Position numbers and translations under genes: made by a program. Of a stretch of 33,112 nucleotides of DNA, positions 1-33,112 are shown one piece after another. How positions within the stretch are numbered: the stretch's first letter is position 1; every line of letters begins with the position of its first letter. Location: IMG/VR virus record IMGVR_UViG_3300011337_000256, positions 1 through 33,112 of that record. One strand, 5' to 3'. A model generated the notes under the pieces. The model made no database searches. It saw nothing but the letters and a program-made list of their open reading frames with translations, and had not been told where the DNA came from. The DNA is from a virus (lineage: Duplodnaviria; Caudoviricetes).

Positions 1-189
1 AAAAAGGGAGTGGTGTTCCAACGATTCCTACAAGTAATGACCATACGGACGGCACATGGTTAACAACTGATTTATATGTCGGTGAATTTTACATGGACAT
101 GGGACTTGATAAAATTTACATGCGCACTGCTATTGGTATAGAAGAGGTTATCTTTGATGTTGCTAGTTTTGAAAGCATATACAACAAGG
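1..189. repeat. Terminal direct repeat, left copy (right copy at 32924-33112)
   Basis: Direct comparison: 64-189 is identical to 32987-33112; 1-63 has 6 substitutions (positions 10, 17, 23, 29, 47, 63). Confidence 0.97.
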
Positions 190-1001
190 CGACTGATTTT
201 AGCGCAATAAATAACACTAAATATCCATCAACTCAAGCAGTTGACTTATACATTGATAGTAAGTTAGCATCTTCAAATTATTGGATTTGTAAAGGCACAG
301 AAACTAGACGTGGATTTGTAGCTCAAAACAACTCAACTACTTTGTTTTTAGAAAATACAGCGGTCGGTTCTGCTGTTGGTACAGCTACGGCTGTAACTGC
401 GGCAAGTGGTAGTGAACTTTCTAAAATGGTTCGTACAAGAATGCAAGTATCAACACCAGCGGCGAATGGTATTTGTTCATATCGTTCGACTACTGCAATG
501 CATTTTGTAGGCACTGGATTTAGATTCAATTTTGGTTTTAGTTATTCAGATTCGACATTAAATACAGGTGCACGTCAATTTTACGGAATGACAGCAACTA
601 CGGGAGCGATTGCAATTAGTTCAACTATTTTAGTTGAAACATTGGTTAATTGCATTGGGATAGGTTCGGATGCATTAGATACTAACTTGCAAATATTCCA
701 CAATGACGGAACAGGCACATGTACGAAAATAGATTTAGGAAGTCAATTCCCAGCTAATCGTGGCGCATCCCCAGCAACTGACTTTTTTATATTTGAGTTA
801 TACAATGAGCCAAATAGTTTAAATGTTCAATATAGAGTAACATCGGTTCAAAATGCATTTTACCAAGTTAGTGGAACTATAACAACTAATTTACCAAGTA
901 ATGCCACATTGTTAACTATGCAAGCATGTAGAACATCGGGAGCATCTTCAAATAACTGTTCATTCGATTATTCACAAATGGTCATTTCATCAATAGCTTA
1001 G
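1..1001 (+). CDS. Putative tail fibre / virion protein, 5'-truncated here; true start is ATG 32893 across the circular junction (~343 aa)
   Basis: Frame is open from position 3 and matches the ORF starting MATEYKRIVIKKG at 32893. Thr/Ser/Gly-rich, beta-type composition; follows the 912-aa tail protein. Confidence 0.6.
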   Translation, partial: KGSGVPTIPTSNDHTDGTWLTTDLYVGEFYMDMGLDKIYMRTAIGIEEVIFDVASFESIYNKATDFSAINNTKYPSTQAVDLYIDSKLASSNYWICKGTETRRGFVAQNNSTTLFLENTAVGSAVGTATAVTAASGSELSKMVRTRMQVSTPAANGICSYRSTTAMHFVGTGFRFNFGFSYSDSTLNTGARQFYGMTATTGAIAISSTILVETLVNCIGIGSDALDTNLQIFHNDGTGTCTKIDLGSQFPANRGASPATDFFIFELYNEPNSLNVQYRVTSVQNAFYQVSGTITTNLPSNATLLTMQACRTSGASSNNCSFDYSQMVISSIA

Positions 1002-1003
1002 TT

Positions 1004-1171
1004 ATGGTAGAAATAATTACATACACAGAAAATAGAGGCGACATTACTTATGTCACGTCATCTCATTTAGATAAAATAGTGGTGGCGAATGAGGTTTTAA
1101 CGGAAAACGTAGAAGCTGAATTATTAATTCAAAAACAAATAATAGAAGACTATGTCATTAGAAATAGCTGA
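1004..1171 (+). CDS. Small hypothetical protein (55 aa, MVEIITYTEN...VIRNS), not in the ORF track
   Basis: Translated by hand; starts 2 nt after the upstream stop and fills the gap. Confidence 0.6.
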   Translation: MVEIITYTENRGDITYVTSSHLDKIVVANEVLTENVEAELLIQKQIIEDYVIRNS

Positions 1172-1310
1172 AGAATTATTGAAAGAACATAGTCTCAAAG
1201 ACTTTGATAATAGCGTTCGCGAGGGCTTTGCCTTGTTTGAATACTTGTTAAAACTTAAAGAAATTAATGACCCTGAATTAAACAAAATATTAGAGAATGG
1301 CAGAAAATAA
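1152..1310 (+). CDS. Small hypothetical protein (52 aa, MSLEIAEELL...ENGRK), not in the ORF track
   Basis: Translated by hand; overlaps both neighbours in typical phage packing. Confidence 0.6.
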   Translation: MSLEIAEELLKEHSLKDFDNSVREGFALFEYLLKLKEINDPELNKILENGRK

Positions 1311-3129
1311 AGACATAGGTTTTAATATAGAAGTTAAGGGAGTTGAAAGCTCTATTAATTCAATTAAGGATTTAAAGAAAGCCATTAAGGATGCAACGGA
1401 TGAACAAGTAAGAGCCGCCGAAAAGTTTGGTATAGGTTCTAAAGAATATCAAAAAGCATCTCAAAACGTTTCTGAATTACGCGACAAAGTTGACGACTTA
1501 AAAGACAGTACAAAGTCTTTACAAGGTAGTGGCATTGAAAGGGCTTCAGCTGGTTTCTCTCAATTAGGTGAAGGGATTAGAAATTTAGACTTTGATAAGG
1601 TTAAGGTCGGTTTTTCAGCAATGAAAACAGCCATTGCGGCGGTTGGTATTGGCTTAATCGTTCAATTAGTTCAATATCTAATCGAAAACTTTGACGAACT
1701 TTCTAAGGGTAGTAATGGAGTAGCTAAGGCTTTACGTTTTGTTGGTGACATCATTGGCGAGATTTTAAAGGTAGGTGAGCAAATGCTTAACTTTTTAACC
1801 GATGCTATTGGCTTAACTAGTGAACTTGAAAGGACTCAGGAAGCAATGGGTAAAAAAGCCATTGAATCGTTTACTAAAAGCAAAGAGGTATTAGGCGAAC
1901 AAACAGCCGAAATGGATAGAAACATTAAGGTAGCCAAGGCGATGGGTAAGAATACTGTCGAAATGGAAATCGAGAAACAGAAAGCCATTATTGAGACGAA
2001 TAAACAGTATTTGTTGCAACTTCAGCAAATGTCGAAAACTCGTGCCATTACAGAGGAAGAAAGAAAGTTAGTTAAGGAAGCGGCTAAATCAATTAAGGAT
2101 GCTAACGCTGAAATTCAGATCATTGAAGCGAATGCGAATAAGGAGAAAGAAGCTAAAACAAAAACTAATAATGAAACTGCAAAAGCGAATAGAGATAAAC
2201 AGTTAGCTGACGAAAAGAAACTCTTAGATGACATTCAAAAGGAGCGTTTAGCTTCAATGAAAGATAGGGATGCGGCGGCTTACATGCAGTTAGAACTTGA
2301 TAAGCAAAGAGCTATTGAAGAAATCAATGCAACGAAAGCTAGTGAGGCAATTAAGACGCAAGCAAAATTTTCAGCGCATCAAGAATACGTTGCAAAGGTT
2401 GAGGCACTAGATAAACAAATAGCTGATAGAAAATTAGCAGAAGAAGAAAAACTAAAAGCGGATGCAGAAACAAAGCGTTTAGCAGAAGAAGAAAAAAGAA
2501 AACAAGCTCAAGCTATTGCGGATGCTGAAAAGAAAAAGAAAGATGAAGAAGAATTAGCAAGGGAAAAAGCAAAAGAGGATGCAAGATTTCAGATAGCTCA
2601 AAACTCAATTAGTAGTTTGCAAGGCTTATCAGATATGTACTTTCTTTTCAAAACTAAGAATTTAGAAAAAGGAAGCGCAGAGGAATTACGACAAGCAAAG
2701 AGGCAGTTTGAAATAAACAAAGGTTTGCAAATAGCAAGCGCAACAATAGCTGGTATTCAAGGAGTTCAAAACGCATTAAGTGCAACATCTATTTTACCTG
2801 AGCCATTAGCAACTGCTTTCAGAATTTCAAATGCTATTGCGGTTGGTATTGCAAGTGCTTCAAATATAGCTAAGATAGCGGCTAGTCAATTTTCTGTTGG
2901 TGGCGGTGCTAGTGGTGGTGGTGCAGCTCCAGCATCTGCTCCTATTCCACCACCCCCAACAGTTAATACACCAGGCGCAAATGTAGAAGGTACACGATTT
3001 GACCAAGAAGGAAATAAAATAAATAACCAACAAACACCGACTATACAAGTAAATGCTACAGTTGGTGTCGATGAAATAAGTTCAAAACAAAATAGAGTTC
3101 AAGTGTTAGAAAATCAATCAAAATTTTAA
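1297..3129 (+). CDS. Tail tape measure protein
   Basis: 610 aa, long Ala/Lys/Glu coiled-coil character, hydrophobic segment AIAAVGIGLIVQLV, Ala-rich C-terminal helices and a Gly/Pro linker. Confidence 0.75.
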   Translation: MAENKDIGFNIEVKGVESSINSIKDLKKAIKDATDEQVRAAEKFGIGSKEYQKASQNVSELRDKVDDLKDSTKSLQGSGIERASAGFSQLGEGIRNLDFDKVKVGFSAMKTAIAAVGIGLIVQLVQYLIENFDELSKGSNGVAKALRFVGDIIGEILKVGEQMLNFLTDAIGLTSELERTQEAMGKKAIESFTKSKEVLGEQTAEMDRNIKVAKAMGKNTVEMEIEKQKAIIETNKQYLLQLQQMSKTRAITEEERKLVKEAAKSIKDANAEIQIIEANANKEKEAKTKTNNETAKANRDKQLADEKKLLDDIQKERLASMKDRDAAAYMQLELDKQRAIEEINATKASEAIKTQAKFSAHQEYVAKVEALDKQIADRKLAEEEKLKADAETKRLAEEEKRKQAQAIADAEKKKKDEEELAREKAKEDARFQIAQNSISSLQGLSDMYFLFKTKNLEKGSAEELRQAKRQFEINKGLQIASATIAGIQGVQNALSATSILPEPLATAFRISNAIAVGIASASNIAKIAASQFSVGGGASGGGAAPASAPIPPPPTVNTPGANVEGTRFDQEGNKINNQQTPTIQVNATVGVDEISSKQNRVQVLENQSKF

Positions 3130-3131
3130 TT

Positions 3132-3707
3132 ATGAAATATCCAGTTTATTTATTAGAGTTAGACGAAAGTGGAAATGCTCAATATGGCTTACAAGATGTG
3201 GCCTTAGTAGAAAGCCCTGCTTATGAATCTAATTTCTTAAAATTCGACAATCAACATAAAGCATTGTTTGCTATTCAAAACGAAGAAAAGAGAATCATTT
3301 GCGGTGCGGTAATGATACCTGATAAGTTAGTTTATCGAGAAGAAAACGGCAAACCATTCTATGTAGGTGCAACAAAAGAAACCATTTACGAAGCGTCTCA
3401 AAAGTGGGCCAAGGAAAACAGAAACCTTAATGTTAAAGCCACACACGAAGCAGAGGGTAATGTAAATGACGTGTTTATTTTTGAATCATTTGTTACCGAT
3501 GAAAATAGAGTGCAATCGGTTAAGGGTTTTGAGGAATTACCTTATGGTACTTGGTTTATGACAATGAAAATTAATAATGAGGACGTATGGAATAAAGTTA
3601 AACAAGGCGAATTTAATGGGTTCAGTTTAGAGGCTTTATTTAAGTTAAAACCAGTAGAGCCTTTGAATGATGCTGAAATAAAAGCATTGATGAATTTAAT
3701 TGATTAA
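3132..3707 (+). CDS. Prohead maturation protease, XkdF-like (Peptidase_S78_2 type)
   Basis: Motifs VALVESPA, EEKRIICGAVMIPDK, H (ATH), LPYGTWF, W..VK.GEFNGFSLE; lies upstream of scaffold and capsid genes. Confidence 0.85.
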   Translation: MKYPVYLLELDESGNAQYGLQDVALVESPAYESNFLKFDNQHKALFAIQNEEKRIICGAVMIPDKLVYREENGKPFYVGATKETIYEASQKWAKENRNLNVKATHEAEGNVNDVFIFESFVTDENRVQSVKGFEELPYGTWFMTMKINNEDVWNKVKQGEFNGFSLEALFKLKPVEPLNDAEIKALMNLID

Positions 3708-3713
3708 AAAGTT

Positions 3714-3740
3714 ATCACTGATAAAAAAATAAATACTTAA
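3714..3740 (+). promoter_or_regulatory. Putative phage late promoter ATCA-N14-AATACTT
   Basis: ATCA 3714-3717 and AATACTT 3732-3738; the same bipartite motif occurs at 6161, 11577 and 27765. Confidence 0.6.
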
Positions 3741-3747
3741 AAGAAAA

Positions 3748-4308
3748 ATGAAAATGAATTTAAACGAAACAATAAATAATATTTTGCCTACAGAATTGAA
3801 AGCAAAATTAAAAAGTGCTTTTATGCAATTTGCTGAAACTCCTGCAGTAGAGCCACAACAAGAGCCAATTAAAATGGCTGAAATTAAATTAGTTGATGGG
3901 AATGTGGTTTCTGTAGAAGGTGAATTTGTAGTTGGTGCAAAGATTTTCTTAGTGACGCCCGAAGGACTTGTTGTAGCGCCGAATGGCGAACATACAGCGG
4001 AAGATGGAACAGTGGTTACTGTGTTAGACGGTGTAATAACTGAAATCGAAGCTAAGGAAGAAATCGAAGCAATGCCAGAAGAAATGAGCGAAATCAATAA
4101 GTTGAAAACTGAAATGGCTTCAATGTTGGCTGAATTAAATTCTTTAAAAGCTGAATTTGCTAAACAAAACGAAACATCAAAATTGACTTTATCAGCTATC
4201 AATAAAATCATTGAAACTCCAGTTGCTGAGCCAGTTGAAATGAAAGTTGACTTTTCAACATTGACTGCTTACCAAAAACACAAATTAGCTAAATATGGCA
4301 AAATATAA
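3748..4308 (+). CDS. Capsid scaffolding protein
   Basis: Acidic, with APNGEH..EDG.V.TV.DGVITEI beta module and a C-terminal coiled coil; between protease and capsid. Confidence 0.65.
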   Translation: MKMNLNETINNILPTELKAKLKSAFMQFAETPAVEPQQEPIKMAEIKLVDGNVVSVEGEFVVGAKIFLVTPEGLVVAPNGEHTAEDGTVVTVLDGVITEIEAKEEIEAMPEEMSEINKLKTEMASMLAELNSLKAEFAKQNETSKLTLSAINKIIETPVAEPVEMKVDFSTLTAYQKHKLAKYGKI

Positions 4309-4501
4309 ATTTAAAGAAGGATTCGAATACATATTCAATGGTGGTAAAATCACTAACGAATATTTAACCGATGACGTTGCAATTCATCTTATCTCAAAAG
4401 GTCGTGTAAAATTAGAAGACTTTGACATATTAGAGGAAAACCAACAACAAGAAATAAAACAAGAAGAAAAAAAAATAAAAAAAACAAAAACTAAAAACTA
4501 A
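4295..4501 (+). CDS. Small head-associated hypothetical protein
   Basis: 68 aa, overlaps the scaffold stop, Lys-rich tail. Confidence 0.55.
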   Translation: MAKYKFKEGFEYIFNGGKITNEYLTDDVAIHLISKGRVKLEDFDILEENQQQEIKQEEKKIKKTKTKN

Positions 4502-4506
4502 ACATT

Positions 4507-5523
4507 ATGGCAATTACTTACAGTCCAATAGAAATTCGCGGTGTAGCCGCTTCTCCAGTAGTGGAGGAAGTCTTATTTGAAAACAAAACTTTATCTGAAG
4601 GCTTAGTTACTTTTGAAGAAGAAGTTAAAAACGAAGTTATCTTTACAGAAGGATCTACTACTGCTACTATGCAAGCATATACAAGCGGTGCGCCTTCAAC
4701 ATCAGGTTCTTTAGATTTATTTGATGTATCTGTAACTCCTACTAAATATTTGTATTACCAAACATTTGACCCAAATACTTTACGTCCTTCAAGATTCAAA
4801 CGTGATATGAAACCGGGTGCATGGGAAACTTTAAGTAATGAATTTGAGCAAGTAGTTATCGGTGGTATGTACTCTAAAAAAATCGCATACGATGCTGAAT
4901 TTCAATTTTGGAGTGGTATCACTTCAGCACAAAAAACAGCTATTGCTGCATTAACTGCTGGTACTTTAAACACTGAAATTGGTGCTGACGAAAAAACAGT
5001 AGCTGCTGCTTTGACTGCTGGTCAATTCAATGGAGTTGTAGCTTCAATGATGTACAATAACTGGAACGCGGCTGGTACTCCAGGTGTAGGTAAACGTATC
5101 AAAGTTGATGGTATCGCTATCACTTCATCTAACATTGCACAAGAATACGCGCGTGTGTATTCTGCTATTCCTGCAACTGTATTAGCTAGCGGAATGCCAG
5201 CATATATCTATGCTCCAAAGTCTCACATGCAGTTAATCAACATTTATAATACTTCTGCAACTTACCGTGATTTATTCAGCGTACAAGGAGAAAAATATTT
5301 CTACAATGGTGTTGAAATTAAATTTGTACCTGTACCTGAAAACGTAATTATTGCGGCTCCAAAAGAACATTTATTTTGGGTTACTGATTTAACTTCTGAC
5401 GTGAATAAATTTGAAGTTAACAAAGTAGCTTTAAACCAAGATTTATTATTCGTGAAACACGTTGGTACAATTGCTGCTTATGTAGCTAACCAAGCGTTCA
5501 ACGTTTTATATTGCGGTTCTTAA
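4507..5523 (+). CDS. Major capsid protein
   Basis: 338 aa, strongly biased codon use typical of high expression, position after protease and scaffold, followed by a terminator; HK97-like features (YNGVEIKFVP). Confidence 0.8.
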   Translation: MAITYSPIEIRGVAASPVVEEVLFENKTLSEGLVTFEEEVKNEVIFTEGSTTATMQAYTSGAPSTSGSLDLFDVSVTPTKYLYYQTFDPNTLRPSRFKRDMKPGAWETLSNEFEQVVIGGMYSKKIAYDAEFQFWSGITSAQKTAIAALTAGTLNTEIGADEKTVAAALTAGQFNGVVASMMYNNWNAAGTPGVGKRIKVDGIAITSSNIAQEYARVYSAIPATVLASGMPAYIYAPKSHMQLINIYNTSATYRDLFSVQGEKYFYNGVEIKFVPVPENVIIAAPKEHLFWVTDLTSDVNKFEVNKVALNQDLLFVKHVGTIAAYVANQAFNVLYCGS

Positions 5524-5532
5524 TATTAACAC

Positions 5533-5560
5533 AGGGGAGAGTTGAAAGCCTCCCTTTTTT
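5533..5560 (+). terminator. Intrinsic terminator after the capsid gene
   Basis: GGGAG...CTCCC stem followed by T6. Confidence 0.75.
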
Positions 5561-5586
5561 ATAAACCTTAAAAAAAAATTATTATT

Positions 5587-6102
5587 ATGGCATGTGCATT
5601 GACACAAGGACACACTCCGAAGGTTTGTAAGACCTCAGCGGGTGTTAAGTCCTTTTTAATTACAGAATTTGCAAACGTAACATCATTAACTAAAACAGCT
5701 GGTGTGATTACAACACTTACAACTGTTGTGGGTGCTGACTTTTTCAGATACAAACAAAAATCTGAAGTAGCTTCATTCAAACAAACAGGTGCTTCCGATG
5801 TTAAAACAGGAACAGTTGCTTACGACTTAGAAGCTAACTTGGAATTGTTAGGATTAGACCAAGCAACACAAACTGAATTAGATTTGTTAATCAGAAATAC
5901 AGTTGTTTTAATAGCTGAAATGACTGACGGTACTTATTGGTATTTAGGAGAAAATTACGGTATGGACTTGGTTTCTGACGGCTTAGAGTCAGGTATGGCA
6001 TTAGGTGATTTCATGGGTAACAAAATTCAATTTAAAGGACGTGCTTATACTCGTGTGGCTTCAGTTAGCTCTACAGTAATTAGCGGACTTACTATCGCAT
6101 AA
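5587..6102 (+). CDS. Putative major tail (tube) protein
   Basis: 171 aa, MAC.LT.G....C N-terminus, beta-rich, high-expression codon bias, own terminator. Confidence 0.6.
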   Translation: MACALTQGHTPKVCKTSAGVKSFLITEFANVTSLTKTAGVITTLTTVVGADFFRYKQKSEVASFKQTGASDVKTGTVAYDLEANLELLGLDQATQTELDLLIRNTVVLIAEMTDGTYWYLGENYGMDLVSDGLESGMALGDFMGNKIQFKGRAYTRVASVSSTVISGLTIA

Positions 6103-6128
6103 ACAACTCGCTTTCATGTGGTTTGTTG

Positions 6129-6160
6129 AGACAGTCATTAACGTGACTGTCTTTTTTTTT
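6129..6160 (+). terminator. Intrinsic terminator
   Basis: Perfect 9-bp stem AGACAGTCA/TGACTGTCT, loop TTAACG, T tract. Confidence 0.9.
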
Positions 6161-6188
6161 ATCATTATTTTTGTAAATTAATACTTTA
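6161..6188 (+). promoter_or_regulatory. Putative phage late promoter ATCA-N15-AATACTT
   Basis: ATCA 6161-6164 and AATACTT 6180-6186, immediately after a terminator. Confidence 0.6.
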
Positions 6189-6194
6189 GTTTTA

Positions 6195-6587
6195 ATGATA
6201 CTGATTAACAAGAATAGCGCAAACACTTGTATTTTAACGTTAAGCGAAAGAACAACGTTAACGAATGCAAAGTATTTGTTTGAGTTTATAAATGATAGCA
6301 CTAAGCAAACAAAAACTTTTCTTTGCGCTGATATATCAACTAACAAAGAACGTTGTAATGAATTTGTAATTACAGAAAATGCAATTGAAAATTTACTAAC
6401 GGGAACGGTATCGTTAACCATTGGGGATTGGAAATATAACATCTATCAGCAAACATCATCAACTAATTTAATCGTGGCTAACAGCGGTGCATTAGTTGAA
6501 AATGGTAAGGTTGAGGTAAAAGGAACATCAACTGATTTAGCAGAATTTACAGGCGAACAAACAACTTACAAAGAATTTAATGGCTAA
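6195..6587 (+). CDS. Hypothetical virion protein (beta-rich)
   Basis: 130 aa, overlaps the portal start. Confidence 0.6.
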   Translation: MILINKNSANTCILTLSERTTLTNAKYLFEFINDSTKQTKTFLCADISTNKERCNEFVITENAIENLLTGTVSLTIGDWKYNIYQQTSSTNLIVANSGALVENGKVEVKGTSTDLAEFTGEQTTYKEFNG

Positions 6588-8643
6588 AAATAATACATCA
6601 ATCGAAGTGCTAAATAATAATTTAGCTTTCGTTCAATTTGGCGAAGAAAAAAGACCTGAATTAAAAAAGGACTGGCAACATGATTACATTAAGTATGGTA
6701 AGAAAAACGATTTCCCACAGGAACTTGTTAGATACTTTGAAGAACACGCAGAGCATGGAGCCATTGTAAATGCTAAGGCTCGCTATTTGTGGGGCCGTGG
6801 ATTAAAAGCCGTAAACAAAGAACAAGACGAACAAGCTGATTTGTTTTTAAGCAAGGCGAATCGTTTTGAAAGTTGGAATAAGATCGGGCAAAAGTTAGCA
6901 TTAGATTGTGAGTTATTTAATTCATTTTACTTACAAGTAATTACCGACATTAATGGTAAGCCTGTCGAATATTTCCATTTGCAATATGCTAACTGCCGAT
7001 TAAGTGAATGCAAAACTAAACTTTACTTTTGCGAAGATTGGACTGTAAGGAATCCTGATTTCAAAGTATTTTCAATATATAAGAAAGGACAAGTAGGTAC
7101 GTTTTTTACTTCATTCAGATACTATCAGCCTGCAAAGAGTAGATTAGATGCTGTTTACACAAAGGTGCCTTACAATGGATGTTTGAGCGAAATTAAAAGT
7201 GATATTGATATAACTACATTTAACGAATCATTTATTCGCCGTGGTTTCTCTTCATCAATGATGGTGACGTTCTTCAATGGTGAACAACCACCTGAAGTTA
7301 AACGTGCTATCAAAGATAGATTTGAACAAACTTATACAGGGGTTGAAAACGCTGGTAGTGTAGTGCTTAACTTCGCTGATAAGAACGGGCAAGCTGCATC
7401 AATACAACCGATAAGCATTGATGAACTTGATAAAAAATTTGAATTTACTTCAAAGCGTTTACAACAAAAGATTTTAGTATCTCACAACGTTACTAACCCC
7501 GAAATATTTGGAGTTAAGACAGAGGGCAGCGCATTAGGTAATAGAGTAAGCGTAAAAGAATCTTATGAGTTATTCTTAAACACATACAGTAAGCCTAGAC
7601 AAGAGCCATTGCTACAATATATAGCAGACATTTGCTATTTAATGACAAGTGTTTATATTGAATTTGACTTTGACCAATTAGAGCCAATAGGATATGATTT
7701 CTCTACTGACCAAGATTTGACGCAAGACGAAAGACGCGCCATTAAAGGGTTTGAGCCATTGAGCGAACAACAACCAACAGAACAAATACAAGCGCAAGTT
7801 AATAGCACATTGACTAACTTAACTGGTAGACAGTTTCAAGGCTTAATGAGAATCGTTAATAAATATGACAAAGGTACTATCAACAAACAATCAGCTATTG
7901 CGTTAATGGTTAATGGATTTGGTTTGTCAAACGAAGATGCTTTAACTTTCTTAAATGAAAACGATGCTATTGATGAAAGTATAGTTAAAATGTCGAAGCA
8001 GAATGAAGATGTTATTTTATCTCGTTTATTAGAATTGGCAGAGCCTGACAACGAAGGCCACGAAGTATTATTTGAAGAAGAAGTACACATACATAACTTA
8101 AAGGATGCTTTAAAATACGAATTAAAGGCCCATAGAATGTACTTTGAAGACATGCTGAATATAAGTGTCACTGATTTAGATAAGGCCGTTCTAAACGCAA
8201 TTAAAGGCAACCCAACATTGACGCAAGAAGAATTGGCGAAGTTATTAAATGTATCTATTGAAAAAATTAAGCAATCAGTTTTCAGATTAAAGGATAAGGG
8301 GCTAGTTGAAAAAAACGCTAGAGCCTATGAAATAACTGACAAAGGCATTGAAAAAAAAAGCGAGCCGATTAAGACGACTACTATCAAAACAGTTTACAAA
8401 TACGCGGTAAGACAACCAACGCCACCATTGAAGGGTAATTCAAGAACTTTCTGCCAAAAATTAATGGCTAAAACTGAAAGCGGTAAACATTGGAGTTTTG
8501 AAAGTTTAGAGAAATTAGAAAATGAGTTTGGAATGAATGCATTTGATTACCGCGGTGGGTGGTGGACAAACGCAAACACCGGAGAAACTACACCTTACTG
8601 TCGTCACATTTGGAAAGCTATAACAATTAAAGAAACTAAATAA
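6580..8643 (+). CDS. Portal protein with C-terminal winged-HTH and Cys/His (MuF-like) extensions
   Basis: N-terminal ~395 aa portal-like (YGKKNDFPQ, H.AIVNAKA, TG.ENAG, KILVSH.VT.P.IFG); HTH TLTQEELAKLLNVS...LKDKGLV; C-terminal SRTFC...RGG...YCRH.W. Confidence 0.8.
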   Translation: MAKNNTSIEVLNNNLAFVQFGEEKRPELKKDWQHDYIKYGKKNDFPQELVRYFEEHAEHGAIVNAKARYLWGRGLKAVNKEQDEQADLFLSKANRFESWNKIGQKLALDCELFNSFYLQVITDINGKPVEYFHLQYANCRLSECKTKLYFCEDWTVRNPDFKVFSIYKKGQVGTFFTSFRYYQPAKSRLDAVYTKVPYNGCLSEIKSDIDITTFNESFIRRGFSSSMMVTFFNGEQPPEVKRAIKDRFEQTYTGVENAGSVVLNFADKNGQAASIQPISIDELDKKFEFTSKRLQQKILVSHNVTNPEIFGVKTEGSALGNRVSVKESYELFLNTYSKPRQEPLLQYIADICYLMTSVYIEFDFDQLEPIGYDFSTDQDLTQDERRAIKGFEPLSEQQPTEQIQAQVNSTLTNLTGRQFQGLMRIVNKYDKGTINKQSAIALMVNGFGLSNEDALTFLNENDAIDESIVKMSKQNEDVILSRLLELAEPDNEGHEVLFEEEVHIHNLKDALKYELKAHRMYFEDMLNISVTDLDKAVLNAIKGNPTLTQEELAKLLNVSIEKIKQSVFRLKDKGLVEKNARAYEITDKGIEKKSEPIKTTTIKTVYKYAVRQPTPPLKGNSRTFCQKLMAKTESGKHWSFESLEKLENEFGMNAFDYRGGWWTNANTGETTPYCRHIWKAITIKETK

Positions 8644-8644
8644 A

Positions 8645-9214
8645 ATGGATGCACTATTTATAAGCCAACAATATTTAAAGGATAAGTCTTTAATAAATGA
8701 CAATACCGACTGGGAACTTTTACAGCCGTCAATTATCATGATACAAGATTTGTATTTGCAACAAGTTTTGGGAACACCTTTGTTTGAGGACTTACAAGAT
8801 AAGATAACAAATAACACGTTATCAGTTGATGAAACTAATCTAATAAAAAAGTACATCCAAAAAATGCTTCATTGGTATATTTTAATGGAGGCGACAACCA
8901 TTTTAAAGTATAGATACACTAACAAAGGAGTTATGGTTAAGTCATCTGAAAACTCACAGCCGATAAGTGAAAGCGAAATGAAAGTAGTTAAGGATGACTG
9001 GCGAAGTATTGGCGAACGTTATTCGGAATTATTAACTAAATATTTAATCAAATATTCGTCAACTTTCCCACTTTATAATACTTATAACAGTGAGGGAATG
9101 AATCGTTCATTAACTAACTTATCAACTGGTATATTTATAAATGACGATTATATTATTCGTAAAGTTAATCCAAGTGATAATGATCAATTAACTGATTTCG
9201 GATGGACATACTAA
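8645..9214 (+). CDS. Putative head-tail adaptor
   Basis: 189 aa helical protein directly after the portal (ALFIS...QD..LQQVLGT.LF). Confidence 0.55.
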   Translation: MDALFISQQYLKDKSLINDNTDWELLQPSIIMIQDLYLQQVLGTPLFEDLQDKITNNTLSVDETNLIKKYIQKMLHWYILMEATTILKYRYTNKGVMVKSSENSQPISESEMKVVKDDWRSIGERYSELLTKYLIKYSSTFPLYNTYNSEGMNRSLTNLSTGIFINDDYIIRKVNPSDNDQLTDFGWTY

Positions 9215-9217
9215 AAT

Positions 9218-9346
9218 ATGAGCAAAGCAAACGAAAAGAAAATTATAGAAAAATTAAAGGTTTTAAAGCCTACTGTATATGCTGACATTAAACCAAACAA
9301 TCGAGATTTTAAAAAACTTTTCTTCCAAACACAAAAGCTTAAATAG
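9218..9346 (+). CDS. Small basic hypothetical protein (42 aa, MSKANEKKII...)
   Basis: Translated by hand; starts 3 nt after the upstream stop, fills the gap and overlaps the next gene by 68 nt. Confidence 0.4.
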   Translation: MSKANEKKIIEKLKVLKPTVYADIKPNNRDFKKLFFQTQKLK

Positions 9347-9926
9347 CTTTTACTTTGGCGATAAGTGGGAAGTTGGCGCGAGCAACCCTATTCAATACCC
9401 TTTGTTATGGTGTTCGTTAAGTTCATCAACAATAACCAACAATGTTATTGAGAGAAGATTTGTAATTGATATTAGCGACAAAGTAAACTTAGACGAATCA
9501 AACGAAACGCACGTTTTAAGCGATTGCGAGATGATTGCTTATGATTTGCTTAACTACTTAGAACAGATAGCTGACGGTGGCGAAATAGGCATAAAAATAC
9601 AAACAAATGCAACATTAACAGATTACACCGAAGATCGTGACGATATGGTAAGCGGTTGGTTTTTTGAGATTACTATCAGTTCTCATATTGGGAACTACTC
9701 ATGTGGCTTACCTATTGCAAACGGTAATATATTCGACGGTAATTATATTTACATTGACGGTCAATATAATGTTACTTGTGGAGATTTTGAAGTATTGATT
9801 AAGGACCAAAACGGAAACACCATTCAAACATTTACAACAAGTGGCACATACACAGTTGAGGTGTTACAAAACATTATTGACACGATTACAAACAATACAT
9901 CAACAATTATACAACCATTAACATAA
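9279..9926 (+). CDS. Putative tail terminator / neck protein with C-terminal extension
   Basis: YPLLW and D.VSGW motifs, alpha/beta pattern and position after the adaptor. Confidence 0.5.
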   Translation: MLTLNQTIEILKNFSSKHKSLNSFYFGDKWEVGASNPIQYPLLWCSLSSSTITNNVIERRFVIDISDKVNLDESNETHVLSDCEMIAYDLLNYLEQIADGGEIGIKIQTNATLTDYTEDRDDMVSGWFFEITISSHIGNYSCGLPIANGNIFDGNYIYIDGQYNVTCGDFEVLIKDQNGNTIQTFTTSGTYTVEVLQNIIDTITNNTSTIIQPLT

Positions 9927-9927
9927 G

Positions 9928-11367
9928 ATGGCAAACGTAAACATACAATTAGGTTATAAGGATAGCGCATGGTTCGCGGCAAATGCTACATTAATTTTAC
10001 TTGCTGGTCAAATCGTTTACCTTCAACAAACGGGAACTTATAAGATAGGCGACGGAACTACTCAGTTGCAAAACCTTGCATTTAAAGGGGTTGCAGCGCA
10101 AACAGAATTAGTTGTCGCAACTGTTGTAAATAACACAGGTGTTAATTTACTAGCCTTAAATTACCAAGCTGTTAAGGTTTCAACGGCGCAAGGCCAACGT
10201 TTAGCAGTTGACTTCGCGCAAGCTAACAATGATAATAATTCTGCCGATACCATTGGAATAGTTAATCAAAATATTAACAACAACCAAGAGGGCACTATTA
10301 CTATTTTAGGGCAATTAAGTGAAATAAATACAACAGGAAGTTTGCAAGGCGAAACGTGGGTTGATGGCGATGTACTTTATTTGTCGCCAACAGTAGCCGG
10401 GCAAATAACTAAGGTTAAACCAAACGGATTGACGGGCCACATGGTTGTAATTGGATATGTTGAATACGCACATTCTCAGCATGGAAAAATTTACGTTAAG
10501 ATACAAAACGGTTATGAATTAGAAGAGCTGCATAACACGGCAGACGTGACTTATAGCACTCCTATAGATGATGATAGCTTGCTAATTAAAGATAGTACAG
10601 CGTCACTTTGGAAACGTTTAACTTGGGCGAATTTAAAGACGTTAATTTTTACAATTCCTTCATTAGTTAGTCAAGCGGCTGGGGTTGCTATTACTGGTGT
10701 TCAATGGGTATTAGGTTCAAAGCAATGGATAGGTGGTAATATTACTACTCAAAAAGAAATTGAGTTAACATCTCCAAGTTATTCATTTACAACATCGTCA
10801 ACAATTACCAATGCTTATTCAATGTATGTGAATGCGCCTACAGCGTCAACAAATGCAACTATAACTAATAATTACGCTATCGGTGCAAATGGTAACATCT
10901 TAATGACTAATAACAAAGCCATTCAAGTATTAGATGCAACTGGAACACCTAGAAACTTAATTAATTACACATCTGCTGATAACATTAACATTAATGGAAA
11001 ACAAGGTAGCTCAGATATATTCATTAATCCAACATCAACGAATAAAGGAATGGTTCTTAAATCAACAGGGACTATTGGTATTTATGGAGTTGCTACGCCT
11101 ACAGCACGCTTACACGTTGGTGCTGGCGAAAGTGGAGTTAACGCCGCACCTTTGAAATTTACAAGCGGAACGAATCAAACAACTGCCGAAGCTGGAGCAA
11201 TGGAATATAATAACACATTGCATTTTACCAATAGTGATGCAACAAGGCGACATGTTGCATTAAGTCCAAATTCAACAAAAGTTACTGCTGGTGCGCCTTA
11301 CACGAATGATGGCTATATTACTTTAAATATAAACGGAATAGATTTTAAAATTTTAACTACAGCTTAA
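9928..11367 (+). CDS. Tail fibre / receptor-binding protein with Mtd_N-like N-terminus
   Basis: W.AAN..L..G.I.Y..QTG.YKIGDGTT N-terminal motif; mosaic Thr/Gly/Asn-rich beta modules. Confidence 0.7.
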   Translation: MANVNIQLGYKDSAWFAANATLILLAGQIVYLQQTGTYKIGDGTTQLQNLAFKGVAAQTELVVATVVNNTGVNLLALNYQAVKVSTAQGQRLAVDFAQANNDNNSADTIGIVNQNINNNQEGTITILGQLSEINTTGSLQGETWVDGDVLYLSPTVAGQITKVKPNGLTGHMVVIGYVEYAHSQHGKIYVKIQNGYELEELHNTADVTYSTPIDDDSLLIKDSTASLWKRLTWANLKTLIFTIPSLVSQAAGVAITGVQWVLGSKQWIGGNITTQKEIELTSPSYSFTTSSTITNAYSMYVNAPTASTNATITNNYAIGANGNILMTNNKAIQVLDATGTPRNLINYTSADNININGKQGSSDIFINPTSTNKGMVLKSTGTIGIYGVATPTARLHVGAGESGVNAAPLKFTSGTNQTTAEAGAMEYNNTLHFTNSDATRRHVALSPNSTKVTAGAPYTNDGYITLNINGIDFKILTTA

Positions 11368-11368
11368 T

Positions 11369-11575
11369 ATGACACTAATTTACTTTAATGCACCTGACAA
11401 GCCTGAAAACATTGGCATTTCACAATTAACAAATGATTTACAATTATTCATTGACGAACGATTAAATATATTCATGAATTATGCTATTGTTGGCAATCAA
11501 ATACAGTTCGATGTAAACGAAGAACAAAGAGGTTACGCTTTATTTTTTGACGTGCCAAATGACTTTCAAAATTAA
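11369..11575 (+). CDS. Hypothetical protein (possible fibre chaperone)
   Basis: 68 aa, 1 nt after the fibre gene. Confidence 0.5.
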   Translation: MTLIYFNAPDKPENIGISQLTNDLQLFIDERLNIFMNYAIVGNQIQFDVNEEQRGYALFFDVPNDFQN

Positions 11576-11576
11576 T

Positions 11577-11604
11577 ATCAATTACTAAATTTTTTAATAC
11601 TTAA
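11577..11604 (+). promoter_or_regulatory. Putative phage late promoter ATCA-N15-AATACTT
   Basis: ATCA 11577-11580 and AATACTT 11596-11602 in a 40-nt intergenic gap. Confidence 0.6.
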
Positions 11605-11615
11605 AATAAACGATT

Positions 11616-11912
11616 ATGCTACAAGAAATAAACGATGCAATGGTTAACCGAATGGGCGGTTACGCTGGTTCGAGAACAGTAACGGGAACGGGTGCTTTAA
11701 CAAGTTTAAACTTCGCTCAATTCTATGTTAGAGAGGACACCGTAGTAGGCACATTAACTGGTACAGATGCAACAACTGGAGCGACTTCAAATCTATTGAC
11801 AACATTAGGAATATCAGCTGTTACATTGAAGGCTGGTGAGTTACACGTTGCGCCTTATGGCACTCGAATAAGTGCGGTAACTTTAACAAGTGGTTCAATA
11901 ATACTTTATTAA
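11616..11912 (+). CDS. Small beta-rich virion protein (possible decoration protein)
   Basis: 98 aa, Thr/Gly-rich, ends VTLTSGSIILY; has its own putative late promoter. Confidence 0.55.
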   Translation: MLQEINDAMVNRMGGYAGSRTVTGTGALTSLNFAQFYVREDTVVGTLTGTDATTGATSNLLTTLGISAVTLKAGELHVAPYGTRISAVTLTSGSIILY

Positions 11913-11913
11913 A

Positions 11914-12714
11914 ATGCGAATAGCTAGAGGCATATCAATAGCGAATATAAGCAAGCCAATAAGCACAGCTATTGTGTATGATGCGGATGCGGCGGCTTTC
12001 TTTGCAGCGGCTAGTATTACAGATACTACTCAGAAAAGTGCTGTTAATACATTAGTACTTAGTTTAAAATCAGCTAACATTTGGACTAAAATGAAAGCTC
12101 TTTACCCTGTAGTTGGTGGTGTTGCAAGTTCTCACGCTGTTAATTTGAAAACACCCGGGACTTATAATTTATCATTTGCAACTGGTTGGACACATTCAAG
12201 TACAGGGATGACGCCAAATGGCGCTACTTATGCTAATACTAACTTAACCCAATCAACATCTGGTTTAGATCAGAATAATTGGGGATTCAGTGTGTATAGT
12301 AGAACAAATAAAACAGGTAATTCTGGAGTATCATTTGGGAACGAACAAGCTGGTGGGGTGACTATAATGTACTTAAAAACTGCAACAAATAATTTAGCAT
12401 CTTATATGAATAGTTTCAATATTTATTTTGTTCCAAATACAGATTCAAGAGGTTTTTTTCAATCTATAAGAAATACTTCGACTAGTGTAAAATTAATTAA
12501 AAACAGTACTATCAATAATGGTTCAACTACTTCATCTACTAACCACACCATTCCTTTTTATTTAGCGGCAAATAATTATTATGGGACAGCGGTAGGCTTT
12601 GATAATTGTGAAACTGCCTTCGCTTCAATAGGCAATGGATTAACAGATGCAGAGGCTTCATCATTTTACAACGCAGTTCAAACATTTCAAACAACTTTAG
12701 GAAGACAAGTATAA
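11914..12714 (+). CDS. Virion protein with a putative lectin-like beta-sandwich
   Basis: 266 aa; N-terminal DADA.AFF.AA.IT...W.KMKALYP..GG helix region, beta-rich core, C-terminal FQTTLGRQV. Confidence 0.5.
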   Translation: MRIARGISIANISKPISTAIVYDADAAAFFAAASITDTTQKSAVNTLVLSLKSANIWTKMKALYPVVGGVASSHAVNLKTPGTYNLSFATGWTHSSTGMTPNGATYANTNLTQSTSGLDQNNWGFSVYSRTNKTGNSGVSFGNEQAGGVTIMYLKTATNNLASYMNSFNIYFVPNTDSRGFFQSIRNTSTSVKLIKNSTINNGSTTSSTNHTIPFYLAANNYYGTAVGFDNCETAFASIGNGLTDAEASSFYNAVQTFQTTLGRQV

Positions 12715-12932
12715 TGGAAGGACGAATAGTAACTAATCAACAAGCGCAAGATTTACAAGGTCAATTTATTGACTCAGATACTTTTTTAAATTTTGTACAA
12801 GATATAAATGACGTTTATTTTTTATTTTTAAGTGAACAAGATGAGGCCGATGTGGCGAATACACCTTATGCGTATTTATTAGATTTGCCTTTAAGTCCAT
12901 TTATTCCTAAACCATCACCAATACCATTTTAA
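12714..12932 (+). CDS. Small acidic hypothetical protein
   Basis: 72 aa, TAATG-coupled to the upstream gene. Confidence 0.6.
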   Translation: MEGRIVTNQQAQDLQGQFIDSDTFLNFVQDINDVYFLFLSEQDEADVANTPYAYLLDLPLSPFIPKPSPIPF

Positions 12933-12937
12933 ATTTT

Positions 12938-13186
12938 ATGCTAAATACTGAAAATGCTATAAAACTCGTAACATTCGCCGCTGGTTTGTCGGGGATGTAC
13001 TATGCGATTAAATCAGACATTCGCGAATTAAACACCGAGAAACATTTTGAAATAGAGCATTTGCAGTATCAGATAAATGAGATAAAAGAAAATTGTTGTG
13101 ATGACACAAGGCGCAAATCATTCGCCATTGACATCAAACAACCTGAAGCGGTTAAGCCAAAAAATGACATTGAAGAAATGTTTTAA
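12938..13186 (+). CDS. Single-TM membrane protein (holin or antiholin candidate)
   Basis: N-terminal hydrophobic stretch followed by a coiled coil; immediately before the lysin. Confidence 0.45.
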   Translation: MLNTENAIKLVTFAAGLSGMYYAIKSDIRELNTEKHFEIEHLQYQINEIKENCCDDTRRKSFAIDIKQPEAVKPKNDIEEMF

Positions 13187-13188
13187 CA

Positions 13189-13770
13189 ATGACTGAAAGA
13201 CGTTACAATTATTTATTTACCGATATGAAAAATTATAAAATTGAGGATTTAAAAAATCAATTTGCGAAATTGAATTATAAATGGCTAACATTTCACATTG
13301 TCGGCATTCGTTCAAATGCCAACGTTCCTGATAAATTCGATGACTTAATATGTTTAATTGAAAATAATAATTTATTTTTATTTACAGCAACTACGAATCC
13401 AGGTACACATTGGTTAAAAAATTTAATGAATCCAAAAGGAGCTGCATTATTAAAAGCAAACCAATATTTAAACACTTGGAAATTAGATTTACATCAAGGA
13501 AAATATACAGCATTGTGCCAACGTAAACCAGTTACTGTTTATAGAGATGCAAACAAAAATAATTTTGCAGAAGAAACTGCGGTTACTGATACGGGGTTAT
13601 TTGGAATAAATATACATAGGGCAAACCCAAATGCTGTATCTAGTATTATAGATAAATGGTCGGCAGGTTGTCAGGTGTTAAATAATCCTAAAGATTTTGA
13701 ATTTTTAATTAATAAATGTAAAGACAGCGGATTAAAAGAATTTACCTATACTTTATTAAAAGAATTTTAA
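13189..13770 (+). CDS. Putative endolysin with L,D-transpeptidase-like His/Cys motif (alternative start 13225)
   Basis: GINIH...WSAGCQV resembles the YkuD H-x(14-17)-S-x-G-C motif; flanked by membrane genes. Confidence 0.6.
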   Translation: MTERRYNYLFTDMKNYKIEDLKNQFAKLNYKWLTFHIVGIRSNANVPDKFDDLICLIENNNLFLFTATTNPGTHWLKNLMNPKGAALLKANQYLNTWKLDLHQGKYTALCQRKPVTVYRDANKNNFAEETAVTDTGLFGINIHRANPNAVSSIIDKWSAGCQVLNNPKDFEFLINKCKDSGLKEFTYTLLKEF

Positions 13771-13998
13771 ATGATAAAAAAATTATTAGCATCCTTAGAC
13801 AATACTAACTACGGATATAGCGCACGCAAATTAACGGCCTTTATATTGGTGTCACTTGTTGTATTAGCACATTTAAAATGGCTTAATTTAGGGGATTTAA
13901 CGCAATTGGGCGAGGTGTTAATTATAGACTATACATTTATATCAGCTCTTTTCGGAATGACTACTTACCAAAAGATAAAATCAAATGACACTAAATAA
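13771..13998 (+). CDS. Holin-like protein with 2 TM segments
   Basis: 75 aa, S.RKL followed by two hydrophobic segments and a basic C-terminus. Confidence 0.6.
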   Translation: MIKKLLASLDNTNYGYSARKLTAFILVSLVVLAHLKWLNLGDLTQLGEVLIIDYTFISALFGMTTYQKIKSNDTK

Positions 13999-14491
13999 AT
14001 ATTTATCATTAGGTATATTCGCCATCTTAGTGTTTATTTTACTATTCCAAACATGTGGCAAAGATGAGGTTATTAAGGACCAAAGAATAACCGATACATT
14101 GATAGTAACTAAGCTAGTTAATATCAGTAAAGATAGTTTGGTTATTGATAGCCTATTGAAAGTTAAACAACGTGTTAAGGTAGTGTTTAAGCAAAAGACA
14201 GATAGCATTTACATTGCGGCTCCTGATACTTGCAAAACGTATATTAACATGATTGTAAATAATTGCAACGATTATTTGTCATTGAATGATAGCATCATTG
14301 AACATCAAATGTCGGTTATTAATGAGCAACGTGATTTGTATAGGATTCAAAGGGATTTAATCAATAAACAAAACGATATGTTATATAATGATAGCTTACA
14401 TATTCAACAATTAAATAAAAAAATTAAACGAAAAAATATAACAATTGGCATTATTTCAGCAGTGGGCCTTGGTGCTTTACTTGTAAAATAG
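13985..14491 (+). CDS. Spanin candidate (N-terminal lipoprotein-type signal, coiled coil, C-terminal TM)
   Basis: Hydrophobic N-terminus ending LFQTC; heptad region; C-terminal KKIKRK then ITIGIISAVGLGALLV; last gene of the lysis cassette. Confidence 0.55.
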   Translation: MTLNKYLSLGIFAILVFILLFQTCGKDEVIKDQRITDTLIVTKLVNISKDSLVIDSLLKVKQRVKVVFKQKTDSIYIAAPDTCKTYINMIVNNCNDYLSLNDSIIEHQMSVINEQRDLYRIQRDLINKQNDMLYNDSLHIQQLNKKIKRKNITIGIISAVGLGALLVK

Positions 14492-14536
14492 TATCTTTAC
14501 AGCGCAATCTTCCATTTTTTTACTTATTTATCTATT

Positions 14537-14565
14537 AGGGCGACTTAAAAAATCGCCCTTTTTTT
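14537..14565 (+). terminator. Intrinsic terminator ending the late region
   Basis: AGGGCGA/TCGCCCT stem followed by a T tract. Confidence 0.9.
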
Positions 14566-14635
14566 ATGCGTTATAAAATTAAACGTGTTGATTTTCAATG
14601 AGTTATAAAATAATTGAATATATTTTAAAAATATA

Positions 14636-14667
14636 TTTGCTATATACAGAAAAAGAATGTAATTTTG
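14636..14667 (+). promoter_or_regulatory. Bacteroidota housekeeping-sigma promoter (early)
   Basis: -33 TTTG at 14636-14639, 20-nt spacer, -7 TAATTTTG at 14660-14667, matching TTTG-N19-21-TAnnTTTG. Confidence 0.8.
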
Positions 14668-14701
14668 AACTCAGATAACAACAATTAAAAAAATAGAAAT
14701 C

Positions 14702-14974
14702 ATGACAACTCAATTTAAAACTTTAAAAAATGGTAAAAATGCACAAACTGTATTCGCAAATCCTGAAACTAAACAAATAGTTAGTGCAAATAGAAACTCT
14801 TTTGGCTATAATGTAAAAGCTGGTTTTGATAAAGAATTTGACGAATTAGCAAGTAAAAATGATTTAAAAAAGAACTTAGGTAAAAATTGGAGAAATGGTT
14901 TTTCCTACTCTAAAAAAGACGTTGAATCATTAGGCTTTATTTTAATTTTAAGAGGTGAAACAATTTTATTTTAA
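14702..14974 (+). CDS. Early hypothetical protein
   Basis: 90 aa, A-rich leader, first gene after the early promoter. Confidence 0.7.
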   Translation: MTTQFKTLKNGKNAQTVFANPETKQIVSANRNSFGYNVKAGFDKEFDELASKNDLKKNLGKNWRNGFSYSKKDVESLGFILILRGETILF

Positions 14975-14978
14975 TAAC

Positions 14979-15128
14979 ATGGCAGACAGTAAAAACTACA
15001 GTTACAAAGCATCGGGAATAATTAAAATAGTATTTACAAAGAAAGGAAAATTTGTAACTACAATAATGAAGGAAGACCGACTAAAAGATTATCCAAAAAC
15101 TAAATACGACATCGTTGAAATAATATGA
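14979..15128 (+). CDS. Small hypothetical protein (49 aa, MADSKNYSYK...)
   Basis: Translated by hand; ATGA-coupled to the next ORF. Confidence 0.6.
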   Translation: MADSKNYSYKASGIIKIVFTKKGKFVTTIMKEDRLKDYPKTKYDIVEII

Positions 15129-15262
15129 AGAAAAAAGCCAAACTAATACACCTAACACCTGAAGCAATTGCATACTGGACTGAAATCGCAAAAGCAAACG
15201 GAAGCACATTCAAAACATTTATACAAGTAATTTTAGAAGAAAGACCAAAACTTAAAAAATAA
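15125..15262 (+). CDS. Ribbon-helix-helix (Arc/CopG-like) DNA-binding protein, 45 aa, not in the ORF track
   Basis: MKKKAKLIHLTPEAIAYWTEIAKANGSTFKTFIQVILEERPKLKK: short beta strand, helix, G-S turn, helix. Confidence 0.6.
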   Translation: MKKKAKLIHLTPEAIAYWTEIAKANGSTFKTFIQVILEERPKLKK

Positions 15263-15267
15263 AAATC

Positions 15268-15378
15268 ATGACAGATACAGAAGAAATCGAAATTTTAAAG
15301 AATGAAATTTCACCGTTAACAGAACAATTATTAACCGACTTATCTTTTATATTATGTGTACTAGTAATTTTCCTTTAA
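15268..15378 (+). CDS. Small protein with hydrophobic C-terminus (36 aa)
   Basis: Translated by hand: MTDTEEIEILKNEISPLTEQLLTDLSFILCVLVIFL; A-rich leader. Confidence 0.45.
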   Translation: MTDTEEIEILKNEISPLTEQLLTDLSFILCVLVIFL

Positions 15379-15542
15379 ACTTTAACAACGAAGCGATTAA
15401 ACGCTTTTGGTTAAACAAGAATGTTGAAAACCAAGTTCGTTCAACATTTAACGAAGAACATTTAAAAAAAGTAATACAAGCAAAACTTTATGAAGCTGAA
15501 AACAAATCTAATCGAACCGTATCAATTCCTTCCAATATATAG
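15354..15542 (+). CDS. Hypothetical protein
   Basis: 62-aa ORF in a packed early operon. Confidence 0.55.
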   Translation: MCTSNFPLNFNNEAIKRFWLNKNVENQVRSTFNEEHLKKVIQAKLYEAENKSNRTVSIPSNI

Positions 15543-15864
15543 GAGGTTAACGGATGAATCTAAACGAGTATTTCAATTAAAGATTAAACGTTTAGACAGA
15601 AACATGAACAGATACGCTATAAGTGAAGAAAATTTTAATTATCTTAATGAGCTGTTAAATTCAGAAAATCCCAACACAATAGGCAAGCCAGCGGACTTTG
15701 ATTTTTGGCAAGTGCAAAAATACTTTCAAGGATTAACGCAACTGATTAACACACCTGATGACTTTCAACTTTTAAGCCAAAGAGAAAAAGACTCGATTAT
15801 TGAAGAACATAAAATCACACATAAAAAATTAATAACCTATAAAATAAAAGAAAATGGAAACTAA
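15490..15864 (+). CDS. Hypothetical protein
   Basis: 124-aa ORF overlapping both neighbours. Confidence 0.6.
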   Translation: MKLKTNLIEPYQFLPIYRRLTDESKRVFQLKIKRLDRNMNRYAISEENFNYLNELLNSENPNTIGKPADFDFWQVQKYFQGLTQLINTPDDFQLLSQREKDSIIEEHKITHKKLITYKIKENGN

Positions 15865-16105
15865 AAACAACAGCGGAGCAATCTTCAAGAACAACAAAAC
15901 AAAAGAAACTCAGCCTGACTACCGAGGCAAAGTAAACGTAAATGGCAAAGACATGGAGATCTCTTTATGGATTAAGGAATCGAAAACAGGTACAAAATAT
16001 TTTAGCGCGTCATTCCAAGAGCCATATGTTAAGGCGGTAAGCACTCAGGAAGTAGCTAATCAAAACAATACTCAAGATTTAATTGATAACGATTTACCAT
16101 TTTAA
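15854..16105 (+). CDS. Small ssDNA-binding protein (DUF736/PC4-like fold suspected)
   Basis: SGAIFKN...PDYRG.V.V.G....SLW core and an SSB-type acidic tail DNDLPF. Confidence 0.65.
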   Translation: METKNNSGAIFKNNKTKETQPDYRGKVNVNGKDMEISLWIKESKTGTKYFSASFQEPYVKAVSTQEVANQNNTQDLIDNDLPF

Positions 16106-16115
16106 AATTAATAAT

Positions 16116-16475
16116 ATGAAAAAATTTAATGACTTAAAAATAAATATTAATACGCCATCAAAATGTAAGTTAACATTTGCAAATTTTGATGATTTTATAA
16201 CTGATTTTGAATTTGATGATATTGAAAAAATGCTATTTTTTTTACAACAAAAGTTAGCTAAATATGATAAATGTGTATTTGTTTGTTTTGGAGATACAAA
16301 TGAAGATTTTGATGAAAATCCTGAATTTTTAATAACTAGCGATTGCGGTAACGCTGTGTGTTATTTTGAAAGTATAGGATGTTCAAACTCTAAATTTAAT
16401 TTATTTACTTTTGAAAGTTACGAACAAGCTATTATTTATATTTCAGATTTGAGTGAAACATCTTCAATAAATTAA
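16116..16475 (+). CDS. Hypothetical protein (track start 16083; ATG 16116 more likely)
   Basis: Acidic, Phe-rich, AT-rich ORF. Confidence 0.55.
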   Translation: MKKFNDLKININTPSKCKLTFANFDDFITDFEFDDIEKMLFFLQQKLAKYDKCVFVCFGDTNEDFDENPEFLITSDCGNAVCYFESIGCSNSKFNLFTFESYEQAIIYISDLSETSSIN

Positions 16476-16489
16476 ATAATAATAATAAT

Positions 16490-16774
16490 ATGAACGATTT
16501 AGTTTTAAAATGGGCCGACGAAAGGGGACTTTTGAAAGCTGAAAATGCTCCAAGACAAATGCTTAAACTTTTTGAGGAAATAGGCGAATTAGCCGGGGCT
16601 ATGGCAAAGAATAAACAAGGCGACATAGTTGATGCAATAGGTGACATTCAAGTGGTGCTTATCATACTATCAAAGCAATTAGGCTACGATTACGAACAAT
16701 GCCTTGTTGATGCTTACAACGTAATAAAGGAAAGAAAAGGTAAATTAATTAACGGAGTTTTTGTTAAAGATTAA
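16490..16774 (+). CDS. mazG: MazG-like nucleotide pyrophosphohydrolase
   Basis: KL.EE.GELA...DAIGD..VVL motif and C-terminal AYN.IK.RKG..ING.FVK. Confidence 0.88.
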   Translation: MNDLVLKWADERGLLKAENAPRQMLKLFEEIGELAGAMAKNKQGDIVDAIGDIQVVLIILSKQLGYDYEQCLVDAYNVIKERKGKLINGVFVKD

Positions 16775-16785
16775 AAAATAATTAG

Positions 16786-16793
16786 TACTTTTG
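16786..16793 (+). promoter_or_regulatory. Bacteroidota -7 promoter element TACTTTTG
   Basis: Exact TAnnTTTG in an intergenic region; TTTG at 16760-16763. Confidence 0.7.
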
Positions 16794-16796
16794 TAA

Positions 16797-16879
16797 TGTC
16801 GGGTGAGAGCGGCAAACGTAAAACATTAAACATTAAACCTATTGGTTACAACCTCTCACTTGTAGCCAGTAGGTTTTTT
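16797..16879 (+). ncRNA. Structured leader RNA, copy 1 (two hairpins with complementary loops)
   Basis: TGTCG-[GGTGAGAG]-CGGCA, 20-nt A-rich linker, then a 17-bp stem (2 G-U) with loop CCTCTCAC and a T tract. Confidence 0.7.
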
Positions 16880-16890
16880 ATTTATAGACT

Positions 16891-17202
16891 ATGGAAATTA
16901 ACACAGATTATTTAAGAGGTTTAGTAGATACCACACTAGAGTTCTACGAGCTAACAAATGGGCGTATTCCCAAAGACAAAGACTTGCAAATAAGTTATGA
17001 AATATTCACTGGCAGTCATTACGTTGTAGGTTGCAAGGTTACATTTACTTATAAAGTAACTGTTTCGAGCAAATGGGAAAGTGATAGCGAGCTTGAAGAA
17101 AATTGGCTAAAAATCTACGAGAAAGATACTATCAGCGGAGTAGTGAGTGATATTACTGACATTTTATCGGATATACATTTAAAATCAATTAATTATTTAT
17201 AA
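16891..17202 (+). CDS. Hypothetical protein
   Basis: 103 aa, first gene of the recombination operon. Confidence 0.65.
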   Translation: MEINTDYLRGLVDTTLEFYELTNGRIPKDKDLQISYEIFTGSHYVVGCKVTFTYKVTVSSKWESDSELEENWLKIYEKDTISGVVSDITDILSDIHLKSINYL

Positions 17203-17204
17203 TT

Positions 17205-17726
17205 ATGGAAAATTTAATTAAAATACAAAACGAACTTAAGGTGCCAAAAGGTAACTTAAACAAATTCGGTAACTATAAGTATAGAAGCGCAGAAGATATA
17301 TTAGAAGCTGTTAAACCTATTCTTTTAAAATATAACGAGCTATTAACATTAAGTGATGAAATATTGCCTATTGGTAATAAAGTATTCTTAAAAGCAACCG
17401 CACGCATTAAAGACGTTGTATCTTATGGTTATGCTGAACTATCTGAACATAAAGGAATGTCATCTGAGCAAGCCACCGGGACGGCAAGCAGTTACGCGCG
17501 AAAATATGCAATGAATGGACTTTTCTTAATAGATGAAACGGAAGCCGATCCGGATAGTAAAAAGAACTTATCACTATCCGAACAATTAGAAATAGCAAAA
17601 GCTAAGATAATAACAGCTAACAGCGCAGATGATTTGGTTAATAAATGGAATACATTAACTAATATTGAAAAGTCATTTGAGCCGGTTGTTTTATTAGCTA
17701 AGGAATTAAAATCTAAATTTAAGTAA
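17205..17726 (+). CDS. erf: ERF-family single-strand annealing protein
   Basis: N.FG.YKYRSAEDIL.AVKP and G.ASSYARKYA.NGLF.IDE...DPD signature. Confidence 0.9.
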   Translation: MENLIKIQNELKVPKGNLNKFGNYKYRSAEDILEAVKPILLKYNELLTLSDEILPIGNKVFLKATARIKDVVSYGYAELSEHKGMSSEQATGTASSYARKYAMNGLFLIDETEADPDSKKNLSLSEQLEIAKAKIITANSADDLVNKWNTLTNIEKSFEPVVLLAKELKSKFK

Positions 17727-17727
17727 T

Positions 17728-18216
17728 ATGAACATTTACCAAATCCAAAACGAATATTTGCTTTTAATAAACCAAATAATCGAAAACGGCGGAGAAGTAA
17801 CTCCGCAACAAGAATTGAATTTACAAATAACAAGGGAGCAATTACAAGACAAAGGCACAAACTATGCCTTTGTTATAAAGAAATTAGACGCTGAATGCGA
17901 CATCATTGATGCTGAGATAAAGAGACTAAGCGAATTAAAGAAAGTGCGTCAGAATGCTTGTGAACGTCTTAAATCAAATATAAGTCACGCAATGCAAATA
18001 TTTGAAGTTGATAAAATAGAAAGCCCATTGATTAAGCTATCATTTAGGAAATCTCAAAGCGTTAATGTAGCGGATGTTAATAGTTTACCGAATGAGTACA
18101 AGACAATTAAAGTAACTGAGCAAGCTGATAAGATTAAAATTAAACAAGCCTTATTGAATGGTGAAAAGATTGAAGGATGTGAGATAGTTAATAGTAATAA
18201 TTTACAAATAAAATGA
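17728..18216 (+). CDS. Siphovirus Gp157-family protein
   Basis: MNIYQI..EY start, EIKRL coiled coil, DK..IK.AL..G..IEG.......LQIK end; adjacent to Erf. Confidence 0.85.
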   Translation: MNIYQIQNEYLLLINQIIENGGEVTPQQELNLQITREQLQDKGTNYAFVIKKLDAECDIIDAEIKRLSELKKVRQNACERLKSNISHAMQIFEVDKIESPLIKLSFRKSQSVNVADVNSLPNEYKTIKVTEQADKIKIKQALLNGEKIEGCEIVNSNNLQIK

Positions 18217-19046
18217 AAAAAAAATTACTTGTATCATTTAGCGGTGGTGAAACTTCCGCTTTTATGGCACAATGGCTTTGGAAGCATAAGCAAAATGAAT
18301 TTGAAATGATATTTGTATTTGCAAATACTGGGCAAGAAAGCGAAGAAACTTTAATTTTTATTAATCAATGTGAAAAGGAGTTTGGATTTAAAATAAATTG
18401 GATTGAGTGCGATGTGAAAGAGGGTAAAGGAAACGGAACAAGATTTAAAATTACTGATTTTGAAAATGCAAAAAGAAATGGAGAACCATTTGAGCAGGTA
18501 ATTAAAAAATACGGAATACCCAATACTTCATTTTTGCATTGCACAAGAGAATTAAAGATGAACCCGATTAAAGCATACGCAAAAAGTATTTGGGGGAAAG
18601 AAAAGTATTATTTAGCAATAGGAATTAGAGTAGATGAATTTGATAGAATGAACGCTAATAAAGATAAATTAAGAATTATTTACCCATTAATTTCAAAAGA
18701 AATGCAACCAATGACAAAAAAAATGATTAATTTTTATTGGCAAAATATGCCATTTCGATTAAAATTAAAAGGCTATCAAGGTAATTGTGTTACTTGCTAT
18801 AAAAAGAGTGACAAAAAATTGTTTCAGATAGCTAAAGAAAATCCGAGTGCGTTTGATTTCTTTGATAGAATGGAAAAACAATATGGTAACGGACAGCAAA
18901 TATTTAGAAAAAATAGAACAGCCGAAATGATTTTAGAAGAAAGTAAAAATTGGAATGGAACAATTAAAGATGATTGTATAAACGAACTAACACTATTTGA
19001 TAATGATAGCTGTGAAGTATTTAGTAACTGTAATGAAAAAAATTAA
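18213..19046 (+). CDS. PAPS-reductase / PP-loop family protein
   Basis: VSFSGGETS PP-loop, FANTG.E, CTRELK..P, GIR.DE..R, YPL, GNC..C. Confidence 0.85.
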   Translation: MKKKLLVSFSGGETSAFMAQWLWKHKQNEFEMIFVFANTGQESEETLIFINQCEKEFGFKINWIECDVKEGKGNGTRFKITDFENAKRNGEPFEQVIKKYGIPNTSFLHCTRELKMNPIKAYAKSIWGKEKYYLAIGIRVDEFDRMNANKDKLRIIYPLISKEMQPMTKKMINFYWQNMPFRLKLKGYQGNCVTCYKKSDKKLFQIAKENPSAFDFFDRMEKQYGNGQQIFRKNRTAEMILEESKNWNGTIKDDCINELTLFDNDSCEVFSNCNEKN

Positions 19047-19052
19047 ATAACA

Positions 19053-19256
19053 ATGGAAAACAAACACTATAACAACGAAAACGGAAGCCTATATTTATTC
19101 GCTCAACATCATGAACTTAACGCCTGGGAGTTTGACATCATTAAGCGCGTAGTAAGATGCCGAAAGAAAGGGCAATGGCTTAGTGACATCAATAAGACTA
19201 TTAAGGTTTTAGAATTATACAGAGATGAAATGAAACATTTAAATGATGTGATATGA
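19053..19256 (+). CDS. DUF3310-like protein
   Basis: HY...IIK.V.R..KKG....D..K....L pattern. Confidence 0.6.
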   Translation: MENKHYNNENGSLYLFAQHHELNAWEFDIIKRVVRCRKKGQWLSDINKTIKVLELYRDEMKHLNDVI

Positions 19257-19486
19257 AACGCTGTTTCACTTGCAACCGATTAAAACCATTAATTTGTTTT
19301 AAAATTAATCACAGAAAGTATCAGTTAAAATCTGACAAACGTAGGGCCGTTAACTGTAGGCTCTGCAACGTTAAACGATTGATTAAACAAGACGGAGAAG
19401 TAATTAAGTACAATTATGAGACGAATAAATATGAAGCTGTTACAATTAAAACTAATTTAATAAACATAATAAAATACTACTTATGA
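19253..19486 (+). CDS. Small zinc-finger protein
   Basis: CFTC...CRLC pairs; basic. Confidence 0.6.
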   Translation: MKRCFTCNRLKPLICFKINHRKYQLKSDKRRAVNCRLCNVKRLIKQDGEVIKYNYETNKYEAVTIKTNLINIIKYYL

Positions 19487-19974
19487 ATATCGAAAAAACA
19501 CACCGAGCGTTATTAATGTATGTTGGAATTGCCAAAACATTAAATGATGAAACTTGTCGATTTTTAAACGAATTTAAGCAAGATAACAAGCGAAGATTTA
19601 ATAACTATGTTGGCGACCTAACTAGCTTCCAAAACACAGTAAGAAAGAATATGAACATGGAGGGAGTAGACGCGGCAGATCAGTTGCAAGACTATCAACA
19701 TAAAATAATTCAGGAACTAATCGAAAAGGAAAAGTATAAGGATATTGAAACGTTTTTAGCTTTCAGTAAAATGCTTTCACTTGTTTACAATAGTTATTTA
19801 AAAATGTATAAGCATGCTTCAAAGGATAACTTTACTTCATTAAATAACTCAGCTAATATATTCAGAAATACCTTAGCGTTTAACAATGCAGAACAAAAAA
19901 AAGTTGATGATTACATTCATGGATTTGTTATGAGTTTAATTGAAAATAATGAGTGGAGTAGGGAGGTTAAATAA
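19483..19974 (+). CDS. Hypothetical helical protein with an internal tandem duplication
   Basis: Two ~70-aa halves each containing K.L...K...K..F...F.NT...DY.H...LIE. Confidence 0.6.
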   Translation: MNIEKTHRALLMYVGIAKTLNDETCRFLNEFKQDNKRRFNNYVGDLTSFQNTVRKNMNMEGVDAADQLQDYQHKIIQELIEKEKYKDIETFLAFSKMLSLVYNSYLKMYKHASKDNFTSLNNSANIFRNTLAFNNAEQKKVDDYIHGFVMSLIENNEWSREVK

Positions 19975-19999
19975 AAAAATATTATGTGTTTTTAAAAGT

Positions 20000-20045
20000 G
20001 TACATTAGGTATAATTTAGGTATAAATTAGGTACATTAGGTATAA
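20000..20045. repeat. Array of four TTAGGTA direct repeats
   Basis: Copies at 20005, 20016, 20027 and 20036; GTACATTAGGTATAA is repeated at 20000 and 20031. Confidence 0.9.
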
Positions 20046-20080
20046 ATCAATTTAACTCATGATAATTAAATAATTATTTG

Positions 20081-20088
20081 TATATTTG
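20081..20088 (+). promoter_or_regulatory. Bacteroidota -7 promoter element TATATTTG
   Basis: Exact TAnnTTTG upstream of the replication operon; no clear -33 element. Confidence 0.65.
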
Positions 20089-20093
20089 CATCT

Positions 20094-20176
20094 GTTGTGT
20101 AGGAGCAACTATTTATAAAAAATTTACAAAAGACCTCTATTGTGCGGAACTCCTACTCCAAACTCTAGAGGTTTTT
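20094..20176 (+). ncRNA. Structured leader RNA, copy 2 (two hairpins with complementary loops)
   Basis: GTTG-[TGTAGGAG]-CAAC, 21-nt AT linker, AGACCTCTA/TAGAGGTTT outer stem, GGA/TCC inner stem, loop ACTCCTAC, T tract. Confidence 0.65.
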
Positions 20177-20188
20177 ACGTTAATAATT

Positions 20189-20383
20189 ATGCCAACAAAA
20201 ACTCAGTTTATTTGCAGTTACGAAAGTACAGATGTATTAGAATTAATACATGATGAAAAAGATTTAATAATTCAATTTAAAGATTTATTAAATATTGATG
20301 ATTTAAGAGAAATTATTTTAAACAAATATGATTGTAAAAAATTAATTTCTGAATTATTAATTATAGAAAAAAAATTAAAATAA
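20189..20383 (+). CDS. Small hypothetical protein (64 aa, MPTKTQF...; track start at TTG 20078 is unlikely)
   Basis: ATG follows the leader RNA; TAATG-coupled to the initiator gene. Confidence 0.6.
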   Translation: MPTKTQFICSYESTDVLELIHDEKDLIIQFKDLLNIDDLREIILNKYDCKKLISELLIIEKKLK

Positions 20384-21153
20384 TGGCTGAAGATAAAAAA
20401 TCATTTTTAATGTATTGTGATTTAATACATACTATTAAAAAAATGCCAGATGATAAAGCTGGTTTATTATTTAAACATTTATTAGCCTATGTAAATGATG
20501 AAAATCCTATTACAGATGACTTATTAATAGAATTAACTTTTGAGCCAATTAAACAACAATTAAAAAGAGATTTAATAAAATGGGAAAATGAAATAATTAA
20601 AAAAGGAGATTCTGGAGCATTAGGAAATCTTAAAAGATGGAATGAAGATTTGTATAAACAAGTGATTAACAAGGAGTTAAGTTTACAAAAAGCTGTTGAA
20701 ATCGCAAAGAGTCGCAAACTATCGCAGTGCGATGAAATTAATCGCACCGAGTCGCAAAGTGTCGCAAACATCGCTGTAAATGATAATGTTAATGTTAATG
20801 TTAATGATATAAATATATCTTTTGATTGTTTTTGGAATCTTTACAATAAAAAGGTTGGTGACAAAAAGAAAATTGAAAATAAATGGAATAAATTAAAAAA
20901 TGAGGATAGACAAAAAATAATTAATACATTGCCAACTTTTTTAAATTCAATAACAGATAAACAGTTTCAACCATTTCCTGAAACGTATTTAAATAATAAA
21001 CGTTGGAATGATGAAATAATTGAAAATCAAAACTCAAATAAAAAACATTATTATTTAAGTAGTCCATTTGGAACTTGGGATGGTCTTTTAACTGAAGATG
21101 AATTTAAAAATAAAACATTAACTAATTACTGGACTTTAATTAAAATAGCATGA
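20383..21153 (+). CDS. Replication initiator (DUF6291-like N-terminus; C-terminal F..FW..Y.KK...P.TYLN..RW.DE domain)
   Basis: KKSFLMY.D...M.D..AG.LF..L..Y start, NVNVN low-complexity linker, internal iterons, upstream of primase-helicase. Confidence 0.75.
   Translation: MAEDKKSFLMYCDLIHTIKKMPDDKAGLLFKHLLAYVNDENPITDDLLIELTFEPIKQQLKRDLIKWENEIIKKGDSGALGNLKRWNEDLYKQVINKELSLQKAVEIAKSRKLSQCDEINRTESQSVANIAVNDNVNVNVNDINISFDCFWNLYNKKVGDKKKIENKWNKLKNEDRQKIINTLPTFLNSITDKQFQPFPETYLNNKRWNDEIIENQNSNKKHYYLSSPFGTWDGLLTEDEFKNKTLTNYWTLIKIA
20701..20815. other. Putative replication origin inside the initiator gene
   Basis: RTCGCA at 20701, 20711, 20721, 20741, 20751, 20761 (10-bp phase), one inverted copy at 20728, then AATGWT repeats and an AT-rich tract. 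Confidence 0.7.
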
Positions 21154-23024
21154 TAAGCGAAATCTCAATAAATAAAGTAAAAGACTCTGCTAAAATTGTT
21201 GATGTCATTTCTGATTATTTAGAACTTAAAAAAAATGGTGCAAATTATATTTGTTTAAGTCCTTTTAGTAATGAAAAAAATCCATCATTTACAGTTAGTC
21301 AATCTAAAAATATATTTAAATGTTTTAGCACAGGTAAAGGAGGTGACTGTATTACATTTTTAATGGAATATAAAAAAATCAATTATATTGATGCTATTAA
21401 ACTTTTAGCTGAAAAATATGTAATAGAGTTAATTGAAGAAAAAAACACCTCAAAACAAAATTATACACGTCCTATATGGAAAAATAATACTATCTTATCT
21501 GATAAGGTTATTAAATGGTTTGAAAATGAAAGAAAAATATCTCAAAACACTTTAAATGATTTAAAAATTAGTGAGGGTATTGAATGGATGCCTAAAAAAA
21601 ATGATTCAAAAGGTCATAATATAAATACTATTCAATTTAATTATTTTATTGATAATAAATTAATTAATACAAAATTTAGAGATTCTTTAAAAATGTTTAA
21701 ACTAGTTTCAGGAGCTGAATTAGTTTTATATAATTTAGATTCTTTAAATGGTTATACAAGTTGTTTTATTACAGAAGGTGAAATTGATGCCTTAACTTTA
21801 CATGAATGTGGTTTTAAAAATGTTATTTCTGTTCCAAATGGAGCAAGTAAAGGAAAAAATAATTTAACCTATTTAGATAATTCAATACAATATCTTGAAC
21901 ATATTAATGAATTTATACTTTGTTTAGATAATGATGAAAATGGTAATAAATTAAAAGATGAACTTGCAAGACGTTTAGGTTTTGAAAATTGTAAAACAGT
22001 TACTTTTAAAGATTGTAAAGACGCAAACGAATGTTTAGTTAAATATGGTAAACAAATAATAATAGATTCAATTAAAGATGCTAAAGAGTTTCCAATAGTT
22101 GGCGTATTTAATTCACATGATATTGAAAATGATATTTTAGATTATTATAATAATGGTTTACCTGAAGGTACTGGAATTAATATGGCTGAAATAGATACTA
22201 ATATTAGATTTCACCAAGGTTATTTAACAATGTTAACTGGAATACCTGGACATGGAAAATCAGAGTTTTTAGATTTTTTATTATGTAGATTAAATTTATC
22301 AGATGATAATTGGAAAACAGCTTATTTTAGTCCTGAAAATCATCCACTTCAATTACATTTTAGTAAACTTGCAGAAAAATTAATAGGAAAATCATTTGAT
22401 AAAAAAAGTAACAATAGATTAAGTCCTATTGATTTAAGAAATGCTATTGATTATTGTAGTGAAAATTTTTATTTTATTAATCCTGAAGAAGATTTTTCAA
22501 TTAATTCTATTTTAAAAAGTGTTAAAGAATTAATTAAACGAAAAGGAATAAAAGCATTTGTTATTGATGCATGGAATAAATTAGACCATAAAAGAGGTAA
22601 TAAAGATAAAAATGATTATATAAGTGAAACTTTAGACATTATTATAAAATTTTGCGAACGTAATTTAATTCATTGTTTTTTAGTTGCACATCCTACAAAA
22701 ATGGGTAAAGATAAAGACGGGAAACCTGAAATACCTAGTTTGTATAATATTTCAGATTCAGCTCATTTTTTTAATAAAACAGCAAATGGCATTTGTGTTT
22801 ATAGAAATTTTGAAACTGGATGTGTAGAAATTCATATTCAGAAAGTAAAATTCAAACATTGGGGGCAAACATCAACAGTACATTTAGCATGGAATAAAGA
22901 TAATGGTCGTTATTATAAAGGTTATCCAAATAATGATAATTGGTTAAACTACGAAAAACCATTACAAAACAATACTAACTTTTTAAATGATATAATTTTT
23001 AATAACGAAGAAACACCATTTTAA
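21150..23024 (+). CDS. Primase-helicase: DnaG-type zinc-binding domain + TOPRIM + SF4 (T7 gp4/Twinkle-like) helicase
   Basis: SPF..EK.PSF.V...FKCFSTGKGGD; ITEGEIDAL; LDND..G; KDANE; TGIPGHGKSEF Walker A; VIDAWN; LVAHP.K; acidic tail EETPF. Confidence 0.92.
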   Translation: MISEISINKVKDSAKIVDVISDYLELKKNGANYICLSPFSNEKNPSFTVSQSKNIFKCFSTGKGGDCITFLMEYKKINYIDAIKLLAEKYVIELIEEKNTSKQNYTRPIWKNNTILSDKVIKWFENERKISQNTLNDLKISEGIEWMPKKNDSKGHNINTIQFNYFIDNKLINTKFRDSLKMFKLVSGAELVLYNLDSLNGYTSCFITEGEIDALTLHECGFKNVISVPNGASKGKNNLTYLDNSIQYLEHINEFILCLDNDENGNKLKDELARRLGFENCKTVTFKDCKDANECLVKYGKQIIIDSIKDAKEFPIVGVFNSHDIENDILDYYNNGLPEGTGINMAEIDTNIRFHQGYLTMLTGIPGHGKSEFLDFLLCRLNLSDDNWKTAYFSPENHPLQLHFSKLAEKLIGKSFDKKSNNRLSPIDLRNAIDYCSENFYFINPEEDFSINSILKSVKELIKRKGIKAFVIDAWNKLDHKRGNKDKNDYISETLDIIIKFCERNLIHCFLVAHPTKMGKDKDGKPEIPSLYNISDSAHFFNKTANGICVYRNFETGCVEIHIQKVKFKHWGQTSTVHLAWNKDNGRYYKGYPNNDNWLNYEKPLQNNTNFLNDIIFNNEETPF

Positions 23025-23025
23025 C

Positions 23026-23247
23026 ATGAAAAAAGAAACAATTATAAAATTAATGAATGATGAGGTTTACAATAATTTAAGTCATTACAATGCTATTTAC
23101 TTTCAACCTAAAACAGGAAAATTTTTATATGCTGATACTTATATAAATAATGAAATTGTAAATGATTTAATAAATGATAAAACAATAACTTACATAGGTA
23201 ACTGTATTCATCAATATGAGAAAATGCTTAAATACATATCAATATGA
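23026..23247 (+). CDS. Hypothetical protein
   Basis: 73 aa, packed in the operon. Confidence 0.6.
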   Translation: MKKETIIKLMNDEVYNNLSHYNAIYFQPKTGKFLYADTYINNEIVNDLINDKTITYIGNCIHQYEKMLKYISI

Positions 23248-23360
23248 AAATCCTAAGAATATACACCGTCGACGGTATACAGCTAGTTGACTATGAAGAC
23301 AACGGACATTTTAACACGATGCCGTATGTTTATTTTAAATCTAAATACGAAGTGAAATGA
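23244..23360 (+). CDS. Small hypothetical protein (38 aa, MKILRIYTVD...)
   Basis: Translated by hand; ATGA overlaps at both ends. Confidence 0.6.
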   Translation: MKILRIYTVDGIQLVDYEDNGHFNTMPYVYFKSKYEVK

Positions 23361-24037
23361 AAATACTTAATTTATATGCCTGTTTAGGCGGAAACAGATA
23401 CAAATGGAATGAGGTTAAATATGATATTGAAGTGACTGCGGTTGAACTTGACCCGGAAGCCGCACGATTATACCAAGAGAGGTTTCCGAATGATACTGTA
23501 ATTATTGCAGATGCACATCAATATTTATTAGACCATTACAAAGAGTTTGATTTTATTTGGAGTTCACCACCTTGCCCAAGTCATTCAAGGGCTAGGTATT
23601 GGGGATGTAAAAATGGTGAAATGACTACAAAACCAATCTATCCTGATTTAAAATTATATGAGGAAATATTATTTTTAAAACATTATTTTAATGGTAAATT
23701 TGTCGTTGAAAATGTAATACCTTATTATGAGCCTTTAATACAATCGCAAAAAAGAGGTAGACATTTATATTGGTGTAATTTTAATTTACCAAATAATATA
23801 AATGAACGAACATTTTTAGGTCTTTGCCAAAGAACTAAAGAAAATAAATATCAAGGAAATGAATTAAATGGTTTATGTGATTTTCATAATTATGATTTTA
23901 AAAAATATAAAGGTGAACAATCAGTTATTAAAATGGCTCGTAACTTAGTAGACTACGAAGCTGGTAAGACTATCTTTGAAACTGCTTTAGGAATAATTAA
24001 CAAATCAAAAACAATTCAAACAAGTATATTCGAATGA
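23357..24037 (+). CDS. Orphan C5-cytosine DNA methyltransferase (short phage type)
   Basis: Motif I variant LNLYACLGG, AVE, catalytic SPPC, ENV, R.RH, C-terminal RN.V. Confidence 0.85.
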   Translation: MKILNLYACLGGNRYKWNEVKYDIEVTAVELDPEAARLYQERFPNDTVIIADAHQYLLDHYKEFDFIWSSPPCPSHSRARYWGCKNGEMTTKPIYPDLKLYEEILFLKHYFNGKFVVENVIPYYEPLIQSQKRGRHLYWCNFNLPNNINERTFLGLCQRTKENKYQGNELNGLCDFHNYDFKKYKGEQSVIKMARNLVDYEAGKTIFETALGIINKSKTIQTSIFE

Positions 24038-24495
24038 CCCCCCTACAACAACTAACAGAATTAGACTGGCAAATACGATGCAAAGAGTCTAGGATGCCTC
24101 CTGAATATATTGTACGAACGAAGTTTACTGATAAGACAGCAAATTCATTAACTAAGGCTATTGTAAAATGGATTAACCTAAACGGATACCAGGCAGAACG
24201 TATCAGTACTTCGGGACGTTGGGTTGATAATTCTAAGGTTGTTACTGATGTACTTGGAAATCAAAAAAAGATAGGCTCAGGAAAATACATTAAAGGATCG
24301 GGGACTAAGGGGTCTGCGGATATTAGCGCAACTATCAAAGGCAAATCAATTAAGATAGAAGTAAAAATAGGTAAGGATAAGCAATCCGAAGCACAAATAG
24401 AATATCAGAAAGCTATTGAAAAAGCTGGCGGTATTTACTTTATTGCAAAAGATTTTACTTCATTTTATGAATTTTATAGTACTTTAGTACAGTGA
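24034..24495 (+). CDS. VRR-NUC / PD-(D/E)xK nuclease (Holliday-junction-resolvase-like)
   Basis: G.ADI....G....IEVK..KD.QS.AQ...Q..IE.AGG.Y. Confidence 0.8.
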   Translation: MTPLQQLTELDWQIRCKESRMPPEYIVRTKFTDKTANSLTKAIVKWINLNGYQAERISTSGRWVDNSKVVTDVLGNQKKIGSGKYIKGSGTKGSADISATIKGKSIKIEVKIGKDKQSEAQIEYQKAIEKAGGIYFIAKDFTSFYEFYSTLVQ

Positions 24496-25010
24496 CAAAA
24501 CAAGAACAAATAACAGAACTGTTTAAAGACACATCGTTAAAAAACAATGCTCGAAAGTTATGCAACAATCGAGACATCTTTAACGACCTTTTTCAGGAAA
24601 CTTTTATTTATTTGTTGGAGTTACCCGATGAAAAGTTTAACCGAATAAATAACCTTAAGGCTTTCGCATTCACTGTTATGTTTGGTAAGGCAAACAGCCA
24701 GGCCCGAAACTATAACCTAAATGGTAAAGATAATGTTCTATTTGAAATGTCTAATAAGTTCGGAATATTCGACGGCACTAACATAGCTCATAGCGAATAT
24801 AATTACAAGATTGATGAAGACTTCGATAAGGTCATATCATATTTGAACACCGATAATACTATTAAGGAAACGGATGTATATGTTTTATTTGAATCAACAA
24901 ATGATAAGACTTTAAAGGAGCTTTCAAAGGATTTAGATATGAGTTATCATACTATACGATTAAACAGAAAGAAATTAATAAAAAAAATAATTAATAACGT
25001 GGTGTTATGA
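24492..25010 (+). CDS. ECF-like RNA polymerase sigma factor
   Basis: Region-2-like A.KLC.N....DLFQETF..L and ...L.AF.F.V; C-terminal HTH TLKELSKDLDMSYHTIR; last regulator before the late genes. Confidence 0.75.
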   Translation: MTKQEQITELFKDTSLKNNARKLCNNRDIFNDLFQETFIYLLELPDEKFNRINNLKAFAFTVMFGKANSQARNYNLNGKDNVLFEMSNKFGIFDGTNIAHSEYNYKIDEDFDKVISYLNTDNTIKETDVYVLFESTNDKTLKELSKDLDMSYHTIRLNRKKLIKKIINNVVL

Positions 25011-25147
25011 CTATAATAGAAGCAATACAAGTTTTAAAACATCATCATTATTGGAGACTAGGGGCTACTATTGATCCGTTTGAGCCGAATGTAATTACAG
25101 AGGCTTTTAAAGTAATTATTAAACACTATGAGTTATATAAAGAATAA
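25007..25147 (+). CDS. Small hypothetical protein (46 aa, MTIIEAIQVL...WRLG)
   Basis: Translated by hand; ATGA-coupled to the sigma gene. Confidence 0.6.
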   Translation: MTIIEAIQVLKHHHYWRLGATIDPFEPNVITEAFKVIIKHYELYKE

Positions 25148-25340
25148 TAAAGATTTTATACTTGGTGTTGTAGCTTATGGAAATAAGCCTGATATGTCTA
25201 ATAAGATAGCGGCAAATATAATTGCTGAATATGAAGAACTGACAGGAATAAAAATAAATAGAAAGCAATGTTTCACATGTGGTAAAAATAACATATTTGA
25301 CAAAATTTACTTGTATGCAAAAGATAGTAATTTATGGTGA
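25128..25340 (+). CDS. Hypothetical protein with CxxC
   Basis: 70 aa, contains CFTCG. Confidence 0.6.
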   Translation: MSYIKNNKDFILGVVAYGNKPDMSNKIAANIIAEYEELTGIKINRKQCFTCGKNNIFDKIYLYAKDSNLW

Positions 25341-25347
25341 CATGTTG

Positions 25348-25355
25348 TATCTTTG
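25348..25355 (+). promoter_or_regulatory. Bacteroidota -7 promoter element TATCTTTG upstream of the packaging operon
   Basis: Exact TAnnTTTG in an intergenic gap. Confidence 0.6.
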
Positions 25356-25423
25356 CAAACAGCGTTGTGAGATACAGCTATTGAAAGGAAAGTTTAACAA
25401 CATAATAATATTTTTGAATTAAA

Positions 25424-26146
25424 ATGCCATATCCAAAGCCAAACGAAACCGAGAAAGACTACATCAAACGATGTCTTTCTGACAGCGAGATGAAGTCTAA
25501 ACATTCTGAATTTAATGAACGCTTTGCAGTTTGTAAATCATTCTTTGTGGAATATGAGGCAGAAAAGATTTCATTTGATTACGATGATACATTAAGTACT
25601 GATAGAGGCAAACAACTAGCTAAACATCAACAAGGGATTTTATATATTATTTCAGCAAGGCATGATAAGGAAGGTATGTTAGCTACTGCTAAGGCTTTGG
25701 GTATTCCTGAAAGTAGAGTTTATGCAACTGGTTCAAACAAAGCTAAGATTGAAAAGATTAAAGAACTTGGAATATCAAAGCACTATGACAACAACGCCGA
25801 TGTTATTAGTCAACTTGGTTCAATAGGTGTTAAATTTATGGAGTTTGAATCTTACAACGATTACCCTAAACAAGCAAGTGAAAACGCTAAGATAGCTTTG
25901 AGATGGGCAGATGAACACGGATGGGGTGAATGCCTTGAAGCAACTGGAAAAGCAAGAGCTAACCAATTAGCGAATGGCGAAAACATTTCAGAGGATACTA
26001 TCGCACGAATGGCTTCATTTGCAAGGCATAAACAACATAGTGACAGACCATTGGGCGAAGGTTGCGGCAGATTAGCTTGGTTAGCATGGGGTGGAGATGC
26101 TGGCATTGAATGGGCACAACGTAAATTAAAACAAATTAGAAAATAA
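25424..26146 (+). CDS. Three-module protein: small Cys-pair domain + HAD-like domain + WGG-containing helical domain
   Basis: MP.PK.NE...YI.RC...R.AVC; ISFDYDDTL, IISAR, K, HYDNN (HAD motifs I-IV); YNDYP...RANQLA.GE.IS...AW.AWGGDAG..WA. Confidence 0.65.
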   Translation: MPYPKPNETEKDYIKRCLSDSEMKSKHSEFNERFAVCKSFFVEYEAEKISFDYDDTLSTDRGKQLAKHQQGILYIISARHDKEGMLATAKALGIPESRVYATGSNKAKIEKIKELGISKHYDNNADVISQLGSIGVKFMEFESYNDYPKQASENAKIALRWADEHGWGECLEATGKARANQLANGENISEDTIARMASFARHKQHSDRPLGEGCGRLAWLAWGGDAGIEWAQRKLKQIRK

Positions 26147-26182
26147 TGCAAGACGAATATGAACACATAAACTTTTGGAACG

Positions 26183-26620
26183 ATGGCAAAGCATAAGTAT
26201 ATAGAAACTCCTGAAAAACTTTTAGAGTTATTTAAAGGTTACACAAATGAGGTTAAATCTAATCCTAGAAAGAAACATGTATTTGTTGGTAAGGATGGGA
26301 AAAGCGAATATGAGCTTTTAGAGAGACCTTTGACTTATGAAGGTTTTAGTGTATATTGTTTTAATGAAATAGGCTCTATTAAGCATTATTTTGAGAATAG
26401 AGACGATTCTTATACTGAATATGTCCCTATCTGTGCGCATATTAAGCAACTGATAAGGAATGACCAAATAGACGGCGGTATGGTAGGTCAATACAATTCA
26501 TCAATAACACAACGTTTAAATGGATTAGTTGAAAAGACTGAAAATAAGAACGAAAATACTAATATAGATTTTAATGCCAACTTCGGTAACCCTTTACAGT
26601 CCCCACAACAACCAGGTTAA
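26183..26620 (+). CDS. terS: Terminase small subunit (P22 gp3-like)
   Basis: KYIETPE.L..LF..Y, RPLT.EGF, G.YN.SITQRLNGL; directly upstream of and overlapping terL. Confidence 0.8.
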   Translation: MAKHKYIETPEKLLELFKGYTNEVKSNPRKKHVFVGKDGKSEYELLERPLTYEGFSVYCFNEIGSIKHYFENRDDSYTEYVPICAHIKQLIRNDQIDGGMVGQYNSSITQRLNGLVEKTENKNENTNIDFNANFGNPLQSPQQPG

Positions 26621-27764
26621 AATTCACAATAGTATTAATAATGAAAATTATAAATACTATGTATTGAATATTGGCAGACAGTGGGGAAAATCACTTCTCG
26701 CTATGAATCAATGTTATTACTGGGCCTTTAATGAAAAGAGCGTACAGATAGCGTGGGTAAGTCCTATCTATAAACAAGCTAAGAAAGTATTTGATGAAAT
26801 GGTTAAGGCCTTTGATAATAGTAATTTAATCACATCGAATGCAAGTGAGTTAATTATTAAGACTAAGAATAATTCAACTATACAATTTTTTTCAGCTGAG
26901 AGATACGATAATTTAAGGGGCTTTACTTTTGATTACCTTGTTTGCGATGAATTTGCCTTTATAGACGAAAGAGCGTGGACGGAAGTTTTGAGGGCTACTG
27001 TTTTGGTTAAGGGTAAGAAAGTTTTATTGATTTCTACTCCAAAAGGAAAAAACCATTTCTACAACCTATTTAACCTAGACGGAATTAACCCAGCTTACAA
27101 GTCATTTAAGATGACTAGCTACGATGGACTAGCGCAAGCGGATGAAATAGACGGCGCACGTCACACACTACCTGATAATGTATTTAAACAAGAATACTTA
27201 GCTGAGTTTATTGATAGTGGTTCAGGTGTGTTTAGCAATATCACAATTAACGACCAACCTGAACGAACGGCACGCTATTATGCTGGTATTGATTTAGGAA
27301 GGGCCGATGATTATACAGTTATTGTAATTTTAAACGAACGTGGCCAAATGGTTCTTTGCGAACGTTGGCGACACAATACTTGGTCTAATATAGTTGACGC
27401 ACTATTAAGTGTTTTAAGACGTTTTAACGCATCTTGTAAAGTTGAGGTTAATAGTATAGGAGATGTAATATTTGAGCAGTTACAAGCTAAATATACAAAT
27501 ATAGAGCCATTTACCACGACTAGTAAAAGCAAACAAGATGCTGTCGAAGCTTTGCAAGTAGCTATTCAAAACAATGAGTTTAGTTTATTGGAAATAGACT
27601 GGCTTAAAAAAGAGTTTGATATTTTTACCTATGAATATTCACACAAAACAAGGAATATCAAATACTCAGCTCCGCAAGGATTTCACGATGACGGGGTTAT
27701 GGCTTGCTGTATAGCTTATAACGCTTTGAAGTCGAGATTTACGAATGTTATTGATATAATATAA
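26574..27764 (+). CDS. terL: Terminase large subunit
   Basis: GRQWGKS Walker A, LRG...YLVCDEFAF Walker B, ISTP.G.N.FY, QEYLAEF, GIDLG..DDYT nuclease, HDD.VMA. Confidence 0.95.
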   Translation: MPTSVTLYSPHNNQVKIHNSINNENYKYYVLNIGRQWGKSLLAMNQCYYWAFNEKSVQIAWVSPIYKQAKKVFDEMVKAFDNSNLITSNASELIIKTKNNSTIQFFSAERYDNLRGFTFDYLVCDEFAFIDERAWTEVLRATVLVKGKKVLLISTPKGKNHFYNLFNLDGINPAYKSFKMTSYDGLAQADEIDGARHTLPDNVFKQEYLAEFIDSGSGVFSNITINDQPERTARYYAGIDLGRADDYTVIVILNERGQMVLCERWRHNTWSNIVDALLSVLRRFNASCKVEVNSIGDVIFEQLQAKYTNIEPFTTTSKSKQDAVEALQVAIQNNEFSLLEIDWLKKEFDIFTYEYSHKTRNIKYSAPQGFHDDGVMACCIAYNALKSRFTNVIDII

Positions 27765-27792
27765 ATCAATTTGAATAAAATTTAATACTTAA
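27765..27792 (+). promoter_or_regulatory. Putative phage late promoter ATCA-N15-AATACTT
   Basis: ATCA 27765-27768 and AATACTT 27784-27790 in the 33-nt gap after terL. Confidence 0.6.
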
Positions 27793-27797
27793 TAAAG

Positions 27798-28394
27798 ATG
27801 AAATTTGAAGACCTTACCATAAAACAATACATTAACTTGTTGGCCGTTGATGCCTTGGAAACATCCGACATCGATAAGAAAATTAAGAAACTAGCTATTG
27901 TTTTAGGAAAAAAAGAAAGTGAAGTTGAGGCTATGCCGATTACTGCATTTGAAAACATTGGTTTTTTAAGTAACATTCCAAAACAACTGAAATTCAAAGA
28001 AAAGACCAGGATAGGTTTTAAAACTTACAAAGCATGTACTAACTTAAACGACATTGGAGTAAATCAATTAGTAGATTTCTATTCTTTGAATAAAGCTAAT
28101 GCGCCTATTAATGAATTGTTAGCAGTTGTTTACAGACCTTATAATCCTGACAAGCATAAAGAGGTTTCAGAGGCTTTCTTATCTAAAAAAGTAGGAGATG
28201 TGTTGGGAACTGTTTTTTTTTTCAAGAACTACTTTTTGAAATGCGAGAAACATATAGCTCAATATTTGGAGAGCCAATTACAATTAGTGAAGACGTTTCA
28301 GACGGAAATACAGACAGACAGCGAGTTCATGGATTCCTTGACCACTGGGGTTGGGAGTACAACATCGACTTATGCGCTGAAAACGAACGGTTAA
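27798..28394 (+). CDS. Putative tail assembly chaperone (0-frame product)
   Basis: Duplicated motif (DLTIKQYINL / DIGVNQLVDF), LLAVVYRP, and an internal T10 slippery run. Confidence 0.6.
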   Translation: MKFEDLTIKQYINLLAVDALETSDIDKKIKKLAIVLGKKESEVEAMPITAFENIGFLSNIPKQLKFKEKTRIGFKTYKACTNLNDIGVNQLVDFYSLNKANAPINELLAVVYRPYNPDKHKEVSEAFLSKKVGDVLGTVFFFKNYFLKCEKHIAQYLESQLQLVKTFQTEIQTDSEFMDSLTTGVGSTTSTYALKTNG

Positions 28395-28498
28395 CATGGG
28401 ATGACGTTTATTTGTGGAACGTGACAAGGTTTCTGAATAAGATTAGTTATTTAAAGGATAAGGGTAAATTTTTAATTGCGTTAAATGGCAATAGATAA
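28220..28498 (+). CDS. -1 frameshift extension of the tail assembly chaperone
   Basis: The -1 frame opens after TAA 28184, runs through T10 (28213-28222) into the track ORF 28241-28498 (F..HWGW motif) and overlaps the next start. Confidence 0.65.
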   Translation, partial: FQELLFEMRETYSSIFGEPITISEDVSDGNTDRQRVHGFLDHWGWEYNIDLCAENERLTWDDVYLWNVTRFLNKISYLKDKGKFLIALNGNR

Positions 28499-29045
28499 AA
28501 AGATAGATGAAATATTAGTTGAGTTTGGGATGAAACTCGAACAAGACTTGCAAGATAACTTGGCTAGTAAAATGGGTAGTGGTTACAATGCTAGGTTATC
28601 GGGTAAAATCAAATCTTTGCCGATTAGACATGTAGGGGATTTAACCGAATACATTTTACAAATGCCTTTGTATGGTAAAGCTTTGGACGGTGGAAGGGGA
28701 AAAACAAAGGAGAAAACAGATGGCACTATGAGGAGTAAGATTGAGGATTGGGTTAAAAGACGTGCTTTAGTTGGTAAATACATTACTGATAACTTACAAC
28801 AAAGATTAGATAAACAAGCTAAAAATAAAACTAACCGCCCTAAAAAGCCTTTAAAAAGATTAGCATTCGAGAAAGCAGTTAAACAATTATCTTTTTTAAT
28901 AGCTAGAAAGATTCATAAAAAAGGTTATAAAGGAAACCATTTCTTTAGCGAAGTAATTAATGATGGACGTTTAGAGAAACTAGAAAAAGATTTACTCGAA
29001 GCTACACAAAACGAAGTATTGATTGAAATAACAAAGAAATTTTAA
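28485..29045 (+). CDS. Putative neck / tail-completion protein (HK97 gp10-like)
   Basis: Basic; L..KI, YG..LD.GR, FLIARKI..KG.K..HFF motifs. Confidence 0.5.
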   Translation: MAIDKKIDEILVEFGMKLEQDLQDNLASKMGSGYNARLSGKIKSLPIRHVGDLTEYILQMPLYGKALDGGRGKTKEKTDGTMRSKIEDWVKRRALVGKYITDNLQQRLDKQAKNKTNRPKKPLKRLAFEKAVKQLSFLIARKIHKKGYKGNHFFSEVINDGRLEKLEKDLLEATQNEVLIEITKKF

Positions 29046-29046
29046 A

Positions 29047-30168
29047 ATGGCACTAACTATAACACAATACCCTTTAAGCAAAACACCAGCATATAATGAC
29101 CAGTGGTTTATCGGGTCATCTAATCAAACGGCAATTAGTGACTTTTATTATAAGATAGATTTCACTTGTAACTCAGTTACCTTAACAGAAAAAGTACTTC
29201 CTGACTTGAATGGCCGATTTGTTTATAATGCAAAAGAGAAAGCAAAGAACTTCATTGAGCATTATTTTAATCCGAATGATACTGGTTTCCCTACAGCGGT
29301 TGAGGCGGTTAATAAGGCGGTATCAATAACACTAACAGTAACAGAATACTATTCAGGTACTTTACATACACCTTACACAATGAGTTACACAGCATTTGAT
29401 GCGTGTTTAAATGAAGCTGAGTTTTCTGATTATGTGCCTACTTTCTTTTGTAATACTATCCTTGGTAGTGATAAGCAATTAAATTTAGCTGATAGTGTTG
29501 TAACACCATTTACTGACATTTGGGTACATTCGTTTAAAGCGTATGGAATAAAAATAACTGTTAACTCTACTTTACTTACAACCTTTAATATAGTTGATGT
29601 AAATAAAATTTACGTTTACAATTTTGGATACCAAGGATTATTAGCACTAGGCCACACGTTGGCGGTGGGTGATGTAGTAATAATTGATGTTAGAACTACT
29701 ATTGGAAGTCTAACAACTTACACATATACCGTTCAAGACATTTGCTCACGCTATGATGTAACCCGTTTATACTACTTATCACGAAGCGGACGCATCTTAT
29801 ACAAACAGTTTAGCTTAGCGGCTACAAAACGAATGAGTAAGAAAACTTCAAACGTTCGTTTAGGCAAAGGTAATGTAGTTAGCGGTATCATGACCACTAA
29901 TCGTTGGGATAGAGAGGTTCACGAAGTATCAAACGTCACTACATACACATCAACACTTACAAGTGACTGGATTAGCGAAGTCCAAAACGAAGCATTACAA
30001 GAACTGTTCGACAGTCCGATAGTATGGCAACACGACGGAACGAATTACATCCCTGTTACGATAACAGATACTAGCTACGACTTCAAGAAACATAATAGTG
30101 ATAAGCTGTTTAACTATACAGTTAACATCGAATACAATACTCAAGAAACTAGACAAAGAGGCTTATGA
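29047..30168 (+). CDS. Tail-tip structural protein (distal-tail-like)
   Basis: 373 aa, beta-rich, C-terminal SDW.SE......ELFDSP.VW...PV.I; precedes the large tail gene. Confidence 0.5.
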   Translation: MALTITQYPLSKTPAYNDQWFIGSSNQTAISDFYYKIDFTCNSVTLTEKVLPDLNGRFVYNAKEKAKNFIEHYFNPNDTGFPTAVEAVNKAVSITLTVTEYYSGTLHTPYTMSYTAFDACLNEAEFSDYVPTFFCNTILGSDKQLNLADSVVTPFTDIWVHSFKAYGIKITVNSTLLTTFNIVDVNKIYVYNFGYQGLLALGHTLAVGDVVIIDVRTTIGSLTTYTYTVQDICSRYDVTRLYYLSRSGRILYKQFSLAATKRMSKKTSNVRLGKGNVVSGIMTTNRWDREVHEVSNVTTYTSTLTSDWISEVQNEALQELFDSPIVWQHDGTNYIPVTITDTSYDFKKHNSDKLFNYTVNIEYNTQETRQRGL

Positions 30169-32903
30169 TAACAACTAGATTAGAGATAGGCGGCGAAAAT
30201 TACGCTATTGTAAACAATATTCCGATTAGTACTAACTTTGTTCAGGCCGACTTGCGAGAGCCTGATAAAAGGAATGCATCGTTTACAAAGACAATTACTT
30301 TATATGGTAACAACAAGCTAAATAAGTTATTTGAGAATATCTTTGAGGCTAACATTGACTTGCAATCGTTTAATCCTAACTTAAAAGAAACTGCTAAATA
30401 CTTTGTTGATGAAACGCAAGTTTTAACAGGGGCCTTGCAGTTATTGAAAATTACAAAGACACCTGACAACAATATCGTTTACGAATGTTCGATTATTGGT
30501 AATGAGGGTAATTTGTTTGTTGATATTGGAGACAAATACTTAGAAGAATTAGACTTTAGCGAATATGACCATGATTATACACGTGCTAATCAGATAGCAT
30601 CGTGGACTAATAACTGTAAAGTTAGTGGTGTAAGTACAAATGTTGGAATGGGAAAAGGCTATTACTATGGTTTTGTTCAACGTGGACTTGGTACAAATAG
30701 CGATAGTGTTTTTAGTGTTAAGGAGTTTTTCCCTCAATTATTCGTTCGTGAATATTTAGAAAAGATTTTCGCGCAAGGTGGTTATACATGGGATTCTGAT
30801 TTTTTAGATAGTGACGAGTTTAAAAAGTTAATTGTTGAGCCTAATATAAGTGCTTTACAGATGACCCAAAGCCAATTAGACAACGCACAAATAAACGTTG
30901 GTGTGCCATCGGCTGGTTATCAAATTTACTACACTAATCCTCCATTTATTCCAAATGGGAATTATCAATTTATACCATATTTAAATGAAAGCTATCCTTT
31001 CTTTGACCCATCTAATCAATGGAATACAGATGGTTTTGGTACTGATGGTATAATAAAAAAGAAAGGTTATTACAACATAAACCATAAAATAAAACTTAAA
31101 ATTACATTTAATCATACAGACCCTAATATTGAAATTTTTCAGTTGTATGGATATGGTTTAAGTTCTGTAATAAATGAATGGACGTTTGAAACAGTTATTT
31201 TAAGAAATGGAAGTATATTAACTACATCTCCAAAAACTGAATTTTATATTACGGAAGAAATTATAACTTACCCTACTGGCTCACCAATAGTTAATAAAAT
31301 AAATCTATCAACTGATGAATTATTTTTCTTTACAAATAGTTATAGTGGTGCTACTGCTATTACTGAATATTACGCAATAATTAGCGTATCAAGTGGAGAA
31401 GTTTTATTGAATAAAAACGATGTAATTACAACTAAAGCTAGGTATTTATTTGCGCCTGCAAAAGCTGAATGGTATAGTGATTCTGCAAGTGGTTATTATA
31501 AAATTTCAGGAATGACAGGCGGAACAATTACCACTAAAGTAGTAGGTGGCGCAATGGGTTCTAATTTATCTATGTTTGTTACTCGCAAGGAAGTAGTTGA
31601 GGGCGGAACATTAAACCCTACAAGTGCAATCCCTAAACAGATTAAACAAAAGGATTTTGTTAAGTCAATAATGCAGGCGTTTAATTTGTATTTGGACTTC
31701 GATAAAAATAATCCTAAAAAAATTATCATAGAAAGTTATAACGATTATTTTAACTATGGTGCATCCGTTGACTGGTCTAATAAAATAGATTTAGATAAAC
31801 CGATTGATGTTAATCCAATATCTATGGTTGACGGCAAACGTTATTTCTTTAGATATAAAGCTGACAAAGATTTTTACAATCAAAAGTATTTAGACAGATA
31901 CGCAGAGCCATTTGGAACGCAAAGAATAGACATTGATAACGATTTTAAGAAAGAGGATAAGATTAATGAGTTAATATTTTCGCCAACTCCAAACGTGGCA
32001 AATGATACATTGAGAATTGCCGTTCCGAAAATTTACAAAGACCAAAACGGAAGCAATGTAACTCCAAACATTCGCTTACTTTATGCTGGTGGTGTTAAAC
32101 AAGCATACGCTCCGATAACTTATAAACAAACAGGTTTATCGGATTACAATACTATTAATTATGCTTATTGTGGCCATACGGATGACGCTCAAACACCAAC
32201 CGTAGATTTAAATTTTGGAATACCAAAAGAGATTTTTTACATCTATGCTGAATCTCAATTTACAACTAATAACCTTTACAACCGCTATCACAAAAACTTT
32301 ATTCTAAATGTAACTAGCAAAAACTCAAAGGTAATGACTGCCTATCTTTGGTTGTCTCCTTTGGATATAAAGACATTTAGTTTTAGAAAGAAATATTTTA
32401 TTGATAATGCTTATTATATTGTAAATAAAATAATTGATTACAACCCTTATGAAACTCAATCTACAAAGGTTGAGTTAATCAAAATTTTAAACACTGATTT
32501 GTTTACTCCGACATCTAGTTTTTTCTATGATGACCCAACTATTTCAACAGGTGTGGACGTTGGAATAGCAGTTGATAAATCATCCGCTAATTATAGCCAA
32601 AATTCAATCAATATGGGTGTTAACAGCGTTGCAATTGGCGAAGGGATATTTATACCAGCATCGGCGACCAACGTTTTGGTAAACGCTCAAAATGTAACCA
32701 TTGGAGAAAACGTATCAAATGTGACCGTTTTAAATACTTCAAATATAACAGTCACTGAATCAAATGTTAGCTATATAAACGGCGTTTACTATCCAACTTA
32801 CACTATTTTAAGTGGTGGTTTGGATGTTGATGCAGATGTTAACGTTTTATCGGGTGGCTTAAATTCAAACTTACAAAATTCAATACTTATCGATGGCAAC
32901 TGA
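30165..32903 (+). CDS. Large tail / baseplate-hub protein
   Basis: 912 aa; D.REP.KR.ASFTKTI.L.G N-terminus, KQKDF.KSI...FNLY, DWS.K.D, TKVELIK; C-terminal beta-helix-like repeats. Confidence 0.65.
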   Translation: MITTRLEIGGENYAIVNNIPISTNFVQADLREPDKRNASFTKTITLYGNNKLNKLFENIFEANIDLQSFNPNLKETAKYFVDETQVLTGALQLLKITKTPDNNIVYECSIIGNEGNLFVDIGDKYLEELDFSEYDHDYTRANQIASWTNNCKVSGVSTNVGMGKGYYYGFVQRGLGTNSDSVFSVKEFFPQLFVREYLEKIFAQGGYTWDSDFLDSDEFKKLIVEPNISALQMTQSQLDNAQINVGVPSAGYQIYYTNPPFIPNGNYQFIPYLNESYPFFDPSNQWNTDGFGTDGIIKKKGYYNINHKIKLKITFNHTDPNIEIFQLYGYGLSSVINEWTFETVILRNGSILTTSPKTEFYITEEIITYPTGSPIVNKINLSTDELFFFTNSYSGATAITEYYAIISVSSGEVLLNKNDVITTKARYLFAPAKAEWYSDSASGYYKISGMTGGTITTKVVGGAMGSNLSMFVTRKEVVEGGTLNPTSAIPKQIKQKDFVKSIMQAFNLYLDFDKNNPKKIIIESYNDYFNYGASVDWSNKIDLDKPIDVNPISMVDGKRYFFRYKADKDFYNQKYLDRYAEPFGTQRIDIDNDFKKEDKINELIFSPTPNVANDTLRIAVPKIYKDQNGSNVTPNIRLLYAGGVKQAYAPITYKQTGLSDYNTINYAYCGHTDDAQTPTVDLNFGIPKEIFYIYAESQFTTNNLYNRYHKNFILNVTSKNSKVMTAYLWLSPLDIKTFSFRKKYFIDNAYYIVNKIIDYNPYETQSTKVELIKILNTDLFTPTSSFFYDDPTISTGVDVGIAVDKSSANYSQNSINMGVNSVAIGEGIFIPASATNVLVNAQNVTIGENVSNVTVLNTSNITVTESNVSYINGVYYPTYTILSGGLDVDADVNVLSGGLNSNLQNSILIDGN

Positions 32904-33112
32904 ATATAAAAGAATCGTAATAAAAAAAGGGAATGGTGTACCAACTATTCCCACAAGTAATGACCATACAGACGGCACATGGTTAGCAACTGATTTATAT
33001 GTCGGTGAATTTTACATGGACATGGGACTTGATAAAATTTACATGCGCACTGCTATTGGTATAGAAGAGGTTATCTTTGATGTTGCTAGTTTTGAAAGCA
33101 TATACAACAAGG
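32893..33112 (+). CDS. 5' part of the junction-spanning virion gene (continues at 190-1001)
   Basis: MATEYKRIVIKKGNGVPTIPTSNDHTDGTWLATDLYVGEFYMDMG... is in frame with ORF 93-1001. Confidence 0.8.
   Translation, partial: MATEYKRIVIKKGNGVPTIPTSNDHTDGTWLATDLYVGEFYMDMGLDKIYMRTAIGIEEVIFDVASFESIYNK
32924..33112. repeat. Terminal direct repeat, right copy
   Basis: Matches 1-189 with 6 substitutions. Confidence 0.97.

Follow-up and report, generated by a model that had tools for sequence, protein, structure and literature searches.

A leader RNA with complementary, exchangeable loop words ahead of early operons of Bacteroidota phages: a putative ligand-free anti-terminator

The locus and its two leaders

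The window analysed here, the whole stretch of DNA, is a single virus record; it is 33,112 bases long, with 32% G+C and an end repeat of 189 nt. Among its 47 ORFs scanned, family matches were obtained for terminase, portal, tape measure, Erf, Gp157, DUF6291, a primase-helicase and a sigma-like protein; the same 47 ORFs gave no match to an integrase and none to a known anti-terminator family, the latter being a weak negative. The relatives of the window are Bacteroidota contigs and phages of Flavobacteriia. Two operons, one for recombination and one for replication, are each headed by a leader composed of a promoter box, a small hairpin, a linker and a terminator-like hairpin:

16786..16793, + strand, Bacteroidota sigma-A promoter box TAnnTTTG, read from the sequence
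16797..16814, + strand, hairpin 1 of copy 1, 5 pairs in sequence, loop 16802-16809, word GUGAGAG at 16803-16809
16815..16834, + strand, single-stranded A-rich linker, 20 nt, 11 A
16835..16879, + strand, predicted terminator hairpin (17 pairs at 16835-16876, two of them G-U) and six-T run
16891..19974, + strand, operon behind copy 1: 103-aa ORF, Erf, Gp157, PAPS-reductase-like gene, three small ORFs
17205-17726, + strand, Erf, second gene of the copy-1 operon
17728-18216, + strand, Gp157, copy-1 operon
18213-19046, + strand, PAPS-reductase-like gene, copy-1 operon
20081..20180, + strand, leader copy 2: promoter box, two hairpins, a different 7-nt word
20094-20109, + strand, hairpin 1 of copy 2, word GUAGGAG, from base-by-base reading
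20132-20173, + strand, terminator of copy 2, loop word CUCCUAC, from base-by-base reading
20189..23024, + strand, operon behind copy 2: 64-aa ORF without assigned family, DUF6291 replication protein, primase-helicase
20383-21153, + strand, DUF6291 replication protein, copy-2 operon
21150-23024, + strand, primase-helicase, copy-2 operon

In copy 1, the loop of hairpin 2 covers 16852-16859 with the word CUCUCAC at 16853-16859, the T run lies at 16874-16879, and the ATG at 16891 follows 11 nt past the run. The promoter, hairpin, linker, loop and ATG coordinates of the first-pass annotation all hold on base-by-base reading, and so does its statement that GTGAGAG (16803) and CTCTCAC (16853) are exact complements, each of which occurs only once in the 33 kb. 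It had reported two G-U stem positions; these are found in hairpin 2, and hairpin 1 adds a third. At the base of hairpin 2, the T run itself contributes the U partners of three A-U pairs, and the terminator arm of this copy has no internal loop. The z score of the fold is -4.0 on the + strand (0 of 200 shuffles as good) and -0.7 on the - strand; hairpin 1 by itself is no better than shuffles (z -0.9). Furthermore, the terminator shows compensatory changes among five orthologous copies. According to passages of PMC9723704, the promoter box of Flavobacterium psychrophilum is located at -12 to -5 (further promoter background is taken from passages of PMC7366714). With the box so placed, transcription of copy 1 is predicted to start at G16798, and hairpin 1 therefore probably has 4 bp in the RNA. 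Across 56 words of the family described below, hairpin 1 begins on average 4.9 nt past the box. The copy-1 terminator also lies where it would halt transcription entering from the operon before it.

Only the two copies score with the covariance model in the window, and copy 1 is recovered at E 0.0012 by a model of nine sequences from which it was excluded. Their linkers are 20-22 nt long, and their words do not cross-pair (-3 versus -9.5 kcal/mol). No further TAnnTTTG box is found on the + strand at 16794-20080, and none between 20089 and 21150; thus, with no other such box before the replication and recombination genes, the terminators must be passed for these genes to be transcribed. The element had been proposed to regulate Erf/Gp157 expression. 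The leader indeed heads that operon, in which Erf is the second gene behind a 103-aa ORF without family match (the best score in an Atlas search was 0.78, with no family), but the same leader heads other types of genes elsewhere, so that the regulation is not particular to Erf and Gp157. The cis-regulatory position proposed for it is supported.

Several other elements are located in the window. An ordinary terminator-like hairpin (14537-14568) lies downstream of the lysis genes, and two promoter boxes at 14632 and 14660, without a kissing leader, head the first early operon. A 45-aa basic ORF at 15125-15262 resembles, by eye, a ribbon-helix-helix DNA-binding protein and has no family match. 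Just upstream of the packaging genes, a 172-aa protein (24492-25010) with weak sigma-70 region 2 matches is a candidate for a late activator. Four short direct repeats of TTAGGTA (at 20005, 20016, 20027 and 20036 within 20001-20047) are present 5′ of the copy-2 promoter; they are missing from the loci L001 and L081, have another repeat in their place in L289, and could be an operator, an iteron or a product of slippage.

Complementarity of the loops and the leader family

The loop match of copy 1 is confirmed as real, and its selection is supported by scans in which the match was left free. Erf and DUF6291 proteins served to fetch 253 sequences (2.86 Mb) with 4293 promoter motifs, and these led to 285 promoter-hairpin-terminator units (266 unique), for which no loop match was required. 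Matches of at least 6 nt were found in 54 of the 266 units against 1.7 expected with permuted loops, and those of at least 7 nt in 28 against 0.35. Likewise, 52 of 2500 unique terminators match the loop of a hairpin further upstream over 7-8 nt, where 2.4 would be expected, and a TAnnTTTG box accompanies 41 of these 52, as compared with 149 of the 2500 terminators overall. A pattern for viral contigs that fixes the promoter, the outer loop bases and the terminator tail leaves three loop bases free; all three are complementary in 48 of the 103 unique matches listed, comprising 15 words, where the chance rate is 1.6% (about 2 expected), and in a metagenome scan the proportion was 12 of 117, with a chance rate of 2.0%. 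In the alignment A9, the loop helix is 97% paired and has a covariation score of 0.69 (0.19 when shuffled); both partners vary in five of its seven pairs and in all four modelled pairs of hairpin 1. Because the 56 distinct rows of A9 are related, fitted to the model and mostly picked for the match, the scans carry the weight. In addition, the 56 terminators contain 112 G-U pairs, and in 50 of them the sense strand folds more stably than the antisense strand, which points to RNA. The loop-loop pseudoknot and the selection at the RNA level proposed for copy 1 are thus both supported. A loose descriptor without the terminator requirement was too noisy (77 of 630 motifs versus 170 of 1851 shuffles), and an extension of the match into the stems was rejected, since 44 of 56 words lack it on the 5′ side and 47 on the other.

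The collected family amounts to about 107 copies with 58 words, so that the complementarity, whose conservation in homologues had been suggested as a check, is indeed kept with changed letters. L142 and L246 (likely chance) and L111 (unparsed) were dropped from the counts, as was L106 for its linker of 50 nt; removal of L368 and of one mis-parse of 4-6 nt (below 6 nt) brings 107 copies to 105, and four weak matches in cultured phages were rejected by eye. A typical member has a hairpin 1 of 4-13 pairs, a 7-nt match, a linker of median 18 nt with a mean A fraction of 0.50, a terminator arm of median 19 nt and an ATG at a median of 17 nt behind the stem (minimum 5). Several members combine linkers of 8-10 nt with arms of 18-21 nt, and several have 43-49 nt between the stem and the ATG. 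The U run at the end of every collected member was part of the search criteria. The words can swap hairpins: among 46 non-pattern words, the GUnnnAG form is located in hairpin 1 in 11 and in the terminator loop in five. Many members have purine-rich internal loops and a GUnGnAG-type bias; the high conservation in A9 sits at positions largely fixed by the pattern and the model. The internal loops of the terminator arms (56 words) include 14 of the tandem-GA, eight of the AGUA/GAA and five of the GC/AA type, and the linker motif AAAYATT is present in 11 of 58 words (1.9 when shuffled). Close relatives carry different words at one and the same site. Six loci have two copies, each locus using two different words, and in one contig the two copies share one word (L259, L312).

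The first ORFs behind the leaders were scanned for 73 of 106 members, those left out being mainly finds made with DUF6291 queries and orthologues of the window. They comprise 21 homing-type nucleases, four helicases, three DUF6291 proteins, two methylases, two BT4734-like proteins, one primase-polymerase, two others and 38 without family match. As for cultured carriers, the leader is found in five of nine phage records scanned: the Flavobacterium phages morran9-1, elemoA_1-9A and 11b, Cellulophaga phage phi13:2, which carries two copies, and Olleya phage Harreka_1. None was found in the whole or partial records scanned of PT33, PJN03, BF3-TP1 and Arctus_1, and a blastn search with one member against named phages gave no match. 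Among 80 loci in bacterial genomes, the leader is present in 10 of 47 short contigs and in none of 33 contigs longer than 50 kb, and a narrow pattern found it in none of 401 host genomes of the family of genome G001. Seven weak matches of the model R2 in 151 genomes (29 candidates scored per genome) were all judged by eye to be ordinary terminators. Within the limits of these searches, the leader looks like a feature of free phages.

Some further structural ideas were discarded. GA motifs that suggested a kink-turn are symmetric internal loops on inspection. A mini-hairpin in the 5′ arm of the terminator (16836-16847 in the window) occurs in 20% of members versus 26% of 525 control terminators. 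Unfolding of hairpin 1 by upstream read-in, an insulator-like behavior, is seen in the window's own copies but is not a rule of the family, own and foreign upstream sequences acting alike (55 words, p 0.28). Opposite-strand boxes show a mild excess within 200 nt of the leader (15 of 58 versus 33 of 251 background windows); they are scattered, and the one in the window at 16820 is broken in L001 and L081, so that a conserved antisense promoter was rejected.

There are also more divergent cases. In a naturally occurring copy, L318:1501-1593, the loop pair contains a single mismatch; the intact form stands beside it, in L316. A similar loop-matched leader in L068 (5700-5830), perhaps from outside Bacteroidota, has no TAnnTTTG box and carries a Shine-Dalgarno-like word before its ATG. 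Upstream of DUF6291 in L095, L155 and L157, branched terminator hairpins have a loop that matches an unstructured 5′ word.

Function of the loop pair and competing readings

From the layout, the covarying loop match, the RNA-strand bias and the position before genes that have no other promoter box, we infer that the loop-loop pair may be a ligand-free anti-terminator that sets read-through into the recombination and replication genes, a reading to which we give about an even chance. In such a mechanism, the host polymerase would initiate at G16798 and hairpin 1 would fold first; the terminator loop, on leaving the polymerase, would pair with hairpin 1 before the terminator base can zip, after which the closed ring and the tether would impede the closing of this base, in the manner suggested for the guanidine-IV riboswitch. 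Any transcript in which the pairing fails would stop and be released as an RNA of about 83 nt, and the split between the two outcomes would be set by folding kinetics, not by a metabolite.

Along with the need to pass the terminators and the DUF6291 count given below, three observations lead us to read the loop pair as the ON state. When the polymerase pauses at the U run with 14 nt in its interior, 38 of 56 words have their loops paired by then in a nested ensemble (0.96 and 0.99 for the window copies), the other 18 showing no pairing at this point in the nested model. The mean energy of the loop helix is -9.0 kcal/mol, similar in size to the mean of -11.4 kcal/mol for the final seven pairs of the terminator. 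Moreover, linker length falls as the terminator arm grows (rho -0.43, p 0.003, 45 words), and the sum of linker and arm has a smaller spread than in permutations (p 0.024); this trend, which depends on the calling of helix ends and on related sequences, is the reverse of what coexistence of the loop pair with the full terminator would need. By simple reach, such coexistence is allowed in 38 of the 56 words, the window's copies included. Since the linkers in the window are long enough for it, the anti-terminator model needs a kinetic or topological block, which might come from winding of the terminator arm inside the closed ring. Pure sterics do not explain the purine-rich internal loops and the GUnGnAG-type bias.

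Of 79 viral DUF6291 loci, 75 are distinct, and 42 of them have a terminator within 700 nt upstream; 36 of these 42 terminators show the loop match, and most of the six without it look like hairpins of coding sequence. The 33 further loci without a called terminator include some missed elements. Inheritance of the whole unit can also account for this pattern.

The preferred model has to be weighed against four others. The paired-loop fold might instead be recognized by RNA polymerase or by a protein of the phage or the host, which would then suppress termination at this site and perhaps at later ones, in a put-like or nut-like manner. The copies head recombination and replication operons, which recalls putL and putR of HK022 (PMC9378689), and the recurrent internal loops of the terminator arms and the linker motif AAAYATT also speak for recognition; it is nevertheless rather unlikely, given that window copy 1 lacks an internal loop, that the two words can swap hairpins and, as a weak negative, that the 47 window ORFs include no anti-terminator family. 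It is also improbable, to a slightly greater degree, that the loop pair, without opposing termination, compacts and stabilizes the released short RNA or reinforces the stop, while a constant leak feeds the downstream genes. Reach would allow the full fold in the majority of words as noted above, the sense strand folds better in 50 of 56 terminators, and low dosage makes sense for the homing-type nucleases that form 21 of the 73 first genes; against this, the leader also precedes genes for primase-helicase and recombination that have no further promoter box, several members have the short linkers and long arms described above, and no conserved unpaired sequence is available to serve as a targeting seed. 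A translational output, in which the loop pair would hold the terminator base open and keep the start codon accessible in the read-through mRNA, is highly improbable: the start codon is close behind the stem in the median member, and the terminator loop of the sister class described below is complementary to the start region itself, but several members place the ATG 43-49 nt away, and every collected member ends in the U run that the search demanded.

Released leaders might also act in trans, the terminator loop capturing hairpin 1 of newly made transcripts that share the word and forcing termination, which would make an RNA-only timer or a word-specific block of superinfection. This reading is suggested by three-site leaders, which carry the word both near +1 and at the start codon and its complement in the terminator loop, a layout like seqA/CI/seqC of P4 (PMC4825925). 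Such leaders number 27 among 4124 promoter motifs versus 3.5 in shuffles, with two of the 27 counted twice and several likely to be chance. They belong to Bacteroidota phages and prophage-like loci (among them L088:19965, L057, L063, L069, L072, L086:6987, L097:3511, L111:9589, L130:680, L141:9870, L149:2777, L171:2422, L193:700, L239:14952 and L244:1834), and in Riemerella phage PT33 one is found two genes ahead of an antirepressor. This class resembles P4 CI/c4 control and is closer to it than the window element is (PMC4825925), and its layout would fit a freeing of the gene through pairing with the 5′ word. The lack of cross-pairing between the window words, the use of two words in each of the six two-copy loci and the different words of close relatives at one site also speak for action in trans. 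However, the window has no third site, and among the short forms one is found at 6 nt or more in two of 107 versus about 1.2 expected; both copies on one contig use the same word (L259, L312), and the released RNA of long-linker members could pair with itself. Because the window element has no third site, feedback in trans stays a rival of the anti-terminator model, and an unlikely one.

A wider proposal, which we consider speculative and unlikely, is that the early programme of Bacteroidota phages runs on an RNA-only code, in which every operon has a ligand-free kissing-loop anti-terminator with a 7-nt word of its own and the released leaders act back in trans on transcripts that carry this word. 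If true, it would constitute a protein-free timer that also excludes co-infecting phages by their words, like P4 CI immunity in miniature but on guanidine-IV topology. In any case, the leader is a common cis RNA heading operons for replication, recombination and nucleases, in phages whose hosts form a major aquatic phylum with little-studied transcription control. Its occurrence in cultured phages makes the mechanism directly testable, and sets of words without cross-pairing could serve as tunable terminators in Bacteroidota genetics.

Comparison with known RNAs

The search of Rfam that had been suggested for copy 1 found nothing: with Rfam 15, there was no hit at the gathering score in the window and 20 member loci, and none up to E 5 in 13 member loci; three unrelated chance hits lie off the elements. 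This bears on guanidine-IV only if Rfam 15 includes a model of it. No description of this phage leader was found in the literature accessible to the search, most subscription papers and survey supplements being outside it, and the passages available of the motif surveys PMC2864571, PMC5737381 and preprint 10.64898/2026.10.21.760802 do not describe it.

The nearest counterpart in design is the guanidine-IV riboswitch (mepA or GGAM-1 motif), in which the P1 loop is proposed to pair with the terminator loop and thereby to prevent formation of the terminator base, so that the topology acts as an ON switch (bioRxiv 2020.10.21.349134; PMC7736828; PMC11611296), with read-through that depends on guanidine; Gd4v is a variant of it (PMC9788692). 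Both RNAs have a 5′ hairpin, a linker and a U-run terminator, both pair their loops, and both act or are located in cis before a gene. In the riboswitch, loop bases are 97% conserved and form the ligand pocket, whereas none is invariant among the 58 words of 107 copies here, and the SugE, MATE/MepA and PnuC genes that follow the riboswitch are absent from the 73 first ORFs (one weak GNAT match is in a 391-aa AAA-GNAT protein). The leader here precedes early genes of Bacteroidota phages, a loop match of 7-8 bp would not need a ligand, and in 18 of 56 words, not the window's copies, the linker is by simple reach too short for the loop pair and the full terminator. For want of conserved pocket bases and of a matching gene context, membership in guanidine-IV fails.

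P4 CI RNA, with its seqA/CI/seqC layout, is similar in that its leader holds, close to the 5′ end, a site complementary to a loop word and in that premature termination occurs ahead of replication-type genes (PMC4825925). The P4 CI and c4 systems use a processed small RNA that acts in trans. The window element differs: it is predicted to be about 83 nt long, has two sites only with no second downstream target, and shows neither an Rfam c4 match nor an integrase match in the window genome. In HK022, putL and putR follow two early promoters (PMC9378689), and put RNA is likewise a two-hairpin cis RNA present in two copies, which causes protein-free, persistent anti-termination and binds the zinc-binding domain of the polymerase (PMC9378689); a corresponding role is only proposed here. 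Unlike in put, the second hairpin here is terminator-like, the hairpins are 20 nt apart, and it is loop complementarity, not sequence, that is conserved. Counter-transcript attenuators of pT181-type plasmids use an antisense RNA from a conserved opposite-strand promoter, and such a promoter is not conserved in the leader family.

A candidate in the supplement of a viral RNA screen of 2023 (PMC10690425) that carries no name beyond its identifier, DNAVirus_8377, may be a subfamily of the leader, matched by description and gene context and not by alignment. It is 105 nt long with 88 sequences and a called terminator, mostly from freshwater with a Bacteroidetes host, and lies directly before HNH_3, NUMOD4, AP2 and GIY-YIG genes (PMC10690425), a gene context shared by one subfamily of the leader; the word "kissing" is absent from the main text, and the passages seen do not discuss such a motif. 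The leader is thus a common, so far unnamed phage RNA, in which terminator-loop kissing, a design that one riboswitch class had made known, is employed with interchangeable words and without a conserved pocket.

Follow-up and report, generated by a model that had tools for sequence, protein, structure and literature searches.

The literature that we searched offers no explanation of how Bacteroidota phages working from host-type promoters set the dose and order of the genes for replication, recombination, methylases and homing endonucleases. The question arises at a locus where a structured leader lies directly between a promoter and the start codon of a phage replication operon. We find that this leader belongs to a real, uncatalogued family of phage leader RNAs, which is predicted to function as a variant of kiss-on-terminator attenuation and is likely to control the amount of transcription reaching the replication genes. 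As an element of ~85 nt, it offers a concrete, testable answer to the problem of gene dosing and ordering.

The window, by which we mean the whole stretch of DNA analyzed (33,112 nt), is a complete, circular, Flavobacteriaceae-type phage genome of ~33 kb, based upon a 189-nt direct repeat shared by its termini. Comparison with PHROGs and Pfam identified genes for a terminase, a portal protein, ERF, Gp157, MazG, a DUF6291 initiator-like protein, a primase-helicase, a DNA methylase and a sigma-70 region-2 protein, and revealed no integrase in the window. Cultured-phage relatives of the DUF6291 protein are found in Flavobacterium, Cellulophaga and Olleya phages, so the host is presumably a member of the Flavobacteriaceae. 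No kissing-loop leader follows the first promoter-like box in the early region, at 14632. Just ahead of this box, at 14540-14566, the lysis-region genes end in a strong GC hairpin flanked by runs of A and T. Rfam 15 recognized no family in the window; its sole match, an unrelated chance match to RsaOG at 14483 (E 1.4), sits on this GC hairpin.

Two copies of the leader occur in the window, and the copy in front of the replication genes (copy 2) extends over 20081-20176 on the plus strand. It opens with a -7 promoter box of the Bacteroidota type, TATATTTG (20081-20088), preceded by a weak -33-like CATG at 20058-20061, as judged by the -33/-7 consensus described for F. johnsoniae (PMC6847099). 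In that species the start site lies 4-5 nt past the -7 box, a spacing that places the predicted transcription start of copy 2 at 20093-20094. The first base of hairpin 1 is thus predicted to be +1 or +2, and the terminated RNA would be ~85 nt long. By itself the TAnnTTTG box is not enriched in the window (60 seen vs. 59.7 expected). Folding places hairpin 1 (20094-20109) at the predicted 5' end, with a 4-bp stem formed by GTTG (20094-20097) and CAAC (20106-20109) and an 8-nt loop, TGTAGGAG, that contains the 7-nt address GTAGGAG (20099-20105). An unpaired, A-rich linker of 21 nt (20110-20130) leads into hairpin 2 (20131-20176), a predicted intrinsic terminator whose stem-loop (20131-20174) is composed of an apical 3-bp stem, two 2x2 internal loops and a lower stem. 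The 8-nt loop of hairpin 2, ACTCCTAC (20149-20156), carries the complementary address, CTCCTAC, at 20150-20156. A tract of five T residues (20172-20176) follows, giving a length of 83 nt (20094-20176), and the ATG of the first gene lies 12 nt further on at 20189. The promoter, hairpins, loops, linker, T tract, ATG spacing and 83-nt length that the initial annotation had reported for copy 2 were all recovered at their positions. Both the copy 2 leader (fold z = -2.65) and hairpin 2 (z = -3.27) are folded beyond chance. Upstream of the promoter on the same strand are four direct repeats, TTAGGTA(T/C)A (20005-20044), with an origin- or operator-like appearance; they are absent from the two closest relatives (L088 and L089), and other tandem repeats occupy the corresponding position in four loci (L095, L097, L128 and L197).

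Copy 1 (16786-16879, plus strand) is paralogous to copy 2 and precedes genes for a 103-aa ORF, ERF and Gp157. Its address is GTGAGAG at 16803, with the complement CTCTCAC at 16853. Copies 1 and 2 thus have different letters at positions 3 and 4 of the address, in the two loops alike, just as had been proposed when two compensatory loop changes were noted. A simple terminator scan picks up the terminator of copy 1 and misses the weaker one of copy 2. The two addresses were also said to be orthogonal, each gating its own operon. Cross-pairing in the window is indeed weak (-2.8 and -2.4 kcal/mol, vs. -9.3 and -9.2 kcal/mol for the cognate pairs), but selected orthogonality and independent gating of the operons are no more than a possibility: in hand-curated lists, address sharing was seen in 0/32 within-genome pairs from 27 genomes, and addresses are so diverse (distinct in 26 of the 28 lineages not retrieved by their own address) that only ~0.12 sharings would be expected by chance, which makes the zero uninformative. 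The only other sense-strand copies of the window addresses, at 4736 and 28191, are both inside genes, and no second leader target for either address was found in the window.

Address-specific scans of IMG/VR returned 61, 26 and 59 loci, and the full architecture of promoter, hairpin, linker, hairpin and T-tract was present in 51/61, 17/26 and 45/59 of them. A reversed-address control retrieved 11 viral loci, none of which has the architecture (0/11, vs. 51/61 for GTAGGAG). An address-blind scan, with address positions 1, 3, 4 and 5 left free, gave at least 120 matches (at least 103 distinct). Among the matches listed, the exact 7-nt complement was found in 36 of 43 with a TA-type promoter and in none of 60 promoter-less matches, and pairing was complete (7/7) in all 30 matches having both promoter and terminator, which represent seven addresses. 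The loop-loop pairing covaries across the leader family. In a 24-row alignment (A2), 97% of kiss cells pair, a count that leans favorable since the rows were picked for clean alignment (12 of the 32 rows of an earlier alignment, A1, were dropped, most of them shifted by MAFFT, and four others were added); two-sided changes occur at five of the seven kiss pairs, and the covariation score was reached by 0/500 shuffles. A first RNA model, made with RNAalifold on A1, contained only four pairs and was dropped. In the GTGAGAC subtype, an eighth position, read by eye, pairs in 26 of the 28 distinct elements listed (as G-C, A-U or C-G). Comparison with shuffled sequence had been proposed as a check, and the family withstood it: a two-hairpin descriptor matched seven times in six real phage genomes or stretches and never in 4.07 Mb of local shuffles, and a looser version had no match in 5.96 Mb of shuffled sequence. 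The paralogous leader-RNA family with compensatory loop changes proposed in the initial annotation is real, conserved and non-coding.

Most aligned copies have one free base and a 7-nt address in each loop, and the apical 3-bp stem is nearly fully paired above a poorly paired hinge. Across 35 lineages the two addresses are separated by a median of 44 nt (range 37-62), and the linker shortens as the terminator arm lengthens (rho -0.78). Part of this anticorrelation follows from the procedure itself, since the searches put bounds on the gap and the stem boundary was set by the analyst. The 7-bp kiss has a median energy of -9.3 kcal/mol. No invariant loop or flank base was found, as no address or flank position exceeds 30/35 lineages. 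The suggested GTRRGAG search pattern does find real members, but the family is wider than the pattern and includes copies of reversed polarity, in which the purine-rich address lies in the terminator loop; pairing is thus what matters, not the letters. Pyrimidine-rich addresses in hairpin 1 were observed at L311, L319, L335, L344, L345, L351, L226 and L395, mostly with an 11-nt linker and a terminator arm of 20-23 nt, the geometry closest to that of guanidine-IV. Each genome has one to four elements, always behind a promoter and with a start codon a few bases on.

Six of the seven cultured Flavobacteriaceae phages examined have the element, each with its own address. In five phages picked by DUF6291 (tooticki9-1 and 11b, covered whole, and Harreka_1, phi13:2 and elemoA_7-9A, covered over 32.6, 30 and 35 kb), the element precedes a replication gene in every case, with five different addresses. 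It lies at the equivalent place in the first 50 kb of phi18:3, before a different replication gene, and is absent from the whole genome of phi38:1, for which a transcriptome has been published. Hosts are available for tooticki9-1, 11b, Harreka_1, phi13:2, phi18:3 and elemoA_7-9A, among them Flavobacterium sp. LMO9 for tooticki9-1, whose element is at 12625, and Cellulophaga baltica for phi13:2 and phi18:3, whose elements are near 3190. Of six viral loci found via DUF6291, four (L088, L089, L090 and L092) have the element. L090 encodes a DUF6291 protein 96% identical to that of the window and a first gene 88% identical, with the address CTAGCAG; at L092 and L100, identity outside the loops is 79-80% and the address is CTGGAAG. 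Close relatives thus retain the scaffold and exchange the address. By eye, L091:9654-9780 shows a variant of three hairpins, the second of them weak and bearing the address, in front of a DUF6291 gene. A different leader is found behind a TAnnTTTG box and before a DUF6291-like gene at L093:8987-9110; its 5' ~15 nt pair with part of a terminator-like hairpin and it has no hairpin 1.

The element is rare in the bacterial genomes searched. Among 401 genomes of one bacterial order, three encode DUF6291, and in one of them it lies on a phage-like contig (G183:C71, 29022-31139; L389 and L390) with two elements, one of them directly before DUF6291; no element was found in the 362 and 1500 nt upstream of the other two DUF6291 genes, a weak negative. 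An RNA model run over 151 genomes of one bacterial family identified only the G183 elements as real among the 26 candidates scored per genome, also a weak negative. BLASTN of the element gave only short chance or promoter matches in phages and none in plasmids. The GTAGGAG pattern had 80 matches over the GTDB collection, none qualifying as an element, and the nine that were folded proved to be long inverted repeats or chance, again a weak negative. Long inverted repeats of the form GTAGGAG...CTCCTAC, unrelated to the leader, were seen in Pseudomonas, Poribacteria, Prevotella and others (L228-L307); we take them to be REP-like.

Behind copy 2 on the plus strand follow a first gene for a 64-aa protein with a predicted PUR/PC4-like fold (20189-20383), the gene for the DUF6291 replication-initiator-like protein (20383-21153; Pfam PF19808, E 5e-19; phrog_270) and that for the DNA primase-helicase (21150-23024; PHROGs and Pfam). 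With copy 1 in front of the ERF operon and copy 2 in front of the replication operon, the earlier description of leaders before two DNA-metabolism operons is borne out. Across the family, 20 of 36 first genes behind an element are DNA-transaction genes (five for methylases or modification, six for homing endonucleases, three initiator-like, and six for primases or helicases) and 16 are of unknown function; PHROGs identified no transporter family among the 36. Many of the short unknown first genes constitute one family of 60-80 aa that is often situated between leader and initiator, and to which the 64-aa protein belongs. In the ESM Atlas, only unnamed viral clusters below 0.9 were matched. When 4317 ORFs were compared all against all, no protein turned up in every element-bearing record; DUF6291 was the widest family (25 records). 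Further downstream, on the same strand as copy 2, the sigma-70 region-2 protein (24492-25010) is ECF-like and a candidate late-gene activator, a role that would place the late programme behind the copy 2 leader.

What the leader does is most readily understood, with modest confidence on our part, as cis attenuation of transcription, in which a co-transcriptional kiss opposes zipping of the terminator. This reading draws directly on the anatomy, covariation, gene context and position, with the element placed directly between promoter and start codon; from these we infer that the leader is transcribed and terminated, which way the switch works, and that it has a trigger. Host RNA polymerase would start at about 20093-20094, and hairpin 1 would fold at once. 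After another ~44 nt the complementary loop would appear on its 3-bp apical stem and could kiss hairpin 1 before the lower terminator stem had zipped. The kissed state would delay or block the terminator, allowing polymerase to enter the genes for the PUR/PC4-like protein, the DUF6291 initiator and the primase-helicase; with no kiss, the ~85-nt RNA would be released. By a rough rod-versus-linker estimate, the kiss and the full stem are sterically incompatible in only 6 of 35 lineages, and in the copy 2 scaffold the reach of the linker is ~1.9 times the rod, so kiss and full terminator could coexist there and the block would be kinetic. Candidate triggers are a kiss-binding protein, Mg2+ or temperature, and polymerase speed. 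Since the address letters are free provided that both loops match, any trigger probably reads shape or timing and not sequence. Neither an invariant ligand-pocket base nor a universal candidate protein was found among the lineages and records compared, and the 7-bp kiss may form without any trigger; the short T tract of copy 2 (T5) likewise tells against attenuation. On a larger scale, we tentatively envisage a phylum-wide, RNA-addressed layer of control in Bacteroidota phages, a doubtful proposal: promoter-proximal terminators would be released by a sequence-free kissing-loop shape that a phage factor reads (possibly the PUR/PC4-like first-gene product), or be throttled in trans by their own terminated leaders, and the 7-nt addresses would define specificity groups, which cassettes for replication, methylases and homing endonucleases would exchange in order to enter or evade the circuit.

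Other readings of the same sequence have to be set against cis attenuation. The 7-mer pair also occurs in long inverted repeats of bacterial genomes, and a TTG at 20078 opens a frame through the window element that appears on the record as a 101-aa gene call, so that the element might be a DNA repeat of the GTAG type (REP/REPIN) or simply coding sequence. Both are highly improbable. In the bacterial repeats whole arms pair, but here there are no long arms pairing along their length, only loops, each on its own hairpin, and the element occurs in one to four copies per genome, always behind a promoter, not in many. The downstream frame is open across the element in only 2 of 33 lineages, and in L090, which has the same 64-aa gene, in-frame stops close it; a 101-aa N-terminal extension was accordingly rejected, and the 64-aa product is itself predicted to fold as a complete domain. 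That the region is non-coding is thus supported, translation from the TTG being unlikely. A leader-peptide attenuator was rejected as well, with no ATG in either window leader and GTG/TTG frames that differ between the copies. The 64-aa protein invites another explanation, namely that the first-gene product binds the purine-rich loop or the linker and autoregulates its leader. Its model (four strands and a C-terminal helix, pLDDT 89.6) superposes best on PURA repeat III (Z 7.5, rmsd 2.3, 58/64 aligned), PUR/PC4 single-strand binders fill 8 of the top 10 rows, and 9 of the 12 family members in the genomes retrieved are directly behind an element. Autoregulation by such a protein nevertheless seems very unlikely. 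All Z scores are under 8, and Foldseek gave no match at E <= 0.001. The family is found in 12 of 54 records (many partial), most members are net acidic, and against a family profile that leaves it out the window protein reaches only E 0.3. A replication-accessory role would be simpler, as for the T5 PC4 homolog named in the title of entry 4bg7. As most element-bearing records lack the family and most of its members are net acidic, we regard the putative PUR/PC4-like protein as a lead, not as the trigger.

Two further alternatives accept the RNA and its terminator and differ in what the kiss does. The kiss might coexist with the finished terminator and compact or protect the RNA or strengthen termination, making the leader a fixed doser or a stand-alone small RNA. 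By the rough estimate above, the linker is long enough for kiss and full stem in 29 of 35 lineages, no trigger is evident, and the downstream nucleases, methylases and initiators are genes perhaps wanted at low dose. However, the same estimate leaves no room for both structures in the six remaining lineages, among them the reversed-polarity subtype with its 11-nt linkers; linkers get shorter, not longer, as stems lengthen; and the element is always a few bases from the start codon. We consider a fixed doser unlikely. The terminated leader might alternatively act in trans on nascent transcripts of its own locus, its free loops capturing a nascent loop in the seconds before the partner of that loop has been transcribed. 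The outcome would be feedback or timing, together with immunity or incompatibility groups defined by address. There is precedent in IsrK and in the P4 CI RNA with seqA/seqC, which act on their own read-through RNA (PMC4825925). Close relatives do differ in address on a common scaffold, hairpins at both ends would stabilize a short RNA, and no address is shared within a genome. Yet that absence of sharing is uninformative, the cis partner is tethered, free leaders could lock as double-kissed dimers, and the window has no other leader target, the extra address copies being intragenic. Action in trans is accordingly also rather improbable, and cis attenuation is the reading that we carry forward.

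The family appears to be new, within the following limits. Against Rfam 15, 20 homologous loci gave eight weak matches, all below the gathering score, and one weak match overlaps an element (psm_mec, E 2.8, at L049). The motif is not named in the available portions of PMC8040213, PMC5737381, PMC10690425, PMC5335546 and two 2026 preprints, and we found no literature description of it; an unnamed model may exist among the clusters of PMC10690425 or bioRxiv 10.64898/2026.10.21.760802. The suggestion that copy 2 is part of an undescribed system is thus upheld as far as Rfam families and the accessible literature extend, with the reservation that models of the PMC10690425 catalogue may cover it.

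Several known systems resemble the leader in part. The lambdoid nut and HK022 put sites are early antitermination sites that occur in two copies, ahead of the recombination and replication operons, right after a host-type promoter. The window leader shares the two copies, their placement before recombination and replication operons and the position directly behind a host-type promoter, but it has no boxA/boxB-like fixed sequence, it contains a terminator, and no N-like protein was found. The pT181-type antisense attenuators and ColE1 RNAI/RNAII with Rop control replication initiators by loop-loop recognition with variable specificity letters. The variable-letter recognition ahead of a replication initiator is common to the phage leader; unlike in those systems, the pairing is within one strand, and a conserved antisense promoter was rejected, as a minus-strand -7-type box lies within 200 nt in 5 of 34 lineages vs. 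28 of 170 background windows. Gifsy-1 IsrK and the P4 CI RNA (seqA/seqC) likewise have a phage promoter followed by a short, terminator-containing leader RNA, which is encoded on the same strand as its target, and read-through leads into replication or antirepressor genes. They act in trans on separate target sites (PMC4825925), whereas here both complementary segments are hairpin loops of one leader and no other target was found in the window.

The nearest parallel is the guanidine-IV riboswitch (GGAM-1/mepA) and its variant Gd4v. In guanidine-IV, a second loop makes contact with the terminator loop, in competition with stem elongation, and read-through results (PMC11611296, PMC7736828). Like the phage leader, these RNAs consist of two hairpins joined by a loop-loop pseudoknot upstream of genes, with a 3' hairpin that is an intrinsic terminator (predicted in our case). 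The scale is also alike: FRET sites beside the guanidine-IV kiss are 43 nt apart (PMC11611296), compared with the 44-nt median here, and by hand count the 95 Lla construct has ~40 nt between loops, a linker of ~10 nt and an arm of ~21 nt (PMC7736828). In guanidine-IV and Gd4v the loop bases are >=97% conserved and bind guanidine, and the RNAs precede SugE/MATE-type exporters, mostly in Firmicutes (PMC7736828, PMC11611296, PMC9788692). The phage family differs in that its kiss, of 7-8 bp, is free to vary (the 28 blind lineages have 26 addresses), in that it precedes DNA-transaction genes, and in that hairpin 1 lies at the predicted transcription start. Because it has no invariant loop base, includes reversed polarity, precedes no sugE/MATE/PnuC-type genes and has no Rfam match, we do not assign it to guanidine-IV or Gd4v. 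The element would instead extend the kiss-on-terminator mechanism of guanidine-IV to a sequence-variable family free of a ligand pocket, and its natural, non-cross-pairing 7-nt addresses would provide a toolkit of transcription attenuators for Bacteroidota.
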